A stretch of DNA of 64,000 bases from Polyangiales bacterium. GTDB taxonomy: Bacteria; Myxococcota_A; Polyangia; Polyangiales; Polyangiaceae. Location: assembly GCA_038231275.1 (NCBI GenBank), contig JBBRLQ010000001.1, positions 288,001 through 352,000 of the forward strand, in the 5' to 3' direction. The translations under genes and the position numbers were made by a program. Shown piece after piece: positions 1-64,000 of this stretch. Under the pieces are notes generated by a model. That model saw nothing but the letters and a program-made list of their open reading frames with translations, was not told the DNA's origin and did no database searches. Position 1 is the stretch's first letter; each line of letters begins with the position of its first letter.

Positions 1-76
1 CCACCGCGAGCGAGAAGGCGAAGAGCGCGACGATGGCCACAGGTGGCCGACGCCGAGGAAAAGCAGTGTCGTTCAT
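1..76 (-). CDS. 5' part of a secreted or membrane protein running off the window edge
   Basis: ATG at 76 overlaps the TGA of the GH31 gene (ATGA). Translates MNDTAFPRRRPPVAIVALFAFSLAV, which looks like a signal peptide. Confidence 0.7.
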   Translation of the reverse strand, partial: MNDTAFPRRRPPVAIVALFAFSLAV

Positions 77-1875
77 TCGATTACCAGTGTGACAGGACCG
101 GAGCCCGGCGCGAGCTTGACGAGCGTCGTGCGATCCTCGGGAGACGCGAGCCACCCACTCGCGGCAAGGTCGAGCTCGGCGCGCGTCGTCGCCTGCGTGA
201 GCGCCGCCGCGGCCACCGTCACCTTCGTCGCGGCGACGTCGGCGCGAACGCGGAAGATCGTCGGTGCGAGAAGGCGCGACGCCGTCACCGTGGTCTGCGT
301 GCCGACGCGCTGCGTCCCCAGCGTCGTCTTCGCGTCGTCGGTGTCGTGAAGGACGAACGAGGACGCGGCAGCCCCTGGCCACACGCGGATCTCCGACGCC
401 ATCGGCACGATCGCCCCTTGCCGAACGAAGAGCGGCATCACGTGCCGATCGGTGGCGTCGTACGCCGTGAGCATCGTGCCCCCGGCCGTCGCGTCGGCGA
501 GCGGCTTCCACCAATCGTACCAGGCGCTACCGTCCGGCAGCGCGACGTCGCGCGTGCCCTTGTCGTCGAGGATCGGCGCGACGAGGAACGCGCCGCCGAG
601 CACGAAGCGCGCGTCGCCGAGCCAGCTCTTGCCCTTCGCCGTGGGGTCGCGCGGATCGTCGCCGAGGGGTGCAACGGGAGGCGGCGCGCCGGCGTAGCTC
701 TCTTCGGTGACGCTGTAGAAGAACGGCACGAGCTCGTGGTGGAGCTTGGCCCAGTAGCGATAGATCTCCACCGTCTCGTCGGGTCGCTCGGGCACCGTCC
801 ACGGCGCGTAGTTGCCGCGGCCGTGCAGCTGCATGAGCGGACACAGCGCGCCGACCGCGATCCACCGCGCGAAAACCGTCTGCGAAAACGGGATGCTCGG
901 CCCGAGCACGTTCTTGTCGTCGCGATCGAGGTAACCGCCGACGTCGGAGCCGACGACCGCATAGCCCGCGCGCGCCGAGCGCAAAATGGTGTCGAGGGCG
1001 TCCATGAGGCCAACCCAGTCGCGGCGGTTGTCGCCCGCCCAAGCGATCGGCGAGTCCTCTTTCTTCGCGAAGAAGCGACCGGCGAACTCGTACGACTCGT
1101 CCCACGCGCGCGTCATCGTCGCAAAGTCCGGCCCACGCACCGCGCGCCCGTACGCGAGAAAATCTGCGTAATACGCCTGCGAATAGTCTTGAAGCGCCTT
1201 CGGCCCCGCCGACGTCGCCAGCGTCGCGAGCGGGAGGTAGCTCTCGCCGAAGTCGAGCTTCCATCCGTCGATGCCTGCGTTCAGCACCGTGTCTTGCTGC
1301 GCGTGCCACCACGCGCGCGCCGGTCCCGAGAAGAAGTCGACCGCCGCGCCGCGCCCCTTCCACCACGGAAAGGTGTCCCCGTGCTCGACGAAGTAACCGC
1401 ACCGTTGCCCCTCGTCGAGGTTCGGCGCGGGGCCGGTGTACGTGTCGCCGCCGGGCTCGAGATCGAACGAGCTCTCGTTGACCATCTGCGTGGTCCACAA
1501 GACGACGCGGACGCCGCGCGCGTGCATGTCGGACACCATCGACGCGAAGCGCGGGTAGCGTGCCTCGTTGGGGATGAGCGTCGAGTACGACGTCTCCCAC
1601 GGGCTATCGAGGACGACGACGCCGACCGGAATGTCGCGCGATTGGAAGCCGCCGACGAAGTCGTAGGTGTCGGGCCCCGTCGAGATGTCTTTGCTGATCC
1701 ACGGCTCGAACGCCCACCGCGGCGTGTGGCGCGACGGCGTCGGCGGATCGGCCATTCCGGTAGTCGGGCACGAAGGCGATGGCGACGCAGGCGAGCTCGA
1801 CTTCGTGGAGCAGGCAGCACCGGCCGCGACCGCGGCGAAGGCGAACGTCGCCGCGAGCGCTGAATTGAACCGCAC
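73..1875 (-). CDS. Glycoside hydrolase family 31 (alpha-glucosidase/xylosidase-like) lipoprotein
   Basis: Motifs DIPVGVVVLDSPWE, GIDGWKLDFGE (nucleophile), WAGDN, GSDVGGY. Likely GTG start at 1875 gives a lipoprotein signal VRFNSALAATFAFAAVAAGAAC. Confidence 0.88.
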   Translation of the reverse strand: MRFNSALAATFAFAAVAAGAACSTKSSSPASPSPSCPTTGMADPPTPSRHTPRWAFEPWISKDISTGPDTYDFVGGFQSRDIPVGVVVLDSPWETSYSTLIPNEARYPRFASMVSDMHARGVRVVLWTTQMVNESSFDLEPGGDTYTGPAPNLDEGQRCGYFVEHGDTFPWWKGRGAAVDFFSGPARAWWHAQQDTVLNAGIDGWKLDFGESYLPLATLATSAGPKALQDYSQAYYADFLAYGRAVRGPDFATMTRAWDESYEFAGRFFAKKEDSPIAWAGDNRRDWVGLMDALDTILRSARAGYAVVGSDVGGYLDRDDKNVLGPSIPFSQTVFARWIAVGALCPLMQLHGRGNYAPWTVPERPDETVEIYRYWAKLHHELVPFFYSVTEESYAGAPPPVAPLGDDPRDPTAKGKSWLGDARFVLGGAFLVAPILDDKGTRDVALPDGSAWYDWWKPLADATAGGTMLTAYDATDRHVMPLFVRQGAIVPMASEIRVWPGAAASSFVLHDTDDAKTTLGTQRVGTQTTVTASRLLAPTIFRVRADVAATKVTVAAAALTQATTRAELDLAASGWLASPEDRTTLVKLAPGSGPVTLVIE

Positions 1876-2052
1876 GGGCGGAAAGGTAGTCGGCGAAGCG
1901 CGCGCCCGCAACGAGTCGCATCGACGCGCGCTGGATCTCCCGCGCGCGCCTTCGACGACCGGCGATCCATGTAGGACACACGCGTTTGGTCGCAAATCAG
2001 GCTTGATTTCGTGTGCCGGAGGAATCCGCCGAGGACACGGCAACGCGCGCGG

Positions 2053-2068
2053 CGGCACCCTCCTTGCT
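2053..2068 (+). promoter_or_regulatory. Sigma54 (-24/-12) promoter of the double-Gly peptide gene
   Basis: CGGCAC-CCTCC-TTGCT, followed by SD GAGGAG at 2081 and ATG at 2093. Confidence 0.7.
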
Positions 2069-2092
2069 GAAGGGAAGCTCGAGGAGAGTGCC

Positions 2093-2728
2093 ATGAACGA
2101 TCGTCAGAACAGCGGTGGCTTCGGTGCGGCGCGCAGGTTCGAGGAGCTCGACATGGGTGATCTCGACGAGGTCCACGGAGGCTTCCTGCCCATCATCTAC
2201 GGCATCGGGGCAGCGATCGAGGTCGCGGCGCCGGGCGCGATCGCGGCGCTCGGCGCGGCAGGATGGGCCGTCGCGAGCAACCCCGCGGCGGTCGTGCGAG
2301 GGATCACCAACGGCATCCAGAGCATCGGCAACGCGTACGACGCGGCGAACAACTACCTGAACCCGACCCCCGGCCACGGCGCGCCCGGCGACACGTACGT
2401 CCCGGCGACGGCGAACCCCGATGGCTCGATCAACCCCGGCCACTTCGAGGCCCCCGGCGCGTCGAGCCAAGACCAAGGCCAGACCGACGCGCAGGGCGAC
2501 GCCAGCGGCGACACGAGTGGCGACACCGGCGGTGACACCGGGGGCGACACCGGCGGCGATACCGGCGGTGACACCGGGGGCGACACCGGCGGTGACACCG
2601 GAGGCGATACCGGCGGTGACACTGGAGGCGATACCGGCGGCGATACCGGTGGTGACACGGGCGGCGAGACCGGCGGTGACACGGGCGGCGATACCGGCGG
2701 CGGTGGCGACTCCGGCGGCGGGGACTGA
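2093..2728 (+). CDS. Double-glycine-leader bacteriocin-like precursor with acidic Gly-rich repeat tail (211 aa)
   Basis: Strong SD. Leader FEELDMGDLDEVHGG, then hydrophobic Gly/Ala core FLPIIYGIGAAIEVAAPGAIAALGAAGWAV, then a (DTGG)n tail. Confidence 0.7.
   Translation: MNDRQNSGGFGAARRFEELDMGDLDEVHGGFLPIIYGIGAAIEVAAPGAIAALGAAGWAVASNPAAVVRGITNGIQSIGNAYDAANNYLNPTPGHGAPGDTYVPATANPDGSINPGHFEAPGASSQDQGQTDAQGDASGDTSGDTGGDTGGDTGGDTGGDTGGDTGGDTGGDTGGDTGGDTGGDTGGDTGGETGGDTGGDTGGGGDSGGGD
2498..2701 (+). repeat. Coding 12-bp tandem repeat, 17 units (DASG, DTSG, 14x DTGG, 1x ETGG)
   Basis: GAC ACC GGC GGY-type units with variation mostly at third codon positions. Confidence 0.95.
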
Positions 2729-2729
2729 G

Positions 2730-4799
2730 TTACTTCGTCGCCGGCGACGCGCAATGGCCGGCGATGCACTGGACGCCGAGCGCGGCGTCGCAGCAGTCGG
2801 CGGCGGTGGTGCACTTCTCGAAGATGTTGGCGCAGCCCGAGGGCGGCGACACGCACGCGAGGGTCGTCCCGCCGCCGTCGCCGGGGACCTGGCGGCAGAA
2901 GCCGTTGCAGCACTCGTCGCCCGACTCGCAGCTGGTGCCGTTCTGCTTGCACGGGTCGAGCGCCCAGAAGCCGCGCATGTTGCCGGCCTCGAACTCCTGG
3001 CCCTCGAGGTAAAACGGCGCGTGGCTCGGATCTTTGCCGGGCGTCGGGTTCATGTCGACGGCGACGACCCACAGCTTCTTCCGATTCGCGTCGCCCCACG
3101 GATCGGCGCCGACGATGAGGTTGCCGAGGCGGCGGCGGCTCGTGAAGACGACCCAGTAATAGCCGCCCACGCCCAGCGGGAGCACCGTCGGCTCGTAGTT
3201 GAGGTGCAGATCCGCCGAGCCGTACGGGATGTACGGCTGGCCGGCGCGCACGCCGTTCGCCGCGTCCATCGCCACCTTCGTCTTCGTCGCGAGGTCGACG
3301 AAGTAGAGATCGCCGTGGCTGTTGCTCCACGTCGCGAAGTCTTGGCTGTCGACGGAGTGGTAGACGAACGACTTGGTGTCCGGCAAAAACGCCGGCCAGC
3401 CGAGGAACGCCGCCGGATCGCTCACGACCGACGTGAGGGCCGAGAACGTCTTGGTCCCGACGTCGAAGGCCATCGCGGAGAGCGAGTGACCTTGCCCCTG
3501 ATCGTAGTGGTTGAACGCGATCATCTTTCCGTCGGCGGAGAACGACGGCATGATCGCGTGGATGCCGGTCATTCCCGGTGCGGTGACCGGGCTGCCTGTC
3601 TTCAGGTCGAGCAGCTGCGATGTGCGATCGCCGGACATTCCAGGCACGTTCGGGGGCCACGAGCCGGCGAGCGTTCCGCACGTGAGCATGAGCGAGCCGT
3701 CCGGGTAGACGCCGCCGAAGCCGTAGAGCGGATCGCCGCGCGGCGTCTTCGTCCCGGTCCCCAGGTCGATCATCGTACCGGTCTGGTAGGCGTTGCTGTC
3801 GTCCGCGGACGGGCCGCCTTGGCTGACGAGCACGTTGCCCTGCGCGCTGACGGCGTGGCACACGGTGCAGCCGCCGCTCAGGATGTCGGCGGTCGCGCCC
3901 GGCTTGATGCGCATGACCGCGCCGCGCCCGTTGTTCAGCGGCGAGCTGTACGTGTTGTAGTAGACGGTGCCCTTGAGGCTGCCGGACGCGATCGTCCACG
4001 TCTCGGTGATCGGTCCCGCGACGGCGGCGCCCGTCATCTTCGTGACCTCGACCTTCAGCGGATCGCTCACGCCGACGGACTTGGTGATCGTGGCCCACGT
4101 CGCCGGGGGGATCGCGGCGCGACCCGGGCTGCTCGCGCCGAAGAAGCCCTTGTACTCGATGTTCTTGCCCGTCACGTGCACGTAGGTCGCCGTCGGCGCC
4201 TGGCCCGCGAATTGGAGCGTCGGCGGGAGGAGGCCGCGCGGGAACACGGTCTGGTCGTACGGGTAGAGCCACGCGAACGTCGCGTCGCCGGTGCCGCCGC
4301 CGGCGAGCGTGCCTTGCGTGCCGGGCGGGACCGCGCCGGGGTTCTCGACGATGTGATAGTGGACGCTGATCGTCGTCTGCCCCTTCAGGTTGCCCGACTG
4401 CGCGCTCACGACGGCTTGGCCGCCGAGCGTGCCGGTCGAGAAGAGGCCGTTCTGATCGATCGTGCCGACCTGGACGTTGTCGACCGACCAGTTCGCCTGG
4501 ACGGGTCCGCCGCCGCCGGGCGCGGTTGCCGTGAACTGCTGCGTGGTCGCGGGCGCGCCGAACGTCGCGTCGAGCACGATGCCGGCTGGCGTCACGATGA
4601 GCGCGCCTGCCGCGGCGTCGCCGAAAGTCGGTGGCGTTCCAAAGTTGTCGCCGTCTGTCGTGCCGCCGCCGTCGCCGCCCGTGCCTGGGCCGTCGCCGAA
4701 GCCTTCGCCGTTCTTCGCGCCGCCGCAACCGCCACCGATCGCCGTCGCCGCTCCGAGCGCAACGAGCAAGACCATCCACCGCGAAGAGAAGTTTTTCAT
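2730..4799 (-). CDS. Myxobacterial lipoprotein with TolB/PD40-like beta-propeller and Cys-rich C-terminus
   Basis: Lipobox GGGC; propeller-type segments MPSFSADGK and WPAFLPD; C-terminal CxxxxxCC repeats. Confidence 0.75.
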   Translation of the reverse strand: MKNFSSRWMVLLVALGAATAIGGGCGGAKNGEGFGDGPGTGGDGGGTTDGDNFGTPPTFGDAAAGALIVTPAGIVLDATFGAPATTQQFTATAPGGGGPVQANWSVDNVQVGTIDQNGLFSTGTLGGQAVVSAQSGNLKGQTTISVHYHIVENPGAVPPGTQGTLAGGGTGDATFAWLYPYDQTVFPRGLLPPTLQFAGQAPTATYVHVTGKNIEYKGFFGASSPGRAAIPPATWATITKSVGVSDPLKVEVTKMTGAAVAGPITETWTIASGSLKGTVYYNTYSSPLNNGRGAVMRIKPGATADILSGGCTVCHAVSAQGNVLVSQGGPSADDSNAYQTGTMIDLGTGTKTPRGDPLYGFGGVYPDGSLMLTCGTLAGSWPPNVPGMSGDRTSQLLDLKTGSPVTAPGMTGIHAIMPSFSADGKMIAFNHYDQGQGHSLSAMAFDVGTKTFSALTSVVSDPAAFLGWPAFLPDTKSFVYHSVDSQDFATWSNSHGDLYFVDLATKTKVAMDAANGVRAGQPYIPYGSADLHLNYEPTVLPLGVGGYYWVVFTSRRRLGNLIVGADPWGDANRKKLWVVAVDMNPTPGKDPSHAPFYLEGQEFEAGNMRGFWALDPCKQNGTSCESGDECCNGFCRQVPGDGGGTTLACVSPPSGCANIFEKCTTAADCCDAALGVQCIAGHCASPATK

Positions 4800-4872
4800 G
4801 ACCCCGGAAGCCTATTGAACAGCTACCGCGGCGCCCGTCGCAGTCACGTCTCGATTCGGGTTTGCGTGGATC

Positions 4873-6597
4873 TCAACGGATCCACGTCGCGAGCTCACAC
4901 CAGAGGAGCACGCGGTCGCGCGCGCCGGCGAGCGCGAAGAGACTCGTGTCGAGGCCGAACGCGGCCAGCGTCTCGAGCGCGGCGCGCGCGGCCTGCGCGG
5001 GCGGGTCGAGAGGAGGGATCGCGCCACGCGGGGCACGTAGGACCATCGGAACGAGCGCGCCGTCTTCGTCGCCCGCGCGGCGGCGGGCGCTCGCGAGCGC
5101 TTCCTCGAAGCCTCCGAGCGTGTCGACGAGGCGCTTGCCCGACGCGGCGGCGCCCGACCAGACGCGACCTTCGGCGACCTTCTCGATCGCCTCGATCGAC
5201 TGATCGCGGCCGCGCGCGACGATCGACACGAACGCGCGGTACATCCCGTCGAGCTCGCGTCCGAGGGCTCCTCGCTCGTCGTCGGTGAGCGCGCGGGCGG
5301 GATCGAGCATGTCGGAGCGGACGCCGCGCTTCACGGTCTCGGTGACGACGCCGATGCGCTTCAGGAGCGGCTCGAGGACGATGCGCGCAGCGACGACGCC
5401 GATGGAGCCCGTGATGGTGGTCGGCTGCGCGACGATCTCGTGCGCAGGCGCCGCGACGTAGTAGCCGCCGCTCGCCGCGACGTTGGCGAAGCACGCGACG
5501 ACCGGCTTCTCCTTCGCGAGCTGCTCGATCTCGTGGTGGATGCGATCGCTCGCGAGTGCGCTGCCGCCAGGTGAATCGACGTGGAGGACGACGCTCTTGA
5601 CGCGGCGGTTGGCGCGCGCGGCCCGCACGATCGCGATGAGCGATTCGTCCGTCGCGCCGCCGCCCAACCCGCTTCCTCCCATGAAGCCCTGGCTCGAAAT
5701 CGCGCCGTGGACCGGAATGACGCCAACCACCGATGGGAGGCGAATCGCAGGAAGGCGGGCGCGGCGTACGCGGGCGAGGTAGCGCTGCGCAGAGACGAGC
5801 GTGGCGCGGCCGCCGCCTTCGCCGGCGATCTTCGCGGGGAGCTCGTCCTCGTACGCGGCGCCGTCGACGAGGCCAACCTCGATCGCCCTCTCCGCGCGGT
5901 ACGGCGCGCCGTCGACGATCGCGCGCGCCGCCTCGCGGTCGACCTTGCGCCCCTCGCCGATCGCCAGGAGGAGCTGCGCGTAGAAGACCTCCTGGATCGC
6001 CTCGAGCTGCTCGCGCTGCGCGTCGCTCATCGTGTCGCGGACGAGCTGCTCGCCGGCGCTCTTGTACTCGCCGCGCGCGACGATTTGCGGGACGAGCCCG
6101 GCCTTCGCGAGCGCGCCCTTGATGTAGCGGACGCTCGTGGCGAAGCCGAGCGGGGCGAGCGTGGCCTGCGGACCCACGAAGATCTTGGACGCCGCGCTCG
6201 CGACGTAGAGCTCCTTCGTGTCGCCGCCGAGCGGCAGGTGGACGACGATCTCCTTGTTCGCGGCGCGCAGGCGCATGAGGAGCGCGCGCAGCGACGTCGC
6301 GGTGGCCATGCCGGCGCCGAGCGACTTGATGGTGAGCACGATCCCGCGAACGCGCGCGTCGGTGCGCATCGCGTCGATGAGATCCGAGAGATCGTGAAGC
6401 ACGAGCGGCCGCGGTCGTCCGCTCCGCAAGACGCGCTGCCAGAAAGGACGCGACGCCGCCACGTCGACCACCGCGCCGTCGATGTCGATCGTGAGGTACG
6501 CCCCCTTCGGCGCCGCGCGCGCGCGCAAGAGGCGCCGAAGCGGGAGCATGAGGAGCGCGTAGGCGAACCGAATCAGACGAGCGAACAGGGCCAGCAT
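4873..6597 (-). CDS. sppA: Signal peptide peptidase SppA (protease IV, S49)
   Basis: GEYKSAGE, VDSPGGSALASD, VAASGGYY, TITGSIGV, AEGRVWSG. Start set at MLALFAR. Confidence 0.92.
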   Translation of the reverse strand: MLALFARLIRFAYALLMLPLRRLLRARAAPKGAYLTIDIDGAVVDVAASRPFWQRVLRSGRPRPLVLHDLSDLIDAMRTDARVRGIVLTIKSLGAGMATATSLRALLMRLRAANKEIVVHLPLGGDTKELYVASAASKIFVGPQATLAPLGFATSVRYIKGALAKAGLVPQIVARGEYKSAGEQLVRDTMSDAQREQLEAIQEVFYAQLLLAIGEGRKVDREAARAIVDGAPYRAERAIEVGLVDGAAYEDELPAKIAGEGGGRATLVSAQRYLARVRRARLPAIRLPSVVGVIPVHGAISSQGFMGGSGLGGGATDESLIAIVRAARANRRVKSVVLHVDSPGGSALASDRIHHEIEQLAKEKPVVACFANVAASGGYYVAAPAHEIVAQPTTITGSIGVVAARIVLEPLLKRIGVVTETVKRGVRSDMLDPARALTDDERGALGRELDGMYRAFVSIVARGRDQSIEAIEKVAEGRVWSGAAASGKRLVDTLGGFEEALASARRRAGDEDGALVPMVLRAPRGAIPPLDPPAQAARAALETLAAFGLDTSLFALAGARDRVLLWCELATWIR

Positions 6598-6789
6598 CGC
6601 CCGGGAATCTAACGCTGCCAGGCGTGCGTCGCCGTCCTTTGTCCTCCACGCGCGACGAATTGGACGCCAAAGTGCGAGGAACGTCCGCCGAATCGAAACC
6701 AGAGGGGATTTTCCCCGCGGAACCGATCCGTTCGGACCCAAAGTCGTCCGAGAGCGCACGAGAGGGGCTACGTTCGAGGCAGCGCGACC

Positions 6790-7500
6790 ATGGCCCGACC
6801 GACGCCCCTCCTCGCGCTCGCGCTCACGTGCATGACGGCGAGCACGCGCACGCGCGCCGACGAGCCGGTCGCCGGGACCTCCGCCGATGTGCCGGCTTCG
6901 CCAGTCGAGCCGCCCGCGGCAACGCCCGTCGATCCACCTGTCGAGGGGCCCGTCGCGGCACCGATTGAGATCGTGGAGCCGCCGCCGCGCAAGAACGCGT
7001 TCCTCGTGTACCCGATCGCGCTCTGGCTCGGCCGCATCAGCCTCGCGTACCAGCGCAGCCTCGTCGGCCGTCACGTCCTCGCGATCGGCGCCTTCGCGCA
7101 AGCGAGCGGCTTTCTGATCCCGACGGACGCGCAAGCGATGGCCGGCGCCGGCGGCGAGATCGGCTACCTCTTCTACTCACGCGCAGGGATGAGCGGCTTC
7201 TTCTTCGGCCCCAGCGTCGGCCTCGGCCGCTACTACTACGCGTCGAGCCTCAAGCTGAAGGACGTCCTCGCGGGGGATTTCTCGATCACCAAGAACTCGG
7301 GCTTCTTCAGCTCGTTCGCGTTCTCGTTCGACGCCGGCTACCAGCACATCTTCAAGAACGGCGGCCTCCTCGGCTTCGGATTGGGTGCACAATACAATTT
7401 CGCCACGAAGACCGAGCAGGAGATGTCGCCCATCGCGTTCCTCTTCGCCGGCACCGGCGTGCGGCCTCGCTTCCTCTTCGTCGTCGGCGCCGCGCTCTGA
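6790..7500 (+). CDS. Putative outer-membrane beta-barrel protein (DUF3575-like)
   Basis: Signal peptide, Pro-rich linker, alternating aromatic/Gly beta strands (GYQHIF, GFGLGAQY). Confidence 0.6.
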   Translation: MARPTPLLALALTCMTASTRTRADEPVAGTSADVPASPVEPPAATPVDPPVEGPVAAPIEIVEPPPRKNAFLVYPIALWLGRISLAYQRSLVGRHVLAIGAFAQASGFLIPTDAQAMAGAGGEIGYLFYSRAGMSGFFFGPSVGLGRYYYASSLKLKDVLAGDFSITKNSGFFSSFAFSFDAGYQHIFKNGGLLGFGLGAQYNFATKTEQEMSPIAFLFAGTGVRPRFLFVVGAAL

Positions 7501-7534
7501 ACGCGGTCAGACGTTCGGGCTCTGAGCCCGCCGT

Positions 7535-7993
7535 TCAACGCGGCGCCTGCACGAACGTCGCCTGGAACGCGACCCGCTTCCAGCCGTCGTCGGCGAGGCG
7601 CCACACCTGCGTGAACCGGATGGTGGAGGTCCCGAGGCTGCCGCCGGTGATGTCGTTCGCCCCGAGCACGATGCCAAAGGTCCCGTGCTCGGAGATTTCG
7701 ACGTCGCGGAAGGTCACGTTGCTGCCTTGCTGCTGCGACTGCGCGTAGGCGAGCCACTCGGCGCGGCGAAGCACGCGTCCGCCGACGTCGGTGTGGACGT
7801 ACTCGGGAGCGAGCAGCGCATCGAGCGTCTTCATGTCGTGCGCGGCCCACGCTTCGCCGAACGCGCGAACGCTGTCACGGAGCGAAGCGGTCGCAGTGGT
7901 GCTCCTCGCGGGCGGCGCGGCCGGCGGGGACGGCGGGGTTTGGCAGGCGGCGAGGAGCGAGGTAGCAAGCAAGAGTGCGAGCGCGCGAGTCAT
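7535..7993 (-). CDS. NTF2-like (DUF4440) lipoprotein
   Basis: Lipobox LAAC; DMKTLDALLAPEYVH...RFTQVW...GWKRVAFQ. Confidence 0.85.
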   Translation of the reverse strand: MTRALALLLATSLLAACQTPPSPPAAPPARSTTATASLRDSVRAFGEAWAAHDMKTLDALLAPEYVHTDVGGRVLRRAEWLAYAQSQQQGSNVTFRDVEISEHGTFGIVLGANDITGGSLGTSTIRFTQVWRLADDGWKRVAFQATFVQAPR

Positions 7994-8025
7994 TGCGAGG
8001 CGAGGCTACGCTACTCCGCGCAAGG

Positions 8026-9819
8026 TCAGATGTTCGTGATGACCTGATCGGCCGGCACCAGGATCATCGCCTTCTGCGCCGGCACGGTCACGTTGAGGAC
8101 GCCGTTCGCATCGGTCGAATACTTCGGCGTCGTCGGATCGAGGATATCGACCAGCTGCGCGCCCTTGCGAGAGGAGGTCAGCGACTTGGTGCCGTCGGTT
8201 GTCGCGCTCGGCTTCTTGCCATTGGTGTTTAAGACGACGAGCGCGTACGCAGCACCTGCGTCGCCGCCGGTGCGCTCGTACGCGAACATCCCCGCGTCGC
8301 CTTCTTGCCCGACGTGCGGCGTCGAGTACACGACGTTCAAGTCCCCGCGCGTGAGCGCCTTGTACGCGCGACGGATGCGCGACAGCTTTCGGAAATGCTG
8401 GAACGTGTCCGGCGTGCGAGAAAATCCGGTGTGCCAGAGCACCTCGCGGTTCGCCGGATCGTTGCCACCCGCGAACTCCTGCTCGGTCCCGTAGTAGAGG
8501 CACGGAATCCCGTCCTCGGTCATGAGCAGCGTGAGCGCGTTCTTGAGCGCGTCCTTGTCGCCCGCCGCGTCGAAGAGGAAGCGGCTCACGTCGTGGTTGT
8601 CGAGGAAGTTCACGAGCGCCTTGGCGGGCGCGACGCCGATGCCGCCGGGCTGCGGCGCGGTGGCGTAGTTCGTCGTCCGCTGCGCCCAGAGGGCCGCGAT
8701 CTGATCGGTTCCCTTCTGCTGCGCCGGGTCGTGCGCCATCTGGAACACGTCGTGGAACACCTGAAAATGCTGCGAGAAGTAGAACACGCTGTCGAGCATG
8801 CCGGGCTGCGTGTAGCGACCGAGCAGATCGTCGTGGCCATCGAAGGCCTCGCCGAACATGAGGAAGTTGCTCTTGCCCTGCGGCGCCAGGCGCTGCCGCA
8901 CCTTGCCCGCAAACTCCTTCCAGAAGTCCTCCTCGACGTGCTTCACCGTGTCGATGCGGAAGCCGTCGAAGTCGGCGAGCTCCACCCACTTCGTGTACCC
9001 GTCGATGAGCGCGGCGCGGACCTCGGGCAACTCGGTCGCGACGTCCTTCAATCCGCCCGGGAAGTCGCCGAGCATGCGCTGCTCGGGGATGTCATAGTTC
9101 AAGATACGTCCGAAGCCGTGGTACGCGCTCGCGGTGCCGAGGATGCCGGGCGGCGGCTCGCGGTTGATCGCCGCGTCGTGGATGAAGATGATCGGCGCGC
9201 GCCCGTCGTTGCCGAGCGACGTCGACGCTTGCACACCGCGCGGATCGTAGTCGGGATCGAACTCGCTGATGCGCGTGACGGGCGACGTGCCGCCGGTGCC
9301 GGCGATGTAGATGTCGGCGTGCCCGTTCAGGTTCATGTCGTAATAGAAGACTTGCCCCATGTGGTTGGTCACGATGTCGAGCACCACCTTGAGGCCCTTG
9401 TCGTGGGCGCTCGCGATCATCGAGCGGAGCGCGGCGAGGTCGCCGAAGTGCGGGTTGGTCTGCCCGAGATCTTGCGCCCAGTAGCCGTGGTAGCCGTCGA
9501 CGTCGGCGTCGGTCTCGACGTTCTTCACGACGGGGGAGATCCAGAGGGTCGTGACGCCGAGGTCGGTGAAGTAGTCGAGGTGGTCCTCGATGCCCTTCCA
9601 GTCGCCGCCTTGGTAGCGCGCGAGGGCGCCGGCTTCGACGCGGGCGTTGTTGTTGACGTCGCCGTCGGCGAAGCGGTCGATGAGGACCTGGTAGATGACC
9701 TCGTCGCGCCAGTCCTGGACGTGGGTGGCGAGGATCGGCTGCTTGGCGTTGTCAGGAACACTGACGCAGGCGGCCCCGGGCAGGAGGCAGGCCGCGGCGA
9801 CCAAAGTGGTCCTACCCAT
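8026..9819 (-). CDS. Alpha-amylase family (GH13) lipoprotein
   Basis: YQVLIDRFADGD, YHGYW, DIVTNH, DGFRIDTVKH, GEAF, FLDNHD; lipobox GAAC. An alternative ATG lies at 9870. Confidence 0.92.
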   Translation of the reverse strand: MGRTTLVAAACLLPGAACVSVPDNAKQPILATHVQDWRDEVIYQVLIDRFADGDVNNNARVEAGALARYQGGDWKGIEDHLDYFTDLGVTTLWISPVVKNVETDADVDGYHGYWAQDLGQTNPHFGDLAALRSMIASAHDKGLKVVLDIVTNHMGQVFYYDMNLNGHADIYIAGTGGTSPVTRISEFDPDYDPRGVQASTSLGNDGRAPIIFIHDAAINREPPPGILGTASAYHGFGRILNYDIPEQRMLGDFPGGLKDVATELPEVRAALIDGYTKWVELADFDGFRIDTVKHVEEDFWKEFAGKVRQRLAPQGKSNFLMFGEAFDGHDDLLGRYTQPGMLDSVFYFSQHFQVFHDVFQMAHDPAQQKGTDQIAALWAQRTTNYATAPQPGGIGVAPAKALVNFLDNHDVSRFLFDAAGDKDALKNALTLLMTEDGIPCLYYGTEQEFAGGNDPANREVLWHTGFSRTPDTFQHFRKLSRIRRAYKALTRGDLNVVYSTPHVGQEGDAGMFAYERTGGDAGAAYALVVLNTNGKKPSATTDGTKSLTSSRKGAQLVDILDPTTPKYSTDANGVLNVTVPAQKAMILVPADQVITNI

Positions 9820-9860
9820 TTGTAATACCAATTTGTCGGACCAATTTGTCAGACCAATTC
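9806..9860. promoter_or_regulatory. Four tandem 13-bp FadR/GntR-type operator-like boxes
   Basis: GTGGTCCTACCCA, TTTGTAATACCAA, TTTGTCGGACCAA, TTTGTCAGACCAA at a 13-bp period; an AT-rich island in GC-rich DNA. Confidence 0.6.
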
Positions 9861-9884
9861 GCTGGGCCATTCGCTTCGCGCCTC

Positions 9885-11333
9885 TCACGGGTACGAGCTC
9901 GAGTTGAACCACCACTCGACTCCGATCCCAGCAAAATGCTCCACGCTCCGCTGCGCGAACACGTCCTCGCTCGCGTAGAGCGCTTTGGTCCCCGAGTTCC
10001 GCGCGCTCATCGCGTAGATGAGACGAAACTGCGGGCGCTTGTACGAACCGCGCCCCGCCGGCGAAAAATACGGGAGCACGCCGAGCTTCCACACCGATGC
10101 GTTCAGCGGCGAGTTCGTGTTCGGATCCACGATCGCCAAACGCCGCGCCTGGAAGCTCCCATCGACGGCGAGCCCCCAGTGATCGCCGAAGTACACCTGC
10201 GGCCGCACGTCGATCGTCCCCTCGTCGAACTTCTGCGTCGACGTGGGCGACGGATCGCCGTCGCGGAAGAAACGTAGGTAGCCGCCAACGAGGAGCCCAA
10301 ACGGCCCCGTCTCCCAGTTGCCACCCAGCGCGAGCAGCGTCTCGCTCGAGCCGCTCGTCGTCTTGTCGTTCGCGAACGTCGACGGCGACGCGAGGGGATC
10401 GTACGCCGCGATCCCGCGCGCGTGCCGGAGAAACATCTGCACGAACGTGTCGCGCTCTCCCGTCCAGTACGCCAGCTCGGTGCCGACCATGAAGCCTTGA
10501 TCGCTGGGCAGCGGCTTGTCGTCGTTCGTCACCGTGTCGCGCGCGACGCCGGCGGCGAGCTCGTGCGCCTCGCCGTACGCGATCACCTTGAAGCCGGCCT
10601 TGCTGTCCGGCTGCTTGACGAGGTGCGTGACCTTCAGCGTCTCGACGACGCGCGGCCGATCGAGCTTGGTGACGTTCACCGTCCCGATGCCGAACGGCGC
10701 GACGGCCTGGATTTGCTGGAATTGGTACGGGTTGTCGAGGCGCTGCATCCCCACGTGCGCTTGGATCGTGGTCGCGTCGTTGGGGAGCTTGTACCCGACG
10801 CCGCCGCCGACCGTGTTCTGGTTGTCGAGCGGCCACCAGTCGAGAAGATAGATGTCGTCGCCGCGGTACATGCGCGCACCGACCCACATCGTCAGCGCGC
10901 CGTACTGGGCCTGCGCGTAGAGGTTGCGGATCGCGAGCTGCTGGTTCGCCGTGCCGCTGAAGTGGAAGAACGGCGGGAAGAGCGCGGCGGTCGCGACGAT
11001 CTTGGTCTTGATCGCGTCGGCGAACGTGTCCTCGCGGCGGAGCTCGAGCTCGGCGTAGCTCTCCTCGTCGACGCGCGAGCCGTGGGAGACGACGTTGGAC
11101 TGACGGCCTGTTCCACCGCGAAAATCACTGGCGATCCGCACGCGCCCGTACGAGCCGAACTCGAAGTGGCCGGACTCCGGAGTCGGAGTCGCAGTCGGAG
11201 TCGGAGTCGGAGTCGGAGTCGGGGTCGGAGTCGGAGTCGGGGGGGGTCCCTCGGCTCCGCCTCGGGATGACGGATCTTGCGCGTACGCGACGGTCGGCGC
11301 GAGGAGGAGCGCGAGGCAGAGGAGGCGTTTCAT
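9885..11333 (-). CDS. lamB: Carbohydrate porin, LamB/maltoporin family
   Basis: FEFGSYGR, ESYAELEL, WVGARMYRGDDIYLLDWW, C-terminal GIGVEWWF; lies between two GH13 genes. Confidence 0.85.
   Translation of the reverse strand: MKRLLCLALLLAPTVAYAQDPSSRGGAEGPPPTPTPTPTPTPTPTPTATPTPESGHFEFGSYGRVRIASDFRGGTGRQSNVVSHGSRVDEESYAELELRREDTFADAIKTKIVATAALFPPFFHFSGTANQQLAIRNLYAQAQYGALTMWVGARMYRGDDIYLLDWWPLDNQNTVGGGVGYKLPNDATTIQAHVGMQRLDNPYQFQQIQAVAPFGIGTVNVTKLDRPRVVETLKVTHLVKQPDSKAGFKVIAYGEAHELAAGVARDTVTNDDKPLPSDQGFMVGTELAYWTGERDTFVQMFLRHARGIAAYDPLASPSTFANDKTTSGSSETLLALGGNWETGPFGLLVGGYLRFFRDGDPSPTSTQKFDEGTIDVRPQVYFGDHWGLAVDGSFQARRLAIVDPNTNSPLNASVWKLGVLPYFSPAGRGSYKRPQFRLIYAMSARNSGTKALYASEDVFAQRSVEHFAGIGVEWWFNSSSYP
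11179..11238 (-). repeat. Hexamer repeat (GGAGTC on +, 10 units) encoding a Pro-Thr linker, followed by a G8 tract
   Basis: Read directly; encodes TPTPTPTPTPTPTPTATPTP. Confidence 0.95.
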
Positions 11334-11343
11334 GAAGGTGCGA

Positions 11344-13674
11344 TCAGGGCGCCAGGATGGCGGCGGCGCGGGCTCCGAGCGTGAGGTTCACTGCGCCGGC
11401 CGTCACGGGGACGTCGAGCCCGCCGAGGCGATCGTGGAGGGTGCCGTCGTTGAGGAGCCCGGCGGGGAGCGTGGCCGACACGGTGCGCGACGTCGTCGAC
11501 TTGTTGATCGCGACGAGCGCCGCGCCCGTCGCGTCTTTCCGCGCGAAGACGAGGACGTCCTGATCGGTGTTCACGACCGATACGTACGTGCCGCGGCGCA
11601 GCGGCGAGAGCTCTTTGCGCGCGACGCCGAGCTTTCGCGTGAAGGCGAGCGTCGCTTGCTCGTCGGCGTTCAGGGTCTGATCGCCGCGCCACATGACGCG
11701 GTTGTTCGGATCGGCGCCGCCCCACTCGCCGTACTCGTCGCCGTAGTAGACCATCGGCGCGCCAGGGCCACCGAGGAGCCACGCCAACGCGACGCGCTCA
11801 CGCTGGTACGCGTCGCTGTTCGTCGGCGCCGGCGCGGGGTTCGTCCACTGATTGCCCGCGCTGCCCGGTTGGCTCGAGAGGGTGACGAAGCGCGGCGTGT
11901 CGTGGCTGCCGATGTACGGCGTCATCATCGCGCCCGCGGGATACTGGCTCAGCGCGTACTTCGTCCAGAAGTCGACGTGCGGCATGTTGTGCCCCGCGGA
12001 GTCGCTGACGAACGCGGTGACGGGAACCGCGTAGTAGGTGACGAAGTCGGCCTGGCCGTCGAGGCCGTTCGGGCCGATGTACCGGCTAATCGTGCCGTAG
12101 TCGCTCGCGCTGTTCGCGGGGTTGTCGCCCTCCCAGCCCATCGCCGTCTCGCCGGTCAAGAAGAGGCGCGTGCCGGCCTGCTCGAACTCGCCCCTCAAGC
12201 GCGCGCTCATGTTGATCGTGCAGATGTCCTCGACGTGCTTCACCGCGTCGATGCGCAGGCCGTCGAGATCGAACGTGTCGACCCACCAGACCGCGTCCTC
12301 GCTCCACGTGTCGACGACCTCGGCGTTCGTCCAGTTCACGTCGGGCATGTAGCCGGCGAACATGCAGTCGAGGCGGTGCGTCGTCCAATCGCAGTTGTTC
12401 GTGCCGCAGATGCAGCCGGTGCGGAACCACTGGGGGTGTTGTGTGAAGTAGTCGTGGTCCTGGTGGACGTGGTTCACGACGAAGTCTTGAAGCACGCGGA
12501 TGCCATGCGCGTGCGCCGCGCCGACGAGGGCCTTCAGCGCGTCGTTGCCGCCGAGGCGCGGCTCGACCTCGCGCGCCTTCACCGGCCAGTAGCCGTGGTA
12601 GCCCATCGTGAGGTGCACGCCGTCGGCGGCCATCCACGCGCCCTTGGGGTTCGTGTGGTACGGCGAGAGCCACAGCGCCCGGACGCCGAGCTGATCGAAC
12701 GTGCCGTTGTCGATCGCCTGCTTCACGCCCGCGAGATCGCCGCCCTTGAAGTCGGCGCGCGGGTCGACGTTCGCCGTAGGGGCCGCGTCGTTCGAGGGGT
12801 CCCCGTTCTTGAAGCGGTCGACCATCGCCATGTAGATGAGCGCGTCGCTCCACGAGTACGTCTCGCCTTCGACCCAGAAGACCAGGCGCAGCGTCCTTGC
12901 TTTGCGACCGGCCTTGTCGGTGGCGTCGACGAAGACCGTATATTTTCCGTCGCCGAGGCTCGGCGCGGTGATCGCGATCGTGTTTCCGTCGACCGCGAGG
13001 GTTGCGGTCGCGGCGGTGACGCTGCCGTCTTTGCGGAGCGTTGCCTTGAGGGACGCGGGATCGATGCCGGGAGGCGGCGCGCCGACGCCGTCCGCGTACG
13101 CGACGGTGGCCGTGAAGCGACCTTGTCCGGCGGAAGGGCGCTCGGTTTTGTGATCTTTGGTGGTGAGCGTCGGGAGGTGGCAATCGGCAACGCGCACCGC
13201 GCTGTTCTCGACGCCGCCGACGTACTTGCGCAGGCGGCCGCCGGGATCGAGCCCGAACGCTCCGTCCAAGACGACCTTGTAGCCGACGAGACCGGGCGAG
13301 AGCGGCACCGTCACGGCGTAGCCGCCGCTCCCGTCGGGCGTCATCGCGGCGCCGGCAGGGTCCCAGTTGTTCCACTCGCCCGAGACGGCGACCTTGCCGT
13401 ACGTCTTGCCGGCAACCGGGACGAACTTGAAGGTCGTGGGGCACGCGCCGCCCACGTCTCCGTCGAAACCGGCCGCGTCGAACCGCGGTCCGCTGTCGTC
13501 GCCCGGCGCGCCGCCGTCGGGGCCTGGGAGAACGCCGGTGCCGGTCGCGTCGCCGCCGCCATCCAGGGACGCTGCGCCGCCGCCTTCCGACGAGCCGCAT
13601 GCTGCGATTGTGACGGCGGCTGCGATGGCCAGCGCGAGCCCCACTCCTCGAAGAACGACGCGCGGTTGGAGCAT
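11344..13674 (-). CDS. GH13 alpha-amylase lipoprotein with N-terminal CBM48-like domain
   Basis: VAVSGEWNNW...YKVVLDG (CBM48); VDRFKNGD, GYHGYW, DGLRIDAVKH, YIGSHD; lipobox IAAC. Confidence 0.9.
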   Translation of the reverse strand: MLQPRVVLRGVGLALAIAAAVTIAACGSSEGGGAASLDGGGDATGTGVLPGPDGGAPGDDSGPRFDAAGFDGDVGGACPTTFKFVPVAGKTYGKVAVSGEWNNWDPAGAAMTPDGSGGYAVTVPLSPGLVGYKVVLDGAFGLDPGGRLRKYVGGVENSAVRVADCHLPTLTTKDHKTERPSAGQGRFTATVAYADGVGAPPPGIDPASLKATLRKDGSVTAATATLAVDGNTIAITAPSLGDGKYTVFVDATDKAGRKARTLRLVFWVEGETYSWSDALIYMAMVDRFKNGDPSNDAAPTANVDPRADFKGGDLAGVKQAIDNGTFDQLGVRALWLSPYHTNPKGAWMAADGVHLTMGYHGYWPVKAREVEPRLGGNDALKALVGAAHAHGIRVLQDFVVNHVHQDHDYFTQHPQWFRTGCICGTNNCDWTTHRLDCMFAGYMPDVNWTNAEVVDTWSEDAVWWVDTFDLDGLRIDAVKHVEDICTINMSARLRGEFEQAGTRLFLTGETAMGWEGDNPANSASDYGTISRYIGPNGLDGQADFVTYYAVPVTAFVSDSAGHNMPHVDFWTKYALSQYPAGAMMTPYIGSHDTPRFVTLSSQPGSAGNQWTNPAPAPTNSDAYQRERVALAWLLGGPGAPMVYYGDEYGEWGGADPNNRVMWRGDQTLNADEQATLAFTRKLGVARKELSPLRRGTYVSVVNTDQDVLVFARKDATGAALVAINKSTTSRTVSATLPAGLLNDGTLHDRLGGLDVPVTAGAVNLTLGARAAAILAP

Positions 13675-13814
13675 TGCGGGGGGCCTCGCCTACTAGAGGA
13701 GAAGGCTCTAGCACGGGCCCCGCGGGGCGCCACGAGAAAGTAACTCAGCGATGCGTTACGCTCTCACGGACCGCGACCGTGGACGCTCCCGGTGAGAGCG
13801 GATACCACGGCGCG

Positions 13815-15368
13815 ATGATCCGAAAAGGCGCGTGGGGTCTGTGGCTTGGGCTCGTGGCGGCGGGGCTCGCCGCGGCGTGCGGAGGGGACGCGGCGCCGGG
13901 GACGAAGAGCGCGGTCGACGTGCAGTCGTCCAAGATGGGCGAGACGTTCGCCGGGCAGAACCGCTGCAACCCGAAGAACCACGAGCGCCCCTTCATCATC
14001 GAGTGGGACGCGACGGACATGTCGAGCTTCGAGTCGCGCGCCGCGAACGACGTCGTCTTCGTGCGCTACCAAGGCTGCGACCTCATCGTGATCGACTCGT
14101 GCGCGGACGAGTCGGTACGCGGGACCTACGGCTCCTACAAGCCGGTCGAGTGGACGAGCGGCTCGGTCGAGTCGCTCGACATCGGCAACGAGGCCGAGCT
14201 CTACACGAAGCTGCCGCTCGGCGCGGGCTCGCTCGGTGGACGCGTGCACGGCGGCGAGAAGTTCCACATGGAGTACTTCGTCAGCGGCACGCGCACGGCA
14301 ACGCGCGACGCCGTCCACCGCGCGGATCTCGCGAAGCGTCCCGGCTGCAAGAACGCGACGCACTACGTGTACGCGTACAACCTCGGCGCCTTCGCGCTTG
14401 GTGCGCAGTCGAACCTCAACGCGCAGGCCGGCGCCACCGTGTGGGGCGTGGGAGCCGGTGGCGCGCGCTCCTCGTCGTCGAAGGCCGACAAGCGCGGCGG
14501 CGACATCGGGACGTGCCGCGGCGAGTCCGCGAAAGAGATGCAGACGTGCAAAGTCCCGATTCGCCTCACGCTGCGCGAAATCGCCGGCGACGAGAGCGCC
14601 GACGCCAAGGACGCGCGCGCGCCGGAGACCGCGGAGGCCAAGAACCTCGCCGGGCGCCTCCAAGCCACCACCGATCGCGAGAAGCAGGCCGAAGAGCACG
14701 CCCGCGCGGCGGAGACCAGGATCGGCGCGCGCGACGGCAAGAGCTGCGTCGCCGAGCTGGACGAGCACGACAAGCTCGATCCGCGGCCGAGCGGTCTGTC
14801 GACGAGCACCGGTTCGTACCTCGCTGCGAACCGCGCGCGCTGCTTGATGCTCGCGGGGCAGTGCCCGGCCGGCAAGGATCTGTTCCGCAAGGCCCTCGAG
14901 AAGAGCGCCGCCGCCGGCACGACCGGGCCCGCCGAGCTCGATCGCAAGACCGACGAGGCCGCGACGCTCTATTGCCAGGGCGGCACGATGAGCCCGCGCG
15001 ATCAGTACTTGAAGGCCGGAGCCGATCTCGAGGTCGCCGCATACAAGGAGAGGAAGGACGTCGCCTACTGCAAGGCCGCCTACGAGACCGCCAAGCGCCT
15101 CGTCTCGACCGTGAAGCCAAAGGACGATGACGATCCGGTGAAATTCGTCTTCGCGAACGTGCGCACCAACGCGCCGAAGTGCTTCGCGCGCGCCGGCGAC
15201 TGCGCCCAGGCGCTCGCCGTCTACAAAGAGGCGTGGGTGCTGGATCCGCTGATGTCGGAGGCCTCGAAGAAGCTGAACGAGCAGGGCCTGAAGGTCGGCT
15301 TCGACGGCGTCGTCGGCGGCAACGGCGTGTGCCCCAAGACCGCGAAGAAAGAAGCCTGGGAGAAGTAA
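13815..15368 (+). CDS. Cys-rich lipoprotein of unknown function with helical (TPR-like) C-terminal half
   Basis: Lipobox AAAC after MIRKGAWGLWLGLVAAGL; GC3-rich codon usage. Confidence 0.8.
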   Translation: MIRKGAWGLWLGLVAAGLAAACGGDAAPGTKSAVDVQSSKMGETFAGQNRCNPKNHERPFIIEWDATDMSSFESRAANDVVFVRYQGCDLIVIDSCADESVRGTYGSYKPVEWTSGSVESLDIGNEAELYTKLPLGAGSLGGRVHGGEKFHMEYFVSGTRTATRDAVHRADLAKRPGCKNATHYVYAYNLGAFALGAQSNLNAQAGATVWGVGAGGARSSSSKADKRGGDIGTCRGESAKEMQTCKVPIRLTLREIAGDESADAKDARAPETAEAKNLAGRLQATTDREKQAEEHARAAETRIGARDGKSCVAELDEHDKLDPRPSGLSTSTGSYLAANRARCLMLAGQCPAGKDLFRKALEKSAAAGTTGPAELDRKTDEAATLYCQGGTMSPRDQYLKAGADLEVAAYKERKDVAYCKAAYETAKRLVSTVKPKDDDDPVKFVFANVRTNAPKCFARAGDCAQALAVYKEAWVLDPLMSEASKKLNEQGLKVGFDGVVGGNGVCPKTAKKEAWEK

Positions 15369-15462
15369 TCGAGAAGTAGCGGCCTGAGGGCGCCCTCGCC
15401 GCGAACGAGAAAGCGCGCAACTTCCGCGCGCCGGTGTCGACAGGGGATCGAGGAGACCCCCC

Positions 15463-16860
15463 ATGATCGGCACCGACGGTCCCAGAGCCCTTTCTACGCG
15501 CGAAAAGCTCGAGTCACGCGACGACGATCCGGCCGCGGTTCGCAGGCCCCCCGCGCGCTGCGCCGCGCCGGAGCCCGATTGGTCGTCGGTGCCCACGGAC
15601 TGGCACGCGCCCATGCCGCTCCCGAGCCCGACGCCGCCTCCGCCCGCGCAGCCCGCCGCGGCGCCCCCGCGTGATGGCACGTCGGGCCTGCCGTCGCTCC
15701 CGGCGTCGCCCGACGCCGTTCGCCGCACGCAGCTCGCGTGGCTCGCCAAGGATCTCCCCCACGTCGATCGCTCCGATCCGGCGCACGTCGTCGCCGCAGG
15801 TGACTACCGACTCCACGCGCAGCTCCAGAAGCAAGCGGGCGGCGGCGATGCGGTGGCGTATTGGACCGCGCACAACGTCCTCACGAAACGGACCGAGTTC
15901 GTGGTGGCGCCGGCGGCGCTGGAGGACTTCACGAAGAACGCGCATGTGTACGTCGATGCCGCGGCGCGCAGCGCGAGCAACGGTGTCCCCACGCATGGCT
16001 ACGAGATCGAGAGCCAACGCGTCGTCGAGGCGCTCATGAACGAAGGCGTCGGCGCGGCGCTCGGTCACCTCGGGCAGGCGTGGGGCGCGGCCGTCCGCGA
16101 TCCGCAGTGGTGGGGAAAGACGGCGCTCGACGTCGTCGCGGGAGCGGGCCCCGCGGTGTCGGCGCGCGGTGCCGGCGCAGCGGCGCTCGCCACGGAGGCG
16201 ACACCGCTGATCGACGAGGCGACCCAGCTCGCCGCTGCGCGCGCCGCGAAAGGAGTCCTGTCGACGGCGCGCGCCGCCGAGCCAGAGATCACCGCCACTG
16301 TGCGCGCCGCGGCCGAGGCGAAGGGCGGCACGATGGTCGGCCTCGAGGCTCGCCTCAAAACGGAGGGCTCGCTGACGCGCAAGATCGCGACGGACGCCCG
16401 AGAGGCCACGAAGGTCGATGCGGCAGCAGAGGGCGTGAAAGACGCCGTTCGCTACACGGCGAGCTACGACAGCGCCCGCTACGGCCAGGGCTTTCGCTCC
16501 GTCGTGAAGGAGCTCGAGGCCCAAGGTTACGAGGTCAAGATGCTGAAGAACACGTGGGCCACCGACGGGTACCGCGGCGTCAACACGAGCTTGCGCTCCC
16601 CGTCCGGCCAGGTCTTCGAGCTCCAGTTCCACACTCCCGAGAGCTTCGCCGCCAAGACGGAGGGACACCTCCTCTACGAAGAGTGGCGCGCGCCCGGGAC
16701 GTCGCTCGAGCGCCGCACCGCGCTCGAGGCGGAGATGAGCGAGCGCTTCCGGATGGTGCCCATCCCTCCCGGCGCCATCGACGTCGGTCTCCTCGAGACG
16801 CTCGCCCGTAAGGGCATCGGCATCATCGTTCCCGCCACCCACCGAGAGGCCACGCCATGA
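15463..16860 (+). CDS. Polymorphic-toxin-like protein with C-terminal RelA/SpoT-like alarmone synthetase domain (Apk/Tas1-like)
   Basis: SD GAGGAG; motifs RLKTEGSLTRK, KDAVRYT, GYRGVN, FELQFHTPES, HLLYEEWR; Pro-rich and Ala-rich N-terminal region. Confidence 0.85.
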   Translation: MIGTDGPRALSTREKLESRDDDPAAVRRPPARCAAPEPDWSSVPTDWHAPMPLPSPTPPPPAQPAAAPPRDGTSGLPSLPASPDAVRRTQLAWLAKDLPHVDRSDPAHVVAAGDYRLHAQLQKQAGGGDAVAYWTAHNVLTKRTEFVVAPAALEDFTKNAHVYVDAAARSASNGVPTHGYEIESQRVVEALMNEGVGAALGHLGQAWGAAVRDPQWWGKTALDVVAGAGPAVSARGAGAAALATEATPLIDEATQLAAARAAKGVLSTARAAEPEITATVRAAAEAKGGTMVGLEARLKTEGSLTRKIATDAREATKVDAAAEGVKDAVRYTASYDSARYGQGFRSVVKELEAQGYEVKMLKNTWATDGYRGVNTSLRSPSGQVFELQFHTPESFAAKTEGHLLYEEWRAPGTSLERRTALEAEMSERFRMVPIPPGAIDVGLLETLARKGIGIIVPATHREATP

Positions 16861-17090
16861 GCCAGATGAGATTTTTCGTGCGCAGCGACGACGGCAAGCC
16901 CTTCGCCGTCATACGGTTTCGCGAGCGGGACGACGGTCTCCGGACTTCGGACATCTGGCGCGAAGATCATTGGGAGGAAAATACGTAATACATTGGCAAG
17001 TACCACTTCGTCGGGTTCGATTCGGACACGGACGAAGTGAGCGAACGGCAGGCCAAGCGGGCCATCCTTGCCATGGGGGAATCGCGATGA
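16857..17090 (+). pseudogene. Small immunity-like gene (77 codons) interrupted by in-frame TAA at 16986-16988
   Basis: ATGA overlaps with both neighbours in one frame; MSQMRFFVRSDDGKPFAVIRFRERDDGLRTSDIWREDHWEENT*YIGKYHFVGFDSDTDEVSERQAKRAILAMGESR. Confidence 0.8.
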
Positions 17091-17608
17091 CCGAAGAGTT
17101 TTCACCGAAGGACACCCCGGAAACCGAGGCCCGCCGCTTCGCCGTCGAGGCGCACGCCGATCAGCGCTACGGCGACGCTCCGTACGTGACGCACCTCGGC
17201 GCGGTGCGCAGCGTCCTCGCCGACTTCGGGCACGGCGGCCCGCTCGCGATCGCGGCGTGGCTGCACGACACCGTCGAGGACACCAAGGTGACGCGCGAGG
17301 ACGTCGAGTCGCGCTTCGGCGCCGAAGTGGCGGCGCTCGTCTGGGCGGTGACGGGCACCGGCGCGACGCGCGAGGAGCGGAACCACAGCGCGTACGCGAA
17401 GATTCAGGCGCACCCCGCGGCGGCGACCCTGAAGCTCGCGGATCGCGTCGCCAACGTCGAAGCGTCGCGCACAGTGCCGGCGAAGCTCGCGAAGTACCGC
17501 GCCGAGTGGGAGTCGTTCCACGGCCACCTCAAGGGCCTCGGCGACGCGCGCATGTGGGCACGCCTCGCGCGCGGGCTCGGCGTGGAGGGCGACGTTCAGG
17601 GAGCGTGA
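17087..17608 (+). CDS. HD-domain small alarmone hydrolase (Mesh1/Aph1-like)
   Basis: AHADQRYGDAPYVTH, AWLHDTVEDT, KLADRVAN; stand-alone 173 aa. Confidence 0.9.
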   Translation: MTEEFSPKDTPETEARRFAVEAHADQRYGDAPYVTHLGAVRSVLADFGHGGPLAIAAWLHDTVEDTKVTREDVESRFGAEVAALVWAVTGTGATREERNHSAYAKIQAHPAAATLKLADRVANVEASRTVPAKLAKYRAEWESFHGHLKGLGDARMWARLARGLGVEGDVQGA

Positions 17609-19608
17609 ACCGCCGGCGCGCCCGCGCCATACCCGCGGGCGAAGTCGATCGCCATCGCGTGAACCTTCTCGATCGGCTCGTCGAACCGCACCGGCACGTC
17701 GAGCCTCTGCGCCGGCGGGAAGCCTTGCGCGTACGCCGCGTCGCCTTCGAACGTCGTGAACATCGTGTGGGTCGCGCGTTCGATTTGCACGACGGCGCGG
17801 ACCGGCGCGCCGGGGAGCGGCGTGAACGGCGCGCCGGCGGCCGGCAGCGACGCGAAGCGCAGCGGCCGCGTGAAGCCAGAGATGGTCACCTCCGTGGCGC
17901 CCGCGATCGCCGCGAGGAGCTCGCCTCCCTGATTCGGGATCAGCTCATCGGAGTACGCCTGCAAAAAGAGGACGGACTTCGCATTGCCGCTCGACGTCTG
18001 CGCGAGGTGCGGCGCAAACGCTGCCGGCTCGCCCGGCTCGAGGATCGCTTGCATCAGCGACACCGATCGCTGCGCCTCCGCGGGCAACGCCGTCGGATTC
18101 GAGAAATCGAGCGCCGCGTCGAACGTCGGGCGTACGAAGAGACCGGCCACCGGCTGGAAGAACGGCGAGTCCGAGAAGATCGGCAAGAAAACTCCCGCGC
18201 CGCCGACGCTGAGCACCGCCGCGCCGAGATCCGGCGAAACCGCGAGCGTCGATGCGCCGAGGACGGATCCGAACGACTCGCTCGTGTACACGAGACGTGA
18301 CGCGTCGAGGGACGGGTACGCCGCCGTGGTGTCGCCGCGCACGAGCAGTCGCACGAGCTCCGTCAGCTCGAAGACGGCTTGGCGCAGGCTGTCGCGGACG
18401 TAGCGACCGTCGAGCGGGCCGATGCCGTGCGCCGCGTCGCCGGCGAAGTTGAAGAAGAGGAAGGAGGCGCCGAGCTCGTCGAGATCGGCGAGCCCGTCCG
18501 GCGTGGGAGCGCCAGAAAAGTTGTGGACGCGATCTTTTGCGCTCGGGTTCCGGTTGCCGTGCCAGAGCGCGTCGATCCCGATCGTCGCGTAGCCCGCGCG
18601 CGCGTAGTCGTTCGCTACCGCCGCCACTTGCCCGCGACCGGCGTTGAGCCCGTGTTGGTAGATGAGCACGGGGACCTTCCCGGTCGCGCCGCGCGGCAGG
18701 GTGAGGAGAAACGGGATCGTCGTCGTCCCCTGCGCGATGGGCGCACCGGCGTCGTCGAGCCGAACGCGGCCGAGGACGTCGTGCGGCGCGTCGAGAAAGT
18801 AGGGCGCGTCGAAGGTGCCGAGGACGACCGAGGCGATGGCATCGTGCACGATCCCCTTGGGATCGCCCAGCCCTGGACGCGTCGTCCTTGGCTGGCCGAG
18901 GAGATCGTCCAGCTCCGCTTGCGTCGTCAGGCTCTTCGTCACCGCGGCGCGCGGCGGGGGAAGGCGGTCGGCCGCGGCGCGCATCGCGAAGAGGACGCGC
19001 GACGGCTGGCCGACGGTGAAGACGCTCGCGGCGCCGACCGCCATCGGATGCGCACGCAGGTAGTCGGCGAGTGGAGCGTATGCGGATGCGTACGGCCCGG
19101 CGCCATGGAGCGCGTCCGCCATCGCGCGGTCGGGCCGGACGGCTCGGTCGCCGACGATGCATGCGTACGTGTGTTGCTCGCGAAACACGGACGCGGGCGG
19201 CGCCAGGGCTACGAGCTCCTGCGTGGCGCCGCGGTAGAAGAGCCCCGTCGTCGCCGGGGTCGACACGGGATCGCTCAGGTCCACCAGCGTCGCCCGCTCC
19301 GCGAGAAGTCCCTCGGGCAACGAAGCCCCCTCGAGTGGGAAGAAGATCGACGTCCGCACCGGCGCGCCGTCGAGCTCGCTGAGGGACGCCGCCATCGTCG
19401 CGAGCGCGTCCTCCTTGCCGTCGAGCGGCACGCGATCGACGCGAAGGTGCCCTCCTTCGCGCAGGGCGTCGCTCGGCCACGGCGAGTCCGCGAACGAGCC
19501 TCCCAGGCGCGCGACGGGCCGGGCGTCGGCGGGCGCGTGGGTCGCGCACGCGGCGAGGAGCGCGAAGACGGGAAAGACGAGGACGGGGAAGGCGGCGCGG
19601 GCGGTCAT
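17596..19608 (-). CDS. Secreted alpha/beta-hydrolase lipoprotein (Pla-1/Cef-like lipase architecture)
   Basis: Lipobox LAAC; IYQHGL, IGIDALWHGNR, DSLRQAV, nucleophile elbow SESFG. Confidence 0.75.
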   Translation of the reverse strand: MTARAAFPVLVFPVFALLAACATHAPADARPVARLGGSFADSPWPSDALREGGHLRVDRVPLDGKEDALATMAASLSELDGAPVRTSIFFPLEGASLPEGLLAERATLVDLSDPVSTPATTGLFYRGATQELVALAPPASVFREQHTYACIVGDRAVRPDRAMADALHGAGPYASAYAPLADYLRAHPMAVGAASVFTVGQPSRVLFAMRAAADRLPPPRAAVTKSLTTQAELDDLLGQPRTTRPGLGDPKGIVHDAIASVVLGTFDAPYFLDAPHDVLGRVRLDDAGAPIAQGTTTIPFLLTLPRGATGKVPVLIYQHGLNAGRGQVAAVANDYARAGYATIGIDALWHGNRNPSAKDRVHNFSGAPTPDGLADLDELGASFLFFNFAGDAAHGIGPLDGRYVRDSLRQAVFELTELVRLLVRGDTTAAYPSLDASRLVYTSESFGSVLGASTLAVSPDLGAAVLSVGGAGVFLPIFSDSPFFQPVAGLFVRPTFDAALDFSNPTALPAEAQRSVSLMQAILEPGEPAAFAPHLAQTSSGNAKSVLFLQAYSDELIPNQGGELLAAIAGATEVTISGFTRPLRFASLPAAGAPFTPLPGAPVRAVVQIERATHTMFTTFEGDAAYAQGFPPAQRLDVPVRFDEPIEKVHAMAIDFARGYGAGAPAVHAP

Positions 19609-19643
19609 GGCGTTTCTCCAGCCGACAGCGCGGCTTCGTGGTA

Positions 19644-19667
19644 CATCAAAACATAACCGTTTTGATG
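19644..19667. promoter_or_regulatory. Inverted repeat, probable TetR operator
   Basis: CATCAAAAC-ATAACC-GTTTTGATG with perfect 9-bp arms, between divergent genes and overlapping the TetR ATG. Confidence 0.75.
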
Positions 19668-20306
19668 AAGCGCGCAAGCCGACCGCGGACGACGCCGGGT
19701 CCGGGCACCTACGATCGCGGGCTTACGCCGCGGGCGAGGCGCGCCGAGCAACACGCACGCCTCCTGCGCGCCGCGATCGAAGTCTTCGCGGAGCGCGGCT
19801 TCGCGGGGGCGTCCGTCGAAGCGATCGTGGACCACACCGGGATGAGCCGGCGCACCTTCTACGAACACTTCGACGGGCTCGAGGGCATCCTCCGCGAAGT
19901 CCACGCGCGCTCGGCCGCCTTCGCGCTGCGCATGGTGGAGGGCGCGATGGGCGCGGCGCGGGGACCGCTCGCAGCGATCGAGGCGGGGATCGACGCGTTC
20001 CTGACGCTCGCCGGGACGAACGGAGGCCTCGCGCGTGTGCTCTTCCGCGAGGTCCGCGCCGCGGGGCCCCACTACGAGCGAAGGCGCACCGAGCTGCTCG
20101 AGCGCTTCGGCGCGATGCTTGCGCGGGCGGTCGAGCGCGCGCACGAAGACGGCGATCTCGCGCGCGGACCCGACGAGGTGACGATCTATGCGCTCACGGC
20201 CGCGATCGAGGAGGTCGCGCTTCGCTACGTCGAGCGGCGCCAGGAAGCGCGGCTCGACGAGGCGCGGCCGGCCCTTACGCGTCTCGTCGTGAGCGCCTTC
20301 CGGTGA
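19665..20306 (+). CDS. TetR/AcrR family regulator
   Basis: LLRAAIEVFAERGFAGASVEAIVDHTGMSRRTFYEHF helix-turn-helix. Confidence 0.93.
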   Translation: MKRASRPRTTPGPGTYDRGLTPRARRAEQHARLLRAAIEVFAERGFAGASVEAIVDHTGMSRRTFYEHFDGLEGILREVHARSAAFALRMVEGAMGAARGPLAAIEAGIDAFLTLAGTNGGLARVLFREVRAAGPHYERRRTELLERFGAMLARAVERAHEDGDLARGPDEVTIYALTAAIEEVALRYVERRQEARLDEARPALTRLVVSAFR

Positions 20307-20367
20307 CGTGGGGCTTCGGGCTCGCCGACGCCGCGCGTTTGTGTCCGGAAGCCGAGTGCGCGCCTGG

Positions 20368-20802
20368 TCAGCCCTGGAGCTTGCGCAGATCGACGAAGTC
20401 CACGGGAGTGGCGGGCTCCCCGTGCCCCTGGGCGAGCGCACGGACGATATCCATCGGCACGACGATACCGGCGAGCGCGGCTTTCTCGTCGACGACGATG
20501 ACGCGGTGGATGCCTTCCTTCTGCATCAGCAGGATCGCCACGAGGATGGGGTCTTCGGCCCGCACCGCATACACCACGCGCGTCATCGCGTCGCCCACGG
20601 TGTTGCCTGGCATGCGCTGGCGCGGATCGGCCAAGTCCGAGAGCGACAGGACGCCGACCATGCGGCCGTGCTCGTCGAGGACCGGCGCGCCGCTTATCCC
20701 CCCCTCGTGAAACGCGTCCCATGCTTCGCCCAGGGTGTGCGTCGTCTTGAGGAGCACGACGGCTTCGGTCATCACGTCTCGAACGCGGAGCGTGCTCAAC
20801 AT
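20368..20802 (-). CDS. CBS-pair domain protein
   Basis: VRDVMT...ISGAPVLDEHGRMVGVLSLSDL...VGDAMT...IHRVIVVD. Start uncertain. Confidence 0.88.
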   Translation of the reverse strand: MLSTLRVRDVMTEAVVLLKTTHTLGEAWDAFHEGGISGAPVLDEHGRMVGVLSLSDLADPRQRMPGNTVGDAMTRVVYAVRAEDPILVAILLMQKEGIHRVIVVDEKAALAGIVVPMDIVRALAQGHGEPATPVDFVDLRKLQG

Positions 20803-20861
20803 CGCGATTTTCACCATGCGCTCATAGCACGCGTAGGTCACGCTGCGCGAACGCCAAGCTC

Positions 20862-20955
20862 TGACGAGCGCGCGGACCTGGCGCGGAGGCGCCGCGCGCC
20901 GACTTACGCGTTGCGGCCGGCGCTCACGCGGGTCGTCGTGAGCGCCTTCGCCTGA
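20862..20955 (+). pseudogene. Relic copy of the TetR gene 3' end
   Basis: 20913-20955 matches 20264-20306 at 36/43 nt; reads DLAR..TYALRPALTRVVVSAFA* versus DLAR..IYAL..RPALTRLVVSAFR*. Confidence 0.65.
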
Positions 20956-20961
20956 GCGTCC

Positions 20962-21279
20962 CTAGATGCAGGTCCAGCCGCTGTCGGTGCACGTTCGGCC
21001 GCCGCAGCGCGACTTGCAGCTGCTTTGCGCTTGCAGGTGAGTGAGCGAGCCGCAGTTCGGCGGCGCGTACTCGACCTCGATCAACGCGTTCGTCGGGCAT
21101 GTGAGGACGCCCGAGCAGTTGCAGTTCACTCCGCCGAACTTCGGCGTGACCGTCCCCTCGGCCTCGCTCGGCGTCACCACCTTGTCGGGCTCTGGTTGCG
21201 GCGCCTCCGAAGAGCACGCCGTCATCGCCGGCACCGCGAACGCAAACGCCACCATCGTGTTCTTGAAACCGATCTTCAT
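20962..21279 (-). CDS. Small Cys-rich lipoprotein (105 aa)
   Basis: SD GAGGAGG; lipobox MTAC; 8 further Cys in the C-terminal 53 aa. Confidence 0.8.
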   Translation of the reverse strand: MKIGFKNTMVAFAFAVPAMTACSSEAPQPEPDKVVTPSEAEGTVTPKFGGVNCNCSGVLTCPTNALIEVEYAPPNCGSLTHLQAQSSCKSRCGGRTCTDSGWTCI

Positions 21280-21307
21280 GAGTGACCTCCTCGGTCGACG
21301 GCCGGAT

Positions 21308-21323
21308 TGCAACCGAGGTGCCA
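21308..21323 (-). promoter_or_regulatory. Sigma54 promoter of the small Cys-rich lipoprotein
   Basis: TGGCAC-CTCGG-TTGCA on the minus strand, a perfect consensus. Confidence 0.8.
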
Positions 21324-21479
21324 CGCGAGAACCGCGAGAAATGCGCGCGGGTGCGCAGGCGGTGCCTCGCATCGCGAGCAGCGCCTGCGCCGGAAGGTCA
21401 GACCTTGCCCGATGCCTTGCTTCAGGGTCCCCGGGCATGCAGAGACCGTCGCACCGGCTCCGACTCAGCAGGGTGAAGG

Positions 21480-22901
21480 TCAGAACCCATTGAGCCGGCA
21501 GGTGCACGTCTGCATCAAGCAGTGCGTGCCGTCACAGCCGCTGACCTGACCGTGCCAGTTCGCGGCGGCGCCATTCGGTCCGTCGTAGAGACACGTTCCG
21601 TGGCCACCTGTGTTGGTGACCTGGCAGCTCGTGACGTGGTAGCCGCCCGGGCAGACGTTGGTCGTCCACGGGCACGTGGTGCCGTTGAAGCAGGCGGGCC
21701 CACAAGGCTCGTCGTTGTTCACGTTGACGGTGAAGTCGTTGCAGGACGTCGTGGCGCACGACCCGTACGAGCCGGGCCACGCGCGGCCGTCGCAGGTCTG
21801 CTGCGCCGAGCAGCCGGTTGGCGCGCTGCACCCTCGTTGGCCGCCGTTGATGCACAAGCAGCCTTCGTTCGCCGAGCCGTTGCAAGAGTCGTCGTTCCCC
21901 GCGATGCACGTGTCATGTACGGCGGGGCCAATCGAGCAGGCGCCCCAGTTGCCGCCTGCGCATGTCGCGGTGCCGTTCGCACAGTTCCCACGCGCCCCGA
22001 TGGGAGGAGCTCCGCACGACGTGGACCTGCCGTTGATGCATGTGCACGGGTAATTCGCGCGACCGTCGCACGAGTTGTCGTTCCCGAGGTCGCAGGTATC
22101 GGGCGAGGGCAGCACCTGACCGACGCAGGGACCCCAAGCCGTGCTCGTGCCGCTCGCATCGACGCTGCACGTCTGCGTGCCTGCGCGGCAAGCCCCGACT
22201 CCCTGTGTCCCCGCCGGGCCGGTGTAACAAGCCTGCTTGCTGTTGACGACGCAGCTGCACTCGGTGTTGTCGACCTTGCCGTCGCAGTCGTTGTCGGACG
22301 CGCTCGTGCAGTTCACCTTGCCGGGCGGCTTCACGCCCGCGCAGCTTCCAAACTTGCCATCGGTACCGCACAGCTTCGCGCCGTACGCGCACTGCCCGAC
22401 GGGCTTTCCGCCCGGAAAGGCGACGACGCCGCCGTCGGGCAGGTCTGCGCACGCGGCGCTCTGGCCAGGGTAGACGTTCTTGTCGGTATCGTCGCAGTCG
22501 TCGCCCTTCGAGATCACGAGGCCCGGCGCGGCGCACGCGGCACCGCGGTGCCCGTCGCCGTCGAAGTCGACCGCGCGGAACGCGCACGCGCCGGTCTTTG
22601 GGTCGCAGTACGCCTCGCCGCACTTCGCGGGCGTCACCGCCGCGGCCGTGAGCTGCGCCTGGCACTGCGTGGGGTCGCACGCTTGTGCCGCGTCGCCGGT
22701 CGGAGCGACTCCGCCATCGGGGTCGTTCGCGGGTCCGCTGTCCGAGGTGCCTTGCAAGGCATCCGTAGCGCCGTCGTCGGCGCCCGCTTCGGTGAGCGAG
22801 GTGTCGGGGTCCGGCAGGTCGCCGATGCCAAGGACGGCGCTGCACCCGCCGACGGCGAGCGCCGAGGCGCTCAGGATTCCGATCATGATTGCGCGCTTCA
22901 T
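21480..22901 (-). CDS. Cys-rich lipoprotein with MopE-like putative metal-binding repeats
   Basis: Lipobox VGGC; DFDGDG..DCDD...VYPG; DNDCDGKVD; repeated DNSCDG/DDSCNG. Confidence 0.85.
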   Translation of the reverse strand: MKRAIMIGILSASALAVGGCSAVLGIGDLPDPDTSLTEAGADDGATDALQGTSDSGPANDPDGGVAPTGDAAQACDPTQCQAQLTAAAVTPAKCGEAYCDPKTGACAFRAVDFDGDGHRGAACAAPGLVISKGDDCDDTDKNVYPGQSAACADLPDGGVVAFPGGKPVGQCAYGAKLCGTDGKFGSCAGVKPPGKVNCTSASDNDCDGKVDNTECSCVVNSKQACYTGPAGTQGVGACRAGTQTCSVDASGTSTAWGPCVGQVLPSPDTCDLGNDNSCDGRANYPCTCINGRSTSCGAPPIGARGNCANGTATCAGGNWGACSIGPAVHDTCIAGNDDSCNGSANEGCLCINGGQRGCSAPTGCSAQQTCDGRAWPGSYGSCATTSCNDFTVNVNNDEPCGPACFNGTTCPWTTNVCPGGYHVTSCQVTNTGGHGTCLYDGPNGAAANWHGQVSGCDGTHCLMQTCTCRLNGF

Positions 22902-23480
22902 CACAGCACCCCTTGGATCGAGAGCCCGCCGCCCGACGGCATGCCGAACGGTGTGACGCCGAGGCCCGTTCGTTTTGGTCCCTTCGGCGCGGTCAGGTAG
23001 AGCACCGCGCCGGCAGCCATCGCCGCGCCGCCTGCGATGAATGCGATCGTCGACAGCGTCGCGGCGGTCTTTGCGCCATCGCGGTCGCGGACGGAGGCGT
23101 CGTGGTCGGGGCACGCCGACGCGCTGCTGCAGCCATCTTGCGCCGATGACCACTTCGCGCTGGCGCTCAGGCCGAACGCGGTTCCCATTCCGATCGCCGC
23201 GACGCCGCCGAGGCCGAGGCCGAGCGCGACCAGTCGCTGGCTCGCGCCGCGATCGGCGGCCGCGATCGCCGGTGCGCCGGGCCCAGTCGCCAGCGCCGTT
23301 TCGGGCGGCGGCGCGCCGATCACGACGCGCTCCCGACGCGCGCGATCGCCTTCGCGAAGGACGACCTTGAGCTTCACCGGGGCTTCTCCCGGAGCCGTGA
23401 GGGTGAACTCGTGCTCGCCGGGGTCGACTTCGATGGGCGTGCCGTCGACCTTCTCGGCGATCGGTTTGCCGTCGAGCTCG
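22901..23480 (-). pseudogene. 5'-truncated PEGA-like/TPR-associated myxobacterial protein (C-terminal half only)
   Basis: LDGKPI..TPIEVDPGEH, two Gly-rich hydrophobic helices, C-terminal strand GGGLSIQGVL. The upstream frame looks non-coding and has no signal peptide or TPR part. Confidence 0.65.
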
Positions 23481-23681
23481 GAGGCTGCGCGTCGCCGAAG
23501 CCGGAGCCGCTGACGGCGGCGCACCCCATTGTCGACTTCGTCGTGCGCGAGTCGCCGCGCGGCGAGCTGGCAAGGCGCGACCTTCCCGAGCGCATCGTGC
23601 GCGCGGACGCCCCCGCCAACATCAGCACGCGCAGGCACTGACGTGACGACCGGCCGCGCCGCCACGAAAGAGGACACCACG

Positions 23682-23924
23682 ATGACGCCGCTCATTGCGT
23701 ACTGCGAGTCGAACCCGGTCGACACGCCGAACGACTCGTTCATCCGCGAGCTCGCTCCCGCACCCCTGGTGGCGCCGCAGGAGCAACCTGCGGTCCAAGC
23801 CGCGGAGCCGCCGAGTGACTGGAAGCGTCTTTGCGATACCTGGGACGAACTCGGTTACGACTGCGAGCCGCCGAAGTGCATGGGCCACTACGTAGACGCA
23901 CTCATCGAGGCGATGCGGCGGTAG
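23682..23924 (+). other. Short protein-like ORF or gene fragment, unassigned
   Basis: SD-like GAGGA, then MTPLIAYCESNPVDTPNDSFIRELAPAP...; no family recognised. Confidence 0.3.
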
Positions 23925-23972
23925 TTGCCCGCGCCCTACGTCGCTCCGTCTCTCAAGTGATGCAATGGGGAT

Positions 23973-24165
23973 GTGTCGCGGAACGGGGACCCGACGGGAG
24001 CGGACGACGAGGCTTCCGACGACCTGCTCGACGCACTAGCCAAGGCGCCCGACGTCGGCCTGCCCGGCGATCCGCAGCGCATCGGCGGCGTCCGCATCAA
24101 AGGCCGGCTCGGCCAGGGCGGGATGGGCATCCTCTACCGCGCGGAGGACGAGTCGCTCAAACGGG
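23973..24165 (+). pseudogene. N-terminal fragment of a Ser/Thr protein kinase
   Basis: RIKGRLGQGGMGILYRAEDESLKR (Gly-rich loop); similarity ends before the VAIK lysine. Confidence 0.8.
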
Positions 24166-24409
24166 CGAGCCGCCATGGTGCCAGCGGCGACGCACTGCAG
24201 GTGATGCCGCAGACGATGCGTTGACGCATGCTGAGGGGGGGCCGGGCGGGCGTGCCGGCGGAGTCGTTGGTGGCCTCGAAGCTGCAACCTCGGCGCGGCA
24301 GACGGCCGGACGAAGCGGAGTTCACCGCCGTCCGCACCTCGGGCGACAAGAAGGGAGCACCCCTGCCGGTGAGCCCCGCGCCGAGCTGCGCGCGGCCTGG
24401 CGGCCGCTG

Positions 24410-24859
24410 CTACTTCCGTGGCGACGACGACGATGTGTCGACCCCGGTCCCCGGCAGCGCAGCCAGCCTCGCGCGCGTCGTTCGGCTGTGGGGAGGCCTG
24501 GCCCCGCGCGCGCGGTGCACGCCGCGATCCAGGTCCGACGAGCCAATACCTACGACTCGCCGCTCCCTCCGCGCGTCGTCGCGGCGCGCTCGGCGCGACA
24601 CGTTGCGGGCGACGGCGTATGCCCACGCGCGGAGTGAGGCGTTCCACTGAAACGGGGGCAATCCGCTCCAAAGTCCCTCGGCGAACGCGGCGAATGCGTC
24701 GCTGGCGGTCGTCTCGTTGCGGTGCGTCGCGAGCAGAAAGCCGAAAATCTCGCCCCCAAGCGCACGCAGCGCGAGGGTCGCTGCGCCGTCGAAGTCGCCG
24801 CGCTCGCAGCGTGCGTGCACGTCGTCTTCCAGCGCCGCCCGTTGGGTCTCGTCCATCAT
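24410..24859 (-). pseudogene. Truncated ECF sigma-70 factor (region 2 present, region 4 missing)
   Basis: GGEIFGFL..ASDAFAAFAEGLWSGLPPFQWNASLRAWAYAVARN; degenerates after RLAAL. Confidence 0.7.
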
Positions 24860-24914
24860 CTCGAAGGGAGTTGCCGCTGCCGCCCGATGTGATGCTTTTC
24901 GGTCAAAAAAAACG

Positions 24915-26123
24915 TCAGCGGGCCAGCCACGCCTGAATCGCCGCGAGGTCCGAAGGCGCCAGCGGATGCCCGTAGGGCGGCATGTCGCGCTTCTCGACGA
25001 CGCGCGCCTTAACGTCACCCTTGTGTTTCTGCCACGCGGCGGGCGTCGACAGATCGATCCCCGCAGGGCCTCCCGGCAAGTGGCACGCGGAGCACGAGCG
25101 CGCGAAGACCGGTTGGACCTGCGCGGACCACGCGTCGTCGTGCCCGACGGTCGATGGCGTCGTCGGAGCGCCGGGCGCGCTCGGCGTGGTCGGCTGCGCT
25201 TGTCCCGCGTCACGTGCAATCCGCACGAGCGCGCCGCCGGCGACGATCCACACGTCGCCGCTCGTCGACGGAAAGAGGCGGCCGGCCGGCGGCAGCTTCG
25301 CCCCGGTCGTCGCGACGACGTGCCCGTCTTCGATGGCGCCCAGCTCCGGCCCCTCGGCGAACCAAACGCGCCCCTTCGACGCGACGAGCCCATGAATGGC
25401 CCCGAGCGTCGCGCGAAAGCGAAGCGTCAGCTCGCCCTTGTCGTTCTCCGCGTACACGGCGTCGGGGGTCGCGGCGTAGAGGCGCCCGCCGTCGTCGACC
25501 GCGGTGGCGATCGCGTCGCCGAGCGCGAAGCTCTTGGTCGCGAACGACGACGGGTCGACCCGTACGATCGCCCCGTTCGAGACACCGGCCCCCACGCCGC
25601 CACCCGCCGCGAGCGTCGTGATGGGCACGCCGCCGAGCCGCACGACCTTGCCGTCGCCGCCGGCCATGGCGATGCCGCCGTCGTACAGAAACGCAGCGCC
25701 GTGCGCGCCGAGGCTGGCGGCGCCGAGGACCCTCGATTTCTCCAGTCCCCAGCGCGCCGACACGTCCTCGAAGCCGGTGCGCGCGCGGAGGCGCCTCACG
25801 CGGCCCTTGTCGTCGAGCCCCACGATCCACGGCACGCCGCCGTCCGCAGCGGGGATCGTCGCGGCTCCGATCCACTTCGCCACCGATCGATCGACCAGGG
25901 ACACCGCGCCGGATTCCATCACCGTGGCCGCGCCATCCGAGAAGACGACGACGTCGCCCCCACGATCGGCGACCGCAGCGACGTGACCGACATCCGCATG
26001 CGTCGGGTTCCAGTCGACGGCGCGCGTGGCGAGACGCTGCACGCCGCCGTCACGCGAGTAGGGACCGGCGCCGCCGCACGCCGCGAGGAGGAGGGGCAGC
26101 GCGAACGAGAGCGTGGTTTTCAT
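24915..26123 (-). CDS. Lipoprotein with beta-propeller-like region and C-terminal monoheme cytochrome c
   Basis: Lipobox LAAC; VQPVFARSCSACH...DMPP...IQAWL. Confidence 0.85.
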   Translation of the reverse strand: MKTTLSFALPLLLAACGGAGPYSRDGGVQRLATRAVDWNPTHADVGHVAAVADRGGDVVVFSDGAATVMESGAVSLVDRSVAKWIGAATIPAADGGVPWIVGLDDKGRVRRLRARTGFEDVSARWGLEKSRVLGAASLGAHGAAFLYDGGIAMAGGDGKVVRLGGVPITTLAAGGGVGAGVSNGAIVRVDPSSFATKSFALGDAIATAVDDGGRLYAATPDAVYAENDKGELTLRFRATLGAIHGLVASKGRVWFAEGPELGAIEDGHVVATTGAKLPPAGRLFPSTSGDVWIVAGGALVRIARDAGQAQPTTPSAPGAPTTPSTVGHDDAWSAQVQPVFARSCSACHLPGGPAGIDLSTPAAWQKHKGDVKARVVEKRDMPPYGHPLAPSDLAAIQAWLAR

Positions 26124-27460
26124 GCTTTGAGGAGCTCCGGGACGATCTCGCCGTCGCGCATGTACTTGCGAGGGTTGACGTGGAACGACGACAGGAACGT
26201 CGCGAGCAAATCCGGCGGCGCGATCGCGCGCTCGCCGTCGACGAATTTTTTCGACCTCGCCGGCAGGAGCTGCTCCGGATCGCTCTTGCCGAAGACGAGC
26301 CCGCCCTTGAAGCGCGGCGAGATGACGAGCGCCGAGTTGTTGGGATAGTGATCGCGCCCGCCCTGCATGTTGATCTGCGGCGTGCGGCAGAAGTCGCTGA
26401 CCATGATGAGGTGCGTGTGGTCGGCGAGCTTCTTCCCGGCGAGCGTCGGGTGCGGCACGCCGTCGAGCGACTTGAGGAGGATCGCGACGAGATCCATCGT
26501 CTCTTGGAGGAGCTGCGCGTGCGTGCGGTAGTTGGTGCCGTGCGTGTCGAAGCCGCCGAGCGAGAAGCTCACGCAGCGCACCACGTTGCGCGTCATCGCC
26601 TCGACGGCGAAGGCTGCGTTTACACTGTTTCCCCCGTGAAATCGGCCTTTGTAGTTGAACTGCGGGTGCGCCTTTCGGAGCGCGTCGGCGCTGAACGCGT
26701 CGGAGAGCTTGCTGCCCAGCATGCGGCGGAGCGACTCCATCTGGAGGCCGACGCCGCGGAGAACGTCGGGATACGCCGAGCGCGCCGCGAGATCGTTCGC
26801 CTCTTGCGAGAGCATCGCGGTCACCTCGTCGCGATCGGTGTCGGCGTCGTAAATCTGGGTACGCGCCAGGCTACGGCTCACGCTGCCGATTTGACCGACC
26901 GTGAGCGGCACCACACGCCGGTCGAGGCCGTCGCCGACGTACGCCGACGGAAACGCGACGCTCACGATCGGGAAGAGCTGTTCGCGCCCGAGCTCGTTGG
27001 CGACCATCGTGTCGATCGACGGCGCCGGCGAGCGACCGCCCACGAGGTGACGTCCGGTCGCCGAGAACGCGCTGCCGTCGGGGTGACTGACCGTATTCAT
27101 CGCGAGGCCGTTCACGACGGTGATGCGATCGGACACGTCGAGCAGGTCGCCGATGCCAGGCCCGAAGTGCGCGCCCGATTTCGCCTTCACCATCTCGAAC
27201 GTGCGCGTCCCGTCCTCCATCGGCGCATCCACCCAGTGGCGCACCTGCGACGGATCCGTGTTCTCGCTCGACGCGGGGTGGATGATCCCCTTCTTCTCGT
27301 TCCGCGGGTCGGCCCACAACGTCACGTCCCACCCGCCCGACGCGTGGATGAAGACGAAGAACTCGCCGGGCGGCGCGCCAGCCTTCGTCGATTCGTCGGC
27401 GAGGACACGCATCGGCATGCCCGCGAGGAGGAGCGCTTTCAAGAAGGTTCGGCGTTGCAT
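26120..27460 (-). CDS. DUF1501 family protein, Tat-exported
   Basis: MQRRTFLK; FIHASGGWD; GGFDTH; SDFCRTPQIN..GRDHY. Confidence 0.9.
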   Translation of the reverse strand: MQRRTFLKALLLAGMPMRVLADESTKAGAPPGEFFVFIHASGGWDVTLWADPRNEKKGIIHPASSENTDPSQVRHWVDAPMEDGTRTFEMVKAKSGAHFGPGIGDLLDVSDRITVVNGLAMNTVSHPDGSAFSATGRHLVGGRSPAPSIDTMVANELGREQLFPIVSVAFPSAYVGDGLDRRVVPLTVGQIGSVSRSLARTQIYDADTDRDEVTAMLSQEANDLAARSAYPDVLRGVGLQMESLRRMLGSKLSDAFSADALRKAHPQFNYKGRFHGGNSVNAAFAVEAMTRNVVRCVSFSLGGFDTHGTNYRTHAQLLQETMDLVAILLKSLDGVPHPTLAGKKLADHTHLIMVSDFCRTPQINMQGGRDHYPNNSALVISPRFKGGLVFGKSDPEQLLPARSKKFVDGERAIAPPDLLATFLSSFHVNPRKYMRDGEIVPELLKA

Positions 27461-27471
27461 CGTAAGCTCCT

Positions 27472-28188
27472 CTAGTAGAGGTGAAACTCGGGGTGACGGA
27501 CGAGGCCGTAGCAAACGTTCGCCCACGCGACCTCGTCTGCAGAGAGGCGCGGCTTGCCCGGCGCGGCGGCGTGGCGTTTGTGGACGTCCTCGTAGAGCTT
27601 GAAGAAGCGCGCGGTGCGATCGGTGGGCGCGAGCTTGGCGGGGTACGCGAGAAAGGTGCGATGCAGCACGTCGAAGCGCGTCTCGAACGCGGCTTTGTCG
27701 AGCGTGGCACCCGAAGGCGGGATCTCGAAGGCAAAGACGACGCGCTCGTTCACCGGCGGTTTTGCCTTCAAATCGTGCTCGACCGCGCGATCGCACAAGG
27801 CGACGCCGAGGCGCTCGAAGGTGGCGACCATGAGGGCGTTGGTCTGTTGGCTTCGCGGCATGTCGATGCGGTAGTCGGGGAAGCCGAGCGATGCGAAGTA
27901 GTCGTCCCACGTGTCGAAGAGCTGCGCGCCGTCGGCCCCGCGCGCGCGCTTTTGCACCTCGAGCGGCGCGAGGCCGCCGAAGAGCGTGAGGTACGTACGC
28001 ATGTACGCCTCGGCGGGGACCATGCGCAGCTCCTCCTTCGGCGCGGAGTCTTGCGTCGTCGTCGAGGTCACCGTCAGCTTCGGGCCGACCTCGGGCGGCA
28101 CGATCTCTTTCGGCCCGCACGCGACCGCCACCGTCGCGACGGCCGCGAGCGACGCGAGAGCGAGCGCGGCGCGATGGGCGCGATTCAC
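27472..28188 (-). CDS. Hypothetical lipoprotein in the DUF1501 operon
   Basis: GTG start overlaps the upstream TGA; lipobox AVAC; ends VCYGLVRHPEFHLY. Confidence 0.8.
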   Translation of the reverse strand: MNRAHRAALALASLAAVATVAVACGPKEIVPPEVGPKLTVTSTTTQDSAPKEELRMVPAEAYMRTYLTLFGGLAPLEVQKRARGADGAQLFDTWDDYFASLGFPDYRIDMPRSQQTNALMVATFERLGVALCDRAVEHDLKAKPPVNERVVFAFEIPPSGATLDKAAFETRFDVLHRTFLAYPAKLAPTDRTARFFKLYEDVHKRHAAAPGKPRLSADEVAWANVCYGLVRHPEFHLY

Positions 28189-30122
28189 TTCGCACCTCCG
28201 CGCCACACCGACGAGTCGAGGTTGTTCGCGTGGCGGTACGCGTTGCTCTTCAAGATGGCGCGCACCAGCGGGCGCATGCGGTAGCCGTCTTTCTTGAACC
28301 CCGCGACGAGATCGCCGACGAGCGGTCCGTCGTCGGTGGTGAGCGTGCGTCCCAGGAACGAGCCGGCGACGCGCTGCACTGCGCACTCCGCGAACTCGGG
28401 CATCTGCACGATGTCGTGCCCCGCACCGGCCGGCGTCGCGTCGGCGTGGGCGGGCGAACCGTACGCGCTCCTCAAAGTGGCGCCCGCAGCGTCGGCGAAG
28501 GACACGTCGTAGAACGCGTCGCAGAAGCCTGGCAGCTTTCCGTTCGGGCCCTTCTTGCACTTCTCGTTCTTCACGGGGAAGAGCTGCTGCGGCAAGAAGA
28601 CGAGGTTCCCGGGCTCGATGCGCGAGAAGTACGCGGCGAGCGGCTCGAGTGTCGCGTGGCAGTTGGAGCATCCCGGCCGCACCATCAGGTTCGGCTCGGT
28701 CGACGGCATCAGCTCCGCGTTCTCGCTCGAGAACGACTTGCAGAGGAACGCGGTGTACAGCGTGGCCCCGCGCGCGCGCGCCGACGCGTACTTCTCCAGG
28801 AACATCGGCGTCGTCAGGAGCCCCGCGGCGTGCGGCCCTCGATCGGGCACCACTTTCCACGCGCGCACGTCGTGCGGGAAGAGCTCGGTCGGCACGTTCG
28901 CCGGCAAAAACAGCGGCTCCGTCTCCTGCACCATCCCGAAGTTGGCCTCGCCGCCGCAGCAGTTTCCCGGCTGAATCGCGCGGTAAAACTGCGCGAGCGG
29001 CCCGTTGATGACGCTGTAGCGCGCGGTCAGAACTTCTCGAAAATCACGGTCGGCGCCGAAGAGGTACGCGAGAAAATGCTCCGCCTCTTGTGACCACCAG
29101 AACGGGTACCACCGCTGCGCTTGCTGCCGCGCGCTGTCGATCGGCTGATCGAGCCCGAGCGGGATGTGGTTCGGAAAATAGAACGCGGCGCCGCCGGCCT
29201 GATCGCTCTCGTTCGGCAAGCAGTGCTCGAGGGCGACGCCGCACCCGCACTCGGTCGACGACTCGACGGCGAGCTTGCTCTGGCACGAGATGACCTCGTC
29301 CTTGTGTTGCTTGGCGTAGGCCGAATCGAGCGGGAGCGGACGCGTGCGCCCGTTCGGCATCGGCGCCCCCTTCGGCGGGGGCGTGCGGCCGGTGACGTAG
29401 ACATGCCCGGTCGTCATCGTCTGCGCCTCCTCGCGGCAGACGCGGATCTCCATCGTGGGCTTGCCGTCCGGGTCGTTCAGCAGCGACTCGACGGGCTGGT
29501 AGGTCGGATCGGGATCGTCCCACCCCATCTTGTAGCGACGCGTCGGTTGCGTGCTGAGGTAGTCGCGATAGAGCCACCACGGCTTCACCAGCACGGTGTG
29601 CTGCTCGAGCACCGCCTTCGACACCGGCTTCATCTCGGCCGGGTTCTTCGGCTGCATGCGCGCGGCGATCTCTACGCCGGTCTCTTCCTTCGTCAGGCAG
29701 AACTCGCCGTCGGTCTCTTCGCGCGTCCGTCGTTGGCGCGCGCGGAAGTAGACCCACACCGGCTTCTTGTCGTGGCCAAGGATCTGGTGGCGGTAGAGCG
29801 TCGTCGCGTCCGGCGCGAACTGCGTCGACGGGCTCGGCGCGAGGCGCAGCACGTCCATGTACACGCGCGACAGGCGATCGGTGTACGTGCCGCCCTCGAG
29901 GTGCCCCTCGATCCACGCGTCGAGCGAGAAACCGGGCTTCTCGAACGCGGCGACCTCGTCACGCGTGGGCATGCGGCCGAGCAGATCGATCGCGACGGCG
30001 CGAAAGTGCCGGTAGTCGTCGAGCGATGGGGCCGGCGCCGCGGCGTCCGCGCGCGAGGCGGGAACGAACGCGAGCGCAATGGGGAGCGCGAAGACGAATA
30101 AGAAGAGGCGGAGCGTTCGCAT
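28185..30122 (-). CDS. DUF1549/DUF1588/DUF1585-like secreted protein with CxxCH
   Basis: RAVAIDLLGRMPT, HAAGLLTT, CSNCHATLEP, FAECAVQR..FLGR..LVRAILKSNAYR. Confidence 0.8.
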   Translation of the reverse strand: MRTLRLFLFVFALPIALAFVPASRADAAAPAPSLDDYRHFRAVAIDLLGRMPTRDEVAAFEKPGFSLDAWIEGHLEGGTYTDRLSRVYMDVLRLAPSPSTQFAPDATTLYRHQILGHDKKPVWVYFRARQRRTREETDGEFCLTKEETGVEIAARMQPKNPAEMKPVSKAVLEQHTVLVKPWWLYRDYLSTQPTRRYKMGWDDPDPTYQPVESLLNDPDGKPTMEIRVCREEAQTMTTGHVYVTGRTPPPKGAPMPNGRTRPLPLDSAYAKQHKDEVISCQSKLAVESSTECGCGVALEHCLPNESDQAGGAAFYFPNHIPLGLDQPIDSARQQAQRWYPFWWSQEAEHFLAYLFGADRDFREVLTARYSVINGPLAQFYRAIQPGNCCGGEANFGMVQETEPLFLPANVPTELFPHDVRAWKVVPDRGPHAAGLLTTPMFLEKYASARARGATLYTAFLCKSFSSENAELMPSTEPNLMVRPGCSNCHATLEPLAAYFSRIEPGNLVFLPQQLFPVKNEKCKKGPNGKLPGFCDAFYDVSFADAAGATLRSAYGSPAHADATPAGAGHDIVQMPEFAECAVQRVAGSFLGRTLTTDDGPLVGDLVAGFKKDGYRMRPLVRAILKSNAYRHANNLDSSVWRGGAK

Positions 30123-30288
30123 CGTGGTGGGATTCTCGTGGATGGACGGGGACCGGCTCAAACTCATTCGCTCGGACGAGCTTGAAATCGTACCGGTTTC
30201 GGTGATCGGAAGGATCACTCGACCGTGCACGCTTCGATCACACCGGGACAACCTTTCTCGTTGCGACGGCGCGCCCCCGTGCTAGCAA

Positions 30289-30308
30289 GTCACTCACGTC
30301 TGAGTGAC
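30289..30308. promoter_or_regulatory. Perfect 8-bp inverted repeat upstream of the GH15 gene
   Basis: GTCACTCA-CGTC-TGAGTGAC, 30 bp before the ATG. Confidence 0.5.
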
Positions 30309-30337
30309 GCTTCGCCGCCGAGGAGCCGAGAGCCGAG

Positions 30338-32701
30338 ATGTTCAGCCGCCGCTTGCTCGGCCCCGGGGTGATCGCCGCCGCCGTCTCCTTCTGCGCCGCG
30401 TTCTGCGCCGCGCGCGACGCAGGCGCCGCGACGCGTTCTTACAACCAGCTCACGACGGGCAACGGCCACGGCTTTTCGGTCTGGGACGCGCAGGCGAAGA
30501 AGCTGACGACGTTCCTCGAGCACCCGTACCGCTACGTCGGACCTGGCGCGAGCCCGCAAGGCGAAGGCATCAGCCGGCGCAACCTCGCCTACGATTTCTA
30601 TTTCGGCATCAAGGCGCCGGGCGGTCAGGGATGGCTCACCGCCGGCACCGCAGGCGAGCCGGAGTACGTCGATCAATCGAACATCGTCCACGCACCGATC
30701 ACGTATGCAGGTGTGACTGCGGACACGTACGTGCTCGCGCCGTTCGGGTACGAGGGCAACGCGACGATCGCGCTCCTCCACGCGCCGGGCGCGACCGACG
30801 GCTTCGCGCTCTTCAATTTCCACATGGGCGGCGCGCCGGGCGACCTGAACCCCGGCGCCAACAGCGAGTCGCTCCGCGCGTCCGGCGCGGACGCAATCGT
30901 GGAGACCGGCCCCGGCGGCGGCGCGATGGTGTACGTGGCGCTCGGCGGCGCCGATCACCGCGACTGCGCGACGCCCTACGCGAAGGTGAGCGGCGGGCAG
31001 GATCTCGGCGATCAGCCGGCGTGCACGGGCGACGACTCGGTCACCGCCTTCCAGAAGAAGCTCGGCGCCGACGGATGGCTCGGCGTCGCGATGCAGTTCG
31101 TGAGCGACGCGTCGCAAGCCGACGCCACCGCGCAAGCGCTGCGATCCTGGGCGAACGGCCGCGCGCCCGACGCGATCCTGAAGGACGCGCGCGCAGAGTT
31201 CGAAGGTTGGCGCAAGCCGCCGCCCGACGGTGCCGCGTGCAGCAGCGACGAGACGAAGGTGTGGCGCCAGAGCGAGGCCGTCCTCCGAATGGGACAAGTG
31301 CGCGAGCCGAACACGGGCACGCGCAAGAGCCACGGCATGATCGTCGCCGCGCTTCCGGTCGGGGAGTGGCACACCGGCTGGGTCCGCGACGGGCAGTACG
31401 CCACCGTCGCCCTCGCGCGAATGGGCCACGTCGCCGAAGCGAAGATGTCGCTCGACTTCTTCCTCAACGCCACGCCGGTCGCAAAGTACAAGTCGTACGT
31501 CTCGAACGTCGACTACCGCATCTCGGTGTGCCGCTACTTCGGCAGCGGCGAAGAAGAAGCGGACTACTCGGGTCAAGCGTCGCCCAACGTCGAGATGGAC
31601 GGTTGGGGCATGTTCATGTGGACGGCGCGCCAGTACGTCGAGGCGAGCGGCGACACGGCGTGGCTCGCCGCCGCGACCGGCCTCGGCCCCACGGCGTACC
31701 AGGCGATCCGCACCGGCGTCGCCGACGCGCTCGAAGCGAACCTCGAGGCCAGCGGCATCGTGAAGGCCGAGAGCGGCCCGTGGGAGGTCCACGATCAGAA
31801 CAAGAAACACTTCGCGTACACGACGCTCGCCGCCGCGCGCGGTTTTTGCGACATGGCAACGCTCGCGCAGAAATCCGGCGACGCCGCGAACGTCGCCAAA
31901 TACCAGGCGCTCGCCGCCAAAGTGAAGACCGGCCTCCTCGGGGCGATCACCGATCAAGACGGCGCGATCGGCGGCTCGGTCGAAGGGATCCGCGCGAACA
32001 AATACACGGACGGCGCGGCGGCCGAGGCGTTCGGGTGGAATGTGCTCGACGACTGGAAGGGGCAGAACGCGGCCGCGACGCTGAAGCTCTTCGATCGCCT
32101 GAAGGTCCCCACCGGTGGACTCAAGCGAAACGACGACGCGCTCTCGACGTACGACGATCAAGAGTGGGGCTTCATCGATCTTCGTGTGTCGAACGCGCTG
32201 CGCCGCGGCGGACGGACCGCCGACGCCGACGCGCTCGTATCGCTCGTCGTGCAGCGCGCGGCGGCGAATTTTTATTTGATCCCCGAGCTCTACGACGCGC
32301 TCGCGCAAGGCGCCGCGCTCGGCAACTACACGGGCGCGGTGCCGATGGTGGGCTTCGGCGCGGGCGCGTACGTGATGACGATGCTCGATCGCGCGGGCAA
32401 GATCGAGCCGAACGACTGCGCCGACGGCAAGGGGCACACGCTGCCGCTCGTGACATGCAACGGGCCGGTCCCCGACGCCGGTGCGACCGACGCGGCGACC
32501 GAGGGCGGCGTGATCGTTCCTCCGCTGCTCGACGCGGGAGGTGGCGGCATCGACGGCGGCGGCACCGGTGCGGCACCGACGCCAGCGGGCGGCGGATGCG
32601 GATGCAACGTGCCCGGCGGTGGCGACCGCGGACCGATTGCGCTCGCCCTCGGAACGCTCGCGCTCGCGCTCGCCGTGTCACGCCGACGCACGCGCAGATA
32701 G
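30338..32701 (+). CDS. GH15/glucoamylase-like glycoside hydrolase with MYXO-CTERM anchor
   Basis: WVRDG, VEMDG, GPWE, HFAYT, IPELY; C-terminal GCGCNV, hydrophobic helix, RRR. Confidence 0.8.
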   Translation: MFSRRLLGPGVIAAAVSFCAAFCAARDAGAATRSYNQLTTGNGHGFSVWDAQAKKLTTFLEHPYRYVGPGASPQGEGISRRNLAYDFYFGIKAPGGQGWLTAGTAGEPEYVDQSNIVHAPITYAGVTADTYVLAPFGYEGNATIALLHAPGATDGFALFNFHMGGAPGDLNPGANSESLRASGADAIVETGPGGGAMVYVALGGADHRDCATPYAKVSGGQDLGDQPACTGDDSVTAFQKKLGADGWLGVAMQFVSDASQADATAQALRSWANGRAPDAILKDARAEFEGWRKPPPDGAACSSDETKVWRQSEAVLRMGQVREPNTGTRKSHGMIVAALPVGEWHTGWVRDGQYATVALARMGHVAEAKMSLDFFLNATPVAKYKSYVSNVDYRISVCRYFGSGEEEADYSGQASPNVEMDGWGMFMWTARQYVEASGDTAWLAAATGLGPTAYQAIRTGVADALEANLEASGIVKAESGPWEVHDQNKKHFAYTTLAAARGFCDMATLAQKSGDAANVAKYQALAAKVKTGLLGAITDQDGAIGGSVEGIRANKYTDGAAAEAFGWNVLDDWKGQNAAATLKLFDRLKVPTGGLKRNDDALSTYDDQEWGFIDLRVSNALRRGGRTADADALVSLVVQRAAANFYLIPELYDALAQGAALGNYTGAVPMVGFGAGAYVMTMLDRAGKIEPNDCADGKGHTLPLVTCNGPVPDAGATDAATEGGVIVPPLLDAGGGGIDGGGTGAAPTPAGGGCGCNVPGGGDRGPIALALGTLALALAVSRRRTRR

Positions 32702-32746
32702 CGGGAAATTCAAGCGCAAAGCTGCATTCTGGTACGCTCGCACGTG

Positions 32747-34351
32747 ATGGCCGTTGGCGGGAGCAACGATCCTCGGATCGGCACGGTCCTCAAGGACAAG
32801 TGGAGGGTGGACGCGCGTCTCGGGCGCGGCGGCGTCGCCACCGTCTACGCCGCGACCCACCGCAACGGCGACCGCGTCGCCATCAAGGTCCTGAACCGCG
32901 AGGTCGCGCGCAACCCCGACATTCGCGGCCGATTCTTGCGCGAAGGCTACGCCGCCAACGCCGTCGCGCACCCCGGCGTCGTGCGCGTCCTCGACGACGA
33001 CACCACTCCCGAGGGCCAACCCTTCCTCGTCATGGATCTGCTCACCGGTGAGCTCGTCGACGCGCGGCGCATCCGCAAGGGCGGGCGACTGCCGCTCATC
33101 GAAGTGCTGCGCATCGGCGATCAGGTCCTCGACGTGCTGGCGGCCGCGCACGAGAAGGGGATCATCCACCGCGACATCAAGCCGGAGAACATTTTCCTCT
33201 GCGAGTCGGGCGAGGTGAGGGTCCTCGACTTCGGGATCGCGCGGATGCGTCAGGCGGCGGCGCAGGAGCTGACGGCAACTGGGATGCTCCTCGGCACGCC
33301 GGAGTTCATGTCACCGGAGCAGGCGAACGGCATCCAGGGCGCGGTGGATTTCCAGACCGACATCTGGGCGACCGGCGCGACGCTCTTCACGCTTCTCTCC
33401 GGCGAGGCGGTCCACGAGGCGGCGACCACGACCGCGCAGCTGCTCGCGACGGTCACGCGGCCGGCGCGCTCGCTGGCGTCGGTGACCCATGATTTGCCGG
33501 GCGCGGTCGTCGACGTGGTCGACCAGGCGCTCGCCTACGACAAGCAGGCGCGGTGGCCGAACGCGCGGGCGATGCAGCGCGCGCTGTCCGAGGCGGGCCG
33601 CGGAATCCTCACGGGCGACTCGTCGTACGCGGCGGTGCTGCGGCGCCCGGTCGTGGATCTCTCGAACGTCCAGGGGCCGATCAGCGACGACAGCACCACC
33701 GCCGCGCGCATCATGCCGATCCCGTCGAGCGAGCCGCCCGTGCCGTCGTCGGAATCCTTCCCGACGCACCCGCGACCGATGAACCGGCGGCCCGTGGACG
33801 AAGACGCGATGACCGTCGCCGAATCGCGGCCTCCGGTCTCGCCGCCGACGCGAACGGACGTGGACCTCCGCGGCGTGCCTCGCCTCCAAGCCGACGCCGT
33901 CCCAGTCTCCGAGGACGCGCCGACCCGCGTGGTCGCCGCCTATGCTCCCGAGCCCGAGGCCCCGACGCGCGTGTCGCCGCGTCAGGCCGACATGATGAAG
34001 ACGCTCCAGTACCACCCGCCCGCGGCGCCTCGTGGGGACGGCCCACGCCGGCCAAACGCCCACGACGACGAACCGATACCGCAGAGCAAGACGAGCGTGA
34101 TGCTCTCGCCGCCGATGTCCGCGCCCGTGCAGCTAGGCCTCGCCGACACGACCCGCATGCCCGCGCCCGAGCCGGCGTCGATGGGGGGCTTCATCCTCAA
34201 GAAGCGGCAACCTGCGCAGAGCGAGGTCCCGACCGTGAAGGCGCGCGCTCCCCGGAGCAGCGCGTGGACGAAGATCGCGATCGGCGTGGGCGTCGGAGTC
34301 CTGGTCTTGTGGGTGCTCCTCGTCGTCGTGCTGCGCGCCCTCTTTCGTTAG
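32747..34351 (+). CDS. Ser/Thr protein kinase with Pro-rich linker and C-terminal TM helix
   Basis: LGRGGVATVY, VAIK, HRDIKPEN, DFG, GTPEFMSPE. Confidence 0.95.
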   Translation: MAVGGSNDPRIGTVLKDKWRVDARLGRGGVATVYAATHRNGDRVAIKVLNREVARNPDIRGRFLREGYAANAVAHPGVVRVLDDDTTPEGQPFLVMDLLTGELVDARRIRKGGRLPLIEVLRIGDQVLDVLAAAHEKGIIHRDIKPENIFLCESGEVRVLDFGIARMRQAAAQELTATGMLLGTPEFMSPEQANGIQGAVDFQTDIWATGATLFTLLSGEAVHEAATTTAQLLATVTRPARSLASVTHDLPGAVVDVVDQALAYDKQARWPNARAMQRALSEAGRGILTGDSSYAAVLRRPVVDLSNVQGPISDDSTTAARIMPIPSSEPPVPSSESFPTHPRPMNRRPVDEDAMTVAESRPPVSPPTRTDVDLRGVPRLQADAVPVSEDAPTRVVAAYAPEPEAPTRVSPRQADMMKTLQYHPPAAPRGDGPRRPNAHDDEPIPQSKTSVMLSPPMSAPVQLGLADTTRMPAPEPASMGGFILKKRQPAQSEVPTVKARAPRSSAWTKIAIGVGVGVLVLWVLLVVVLRALFR

Positions 34352-34430
34352 GCAAAGACCGGCATTTTTGCGGGTTTTTGCGCGTCATTTTGCTAGCGCG
34401 ACGCGTCATCGTGACGCATAGTTCCGCCCG

Positions 34431-38824
<4,394 letters not shown>

Positions 38825-38825
<1 letters not shown>

Positions 38826-40276
38826 TGGGCAACCCCCGAGGGTTCCTCGAGCACGCGCGCGAGACGGACGACGATCGAAAGATCGCCGAACGCGTGAAGG
38901 ACTGGCGGGAGGTCGGGCTCCCTGCCGAGCCCGCGCGCCTTCGCCAGCAAGCGTCGCGGTGCATGGATTGCGGGATCCCGTTCTGCCACAGCGGCTGTCC
39001 GCTCGGGAACCTCATCCCCGAGTGGAACGATCTGGTGAGCGCTGGCAATTTCGATCGCGCGGCCGAGCGCCTGCACGCGACCAACAATTTTCCGGAGATC
39101 ACCGGACGGGTGTGCCCGGCGCCGTGCGAGGCGGCGTGCGTGCTCAACCTCGAAGAGCAACCGGTCACGATCAAGGCCGTCGAGCACGCCATCGCCGATC
39201 ACATCCTGTCTCGGCCGCTCGAGCCGGTCCTCGCGGCGGCGCGGAGCGGAAAGCGCGTCGCCGTCGTCGGCTCGGGCCCCGCCGGCCTCGCGTGCGCGCA
39301 GGAGCTCGCGCGCGCGGGGCACGACGTGACGCTCTTCGAACGAGACGATCGCGTCGGCGGCCTCCTTCGCTACGGCATCCCGGACTTCAAGATGGAAAAG
39401 GAGATCCTGGACCGGCGCGTCGCGCAGATGGTGGCGGAGGGAGTCACGTTCGCCGTCGCCACGAGCCCGACGGCCGCCCAGCTCCGGGCGTTCGACGCGA
39501 CGGTGCTCGCGATGGGCGCGCGTGTGGCGCGTGATCTTCGAGTGCCCGGCCGTGAGCTGGACGGTGTCCACTTCGCGATGGATTTTCTCACGCAGCAGAA
39601 CCGGCGTGTCGCGGGCGACGTGGTCCCCGACGCAGGCGCGATCGTCGCGACCGGCAAACACGTGATCGTCATCGGCGGCGGCGACACCGGCTCGGACTGC
39701 GTCGGGACGTCCATCCGCCAGGGCGCGGCGAAGGTGCTTCAGCTCGAGTTGATGCCGAAGCCGAGCCTGGTCCGAATGCCGCAAAATCCGTGGCCCGAGT
39801 GGCCGCTCGTCTTGCGAACCTCGTCGTCGCAAGAAGAAGGCGCGGAGCGCGACTGGGCGGTGTCGACCACTGCGCTGCACGGGAAGGACGGACGGGTCAC
39901 GGAGCTGGAGGCGGCGCGCGTGCGGCTCGTGAACGGACGCGCCGAGCCGCTCGAAGGCGCCGCGCCAATCACGCTGACGTGCGAGCTCGTGCTCCTCGCG
40001 ATGGGGTTCACGGGACCGGAGAAGGCGGGGCTCGTCGACGAGCTCGGCGTCGCCCTCGACGCGCGAGGCAATGTAATCTCTGACGCGAGCGGCCGAACGA
40101 GCGTGCCCGCCGTCTTCGCCGCCGGCGACGCGTCGCGCGGTCAATCGCTCGTGGTGTGGGCGATCGCGGACGGCCGCCGCGTCGCGCGCGGCGTGGACGC
40201 GAACCTCCGCGCGGGCGCCCGCGGAATGCGGCTCGTTGGTCAGAACAGCGCGACCTTCGGGGAGACGCTCAGATAG
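38825..40276 (+). CDS. gltD: Glutamate synthase small subunit
   Basis: TGATG coupling to gltB; RCMDCGIPFC, GRVCPAPCE, GSGPAG, GGGDTGSDC. Confidence 0.97.
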
Positions 40277-41034
40277 CCGCCGTAGCGGTCGCCGCCAGAG
40301 AGCACTCCGACGAGCCCGGTCACCGAGAGATCGAGCCACGACGCCGCCGCCCAAACGAGGCCGGCGGTCGACGTCAGCTGGTTTTTTTCGGGGCTCACGA
40401 ACGTGACGCTGCTCACGTCGGCGGCGATCGAGAAGACTCCGGCTTCATCCAAGTCGACGCTCAGATCGACGCCGACGAGGAGCGCGGTCGGACGCTGGCG
40501 CGAGATCGCCGCGCCTGGCTCGACGAGGCCGCCGACGTTGAGCACGCCGTGCACGCGCTTGATCGAGCGCCCCAAGAGCCCGAGCGCCTGGAAGCCTGCG
40601 CCGCGCGCGCCAGGGGCGAGGGCGACGCGCGGTCCGAGCTGCACGCCCGCCGCCCACGCGTCCCCGTCGTCGTGATCGTCTCCTCGCGTGTCGAACAGCC
40701 CGACCTTCGACGACAGCCAGATGTTGTCCGGCGCGCGATGGTCGAGCGCGAAGAGGCGATCGGGCGTCCCCTCGATCGCCCACGCGCCGTCGATGCCCAG
40801 CTCGACGTTCGAGGTGAGCCCGACGTCGACGTCGAAGTCTGGCGCGAGCCAGCGCCCCGCCTGTTCTCCGCGCACGACCCCGAACGCCATATCAGCGTGG
40901 ACGACGCCCGGCTTCTCGAGCTCCAGATCGTCGGGATCGAAGCGACGCCGAACGATCTGCGCCGACGCGTCGCCCGCCGCCATGGCGAGCGCGAAGGCGA
41001 GCAGCACGAACGGAGCGCGGCGGGGTTGCGGCAG
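40240..41034 (-). CDS. Putative outer-membrane beta-barrel protein (start uncertain)
   Basis: Signal-like RRAPFVLLAFALAMAAGDASA; amphipathic strands; terminal Phe (KVALF). Confidence 0.6.
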   Translation of the reverse strand: MPQPRRAPFVLLAFALAMAAGDASAQIVRRRFDPDDLELEKPGVVHADMAFGVVRGEQAGRWLAPDFDVDVGLTSNVELGIDGAWAIEGTPDRLFALDHRAPDNIWLSSKVGLFDTRGDDHDDGDAWAAGVQLGPRVALAPGARGAGFQALGLLGRSIKRVHGVLNVGGLVEPGAAISRQRPTALLVGVDLSVDLDEAGVFSIAADVSSVTFVSPEKNQLTSTAGLVWAAASWLDLSVTGLVGVLSGGDRYGGYLSVSPKVALF

Positions 41035-41101
41035 ATCAACAGGGTACGCGTCTCGTCCGCTCGCGCGAGTTTCTCGCGGAATTCGTGCTAGATCTTCGGT
41101 C

Positions 41102-41593
41102 ATGGTCAGGTCCAAGGGCGCTCAGGTCCTCGCCGTCGTCGCTGCGGCGTTCGCGCTCGGCGCGTGCGCGAGGGAGACCGGGGAGCCGGTCAAGAAGGAC
41201 ACAGCGGCGCCAGTCGTGCAGAAGTCGAACCTCGCCTTGGGCGCGCCGATCCCGGCGGGAGCCCCCATGGTGTCACTCGCGGACGTCGCCAAGAACCCGG
41301 CCGCGTACGACGGCAAGAGCATCACCACGACCGGGACGGTCACAGCGGTCTGCCAGTCGATGGGCTGCTGGATGGAGATCAAAGACGACGCGAGCCAGGC
41401 GCACATCAAGATGGCGGGCCACGGCTTCTTCGTTCCCAAGACCGCGTCCGGCCACAAGGCCAAGGTGATGGCGACGCTCTCGAGCGGCGGCGACAGCTGC
41501 GCTGAGGACGACTGCAAGCCCGAAGGCGCCAAGGGTGGCGGCGCGAAGCTCGCGAAGCTTCAGCTCGTCGCCACCGGCGTCGAGCTCGACTGA
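41102..41593 (+). CDS. DUF4920 family lipoprotein
   Basis: Lipobox LGAC; VTAVCQSMGCWM...HGFFVPK. Confidence 0.85.
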   Translation: MVRSKGAQVLAVVAAAFALGACARETGEPVKKDTAAPVVQKSNLALGAPIPAGAPMVSLADVAKNPAAYDGKSITTTGTVTAVCQSMGCWMEIKDDASQAHIKMAGHGFFVPKTASGHKAKVMATLSSGGDSCAEDDCKPEGAKGGGAKLAKLQLVATGVELD

Positions 41594-41732
41594 CCGCGCG
41601 CCTCCTCTAGGCCTGGACCGAGCTCGCCGGCGTGCGGCGGTCTTGCAGACTGCAAACAGAACCGCCTCGCCTGGAGCCGCCTGCGCGGCGCCGAAATCCT
41701 CGTAACGTCGAAGGAGACGGCGCCAAGCGCGG

Positions 41733-41748
41733 GGGTACGCGAATTGCG
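41733..41748 (+). promoter_or_regulatory. Possible sigma54 promoter
   Basis: GGGTAC-GCGAA-TTGCG, then SD GAGGGA and ATG at 41770. Confidence 0.45.
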
Positions 41749-41769
41749 AGGTGAGCCCGCGAGGGACCC

Positions 41770-42528
41770 ATGATCCGCCGAAGAATCGCGTCGATCGTCC
41801 TCGCGCTCGTGGTTGGATGCGACACGACCGCGAACGACGCCGCCGACGGGGGCGCCGCCGACGGCCCCGCGGGGGTCACGCACGGCGATGGCTCGGCCGA
41901 CGACGGATCTGGACCTGGAGAAGCTGGCCCAGAGGCCTCGTCGGGCGACGCAACCCTGCCCGACGCCGCGATCGTCGCCGACGCGGGCGACGCAGGCGAC
42001 GCGGGCGACGCGCGGGTGAACGACGCGGGCGCGGATGCGCGCGACACCGGCACGATCGTCGACGGGAGCGGCTTCTTCGACGCGTCGGGCGACGACGCGG
42101 GGACGTGCAACACCATCGCCAACCCGGCGCCGCAGGTCGCGCAGGTGGACGTCGCCACAGCGCGCCCCGCAGCCACCGGCGGCAACATCATCGACGGGAC
42201 GTATTACAAGTCGCAAGACGTCAACTACACCGGCGCCGGCGGCTCCGCGGGACTCACTGGGTACGTCGTGCGTGAGACGCTGCTCGTGACGAATGCCGCA
42301 ACGGGTACGGCGCTCCTCACGTCGGTATTCGCCGACAACAACGGCACCACCACCGAGCGCCTCACGATGTCGCCGACGACAGGCGGCGGCGCGACGATCC
42401 TAACGTTCGTGTGCCCCGCGTTTGGTCCGAGCCCGACGTCGTACAACGTTCGCGTGGGGGCCGCGGGCCAAGTGCAGCTCGACATCTACATCTCGACCGA
42501 CCGCATCGAGACCTTCACGCGCCAGTAA
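41770..42528 (+). CDS. Hypothetical lipoprotein with DAG-rich linker
   Basis: Lipobox VVGC; DAGDAGDAGDA; ATGGNIIDGTYY. Confidence 0.8.
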   Translation: MIRRRIASIVLALVVGCDTTANDAADGGAADGPAGVTHGDGSADDGSGPGEAGPEASSGDATLPDAAIVADAGDAGDAGDARVNDAGADARDTGTIVDGSGFFDASGDDAGTCNTIANPAPQVAQVDVATARPAATGGNIIDGTYYKSQDVNYTGAGGSAGLTGYVVRETLLVTNAATGTALLTSVFADNNGTTTERLTMSPTTGGGATILTFVCPAFGPSPTSYNVRVGAAGQVQLDIYISTDRIETFTRQ

Positions 42529-42544
42529 GACGGGGAGCGCATCG

Positions 42545-43153
42545 TCAGAACTTCAGCGTGACGTTGGCCTGCGCGCCTTTTGGGGCGGCGGCGGGAGACG
42601 GTGCCGTCGAAGGCGTGATCGACGTGCTGCCGAGGAACGACATTCCAACGCCGATCCCTGCGGCCGCGGCGCCGCCGGCAAGCATCGGGATGGCGAGCGA
42701 GTACTTGTCGAACTGCTTGTCGCCTTGGCCGAACGTCGCCACGACGACGATGCCGCCGATGATCGAGACGACGCCGATCGCGATCAGGATCGTCCCCAGC
42801 GTCTTCACCGTCGCGTCGCCGGTCTTCACTTGGACGTTCATCGGCCAGCGGTCCACCGTGACGAGCTCGTGTCCCGAGGACTGCGTCGGGCCGAGCGTCT
42901 CGAACGTGTAGATGCCCGGGGTCAGCTTGAGCTCGAGCGGGGCGATGCCGACGCGCTCGAACGTATCGATCTCGGGGTGGCGCGGCACCGGCCCCTTCGC
43001 GACGTAGATCTCGGTGTCCGTGTGATCGCTCGTGATGGTGAGCTTGGTCCCTTGCGGGTCCTCGATCTTGGGAGGCTCCGCGCGTGCGACCGGTGCAACC
43101 CCCAGCGAGGCCAGCGCCGCGCCGAGGATCGCGACGCCTCGCGCCGGCGTCAC
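42545..43153 (-). CDS. Hypothetical exported/membrane protein
   Basis: GTG overlaps the Nudix TGA; signal peptide, beta domain, two hydrophobic helices, terminal Phe. Confidence 0.75.
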   Translation of the reverse strand: MTPARGVAILGAALASLGVAPVARAEPPKIEDPQGTKLTITSDHTDTEIYVAKGPVPRHPEIDTFERVGIAPLELKLTPGIYTFETLGPTQSSGHELVTVDRWPMNVQVKTGDATVKTLGTILIAIGVVSIIGGIVVVATFGQGDKQFDKYSLAIPMLAGGAAAAGIGVGMSFLGSTSITPSTAPSPAAAPKGAQANVTLKF

Positions 43154-43551
43154 GAGACGCCGAGCAGCTTGTTCATCGAGGCTTCGTCCGCGGGCGTGAA
43201 CGGGTACTGGTCGAACTCCGCGCTCGCGACCCATTTGTACGCCGTCACCGCGCGCGACTCGAGCTTGTCGCCGAGCAGGCGGCACTCGTAGAGGAAGAGA
43301 TCGACGACGTAGTGCTCGTACGGGTGGCTCACGAAGCTGATGAGCTTGCCGACCTCGATGTCAGCGCCGAGGCGATGCAGCACCTCGCGCTTCAGCGCCT
43401 GCACGTCGGTCTCGCCCGGCTCGACGCGACCGCCCGGGAACTCCCACATGAGCGGCAGCACCGCGGTCGCGCGGCGCTGGGTGATGAGGTACTTTCCCTC
43501 CTGCTCCAGCACGGCGGCGACGACGCGAATCGTGCGGGGCTGCGAGCTCAT
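43150..43551 (-). CDS. MutT-like Nudix protein with degenerate Nudix box
   Basis: IRVVAAV, WEFPGGRVEPGETDVQALKREVLHRLG, PAD. Confidence 0.88.
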   Translation of the reverse strand: MSSQPRTIRVVAAVLEQEGKYLITQRRATAVLPLMWEFPGGRVEPGETDVQALKREVLHRLGADIEVGKLISFVSHPYEHYVVDLFLYECRLLGDKLESRAVTAYKWVASAEFDQYPFTPADEASMNKLLGVS

Positions 43552-43555
43552 CAAC

Positions 43556-44683
43556 TCACATTGCCACGCGGAACAGCTGCTGTCCCATCAGGAGGACGTC
43601 GCCGGAGCGAACCTCGGTCTCCTCGTACAGGCGGATGAAGGTGCCGTTCGAGCTTCCGAGATCGGTCAGCATGAGCCGGCCGTTCTCCCACGCGAGGCGG
43701 CAGTGGAGGCCCGACACGTACCCGTCCTCGGGGAAGAGCACGTCGCCGCGCTCGCGACCGAGGTGGACGCCGGTCTCGGGGACCGGGAAGGCGTTGCCGG
43801 TGGTGTCGCGGCCCGTCACGAGCGCGATGCGGCCTACGTACCCCTTCGAGGGCGCGCCGAGGCGCTCGACGCCGTCGGGGGTGGCGGGCTGCGGAGTGAC
43901 CGGCTCGAAGCGCAGGATTTCCTGCCCGATGCGGAAGATGCAGTTGGGACGAACCTCCACCGCGGCGTCGCGCTGGAGCTTCTTGTAGACGCCGTTGAGC
44001 GACGCGTCGTCCTTCACCATGATCTTGCCGGGCCCCGCGGGGCGGAAGGTGGCGTGGCGCGGCGAGAGGTAGCTGTCGCCGGCGAAGATGCCGCCGGCGT
44101 CGCGACCGACGGTGACGTTGCCAGAGGGCAAGGTGTAGGTGCCGGCTTCGCTGCCGTCGGCGCGCAGCGCGGTGAGCGAGACGGTGCCGCTCGACGCGAC
44201 CGGGGCCTCGGCGACGGGCGCCGCCGGACGGGCGGAGACACCTCCGAGGCGAAATCCGCAGGAGCCACAAAAGAGGTTGGTCGGCCCGTTCACGTGTCCG
44301 CATTGCGGACAGAGAACGGTCGCCGATCCGGGAGGCGCGCCGCCGCCCGAGGGCGCGGGGCCGACGTTGGACTGCCGCTCGGGCGCCTGCGCGACGGCGG
44401 ACGGCGGCGGAGCCGGACGGTACGCGGAGCCAGGCGCGAGCCCCGCCGGCACCGCGGCAGTGGATGCGAGAGACGAGGGAATAAAGGCGGGCGGAGGCAC
44501 CGGCGCAGCGGCGGGCGGAGGCTGCTGCGCGACGACGGCGGGCGAGGCCGCCTTCATGCCGTGCGGCGGCGTCTGCGGCGAAAACGGCTTAGGCGCAGCG
44601 TCACGCGGGAGCTCGGCGCCGCATCCCAAACAGAACTTGTAATGGTCCTGGTTGTCCTTGGCGCACTTCGGACAAGTGATCAC
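43556..44683 (-). CDS. Zinc-ribbon plus tandem FHA domain protein
   Basis: CPKC..FCLGCG, CPQC..FCGSCG; GR..SPRHA..SLNG; GR..SGLH..DLGSSNGT. Confidence 0.92.
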   Translation of the reverse strand: MITCPKCAKDNQDHYKFCLGCGAELPRDAAPKPFSPQTPPHGMKAASPAVVAQQPPPAAAPVPPPAFIPSSLASTAAVPAGLAPGSAYRPAPPPSAVAQAPERQSNVGPAPSGGGAPPGSATVLCPQCGHVNGPTNLFCGSCGFRLGGVSARPAAPVAEAPVASSGTVSLTALRADGSEAGTYTLPSGNVTVGRDAGGIFAGDSYLSPRHATFRPAGPGKIMVKDDASLNGVYKKLQRDAAVEVRPNCIFRIGQEILRFEPVTPQPATPDGVERLGAPSKGYVGRIALVTGRDTTGNAFPVPETGVHLGRERGDVLFPEDGYVSGLHCRLAWENGRLMLTDLGSSNGTFIRLYEETEVRSGDVLLMGQQLFRVAM

Positions 44684-44871
44684 TGTGCCTCCACAAAAAA
44701 GCGCGTGTCGCGAACCGCTTCGCCCCCAAACAGGCGCGATGCTTTGAGTATCAAGACCCTATCAGAGGGGTCAAGCGAAGTGCGCTTCTAATGGTCCCGG
44801 CCCGGGGTTAGGCTCCGCCTTCCAAATCAGCGGCGCCCTCTCGAGGTGCGCCGCGCAAACGGAGTCCAGCC

Positions 44872-45447
44872 ATGCCCGACGCGACCTTTCCGCCCATCAA
44901 CGTCCCTGGCACCGGCCAGCTTTACGCCCGCTTCGTGACCTCCCTCGGGAGCATCATCGTGCGCCTCGAAGAGCAGCGCGCGCCCGACACCGTGAAGAAC
45001 TTCGTCGGCCTCGCGACCGGCACCCAGCCCTTCACCGACCCGCGCGACGGGCAGCTGAAGGAGGGCGTGCCGTACTACGACGGCACGGTCTTCCACCGCG
45101 TCATCCCGAGCTTCATGATCCAAGGCGGCGACCGCCTCGGACGCGGCACCGGCGGCCCCGGCTACCGCTTCAAGGACGAATTCCACCCCGAGCTCCGGCA
45201 CACCGGCCCCGGCGTGCTCTCGATGGCCAACTCCGGCCCAGGGACGAACGGGTCGCAGTTCTTCATCACCGAGAAGGCGACGCCGCACCTCGACAACCGC
45301 CACTCCGTCTTCGGCGTCGCGGTGGGCGGCGCCGACGTCATCGGCAAAATCACCGGCACGCCGCGCGACGGGCGCGACAAGCCGAACACCGACGTGGTCC
45401 TCCAGAAGGTGGAAATCTTCCGCAGCGACACGCCCCCCGCGGGCTGA
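44872..45447 (+). CDS. Cyclophilin-type peptidyl-prolyl isomerase
   Basis: FHRVIPSFMIQGGD, SMANSGPGTNGSQFFIT. Confidence 0.96.
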   Translation: MPDATFPPINVPGTGQLYARFVTSLGSIIVRLEEQRAPDTVKNFVGLATGTQPFTDPRDGQLKEGVPYYDGTVFHRVIPSFMIQGGDRLGRGTGGPGYRFKDEFHPELRHTGPGVLSMANSGPGTNGSQFFITEKATPHLDNRHSVFGVAVGGADVIGKITGTPRDGRDKPNTDVVLQKVEIFRSDTPPAG

Positions 45448-45461
45448 CATTCACTGCGAGC

Positions 45462-46319
45462 TCACTGCAAGACGTTGTGCACGCCGGCGATCGGCCCGGA
45501 GGCGGGCGGCGCCGGCGGCGTCTTTTCGGCAACGTATTTTCCGACGCGCTTCTCGCGGAGGGCCGAGAGGCGCGCGAGCAGGAGGGCTCGCGTCTCCGGC
45601 GTGAGCGCGCGCGCGCGGGATACGGTGGTGATCGCGACGTCGGCGTCGTGGATCTCGCCCAGGCGCTTTTGGAAGCGCGCCGCTCGTTCGGCGAGGCCTG
45701 CGACCTCTTCGGGGAGCGCGCCGGCGAGGAGCTCGGCGGCGTAGCGCAGCTCCTTGTACGCGATGCGAAGATCGTGGAGACCGACGGCGTCGTCGGTGGG
45801 GACGTCGCTCAGCTTCTCGACCTGGCGGCGCGCGCTCTCGACGCAGCGGCGCGCGTATTTTCCAAGGTTTCTGTCTCGTTTTGGCAAGGCGGGCAGCGTC
45901 ACGAGTGCGCGGAGCAGGAGGCGCGCCTTCGCGAGCTCACCGCCCGAGACGCGCGCGACCGTCGCGCGGCGCAAGCGCCGCTCGCGCGCCGACCGAAGAG
46001 CGCGCCACGCGACGAACGAAGGCTCTTCCACGGCGACCGCGTCCAGCGTTTCGTCGAGCACCTCCTCGTCGCGGAGCTCGCCGGTCGCGCGAAACACCTC
46101 GGTGTACGCGAGGCGCACGGCGTCGGCGTGGAACCGCCCGTAGACCGGACGCGCCAATCGCAAGAGCGTGCGCAGGCGGCGTATCGCGACGCGCAAATCG
46201 TGGATCGCCTCTTCGTCGGCGTCCTTCACGACGCGCGGGATCGCCCTGCCCACCGCGACGTCGAGGCGCCGAAGCATCGGCGCGAGGAACGGCGAGATGC
46301 GGCGCGCGGGCGGCTTCAC
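45462..46319 (-). CDS. CHAD domain protein
   Basis: IHDLRVAIRRLR, LHDLRIAYKELRY, QKRLGEIHD. Confidence 0.92.
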   Translation of the reverse strand: MKPPARRISPFLAPMLRRLDVAVGRAIPRVVKDADEEAIHDLRVAIRRLRTLLRLARPVYGRFHADAVRLAYTEVFRATGELRDEEVLDETLDAVAVEEPSFVAWRALRSARERRLRRATVARVSGGELAKARLLLRALVTLPALPKRDRNLGKYARRCVESARRQVEKLSDVPTDDAVGLHDLRIAYKELRYAAELLAGALPEEVAGLAERAARFQKRLGEIHDADVAITTVSRARALTPETRALLLARLSALREKRVGKYVAEKTPPAPPASGPIAGVHNVLQ

Positions 46320-47974
46320 GTCACGACCTCGCGGATGACCTGGGCGATCGTCATCGGCTTGTACGCTAGCGCGCGGGCGAGGATGCGTCGAACCGCGAGG
46401 CGCGCGGCCTCGGCGATCGCGGCGTCGTCGGCGCTTCGAGGGAGCCCGGCGACCGCGGCGATCACCTCACGGCGGGCGTCGGCGAGGAGAGCGGCCTCGG
46501 TCCCTTCGTCGAGGACGCCGCGCGTGGCGAGTCGAACGTCGCGCGCGCGGCCGTCCGCGCCGACGATCACCGCGCACGAGACGATGCCCCCCTCGGCGAG
46601 CACCTCACGATCGCGGAGGACCGCCTTCGGAATCGCGCGGCCGCCGAAGACGTGGACGCGGCCGGCAGGGACGGTGCCGCCGCGAGCGATGCCCGATGCG
46701 GTCAGCTCGCCGACCTGGCCGTTCTCGAGGACGAGCACCTCTCCGACGCCGACCTCGCGCGCGAGCGCCGCGTGGCGATCGAGGTGATGGCGCGTGCCGT
46801 GAACCGGAATGAAGGCGCGCGGGCGGACGAGCTCCAGCATTCGCCGCTGCTCGGCGCGGTGCGCGTGCCCGCTGACGTGGATGCCGCGATCGGTCGCGCG
46901 CGTCCGCACGGTGACCCCGCGACGCAGGAGGTCGCCGAAGATGGCGTACACCTCGGGCTCGCGTCCGGGGATGATGCGGCTCGACAGCACGACGGTGTCT
47001 CCCTCGCCGAGCGCGAGGCCGGGATGCTCGCCGCGTGAGAGTCGAGCGAGCGCCGCGCTGGCCTCGCCCTGCGATCCGGTCGCGACGCCGAGGATGCGCT
47101 CCTTTGGGAGCTCTCGCGCACGATCGGCCGGAAAAACAAGGTCGCTGGGCCAGTCCAGGTACCCCGTCGCGTGCGCGACGCGCGAGTGCGTGCCGACGCT
47201 GCGCCCGAGGAGGACGAGCTTGCGCCCGGTCTTCTTCGCGATGTCGCCGAGGAGGCGGAGGCGATGGACGTTGGACGCGAAAATAGCGACGACCACCGCG
47301 CCCTTCGCGTCGCGCACGATCGGCTCGAGCGCGTCGCCCACGCCGATCTCGTCGCCCGCGTACCCCTCGGAGTCGATGTTGGTGGAGTCGCTGAAGAGGA
47401 GCGCGACGCCGGCGTCTCCCAGCTCCGCGAGTCGCGCGGTGTCGAACGCCTCGCCGTCGGTCGGCGCCTCGTCGAATTTGAAATCGCCGGAGTGGACGAC
47501 GGTCCCCACCGCGGTGGTGATGGCGAGCGCCGTCGCGTCGGCGATGGAGTGGGTGACGCGGATCGGCTCCACCACGAACGGCCCGACCTGGTAGCGCGTG
47601 CGCGGCGTGATCGCGACGAGGTTCGCGTGCTCGAGGACCTCGTGCTCGCCGAGCCGCTCGCGCACGAGCCCCAGCGCGTACGGCGGCGCCCACACCGGCA
47701 CGTCGAACCGGCGCAAGAGGTACGGCAGCGCGCCGATGTGATCCTCGTGCCCGTGCGTGACGAAGACGCCGCAGATACGGTCGCGGTACGCGTCGAGCGC
47801 CGAGAACTCCGGGTGCACGACGTCGACCCCGAGGCCGCGGTCGTCGAACGTGACGCCGCAGTCGACGAGCATGACCTGCCCGCCCTGCTCGAAGGCCATG
47901 CAGTTCATGCCGATCTCCCCCAGGCCTCCGAGGGGAAAAATGCGCAGAACGGCGGGGGACGGCGTCGCCACCAT
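46316..47974 (-). CDS. rnj: Ribonuclease J
   Basis: PLGGLGEIGMN, THGHEDHIG, HSIAD, DSTN, TGSQGE, HVSGH, PVHG. Confidence 0.96.
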   Translation of the reverse strand: MVATPSPAVLRIFPLGGLGEIGMNCMAFEQGGQVMLVDCGVTFDDRGLGVDVVHPEFSALDAYRDRICGVFVTHGHEDHIGALPYLLRRFDVPVWAPPYALGLVRERLGEHEVLEHANLVAITPRTRYQVGPFVVEPIRVTHSIADATALAITTAVGTVVHSGDFKFDEAPTDGEAFDTARLAELGDAGVALLFSDSTNIDSEGYAGDEIGVGDALEPIVRDAKGAVVVAIFASNVHRLRLLGDIAKKTGRKLVLLGRSVGTHSRVAHATGYLDWPSDLVFPADRARELPKERILGVATGSQGEASAALARLSRGEHPGLALGEGDTVVLSSRIIPGREPEVYAIFGDLLRRGVTVRTRATDRGIHVSGHAHRAEQRRMLELVRPRAFIPVHGTRHHLDRHAALAREVGVGEVLVLENGQVGELTASGIARGGTVPAGRVHVFGGRAIPKAVLRDREVLAEGGIVSCAVIVGADGRARDVRLATRGVLDEGTEAALLADARREVIAAVAGLPRSADDAAIAEAARLAVRRILARALAYKPMTIAQVIREVVT

Positions 47975-48025
47975 GGGCGAGGCTTCTAGCACGCGCCGCG
48001 CGCTGATACGCTACACGCTCGGCGC

Positions 48026-48940
48026 ATGGGCACCCTCGACAACAGGCGGTTCGTCATCGTCACCGGCAAGGGGGGCGTCGGGAAGACCACGGTGTGCGCG
48101 GCGTTGGCCGTCCACCTCGCGCAGCGCGGCAAGAGGGTGCTCGTGGCGATGTGCAACGCCAAGGAGCGCCTCTCGGCGATGCTCGGGAGCGATCTCATCG
48201 GCGCCGACGTCTCGAACGTCGCCCAGAACATCTGGGCCGTGAACATGGACCCCGAGCGCGCCGTCGAGGACTACGGGCTCATGACCCTCAAGTCGCGCAC
48301 GGTGTTCAAGCTCCTCTTCGACAACAAATACGTGCGGACCTTTTTCAGCGCCGTGCCAGGTCTCCACGAGTGGGCGATGCTCGGCAAAGCGTGGTGGCAC
48401 ACGACGGAGACGGACGAGACCGGCGCGCTCAAGTACGACACGGTCATCCTCGACGCGCCGGCGACGGGACACGGCCTCGACATGCTCCGCGTGCCCAAGG
48501 TGATCGTGGACGTCGTGCCACCGGGTCTCCTCCGTCGCGACGCCGAGCGCGCGTGGGCGCTCTTCCAAGACCCCAAGGCGTGCGCCGTCGTGCTCGTGAC
48601 GCTGCCCGAAGAGATGCCGACGACCGAGACGATCGAGCTTGCTGCAGCGCTTGGAGAGCTGCAGCTCCCGATCGCGCAGATCGTGGTGAACGGCGTGCTC
48701 CCTCCTCTCTTCTCGCGCCCCGAACGGGAGGCCCTCGAGAAGCACGCGGAGGGCGGGACCGCGCCGGGTGACGCGGCGATCGACGCGGGAAAGCACCGGG
48801 CGACGCGCGAGCGCGTGCAGGCCGAGAGCCTGGGACGCCTCGCCAAAGAGCTGCCGATCTCTCCGTCTTTTCTCCCGCTCCTCTTCGAGGACGCCGCAAA
48901 CCCGGCGGCGATTCGCGAGCTCGCCAAGCGCATCGGTTGA
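48026..48940 (+). CDS. ArsA/Get3-like P-loop ATPase (single domain)
   Basis: TGKGGVGKTT, DAPATGH, VTLPEEMP. Confidence 0.9.
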   Translation: MGTLDNRRFVIVTGKGGVGKTTVCAALAVHLAQRGKRVLVAMCNAKERLSAMLGSDLIGADVSNVAQNIWAVNMDPERAVEDYGLMTLKSRTVFKLLFDNKYVRTFFSAVPGLHEWAMLGKAWWHTTETDETGALKYDTVILDAPATGHGLDMLRVPKVIVDVVPPGLLRRDAERAWALFQDPKACAVVLVTLPEEMPTTETIELAAALGELQLPIAQIVVNGVLPPLFSRPEREALEKHAEGGTAPGDAAIDAGKHRATRERVQAESLGRLAKELPISPSFLPLLFEDAANPAAIRELAKRIG

Positions 48941-48941
48941 C

Positions 48942-48962
48942 TTCGTGTAAGTTCCACACGAT
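48942..48962. promoter_or_regulatory. NrtR box
   Basis: TCGTGT-AAGTTCC-ACACGA (GT-N7-AC palindrome), 10 bp before the nrtR start. Confidence 0.75.
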
Positions 48963-48971
48963 TCTCCGGCC

Positions 48972-49679
48972 GTGCCCTACACCTACGACTACCCGCGGCC
49001 GGCCGTCACGGCGGACGCCTGCATCTTCACGATGCATGGGGACGATCTCGCGGTGCTCCTCATCAAACGAAAGGGGCAGCCGTTCAAGGGGCACTGGGCC
49101 CTTCCGGGCGGCTTCGTCGACAAGAACGAGTCTCTCGAGAAGGCGGCGGCGCGCGAGCTCGAGGAGGAGACCGGGCTCACCGGCGTGGCGTTCGAGCAGC
49201 TCGCGGCGTTCGGCGATCCGGGCCGTGACCCGCGCGCGCACACCGTCACGATCGTGTTTTTCACATTCATCCACGCCGAGGCCGCGATCGTTCACGCGGG
49301 GGACGACGCGGCGGAGGTCGCGTGGCACCCGCTTCGCACACTGCCGCTCGACGGCGCGACCCGCGCGTCGATGCCCCGCCTCGCGTTCGATCACGCGCGC
49401 ATCTTGAACCTCGCGCGGCACCGCCTGCAGGAGCGCTTGCGCGATCCCGCCCGTGAGTCGTCGTTCCAGCTGGTGCCGCAACATTTCACGCTGACCGAGC
49501 TCCAGCGCGTCTACGAGGCCGTGCTCGGGCACGAGCTCGACAAGCGAAACTTCCGCGCCCGCTTCGTCGGGCGCGGGATCGTCGAGCCCGTCGCCGCGCG
49601 TCGCACCGGGAAGCATCGCCCCGCGCAGCTTTACCGATGGACCGTTGCGAAGCGGCGCACGCGCGCGCGAACCGCCTGA
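48972..49679 (+). CDS. nrtR: NrtR family Nudix plus winged-helix regulator
   Basis: WALPGGFVDKNESLEKAAARELEEETG, RDPR, LAFDH, FTLTELQRVYE..LDKRNFR..RPAQLY. Confidence 0.9.
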   Translation: MPYTYDYPRPAVTADACIFTMHGDDLAVLLIKRKGQPFKGHWALPGGFVDKNESLEKAAARELEEETGLTGVAFEQLAAFGDPGRDPRAHTVTIVFFTFIHAEAAIVHAGDDAAEVAWHPLRTLPLDGATRASMPRLAFDHARILNLARHRLQERLRDPARESSFQLVPQHFTLTELQRVYEAVLGHELDKRNFRARFVGRGIVEPVAARRTGKHRPAQLYRWTVAKRRTRARTA

Positions 49680-49712
49680 GGTCCAAAAAGGCGCTCTGGT
49701 ACTATCGCCCCG

Positions 49713-51152
49713 ATGTCCGCCCCGCATCCCATGCCTCCGAGCGTCTTGTCGCTCGACCTCGACGCGTTCGTGACCATCGCCGCGGCGATCCATCAGGGTC
49801 ACGCCGAAGCGCGGGCCACGTTCGAGTGCACGCTCGAGGCTCCGACGAAGAACCTCGGGTTCATGGTCCTCGCCGGCCTCGATCCGCTGCTGGATGCACT
49901 CGAGCGGTTCAAGCCCAAGCCCGAAGAGATCGAGTGGCTCGCGTCGATCGGCGCGATCGACGACGCCACGCGGCAGCTCCTCGGCGAGACGCGCTTCGCG
50001 TGCGACGTCGACGCGGCGCCCGAGGGCAGCGTCGTGTTCTCCGGAGAGCCTGTGCTCGCGGTCGAGGGCCCGTTCTGGCAAGCGCAGCTCGTCGGAGGCC
50101 TCGTCACGCGCGCGCTCACGCAGGCGACACTCGTGGCGACGCAGATGGCGCGCTGCGCGCTGGCGGCCGACGGGCGCGAGGTCATCGAGACCGGCGCGTC
50201 GAGCGCGTACGGACTCGCGGGCGGCACTCTCCTCGCCCGCGCGGCGTACATCGGCGGCGCCGGCGCGACGACATGCGCGCTCGCCGGTCGAAGGTACGAC
50301 GTCCCGTTGCGCGCCCCCCAGCCCGCGCGCGCGCTCACCGTGGCCGCGAGCGACGTCGCGACGTTCGAGAGCTGGCTGCAGGCCGCCCCCGCGCACGCGA
50401 CCCTTCGCATCGACGCCCACGACGCGCGCAAAGCGCTCGACCAGGCCGCGCGCGCGATCAAGAAAATCCACGGCAACGATAGCTGGGAGAAGCTCGGCTA
50501 CGCGCTCGAGGTGGCGGCCGGCGATCACGTCGAGGTCGCGCGCGCCGCGCTGCGCATCTTCCGCGCGCACGGCCTCAAGGAGCCGCTCCTCGTCGCGTCG
50601 GGCGGCCTCGACGAGTGGCGCATCGCCGAGCTCCGGCGCGAAGAGCCGCGCTTCGCCGCGTTCTCGGTCGACTCCCTCCTGCCCAACGGCGCCACGCGCA
50701 TTGCGCGCTACGATCTCGTCGCGATGGAAGAGGACGGCCGATGGGCGCCGCGCCTCCGCCTCGGCGACACCGTCCTCGCCTCGACGAACCCCGGCCGTAA
50801 GAAGGTGCTCCGCTACGTCGACGCCGACGGCCACCCGGTGTGCGACGTGCTCCACGCCGCGAACGAGCGCATCCAAGCGTCGAAGGACGCGCGCTTCGTG
50901 CACCGCGTCACAGGCTTCACGACGAAGGTGAGCGCGACGTCGAGCGCGCCGCTCCACGGCAACGTCATGCGGAGCGGCAGTCGCGTCGCCGCCGCCGAGA
51001 GCCCCGCCGTGAGCCGCGCTCGTGCACGCGCCGCCGTCGCGTCGCTCCGAAGCCCGAACCTCCGCCTCACGCGACCCGCGGTCTACCCCGTCGGCGCGAC
51101 CACGTCGCTCACCGCCCTCAAGGCGAAGCTCGTCGAAGAAGCGCTCCCCTAG
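49713..51152 (+). CDS. Nicotinate phosphoribosyltransferase (PncB)-like protein with degenerate catalytic motifs
   Basis: AAPEGSVVFSGEP, AQLV, ARAAYIGG, ASGGLDE, TNPGRKKV retained; follows nrtR. Confidence 0.8.
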   Translation: MSAPHPMPPSVLSLDLDAFVTIAAAIHQGHAEARATFECTLEAPTKNLGFMVLAGLDPLLDALERFKPKPEEIEWLASIGAIDDATRQLLGETRFACDVDAAPEGSVVFSGEPVLAVEGPFWQAQLVGGLVTRALTQATLVATQMARCALAADGREVIETGASSAYGLAGGTLLARAAYIGGAGATTCALAGRRYDVPLRAPQPARALTVAASDVATFESWLQAAPAHATLRIDAHDARKALDQAARAIKKIHGNDSWEKLGYALEVAAGDHVEVARAALRIFRAHGLKEPLLVASGGLDEWRIAELRREEPRFAAFSVDSLLPNGATRIARYDLVAMEEDGRWAPRLRLGDTVLASTNPGRKKVLRYVDADGHPVCDVLHAANERIQASKDARFVHRVTGFTTKVSATSSAPLHGNVMRSGSRVAAAESPAVSRARARAAVASLRSPNLRLTRPAVYPVGATTSLTALKAKLVEEALP

Positions 51153-51237
51153 CTTCTGGTGGTCGAAGAAATGACGAAGGCCCCTCTCCGCGGCGCGCGA
51201 AGAAGGGCCATCGGTGCATTCTGCAACTATCGGGCGT

Positions 51238-51846
51238 CTACTTTGCGTTGGCCGGGAGCATCGACTCGGCGCGCTTCTCGACGACGTCCCAGTTGATGTT
51301 GTCCCAGAACTTGGCGAGGTAGTCCGGGCGCTTCGTCGCGTAGTCGAGGAAGTACGCGTGCTCGAACTCGTCGAGGATGAGCAGCGGGATGGCGAGCCAC
51401 GGCGTGTGGTTCTGGTGCTGCTCGACGACGTACACGTGGCTCTTGTGATCGAGGAACGACCACGCCCACACCGCCCAACCCACCGGCGCGACCTTGCCGC
51501 CGCCGAGGAGCTGCGCCTTGAAGTTGTCGAGGTTGCCGAAGTGCGCGTTGATCAGCTTCTCGGTGATCTTGCCGGGCTTGGTGCCGGTGCCGCCGAGGTT
51601 CTCGAAATACATCTCGTGGAGGACGACGCCGTTGTGCGCCCACGTCTCGCGGCGCTTCAGCTCGCCCCACTCGGAGTAGTGCGGGTTCGCCTTCGACACG
51701 TCCGCCTTCTCGAGCGCGGCTTGGATGTTGTTGTACTGGGTGACGTAGCCCTTGTAGAGGACGTCGCGGTGCTCGGTCAGCGCTCTCTCGGAGAGAAAGC
51801 CCTCGACCTTTCCCTCGAGAGGGAACGACTTCGGTTCGATCGCCAT
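51238..51846 (-). CDS. Fe/Mn superoxide dismutase family protein
   Basis: H..LYKGYV, LHEMYFENL, DEFEHAYFLDY, NINW. Confidence 0.92.
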   Translation of the reverse strand: MAIEPKSFPLEGKVEGFLSERALTEHRDVLYKGYVTQYNNIQAALEKADVSKANPHYSEWGELKRRETWAHNGVVLHEMYFENLGGTGTKPGKITEKLINAHFGNLDNFKAQLLGGGKVAPVGWAVWAWSFLDHKSHVYVVEQHQNHTPWLAIPLLILDEFEHAYFLDYATKRPDYLAKFWDNINWDVVEKRAESMLPANAK

Positions 51847-51983
51847 TGAATCACCTGCCTAGCAAAAGGTGGTTGAAGCTGGTTGGTGGTGGTGTCTCGT
51901 TTTGGGGGGTGGAGGATAGGCGCGCCGAGCGCGTTTTGAAAAGGGTGGAGGTGGGGTATTCTCCGGGCTGGAGGTCAGTGGGG

Positions 51984-52268
51984 ATGGCACCGTCCGTGAA
52001 TGCCGAGACGAGGCTTAGGATGGAGCGCGTCGTAGCGTCGTTCCGCCAGAAGCTGGCTGCGGCGCACGGCACCGACGTCGAATGGACGCGTCGCTACCGC
52101 TCGGGCGACGAGGGGGCCATGGAAGAGCTCGTCGTCGAGGCGTGCACGGAAGAGCGCGTCGCGCCGGCGGAATACCACGAGGCTCTGGACTCCGACCCCC
52201 AGCTGAGCGAGCTGCACCGTCGCTGCGTGCGCGAGGTGCTCCTCGGCGCGGTGCCACGGCCGCGGTGA
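51984..52268 (+). CDS. Small hypothetical protein (94 aa)
   Basis: SD GGAGG; GC3-rich codons; helical and charged. Confidence 0.6.
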   Translation: MAPSVNAETRLRMERVVASFRQKLAAAHGTDVEWTRRYRSGDEGAMEELVVEACTEERVAPAEYHEALDSDPQLSELHRRCVREVLLGAVPRPR

Positions 52269-52323
52269 CGAAACCTGTCACGGATCGCCGCGCGATCGGC
52301 CAATCTACGGTGAGGAGACTGCC

Positions 52324-53319
52324 ATGAAGAGATTGATCGTGGGGCTCGGCATCTCGCTCGGGGCGGTCGTCGCGGCGCTGGCGTGCAGCGGAAAGACGAC
52401 CGAGGTGAGCGGCGGCGACGGAGGCTCGAGCAGCGGGACGAGCGGCACTTCGGGCGGGACCAGCGGATCGAGCGGCGGTTCGAGCGGATCGAGCGGAGGC
52501 CTCGTTTCGGGCTGTCCGGCGTCTCCGCCGACGGGCGGCGACGCGTGCAAGTCTGCGCAGCTCCAGTGCGAGTACGGAACGGACACGCGGCCGCTCTGCA
52601 ACACGATCGCGACGTGCGACGGCAGCAAGTGGAACGTCACGCCGCCACAGCAAGCGGGCTGCCCCACACCTCCGCCCGGCCCCTCGTGCCCGGCGAGCTA
52701 CGCAGCAGTCCCGGTGGGCTCGACGTGCACGACCGCGCAGAGCTGCACGTACCCCCAGGGAACGTGCTCGTGCGAGATCTACTGCGGACCACAAGGCCCG
52801 GTTGGTCGCGTATGCGACGCGGGGACTCCGCTCACGTGGGTCTGCACCGGTGCCTCGAACGGCTGCCCGGCGATTCGCCCCCACGCCGGCACGGCGTGCA
52901 CGCAGGAACAGCAATTTTGCTCCTACGGCGACTGCAGCGAGCCCGCGATGCGATGCGTGAACGGGGCATGGCAGCTTCAGCAGCAAGGCTGCCCCGTCTC
53001 GACGCGGACGAAGAAGCAAGAGATCCGCTACCTCGACGAGGCGGACCTGCAGGCGCTCACCGATCGCACGCTCTCGACGCGCCTCGCGACGTACCGCTAC
53101 ACGTCCGGTGATCCGTCGCAGCACCTCGGCTTCATCATCGAGGACGATCCGGAGAGCCCCGCGGTCATGAGCGATCGCGGTCACGTCGATCTCTACGCGT
53201 ACTCGAGCATGGCGGTGGCAACGCTGCAGATGCAAGGACGCGAGATCGCCGAGCTCCGGCGCGAGGTCGACGCGCTGAAGCGCGAGATCGACGCCTCGCG
53301 CAAAGCGCCTAAAAAATAG
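52324..53319 (+). CDS. Cys-rich lipoprotein with C-terminal intramolecular chaperone (peptidase S74/tail-fibre) domain
   Basis: Lipobox ALAC; STRTKKQEIRYL..YRY..HLGFIIED..VDLY..coiled coil. Confidence 0.85.
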   Translation: MKRLIVGLGISLGAVVAALACSGKTTEVSGGDGGSSSGTSGTSGGTSGSSGGSSGSSGGLVSGCPASPPTGGDACKSAQLQCEYGTDTRPLCNTIATCDGSKWNVTPPQQAGCPTPPPGPSCPASYAAVPVGSTCTTAQSCTYPQGTCSCEIYCGPQGPVGRVCDAGTPLTWVCTGASNGCPAIRPHAGTACTQEQQFCSYGDCSEPAMRCVNGAWQLQQQGCPVSTRTKKQEIRYLDEADLQALTDRTLSTRLATYRYTSGDPSQHLGFIIEDDPESPAVMSDRGHVDLYAYSSMAVATLQMQGREIAELRREVDALKREIDASRKAPKK

Positions 53320-53322
53320 GCT

Positions 53323-55236
53323 TCAGCGAGGCTTCGCGGCGACCACGTGGAGCTCGGCGGGAAGGCCCGGGAGGACCTTCCCGAGAAAAGCCTTCGTGCA
53401 GAACGCCGGGTCTCCCTGAACGAGGACGAGCGCGTCGGCCTCCACGGCGTACGCCATGGCCACCGGCTGCGCGCGTAAGCCGGGGAGGAGCGCGACGCCG
53501 TCCTTGGTGTAGAGGAACGCCCATCCGTTCTCCGGCCCGCGCGTGAACCCGATCGCCACCATCGTGGGCGTCGCGCGGTTCACGCTGGTGACGTTGACCC
53601 CCGCGCGACCGAGCTGCGCCGAGAGCTGATCGGCGGAGAGCTCCTGAAGGTGCCTTGCCGTCAGCGGTACGCTGCGCAGCTTGGCTTGACGGGCCTCGAT
53701 CGGATCGGTCGGCCCGCCGCGCGCGCCGCGGACGAGGAGGGGGATGCCGGCGATGATCTTGTCGCGCAGCGCCTCGGAGGCCTTGATGGCGCCGGGCTCC
53801 TTGGTGGTCGCGACGACGAAGAGGACCGCGCCTTCGTCCGCTCCGTACGCGACGGTCATGCTTGGCACCGCGAAGGGCAGAACCGTCGTCGCCACCGCGT
53901 CCAGGTGTGCCTCCGCGTGCGTCTTCTCGGGCGCAGCGACGACGGTCAGCGCGTAGAGGCACACTTGCCATCCGACGCCGTCCTTCGACCAGTTGACGAT
54001 GGTGTACTTCGGCGTGACGTTGTCCTGGCGAAAGTCGATCTTGCCGCCAGCGGCCACGACGCGCGCATCGAGACCTGCGCCGAACAGCGAGGAGAGCGTG
54101 CTCGCTCCTTGCGGAGAAGGATCGCTCGGAAGCGGCACCGAAGGCGCGCCGCCCGCGGCCCAGGTGCGGGCGCGTGGCGCGACGACGACGCCGGCGCCGA
54201 TGAGGATCGCCGCGAGCCCCAGCACCGACGCGCCGACGACGACGCGGCGTGAGGAGCGCATCGGGCTCGAGGGAGCTTGGGACAGCGTATGGCTCGCGGG
54301 AGATACCGTCTCGAGCGGCCATCCCGAGCCCGCCGGCGCCATCATCGGCCGCGCGCCGCCCACATTTCGCGCCGCCAGGGCGTTGCGAGCGGCGTCGAGC
54401 ATCTCTCCCGCGTTCGCGAACCTCTCGGCGGGGCGCAACGCGACCGCCTTCGCGATGATAGGCTCCAGCGCACCGACGTCGACACCACGCGCGCGGGGGG
54501 TCGGCCGCTCGGGGTCCACGATCTCCTGCCGCGGGTCGCCGGTGCGGCCATAGGGCGGTCGCCCCGTCACGAGCTCGACGTAGAGGAGGCCGAGCGCGTG
54601 CACGTCCGTCCACGGCCCCGTGCGCGCGTGGGTGATGTGCTCGGGGGCCGCGTAGGCCGGCGTGAACGGATTCGGGGCCGCCGTCGTCGTTGCATGCCCG
54701 GGGAGATCGTCCGGCGCGAACGCCTTCGCGACGCCGAAGTCGATGACGCGCGGGACGAAGGCGCCGCTCGTCGCCCGGACGATCATCACGTTGGAGGGCG
54801 TCAAATCCCGATGAACGACGTGCGCGGCGTGCGCGTGCGCGAGCGCGGCGAGGAGTGGCTCGAAGATGCTCCACGCCTCTGGCGGCGACAACGCGCGCCC
54901 GTACGCGAAGAGATGCTCCCGAAGGGTCACGCCCTCGACCCACTCCATGACGAGGTATGGGCACTGCGCGCCGTCGTCGGTGACGACGCCGAGATCGTAC
55001 GCGGCGACGATGTTCGGATGCCGGAGGCGCGTCAGCAGTCGACCTTCGTCGAGGAAGCGATCGACGTGCTGCCCGCGCGTCCCGGGCCCGTCGGCCGGGC
55101 CGAGGCGCAGGACCTTGACGGCGATCGGCGCGCCGAACGCGAGGTGGAGGCCCGCATAGACCTCTCCGAATCCGCCCTCGCCGACGAGGCGATCGACACG
55201 GTATCGGCCGTCGAGGATGCACGGAGCCCGCAGCAC
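53323..55236 (-). CDS. Transmembrane Ser/Thr protein kinase with extracytoplasmic C-terminal domain
   Basis: VGEGGFGEVY, IAVK, HRDLTPSN, DFG, FTPAYAAPE; one TM helix. Confidence 0.92.
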   Translation of the reverse strand: MLRAPCILDGRYRVDRLVGEGGFGEVYAGLHLAFGAPIAVKVLRLGPADGPGTRGQHVDRFLDEGRLLTRLRHPNIVAAYDLGVVTDDGAQCPYLVMEWVEGVTLREHLFAYGRALSPPEAWSIFEPLLAALAHAHAAHVVHRDLTPSNVMIVRATSGAFVPRVIDFGVAKAFAPDDLPGHATTTAAPNPFTPAYAAPEHITHARTGPWTDVHALGLLYVELVTGRPPYGRTGDPRQEIVDPERPTPRARGVDVGALEPIIAKAVALRPAERFANAGEMLDAARNALAARNVGGARPMMAPAGSGWPLETVSPASHTLSQAPSSPMRSSRRVVVGASVLGLAAILIGAGVVVAPRARTWAAGGAPSVPLPSDPSPQGASTLSSLFGAGLDARVVAAGGKIDFRQDNVTPKYTIVNWSKDGVGWQVCLYALTVVAAPEKTHAEAHLDAVATTVLPFAVPSMTVAYGADEGAVLFVVATTKEPGAIKASEALRDKIIAGIPLLVRGARGGPTDPIEARQAKLRSVPLTARHLQELSADQLSAQLGRAGVNVTSVNRATPTMVAIGFTRGPENGWAFLYTKDGVALLPGLRAQPVAMAYAVEADALVLVQGDPAFCTKAFLGKVLPGLPAELHVVAAKPR

Positions 55237-55365
55237 CAGTGCATTCTAGCGCGCGAGCGGCTCGCCGGACGAGGCGCCCTATCGCGACGGCCGACCGAGG
55301 CTTCTCGGGCGCGCGCCCAAGTGTCCCGATGCGCCCCCAGCGCGCACGCGCTACCATGCCGGGTG

Positions 55366-56439
55366 ATGCTTCGCTCTGCCGGCGTTGCGCGCGCGCTCTT
55401 CGCGCTTACCCTCCCCGTTTTGGCGGCCGCCAGCTGCCGGAGCGAGTCGACCGTGACGCGGTCCCCCGGCGCATCGTGCGCGACGCCGCCGAGCGACAAG
55501 AGCGTCTGCATCGTCGCGCCCGGCGAGTTTCCTCCGTCCGACTGCGATCCTTCCGCGCACACCTGCGGCGCCGGCGGGCTCTGCGCGATCGACGAGACGA
55601 AGTGCGGCGCAAAGGCGACGTGCTTGCCACTCGCCACCAACAAAGGGCGCACCACCCAGGATTTTCGCATCCGCCGCCTCGCCATCGCCGCGCCCGACGC
55701 CCTCGCCGCGCTGCCGCTCCAGCGCGGCGTCATCACGCGCGACGTCGATCTTCCGAGCAAGGAGTGCGGCGAGGGCGGCCTCGGCACGTTCAACTGGCTC
55801 CTCCGCGTCGATCGCACCAAATCCACGCTGACGACCGGCGGCGCGCCGCGCAGCGCCGATCCGTTCGGCATCGGCTTCTGCTTCCACGATCACGACATCG
55901 CAGGCACGCGCGTCGGGCCGGTCACCGGCGTGCCTCTCACGCTGCGTGGCGACACCTTCACGTCGGCGGCGATCCCGAAGCTCACCGTCCCCATCTTCCG
56001 CGAGGACGGCTCGGCGATCCTCCTCCCGCTCACCAACGTGACGTTCAACGCGGTCACGCTCTCGCAAGGCGGCGACTGCATCGGCGGCTTCGACGATCGC
56101 GCGCTCGCCGCCGACTGCACCGACGACGCGACGAAGTGCTCCAAGTGGAAGACCGCCGGCGCGATCGCCGCGCACATCACGCTCGAAGAAGCCGATCTCG
56201 TGAACGTGGTCGATCTCGGCGCGAGCCTCTGCGCGGTCCTCACGAAGACCACGCCTGGCGCCGATGGAAAATGCGCGCGCGTCGGCGGAAAGATCACCGC
56301 CGCCGGCGACTACTGTTCGTCGACCGGCAAGGCCTGTGATTGCCAAGACAGCTTCTGGCTCGCCGCCACGTTCGCCGCGAGCGCCGTCACGATCAACGAC
56401 GGCGCGAGCGTGAAAGAGTGCTCGGGAGGTGGAGGATGA
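55366..56439 (+). CDS. Cys-rich hypothetical lipoprotein
   Basis: Lipobox AASC; ATGA coupling to the next gene. Confidence 0.8.
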   Translation: MLRSAGVARALFALTLPVLAAASCRSESTVTRSPGASCATPPSDKSVCIVAPGEFPPSDCDPSAHTCGAGGLCAIDETKCGAKATCLPLATNKGRTTQDFRIRRLAIAAPDALAALPLQRGVITRDVDLPSKECGEGGLGTFNWLLRVDRTKSTLTTGGAPRSADPFGIGFCFHDHDIAGTRVGPVTGVPLTLRGDTFTSAAIPKLTVPIFREDGSAILLPLTNVTFNAVTLSQGGDCIGGFDDRALAADCTDDATKCSKWKTAGAIAAHITLEEADLVNVVDLGASLCAVLTKTTPGADGKCARVGGKITAAGDYCSSTGKACDCQDSFWLAATFAASAVTINDGASVKECSGGGG

Positions 56440-57278
56440 GCCTGCGTAGGGTCGCCTCGTGCCTCGTGCCCCTCGCGGTGATCCTCGCCGGCGCGTGCAA
56501 GCAGGACGTCGTCTCCAATGATCGCCTCTGCACCCCCGGAAATTTCGTATTCTGCCGATGCAAGGATCGCTCGGAGGGCACCAAGCTTTGCCACGACGAC
56601 GGGATGGGCTTCGACGCGTGCTCGGCGTGTCAGCCGGGTGAAGAGGTTCCTCCCACGCCCGACTCGCTCGACGCGACGACGCCCGACGCGCCGGGAAAAG
56701 ACGCCGCCACCGACGCAGCGGAAGGCGCGCCGCCCGCCGCCGACAAGGCCGCGCCGGGCGACATTCTCGTCACGGAGGTCATGTACGATCCGTCGGGGGC
56801 CGAGCCAGACGGCGAATGGATCGAGCTCTTCAACGCCGCGTCGGCTCCGCGGCTCTTGAGCGGCCTTCAGCTGAAGGACGGCGGCAACCGCGTCGAGCCG
56901 ATCCCTTCGAATCCGCCCATCGTCCTGGCGCCGGGCCAGTACGCGGTCCTCGTGCGTGACACGGTCGCGGCGACCGCAGCAGGTGTACCGACTGGCGCGA
57001 TCCTCCTCGAATACGGCGCGGGGGTCGCGGTGTCGCAGGGGATCCTCCTCGCCAACAGCGCGGGCGGCGCCGTGTGGCTGATGGACGGGACGACGACGAT
57101 CTCCGGCACGCAATACGGCGGCTGGTTCACCCAGACCTCGCCCGGCGGGCATTCGATTCAGCTGCGGACGCTCTCGCTCGCCGCGAGCGGCACGCAAACG
57201 TCGTGGTGCCTCTCGGCGACGCCCTGGGGCACCGGCCCCGATCGCGGCACGCCCGGCGCCGCCAGCGATTGCCCCTAG
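56436..57278 (+). CDS. Lamin-tail-domain lipoprotein
   Basis: Lipobox AGAC; ILVTEVMYDP...GEWIELFN...GTPGA. Confidence 0.88.
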   Translation: MSLRRVASCLVPLAVILAGACKQDVVSNDRLCTPGNFVFCRCKDRSEGTKLCHDDGMGFDACSACQPGEEVPPTPDSLDATTPDAPGKDAATDAAEGAPPAADKAAPGDILVTEVMYDPSGAEPDGEWIELFNAASAPRLLSGLQLKDGGNRVEPIPSNPPIVLAPGQYAVLVRDTVAATAAGVPTGAILLEYGAGVAVSQGILLANSAGGAVWLMDGTTTISGTQYGGWFTQTSPGGHSIQLRTLSLAASGTQTSWCLSATPWGTGPDRGTPGAASDCP

Positions 57279-57303
57279 GCTAGGCTAGGCTAGACCAAAC
57301 ACG

Positions 57304-57633
57304 TCAACGCATCCCGCCGGTGAGTAGCTTGTCGATCAAGTCTTTCGAGTAGGTCGACAGCTCGCGGAAGACGACGCCCATGCCGGGCGGATCCTTCTCG
57401 ACCCGCACGACCTCGCCGACGCCCTCGATCGTCTCCACGCCGTCCATGATCACGGTGAAGTGGAGGTTCACCTTCGTGCCGATCGCGAGCGGCTTGGCGG
57501 CTTTGATGAACACCCCGGTGCGCGAGATGTTCGTCACGTACTCCTGGATGAACGCATCGAAGGACTCGAACTCCTTGTTGATCGTCACCCGGTCGCTGCC
57601 GCCGCGCTTGTCTTCCTTGTCGTCGCTCTGCAT
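57304..57633 (-). CDS. Stand-alone PilZ domain protein
   Basis: NISRTGVFI, GTKVNLHF, GEVVR, GMGVVF. Confidence 0.88.
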   Translation of the reverse strand: MQSDDKEDKRGGSDRVTINKEFESFDAFIQEYVTNISRTGVFIKAAKPLAIGTKVNLHFTVIMDGVETIEGVGEVVRVEKDPPGMGVVFRELSTYSKDLIDKLLTGGMR

Positions 57634-57653
57634 GCCCAGCCCCGCCCTGCTCT

Positions 57654-59837
57654 CTACTTGCCTTGCAGATCGAACTGCTCGAGGTGGTAGTCCTTCCGCG
57701 GCACGACGTTGATCTTCCGCATGTAGCGGTTCTCGAGCTCGGTGACCGCGGGCTTCTCGGTGCCGGCGAGCAGATCGGCGACCGCCGGGTGCACGCTCAC
57801 CTGCACGGTGTAGCCAGGGAGGTCTGCGCGCTTCCGGCGGATCTCGCGGAGGATCTCGTACACGATCGTCTCTTTGCTCTGCAGCTGTCCGGTGCCGTCG
57901 CAATAGAAGCACGGCTCGTGGAGCAGGCGACCGAGGCTCTCACGCGTGCGCTTGCGCGTCATCTCGATGAGGCCGAGATCGCTGATGCGGTTCAGCGTCG
58001 TCTTCGCCTTGTCCTTCTGCAGCACTTCCTCGAGCGTGCGACGCACCTTCTCGCGGTTACTGTGCTTCTCCATGTCGATGAGGTCGAGGATGATGAGGCC
58101 GCCGAGGTTCCTGAAGCGGAGCTGGTAGGCGATCTCGTTGACCGCCTCCAGGTTCGTCTTGAGGATGGTCTCCTCCATGTCCTTGCTGCCCTTGCCGACG
58201 AAGCGTCCGGTGTTGACGTCGATGGCGGTGAGCGCTTCGGCCTGGTCGATGACGAGGTGACCGCCGCTGGGGAGCGGCACCTTGCGGGAGAGCGCGCGAC
58301 CGATCTCGTCCTCGATGCCGTACGCGTCGAAGATGGGCTCGTCGCCGTTGTAGAGCTCGATGTCCTTCACGCGCTCGGGCGCGAACATCTCGACGAAGCG
58401 GCAGAGGCGCTCGTATTGGTGCTTGTCGTCGATGACGACCTGGTCGATCTCGTCGGTGAAGAGATCGCGCGCGGTCTTGAGGACGATGTCGAGCTCGCTG
58501 GAGAGGAGCGTCGGGGCGCGGGCGCCTTCCTTCTTCTTCGCGATCTCGCCCCAAAGGCGGACGAGGTAGCCGACGTCGGCCTTGAGCTGCTTCTTGGTGA
58601 GGCCCTCGGCGACGGTGCGGACGATGAGGCCGCCGCTCGGGGGTTTCATGCCGTCGATCGCCTCGCGAAGACGGGCGCGCTCTTTCTCGGAGCCGATGCG
58701 CTTGCTGATGCCGATGTGATCGACGGTCGGGAGGTACACGACGTAACGGCCGGGCAACGAGATGTGGCTCGAGCAGCGTGCGCCTTTGGTGCCGATCGGA
58801 TCTTTGGTGACCTGGACGATGATCTCTTGGCCCTCGCGCACGACGTCGCGGATCGGGGTCGACTTGGAGATGCGGTTCGGGACCGCGCCGTTGCGGTTGC
58901 GATCGCGTCCGCCGCCCTGACGATCACCGCGGCCGCCGCGATCGCCGCCGGCCGCGCCACGCTCGCCGCCGCCACCACGCGGAGGCGCGGGCGCGCGCGG
59001 GACAGGCTCGCCCGGCTCGGTGATCGTGAAGCCCGGCAGGTCCAGCTCGTCGCCCCCCGCCGACTTGGCGACGGCCTTCGTCGTCGCGCGCGCCGGTTCG
59101 GAGGTGTGGGTCGCTTCGGCCGCAGGTGCGTCGCCTTCCGCCGGCGGAACGCTGTCCGGATCGCCGTCCCGCTCACCGTCGCCGTCTTCGTCGTTCCCGT
59201 CGTCGACGTCGTCGTTGTTCGTGTCGTCGTCGTCATCTTCGTCGCCGCCGTCGAGGGCGTCGTCCGCCGAGTCGTCGCTGCGAACGCTGGCGTCCGCCGC
59301 GGCGGCCTCGCCGAGGTCGGGCAAGGACGACGCGTCCGCCTCGACCTCCGACGCCGAGGGGGGCACGATCGAAGGCTCGGACAGGGCGGCTTCGGTGCCG
59401 CCGACGTCCGCGTGGCTGTCGGAGGGGGGTAGCGCCGCAACCGACTCCGCCCCCGGGATAGCGACCGCCGCCGTCACACCGTTCGCGACGCCGCTCTGGA
59501 CCGCCGCGGCCTCGGCCTCGTCGACCTCGTCCTCGGCCGGCGCCTCTTCGGTCGACGTTGCGTGCTTGCGACCGCCCTGGAGGTAGGTGTCGAAGTCGTC
59601 GGGGCGGATCAGATCCTCGACATGGAGGAACGCGGCGCGCTCCTGCCCGATGTCGATGAACGCGGCTTGGAGCCCTGGAAGGACACGCGTGACCTTGCCG
59701 AGGACGACGTTGCCGACCGAGCCGGCGAAGGGGTTGTTTTTCCGCTCGAGGTGAAGCTCGGCGATGATGCCGTCTTCGATGAGTGCGACGCGGGTTTCGC
59801 GAACGTCAACGCTGATGACGAGGAGATTCTTGGACAT
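57654..59837 (-). CDS. rng: RNase E/G family ribonuclease (RNase G-like, large S1 insertion)
   Basis: GKVTRVLPGLQAAFIDIG, VQVTKDPIGTKGA, IDVNTG, GGLIILDLIDM, EMTRKR, CFYCDGTG. Confidence 0.93.
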   Translation of the reverse strand: MSKNLLVISVDVRETRVALIEDGIIAELHLERKNNPFAGSVGNVVLGKVTRVLPGLQAAFIDIGQERAAFLHVEDLIRPDDFDTYLQGGRKHATSTEEAPAEDEVDEAEAAAVQSGVANGVTAAVAIPGAESVAALPPSDSHADVGGTEAALSEPSIVPPSASEVEADASSLPDLGEAAAADASVRSDDSADDALDGGDEDDDDDTNNDDVDDGNDEDGDGERDGDPDSVPPAEGDAPAAEATHTSEPARATTKAVAKSAGGDELDLPGFTITEPGEPVPRAPAPPRGGGGERGAAGGDRGGRGDRQGGGRDRNRNGAVPNRISKSTPIRDVVREGQEIIVQVTKDPIGTKGARCSSHISLPGRYVVYLPTVDHIGISKRIGSEKERARLREAIDGMKPPSGGLIVRTVAEGLTKKQLKADVGYLVRLWGEIAKKKEGARAPTLLSSELDIVLKTARDLFTDEIDQVVIDDKHQYERLCRFVEMFAPERVKDIELYNGDEPIFDAYGIEDEIGRALSRKVPLPSGGHLVIDQAEALTAIDVNTGRFVGKGSKDMEETILKTNLEAVNEIAYQLRFRNLGGLIILDLIDMEKHSNREKVRRTLEEVLQKDKAKTTLNRISDLGLIEMTRKRTRESLGRLLHEPCFYCDGTGQLQSKETIVYEILREIRRKRADLPGYTVQVSVHPAVADLLAGTEKPAVTELENRYMRKINVVPRKDYHLEQFDLQGK

Positions 59838-60179
59838 TTGAGGCAGGAGCTTTCCCGCCCGGCCGCGCACACCCATCACCCCGCCCGCCGCGAACGCCGT
59901 TGCCCTCGACCGACGCGACGGCCACATGGCGCTCGTCTCGTTCGTCGACGTAGTGCATCCGTTGTCCTGCGCGCACGGTGATCCTGGAGAGAAATCTGCG
60001 AGAGATTTGGAGTGTGGCCCTGCTCGGGCGCCCTCGACGCTTCCGACGTGGGAGCGTGGAGGGGAAATCTTTGGGGTTGGGGCCACAAATAGTGGCGCGC
60101 TACCCCGCGGCACTTGAACTAGCCGATCAGGGAACAGGTTGCCAGCGCATAAACGAGGCCCACCGGGTGCCCCTTAAAA

Positions 60180-60270
<91 letters not shown>

Positions 60271-60507
60271 GCGCTCGGAACCGCGCAGCGACCCGCAGGT
60301 GTTACCGCTTCACTTCGGCGGGGACAAGCCAAACCTCTCGCGCGCCACTCCGACCTCGCTCACTCCGCGCCGAGGTGAAGGGTCGCTGGAAAATTTTTGG
60401 CGGGTTATCCGAACGATTTCATGCGGTAAGGAAATATGCTACACGTTTTGACCGATTCGGTCTCTCGGTCATTGCGAGGCGCTGGAAGCGAGGCCAGAGT
60501 GCGCGCC

Positions 60508-62832
60508 ATGCGAACCCGAGCCCTCGCCGCGCTTGCTCTTCTTACTGTGCTTTCGCCGCTTCGAACCGCGCGCGCGGCCGAACCGCTCCGCGTGTTCGTA
60601 GGGCGCGCGCCGAACACGACCGCTGCGAGCACGGTCGAAGGTCGCGCGCGGGCGACGGTGAACGCGTTCGTGCCGGCGGCGGCGCGGCTCGAGCTGCCGC
60701 GCGTCGACGTCGCGTCGCTGGGGGATGGAAGCAAGTTCGTTCGCTTCGAGCAGACGCACTTCGGTCTGCCGGTCATCGGGCGTGGCGCGGTGGTGCGGCT
60801 CGACGCACGCGGCGACGCCGTGCTCACCTCGACGAGCCTCGCGACGGATCTTCCGGCGAGCGTGACGCCCTCGGTGGCCGCGGGCGTCGCGGCGAAGACG
60901 GCGAGCGCGCGCACGGCGCTGGAGACGCGCGCCGACGACGCGCACCTGGTCCTCTTTCCGTCGCGCGCGACGGGGACCCCGCGCCTCGCGTGGGCGGTGG
61001 TGCCGGCGATCGTTCCGGGGTTGCCGACCGCGCCGCGCGTGATGGTCGACGCGCTCACCGGCGACGTGCTCGAGGCGCGCGATCTCGTCGTCTTTGCCGA
61101 CAAGGCGAAGGTCTACCCGACCAACCCCGTGAAGAGCCCGACCCTGCTCGACGTGACGCTCGGCGTGACCGCGGCATCGACGACGCTGAAGAGCGAGTAC
61201 ATCCAGTCGGCCAACTGCGTCGACAAGAAGACGGTGAAGAGCTTCAGCTACGGGGGCATCCCGGTCTCTCTCCACATCTGCGACATGGTGAACCTCGTCG
61301 CGCCCGACGCGAACGGCGATTTTCTCGTCGCGCCAGGCACCGACACCGACCCTGCCGACCCCTTCAGCGAAGTGTCGATGTTCTACCACGCGTCGCGCGT
61401 GCGCGATTTCTTCGCGTCGATGCAAGGCAACCCCGCGGCCGACGTCACCGTCGACAAACCGCTCCGGACGATCTCGAACCTCCAGCTCGCGCACGGCGTC
61501 ACGCAGGGGGATTTCACGGCCGCCGCGGATCCGAACACGCCGCTCGATCCGTTCCAGAACGCCTTCTTTTCCCCGGCGGGCGGCGGCCTCGGGCAGATCT
61601 TCGAGCAGCTCTACGGCTTCAACGCCGGCGCGATGTGGTTCGGCCAGGGACCGCGCAAGGACTACTCGTACGACGGCGACGTCATCTACCACGAGTTCAC
61701 GCACGCGGTCGTCGACAAGACCTTGCAGCTCACGCAGTGGCACATCGACGCGTACGGCGCGGTCGACTCGCCGGGCGCGATGAACGAGGGGCTCGCGGAT
61801 TATTTCTCGAGCGCGCTCGCGGGCGATCCGAACGTCGGCGAGTACGCGTCGAAGGACATCTCGCCGACGCTGGACGTCATCCGCACGCTCGACAACACCG
61901 ACACCTGCCCCAAGGCGGTGATCGGCGAGGTCCACTACGACTCGACGCTCTTCTCCGGCGGTCTCTGGGCCGCGCGTGCGTCGCTGGCCGACGACACGGC
62001 GCGCTTCAAGTACGACACTGCGCTCTACAAGGCGATGCTCGCGCATCCGGGGGACGGCGATCTCGGCTACCAGGATCTCGTCCAGCTGTTCCTCACGTCG
62101 CTGAAGACGGATTTGCCGACGGGCGCGACGGCGCTCGAGGCGGAGATGACGAAGCGCGGCGTGCTCCCGGGTTGCACGCGCACGCTGACGTTCACCGGAA
62201 CGGCGCTCAGCGCACCGACAGGCATCACCTCGCCTGGCGAGTACACCGCGCCCGGCAAGGGCAGCGTCGGCGCGACCGATCTGGCGCCGGGCCTCGTGCA
62301 GGTCGAGTGGAACCTGCCCCCGAGCACTGCCAGCGTGACCGTGACGTTCCAGAGTCGTCCGCAGGCGGCGGGCGGCGGCGGTCTCGGCGGAGGCGGTACG
62401 CCGTTCACTCCGGTCGTGCTCGCAAAGGCGGGCGCGGCGATCAAGTGGACGACCGCCGGCAAGCTCGCGCACGACGCGACGTCGACGGTGCCCGCCACGA
62501 GCAACGGCGGAAAGACGCTCGTGACGTACACCGCGCAGATCCCGGTCGCCGACGGCACGACGATCCTTTATGTGCAGATTGCAAACAAAGGCGACACCGA
62601 CGGCGGTTACACGGCGATCGCGCTCTCCGCGACGCCGGCCGACACCACGCCGCATGGAGACGACGCCGGAATAGGCGACACCCCCACGCCGGGCGGCAAC
62701 GCCGGCACGACGACGAAGACCTCGGGCTGCAGCTGCAACGTTCCGGGGGGACCGGCGCCGGCGGGAGGCTTGATGGCGGGCCTCGGCGCGCTGCTCGCCC
62801 TCGTCGTGCGCGTGCGTCGTCGCCGCCCCTGA
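60508..62832 (+). CDS. Thermolysin/fungalysin-like (M4/M36) zinc metalloprotease with propeptide and MYXO-CTERM
   Basis: [39 protein letters not shown]-terminal GCSC, TM helix, RRRR. Confidence 0.92.
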
Positions 62833-62862
62833 CGAACGCACAAAGTGCTAGGTTGCGGGCCC

Positions 62863-63693
62863 ATGAACCCGCTAGCCGAGATCTCTCTCGTCGTTCAGCG
62901 CGAGCTTCGCAAGAACCTGCGCAGCGTGAAGGGAATCATCCTCACGGCGCTCTCCATCTTCGGCGGCACAGGAACCGCGCTGCTCGCCGTGCAGGCCTTC
63001 CACCGCGAGTTCGCCAATGTCAGCGCGGAGGAGATCCGCATCGGCCAGCAGGAGCTCTTCACCAAGGTCTACAAGGACCCGGTCATGGGGAGCTACATGT
63101 CGACGGCGCCGCTTTCGCTCGTCTTCATGCTGGAGCTGACGATCTGGCTCGCGCCGCTCCTCATCGCGCTCTCCAGCTTCGACGCGATCTCGGGGGACAT
63201 CCAGCACCGGACGGTGCGCTACTGGACGGTGCGGACGCGTCGCGTCTCGTACTACGCGGGCAAATTCTTCGGCGTGTGGGCCACCGTCAGCACGATCGTG
63301 CTCGCGATGGACCTGTGCATGTGGATCGCCGCGATCGTGAAGGGCGAGCCGGCCGGCGCGACGCTGTCGTGGGGGATTCGCTTCTGGCTCGTCACGCTGC
63401 CGATCTCGGCGGTGTGGTGCGCGATCGCCACGCTCGTGGGATCGCTCTTCCGGACGCCGATCCTCTCGCTCCTCGTCACGCTCGCGGCGTTCTTCGCGAT
63501 CTGGCTCTTCGGCTTCGCGATCGCGCGCGGCGCGGAGGTCGCGTGGCTCACCTACGTGTACCCGAACCGCTACGACGTGATGCTCCTCTCGCCACGGGTC
63601 GAGAACGTCGGAGGTGGGCTCGGCATCTGCCTGGGGGCCGCCGCAGCGCTCACCGCCGCAGGCGTCGCGCTCTTCCAGAGGAGGGACATCTGA
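62863..63693 (+). CDS. ABC-2 type transporter permease
   Basis: Six hydrophobic segments; [14 protein letters not shown]; ends FQRRDI. Confidence 0.9.
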
Positions 63694-64000
63694 TGTCGGA
63701 ATCCCCCGAGATCGCGCCGCCGCCCGCGCCGCCGTATCCCGAAGCGAAGCTCGAGCCGAAGCCCGAGGTCGCCGGCGAGGCTGCCTCGCTCGACGGCACG
63801 AAGAAGAAGAAGCGCAAGCCGGTCGAGATCGCCGTCCGCCTCGTCAAGGTGACGAAGAAGTTCGGCGCGAAGGTCGCCGTCGACGACGTCTCGTTCACCG
63901 TGAAGATGGGCTCGGTGTACGGCCTCATCGGACCGAACGGCGCCGGCAAGACGACGACGTTCTCGATGCTCGCGGGCTTCCTCCAGCCGACGATGGGGCA
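63693..64000 (+). CDS. ABC transporter ATP-binding protein (partial)
   Basis: TGATG coupling; AVDDVSF, Walker [10 protein letters not shown]. Confidence 0.92.

Follow-up and report, generated by a model that had tools for sequence, protein, structure and literature searches.

A three-gene cassette occupies positions 15463-17608 of the forward strand in the window (the whole 64,000-nucleotide stretch of DNA that was analyzed) from a Polyangiales bacterium, whose genome is a 164-contig assembly that is 94% complete. It comprises genes for a predicted alarmone-synthetase toxin (gene 1), a small blocker-type protein (gene 2), and an alarmone hydrolase (gene 3). The initial annotation described three genes joined by two ATGA overlaps; both overlaps are present, at 16857-16860 (genes 1 and 2) and 17087-17090 (genes 2 and 3), but gene 2 is not the small open reading frame it was taken for, being divided by an in-frame TAA. 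The features are as follows:

15463..16860, + strand: gene 1, an open frame of 465 aa with leader, N-domain, and alarmone synthetase, of polymorphic-toxin type
15463..15714, + strand: leader (residues 1-84), hydrophilic and Pro/Ala-rich, without predicted structure (AF2 pLDDT <50)
15715..16212, + strand: N-domain (residues 85-250), an unnamed module common to proteins with many toxin heads, with no Pfam match
16213..16797, + strand: synthetase domain (residues 251-445), RelA/SpoT-type, Apk/EAS clade (PDB 8vx3, E 2.4e-32)
16351-16383, + strand: synthetase motif RLKTEGSLTRK in gene 1
16441-16458, + strand: synthetase motif DAVRYT in gene 1
16567-16584, + strand: synthetase motif GYRGVN in gene 1
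16615-16635, + strand: synthetase motif FELQFHT in gene 1
16666-16680, + strand: synthetase motif HLLYE in gene 1
16857..16988, + strand: gene 2, first part, 43 codons and then a premature TAA (16986-16988); aligns with residues 1-45 of the intact protein of a same-genus genome (G001)
16989..17090, + strand: gene 2, second part; the frame continues for 33 codons and closes at the TGA within the second ATGA overlap; translation unlikely
17087..17608, + strand: gene 3, 173 aa, a single-domain HD_4 hydrolase (E 1.2e-13), SpoT/Mesh1-type

The start codon (ATG) of gene 1 is preceded by GAGGAG at 8-13 nt upstream, and no sigma-70-like promoter was found in 15200-17800. In Pfam scans of the neighbors from 73 to 34351, the families matched concern sugar metabolism, porins, regulators, and kinases only, and other neighbors match none; no PAAR, VgrG, Rhs, MuF, or phage gene was detected, as the initial annotation had also remarked, and no DUF4157; by these scans no secretion or phage gene lies within about 15 kb of the cassette. 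There is no tRNA in 1-40000 of the window, and the repeats around the cassette are short, of low identity, and G+C-rich, with none flanking it in the manner of mobile-element ends. PADLOC gave no match for genes 1-3 and the upstream gene, and none of the sequencing runs listed provides RNA data covering the cassette. The cassette is rare: gene 1 is matched in 2 of 40 relatives, strongly in G001 only. G001 encodes genes 1 and 2 and lacks gene 3 at the locus, so that the expected linkage in relatives holds for the first two genes and fails for the third; we conclude from this arrangement that the hydrolase is a variable component. The junction of genes 2 and 3 is bridged by contigs from a second study (86-94% identity).

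The C-terminal part of gene 1 carries the RelA/SpoT-like synthetase domain that was originally proposed, and all five motifs fall at alignment positions that the 22 relatives share without exception or to at least 90%; the domain has 16 invariant columns, including D327, R330, N374, and E386. The best match in sequence and fold is the exported synthetase SaEAS of Streptomyces albidoflavus (PDB 8vx3; PMC12691689), at 40-45% identity, a likeness well outside what chance would give. The AF2 model of this region has pLDDT above 90 (residues 250-450), and Foldseek places SaEAS first (TM 0.79, E 8e-16), followed by Tas1, SAS1, and RelP, with the toxSAS enzyme CapRel also matched. SaEAS residues D121, R124, N169, E182, and Q184 align with D327, R330, N374, E386, and Q388 of gene 1, all invariant or at least 90% conserved; for SaEAS K154, listed with the ATP-binding/catalytic residues (PMC12691689), the mapping onto gene 1 is uncertain. 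The MuF-Apk2 toxins of pneumococcal prophages are about 40% identical to the domain, and Tas1 is a distant relative (E 9e-4, 23% identity); the synthetase is therefore not specifically Tas1-like. [quoted passage not shown] Among the 22 proteins found, 20 resemble gene 1 over the C-terminal 36-48% only and have different front ends: MuF in four, and DUF6507, an ADP-ribosylating toxin domain, and a phage protease domain in one each. Gene 1 is 75% identical to its G001 orthologue, with dN/dS of 0.22 overall and 0.16 for the synthetase domain. No Pfam family matches gene 1 at E<=0.1, which includes the PAAR, MuF, DUF4157, and RelA_SpoT models, so that its assignment is based on PDB, NCBIfam, and profile matches. 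By these relationships, the C-terminus of gene 1 is a predicted toxin-type alarmone synthetase nearest to exported or phage-carried enzymes, and the comparison that had been suggested as a check groups it with these rather than with housekeeping SAS1 or RelP.

The remainder of gene 1 (residues 1-250) yields no usable AF2 model (pLDDT <50-60). No hydrophobic signal-peptide stretch is visible by eye in the leader, which aligns with comparable leaders across the N-domain family. A HMMER search with the N-domain retrieves 114 representative proteins at E<=1e-3, of which 29 reach E<=1e-10; the family holds at least 113 proteins besides gene 1, almost all metagenomic and with other toxic heads. Partner heads include Gln_amidase, RNAse_A_bac, Ntox17, AHH, Tox-REase-3, and TNT, and are characteristic of toxins delivered between bacteria (CdiA-type RNase, AHH nuclease, Ntox, TNT, and pretoxin-HINT). 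In 31 of 100 family proteins scanned, eCIS_core/DUF4157 precedes the N-domain. A word-indexed protein search with the N-domain matched only itself and G001, and the best ESM Atlas score (0.82) is below the meaningful level, so the toxin-flavored names there serve only as leads. The sharing of the N-domain with so many differently headed proteins points to a carrier module, perhaps with its own delivery route.

Gene 2 would, if intact, belong to a family of small immunity genes that lies outside Pfam, which matches neither of its parts nor any of nine immunity-family members. A profile built from 26 small ORFs downstream of related toxins, with no seed from this genus, matches gene 2 read through with X at E 1.4e-7 and the G001 gene 2, which is intact with 85 residues, at E 1.2e-4 (searched in 5363 ORFs). 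The same profile, rescored with that gene added, matches the small gene that follows the MuF toxin in phage IPP46 at E 4.2e-6; this gene is called iapK by position only. An immunity-type small gene is present at 64 of 79 related loci, and an HD hydrolase in the flank of six of the 79; at two Flavobacteriaceae loci, the small gene and hydrolase form one fused protein, and profile A5 run against the fused L069 protein gave E 0.011 at a probability of 4%. Other searches returned little: a word-indexed protein search with the G001 gene 2 found itself only, two degenerate-pattern scans of metagenome contigs for orthologues gave none, the family profile against PDB sequences (Tis1 included) gave none below E 0.1, and the best match in a fold search with the gene 2 model had E 0.47. 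We infer that gene 2 is an IapK-family structural immunity gene, interrupted in this genome.

In a predicted complex of the G001 gene 1 and gene 2 proteins, the intact gene 2 protein covers the toxin active site. The complex scores 0.63, against 0.00 for the best of three controls; among 80 solved complexes, 58 attain the mark for this score, as do 2 of 110 mismatched pairs, counts that hold only roughly here because our own alignment was used. Resemblance to similar complexes that have been solved (Tas1-Tis1) may account for some of the score. The runs agree in at least 77% of contacts, partner pLDDT is at least 78, and the modeled interface includes 8 of the 16 invariant synthetase residues. 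The model thus suggests that intact gene 2 protein would sit over the synthetase active site, as it might also in vivo. A segment within the second part of gene 2, beyond the TAA, makes 24 of the 25 best contacts.

The TAA itself replaces a codon that is GAT in G001, two changes away, and the codons around it end in A/T; for these reasons it is not a lone miscall. It is an ordinary stop in this genome, as the gene upstream of gene 1 also ends in TAA. A separately made contig from one sequencing run shows 0 differences over 16300-17600, TAA included, although this is one independent DNA source only, and the run, with a depth of about 9 at the site, may be the source sample of the genome. In the second part of gene 2, comparison with G001 gives 10 identical, 9 synonymous, and 14 changed codons (dN/dS 0.21), and the pattern of codon changes is equal on both sides of the stop, from which we conclude that the stop is recent. 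Third-position G+C is 0.74-0.79 in gene 2, vs. 0.93 in the G001 gene 2 and 0.82-0.90 in the neighboring genes.

Gene 3 is a stand-alone HD hydrolase, as originally described, although not of the Aph1 type to which it had been assigned. It matches the hydrolase part of TIGR00691 (spoT_relA) at E 7e-18 and the Rel and MESH1 hydrolase domains in PDB at about 1e-12, against E 0.018 for 7smg "(p)ppApp hydrolase," on which basis an Aph1-type identity was rejected. The metal/catalytic residues H..HD..ED..D are kept (THL, LHDTVED, and KLADR). Identity to the prophage Aph1-type protein is about 31%, whereas other toxin-linked hydrolases reach 46-50%. The Aph1 signature is given as D24, R96, D116, R119, K133, and Y134 (PMC10083569); in the alignment, gene 3 has an Arg at the position of the guanine-stacking Arg of Rel, which may be equivalent to Aph1 D24. 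Gene 3 is 66% identical to a stand-alone hydrolase found genus-wide, encoded on contig 17 in this genome, and is, by this comparison, a diverged paralogue of the genus's own alarmone hydrolase with a predicted alarmone substrate.

The order of toxin, structural immunity, and hydrolase is that published for Apk2 as "bicistronic immunity," in which either immunity alone is reported to protect partially (PMC10083569); a three-gene form is also on record for FaRel (PMC7229694). The suggestion that the system might be undescribed consequently does not apply to its layout. Apk2-IapK-Aph1 modules are described as MuF polymorphic toxins in temperate phages of Bacteroides caccae, Streptococcus pneumoniae, Mannheimia, and Pasteurella (PMC10083569, PMC12226406). 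They share with the cassette the gene order with overlapping genes, a synthetase of about 40% identity, a small gene found by the same profile, and an optional hydrolase, "sometimes absent" in the published account (PMC10083569) and missing in G001. Unlike them, the cassette has no MuF domain or phage context, its hydrolase is SpoT/Mesh1-type and host-related, and its immunity gene is broken; Apk2 makes (p)ppApp only, whereas the candidate product of gene 1 is (p)ppApp and/or (p)ppGpp. The view that this is the same module accordingly stands for a toxin-type synthetase, an immunity-type gene, and a hydrolase, but not for an intact gene 2 or an Aph1-type enzyme.

SaEAS, although the best match in sequence and fold and with identical active-site residues, is described as carrying a Sec signal peptide and lacking an immunity gene (PMC12691689); in gene 1 a signal peptide is not obvious, the front part is 250 residues long, and two immunity-type genes follow. 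The main text of that paper does not contain "myxo," and our comparison with the literature covered main texts, outside which lie the supplementary lists (1,369 Apk1 homologues; Aph1 homologues). Tas1/Apk1-Tis1, a T6SS effector pair of Pseudomonas aeruginosa (PDB 6ox6), resembles genes 1 and 2 in size, in the plan of a carrier with a C-terminal synthetase, and in an immunity protein blocking access to the active site (for gene 2, in the model), and this genome also encodes a T6SS away from the cassette; it differs in the distance of its synthetase, and gene 1 has no PAAR and gene 2 no detectable likeness to Tis1. In FaRel/ATfaRel/AT2faRel of Cellulomonas marina, a small protein and a small alarmone hydrolase are likewise reported to neutralize a synthetase from one operon, but the hydrolase is upstream and the toxin a single-domain cytoplasmic protein (PMC7229694), whereas the N-terminal half of gene 1 is of carrier type and recurs in delivered toxins. 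In the toxins of extracellular contractile injection systems (eCIS), DUF4157 stands at the N-terminus, and a long linker joins it to a toxin head that varies (PMC8213781, PMC11297309). The DUF4157 domains in the N-domain family recall this plan, and by eye the leader of gene 1 fits the described loading signal; gene 1 and its neighbors, however, have no DUF4157. The contractile sheath (PF04984) was not found in this genome (G000), in G001, or in a third genome, G342, that encodes an N-domain toxin and in which the T6SS sheath was not found either. Elsewhere in this genome, eCIS_core has one weak match (22.9 bits); the families of the eCIS tube (PF06841) and terminator (PF14065) gave no match, a result that proves nothing because the controls were equally silent. 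What is new here is the N-domain front end, the hydrolase type, and the broken immunity gene.

We consider it reasonably probable that the cassette is a polymorphic-toxin unit of the apk-iapK-hydrolase kind, with gene 3 as enzymatic immunity. Gene 1 would then be a delivered toxin composed of a disordered leader, an N-domain carrier or trafficking module, and the C-terminal synthetase, which in the target cell would move pyrophosphate from ATP onto the 3' OH of ATP/ADP, perhaps also of GTP/GDP, emptying the ATP pool while (p)ppApp and/or (p)ppGpp build up to high levels. The intact gene 2 product would provide structural immunity over the active site; as truncated here at codon 44, it would lose the segment with most of the modeled contacts. 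Gene 3, a putative copy of the genus's own hydrolase, would split the product back to ATP/ADP (GTP/GDP), and its presence may let the cell tolerate the loss of gene 2. Such compensation is uncertain because published hydrolases are reported to lag behind these synthetases in rate by orders of magnitude (PMC12691689). An active toxin beside a truncated structural immunity protein should harm the producer cell, a consideration that runs against this reading, as does the lack of linked delivery machinery within about 15 kb.

An intracellular toxin-antitoxin or abortive-infection module resembling FaRel, with type II and type IV antitoxins, would explain the lack of a signal peptide and of secretion or phage genes nearby; gene 1 would not be exported, and its N-terminal part would sense a trigger, such as a phage protein, and free the synthetase. 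The FaRel operon, with hydrolase and small-protein antitoxins, is reported as a validated precedent (PMC7229694), and CapRel is among the fold matches. We regard this as unlikely, given that the N-domain is common to proteins with delivered-toxin heads and DUF4157, that PADLOC is silent, and that the nearest characterized relatives of the synthetase are exported or phage-carried. The housekeeping alternative, in which a small alarmone synthetase and a partner hydrolase adjust (p)ppGpp inside the cell itself and no toxin is involved, is highly improbable: a synthetase and hydrolase in one operon could form a signaling pair, and the genus has a conserved stand-alone hydrolase elsewhere, but the synthetase escapes Pfam RelA_SpoT, groups with toxin and exported enzymes, rides behind a swappable carrier domain, is directly followed by an immunity-family gene, and occurs in few relatives.

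Two further explanations turn on the stop codon. If the cassette were a disused, decaying remnant, the TAA would be its first visible lesion and gene 1 would be silent or crippled, and the low third-position G+C of gene 2 and the rarity of the cassette agree with this. Gene 1 is nonetheless full length with all 16 invariant residues and dN/dS of 0.16-0.22, gene 3 is intact with its H..HD..D residues, and codons changed alike before and after the stop, so that we give decay a low probability. Alternatively, the TAA could stem from faulty assembly or consensus calling, or belong to a minority of cells, leaving gene 2 intact in a complete apk-iapK-hydrolase unit; the fragmented assembly, the low depth, the possible identity of the sole run with the source sample, and the tendency of contigs to drop rare variants all leave room for this. 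The identical separately made contig, the two changes from GAT, and the A/T-ending codons around the site make it quite improbable. The polymorphic-toxin unit with gene 3 as enzymatic immunity is therefore the reading we retain.

Alarmone-synthetase toxins are a recent class, and the known members ride on PAAR, MuF, LXG, XopAD, DUF4157, or Sec signals; the synthetase of gene 1 rides instead on an unnamed, unstudied domain. A more speculative extension, which has a modest chance of being correct, is that the N-domain and leader mark an undescribed route of toxin export or delivery that is independent of both the T6SS and contractile injection particles, as G342 has an N-domain toxin and neither sheath gene was found there; the locus may also be a natural immunity replacement, in which a recruited copy of a host hydrolase is now the sole protection after loss of the structural immunity gene. 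The IapK-type immunity family extends well beyond prophages, across many phyla. G001, with toxin, intact blocker, and no hydrolase, and this genome, with toxin, broken blocker, and hydrolase, form a natural comparison, and the pairing asks whether enzymatic immunity alone suffices.

The cassette comprises three consecutive frames in the window:

15463-16860, plus strand: gene 1, the alarmone-synthetase toxin candidate; open frame of 465 codons, with GAGGAG 8-13 nt 5' of the ATG
16857-17090, plus strand: gene 2 frame, of small immunity type; 43 codons, a TAA at 16986-16988, and 33 further codons
17087-17608, plus strand: gene 3, a stand-alone HD_4 protein of 173 aa

The initial annotation described three genes joined by two ATGA overlaps. 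Both overlaps are real (16857-16860 for genes 1 and 2; 17087-17090 for genes 2 and 3), but the gene 2 frame that links them is closed by the TAA, and the description therefore stands only in part. The synthetase motifs that it read at the C-terminal end of gene 1 are all present in the last 200 residues (RLKTEGSLTRK, DAVRYT, GYRGVN, FELQFHT, and HLLYE), at positions where an alignment of 22 relatives is fully or almost fully conserved, and its reading of gene 3 as a stand-alone HD protein was borne out. As it had also stated, no phage gene was found in the neighborhood of the cassette, nor any secretion or mobile-element gene, tRNA, or flanking repeats. Between an amylase gene and gene 1 lies a 517-aa predicted lipoprotein (13815-15365; LAAAC lipobox) that Pfam, NCBIfam, and PADLOC assign to no family; in the same-genus genome G001, another gene, of 786 aa and with a PD40 repeat, occupies this slot. 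The 94-nt gap 5' of gene 1 contains a 9-bp G+C-rich hairpin (15412-15432), which is terminator-like on the minus strand only.

The C-terminal half of gene 1 has no Pfam match, and NCBIfam matches gene 1 only through the final ~200 positions of its very large XopAD/skwp effector models. In a PDB sequence search, residues 266-439 match the exported alarmone synthetase SaEAS (8vx3, 'SaSAS'; E 2.4e-32), and Tas1 (6ox6) is matched at E 9e-4. Residues 250-450 were modeled by AlphaFold2 (22 sequences) with pLDDT >90, and Foldseek ranked SaEAS first (TM 0.79), then Tas1, SAS1, RelP, CapRel, and Rel; D327, R330, N374, E386, and Q388 are the alignment counterparts of the SaEAS residues named in PMC12691689. 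The domain is 39-40% identical to pneumococcal phage MuF toxins and matches 128 phage records, among them 35 of Streptococcus and 84 of Ralstonia that encode a relative of it; the same domain terminates the XopAD/skwp models. A dN/dS of 0.16-0.22 is that of an intact toxin under purifying selection. Of its two nearest characterized relatives, Apk2 produces only (p)ppApp and SaEAS produces both alarmones; (p)ppApp is thus the safer guess for gene 1, whose product sequence alone cannot give.

In a word-indexed search, full-length coverage of gene 1 was confined to 2 of 22 matches, the window's own protein and its G001 orthologue; the other 20 have only the C-terminal 36-48% in common with gene 1, behind other front ends. 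Residues 85-265, which include the N-domain (residues 85-250), recovered 114 representative proteins in a full HMMER search at E<=1e-3, 29 of these at E<=1e-10. Pfam was scanned for 100 N-domain proteins (the window's own and 99 of the 114 matches, 15 being left out by size): eCIS_core (formerly DUF4157) occurs in 31, Gln_amidase in five, and RNAse_A_bac in three, with Ntox17, PT-HINT, AHH, Tox-REase-3, TNT, Ntox16, and a few others in one protein each. The 22 closest matches follow a common plan of hydrophilic leader, conserved 'LPAAPDA..G', N-domain ending in 'DP.WW', and variable head; one metagenomic cluster (P0038, eight members) joins the N-domain to the same synthetase head as gene 1. 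This single plan with varied toxin heads argues that the N-domain is a common carrier module in a family of polymorphic toxins for which Pfam has no model. No description of it was found in the available literature text (PMC8213781, PMC11297309).

DUF4157 has been tied to extracellular contractile injection systems (available text of PMC8213781, PMC11297309). The sheath gene PF04984 was not found in the window's genome, G001, or the myxobacterial genome G342 (control positive). The window's genome and G001 have a T6SS on a contig other than that of the cassette; in the former it is a cluster at ~82-103 kb of contig 25 (TssC/VipB, gp25/TssE, and a second VipB-like gene), kept in G001. In a sample of the phylum, 2 of 401 genomes, the window's included, have the N-domain. 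A second myxobacterial N-domain toxin, in G342 (L108:7454-9246), is 421 aa long with a weakly TNT-like head, and its gene overlaps a downstream one of 175 aa; no T6SS sheath gene was found in that genome.

In G001, an ATGA overlap joins the gene 1 orthologue (75% identical) to an intact downstream gene 2 of 85 codons, and the window TAA aligns opposite its Asp46 codon, GAT. Codons have changed in the same pattern on both sides of the stop (identical, synonymous, and changed codons number 15, 11, and 17 before it and 10, 9, and 14 after it), with a dN/dS of 0.21 on each, and the stop must therefore be recent. At third codon positions, gene 2 has a lower G+C in the window (0.74-0.79) than in G001 (0.93). 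That the TAA is not the main state of gene 2 appears improbable: a separately assembled contig of sequencing run X1 is identical to the window over 16300-17600, although this agreement is not independent because X1 may be the source sample of the genome, and assembled contigs hide minority alleles.

As sole query, the G001 gene 2 protein found no relative. Among 79 loci fetched with the synthetase domain (from the best 80 of 233 relatives), a small ORF usually begins at the toxin stop, and a profile was built from 26 such ORFs, none of this genus. Against 5363 ORFs, it matched the window's gene 2 with the stop read as X (E 1.4e-7), its first 43 residues alone (E 0.0047), and G001 gene 2 (E 1.2e-4); of the 79 loci, 64 contain a match at E<=1e-5, 38 of them in addition to the 26 that supplied the seeds. 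The same profile matches a 69-residue gene 3' of the MuF toxin of Streptococcus phage IPP46 (E 4.2e-6), which has the position of iapK in apk2-iapK-aph1 clusters (available text of PMC12226406), and gene 2 is thus probably an IapK-type immunity gene. Pfam has no model for this family, and it has no PDB relative by sequence or fold; AF2 modeled the G001 protein with pLDDT 81. In Streptomyces loci L028-L045, the gene after the synthetase relative encodes a protein of ~220-270 aa, and the small-immunity profile matches its C-terminal part (E 1e-13 to 1e-17); a published survey describes many Streptomyces EAS genes as having no immunity gene.

The G001 gene 2 product was modeled in complex with the synthetase domain of the same genome (residues 250-461, alignment supplied), and the complex scored 0.63, against 0.00 for the best of three controls; 58 of 80 solved complexes reach the score mark, as do 2 of 110 mismatched pairs, counts that hold only roughly because a custom alignment was used. 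Runs agreed in at least 77% of contacts, with partner pLDDT of at least 78. As a prediction, the model supports binding. Its interface includes 8 of 16 invariant enzyme residues (K303, D323, R326, G368, N370, E382, K394, and H398, G001 numbering), which would place the partner over the active site, like the published immunity proteins IapK and Tis1. Partner residues 46-55, at or past the place of the window stop, take part in 24 of the 25 lowest-error contacts; the window's 43-residue product would lack them.

The hydrolase had been proposed as Aph1-type, a reading set aside here: gene 3 is far closer to Rel/SpoT and MESH1 hydrolase halves (~1e-12) than to the solved (p)ppApp hydrolase 7smg (E 0.018). 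A second copy lies on contig 17 of the same genome, with orthologues 84-90% identical to it in G001 and G002, another genome of the genus. Gene 3 shares 66% identity with each of these three proteins and branches off outside their group; it is thus a paralogue of the hydrolase that the genus has as its own, either older or evolving faster. The G001 cassette has no gene 3-type gene: there, the genes 3' of gene 2 are convergent and of a different kind. Synteny holds over the rest of the region (LamB-type porin 90%, amylase 83%, and a 688-aa protein 83% identical). At gene 3's place in G001 (L016:7193-8583) is an HD-domain gene (PF01966), not of alarmone-hydrolase type, that overlaps a nucleotidyltransferase-like gene ending in a long Asp-Ser repeat. 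The gene 2/gene 3 junction is also spanned, at low depth, by contigs of a second study (X2 and X3, possibly one data set, 94% identical; X4, 86%). An HD gene flanks 6 of the 79 related loci. Three of these genes resemble Aph1 and share 46-50% identity with the phage protein; the other three, all in Bacteroidota, resemble gene 3 (30-39% identity). Two of the Bacteroidota loci encode the small immunity part and the hydrolase as one fused protein, directly 3' of a signal-peptide-bearing synthetase toxin (Flavobacteriaceae; L064:5580-6326 and L069:5536-6306; 248 or 256 aa); in Apibacter (L062) they are separate overlapping genes.

Gene 3 might buffer the loss of gene 2, although such hydrolases are much slower than synthetases, which weakens this idea (available text of PMC12691689). 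The cassette belongs to an already published scheme of toxin, structural immunity, and hydrolase, of which 'bicistronic immunity', where each immunity on its own is partly protective (available text of PMC10083569), and the FaRel three-gene operon (available text of PMC7229694) are examples. It differs in its carrier domain, in that a host-derived SpoT/Mesh1-type hydrolase replaces Aph1, and in having the structural immunity truncated beside an intact toxin.
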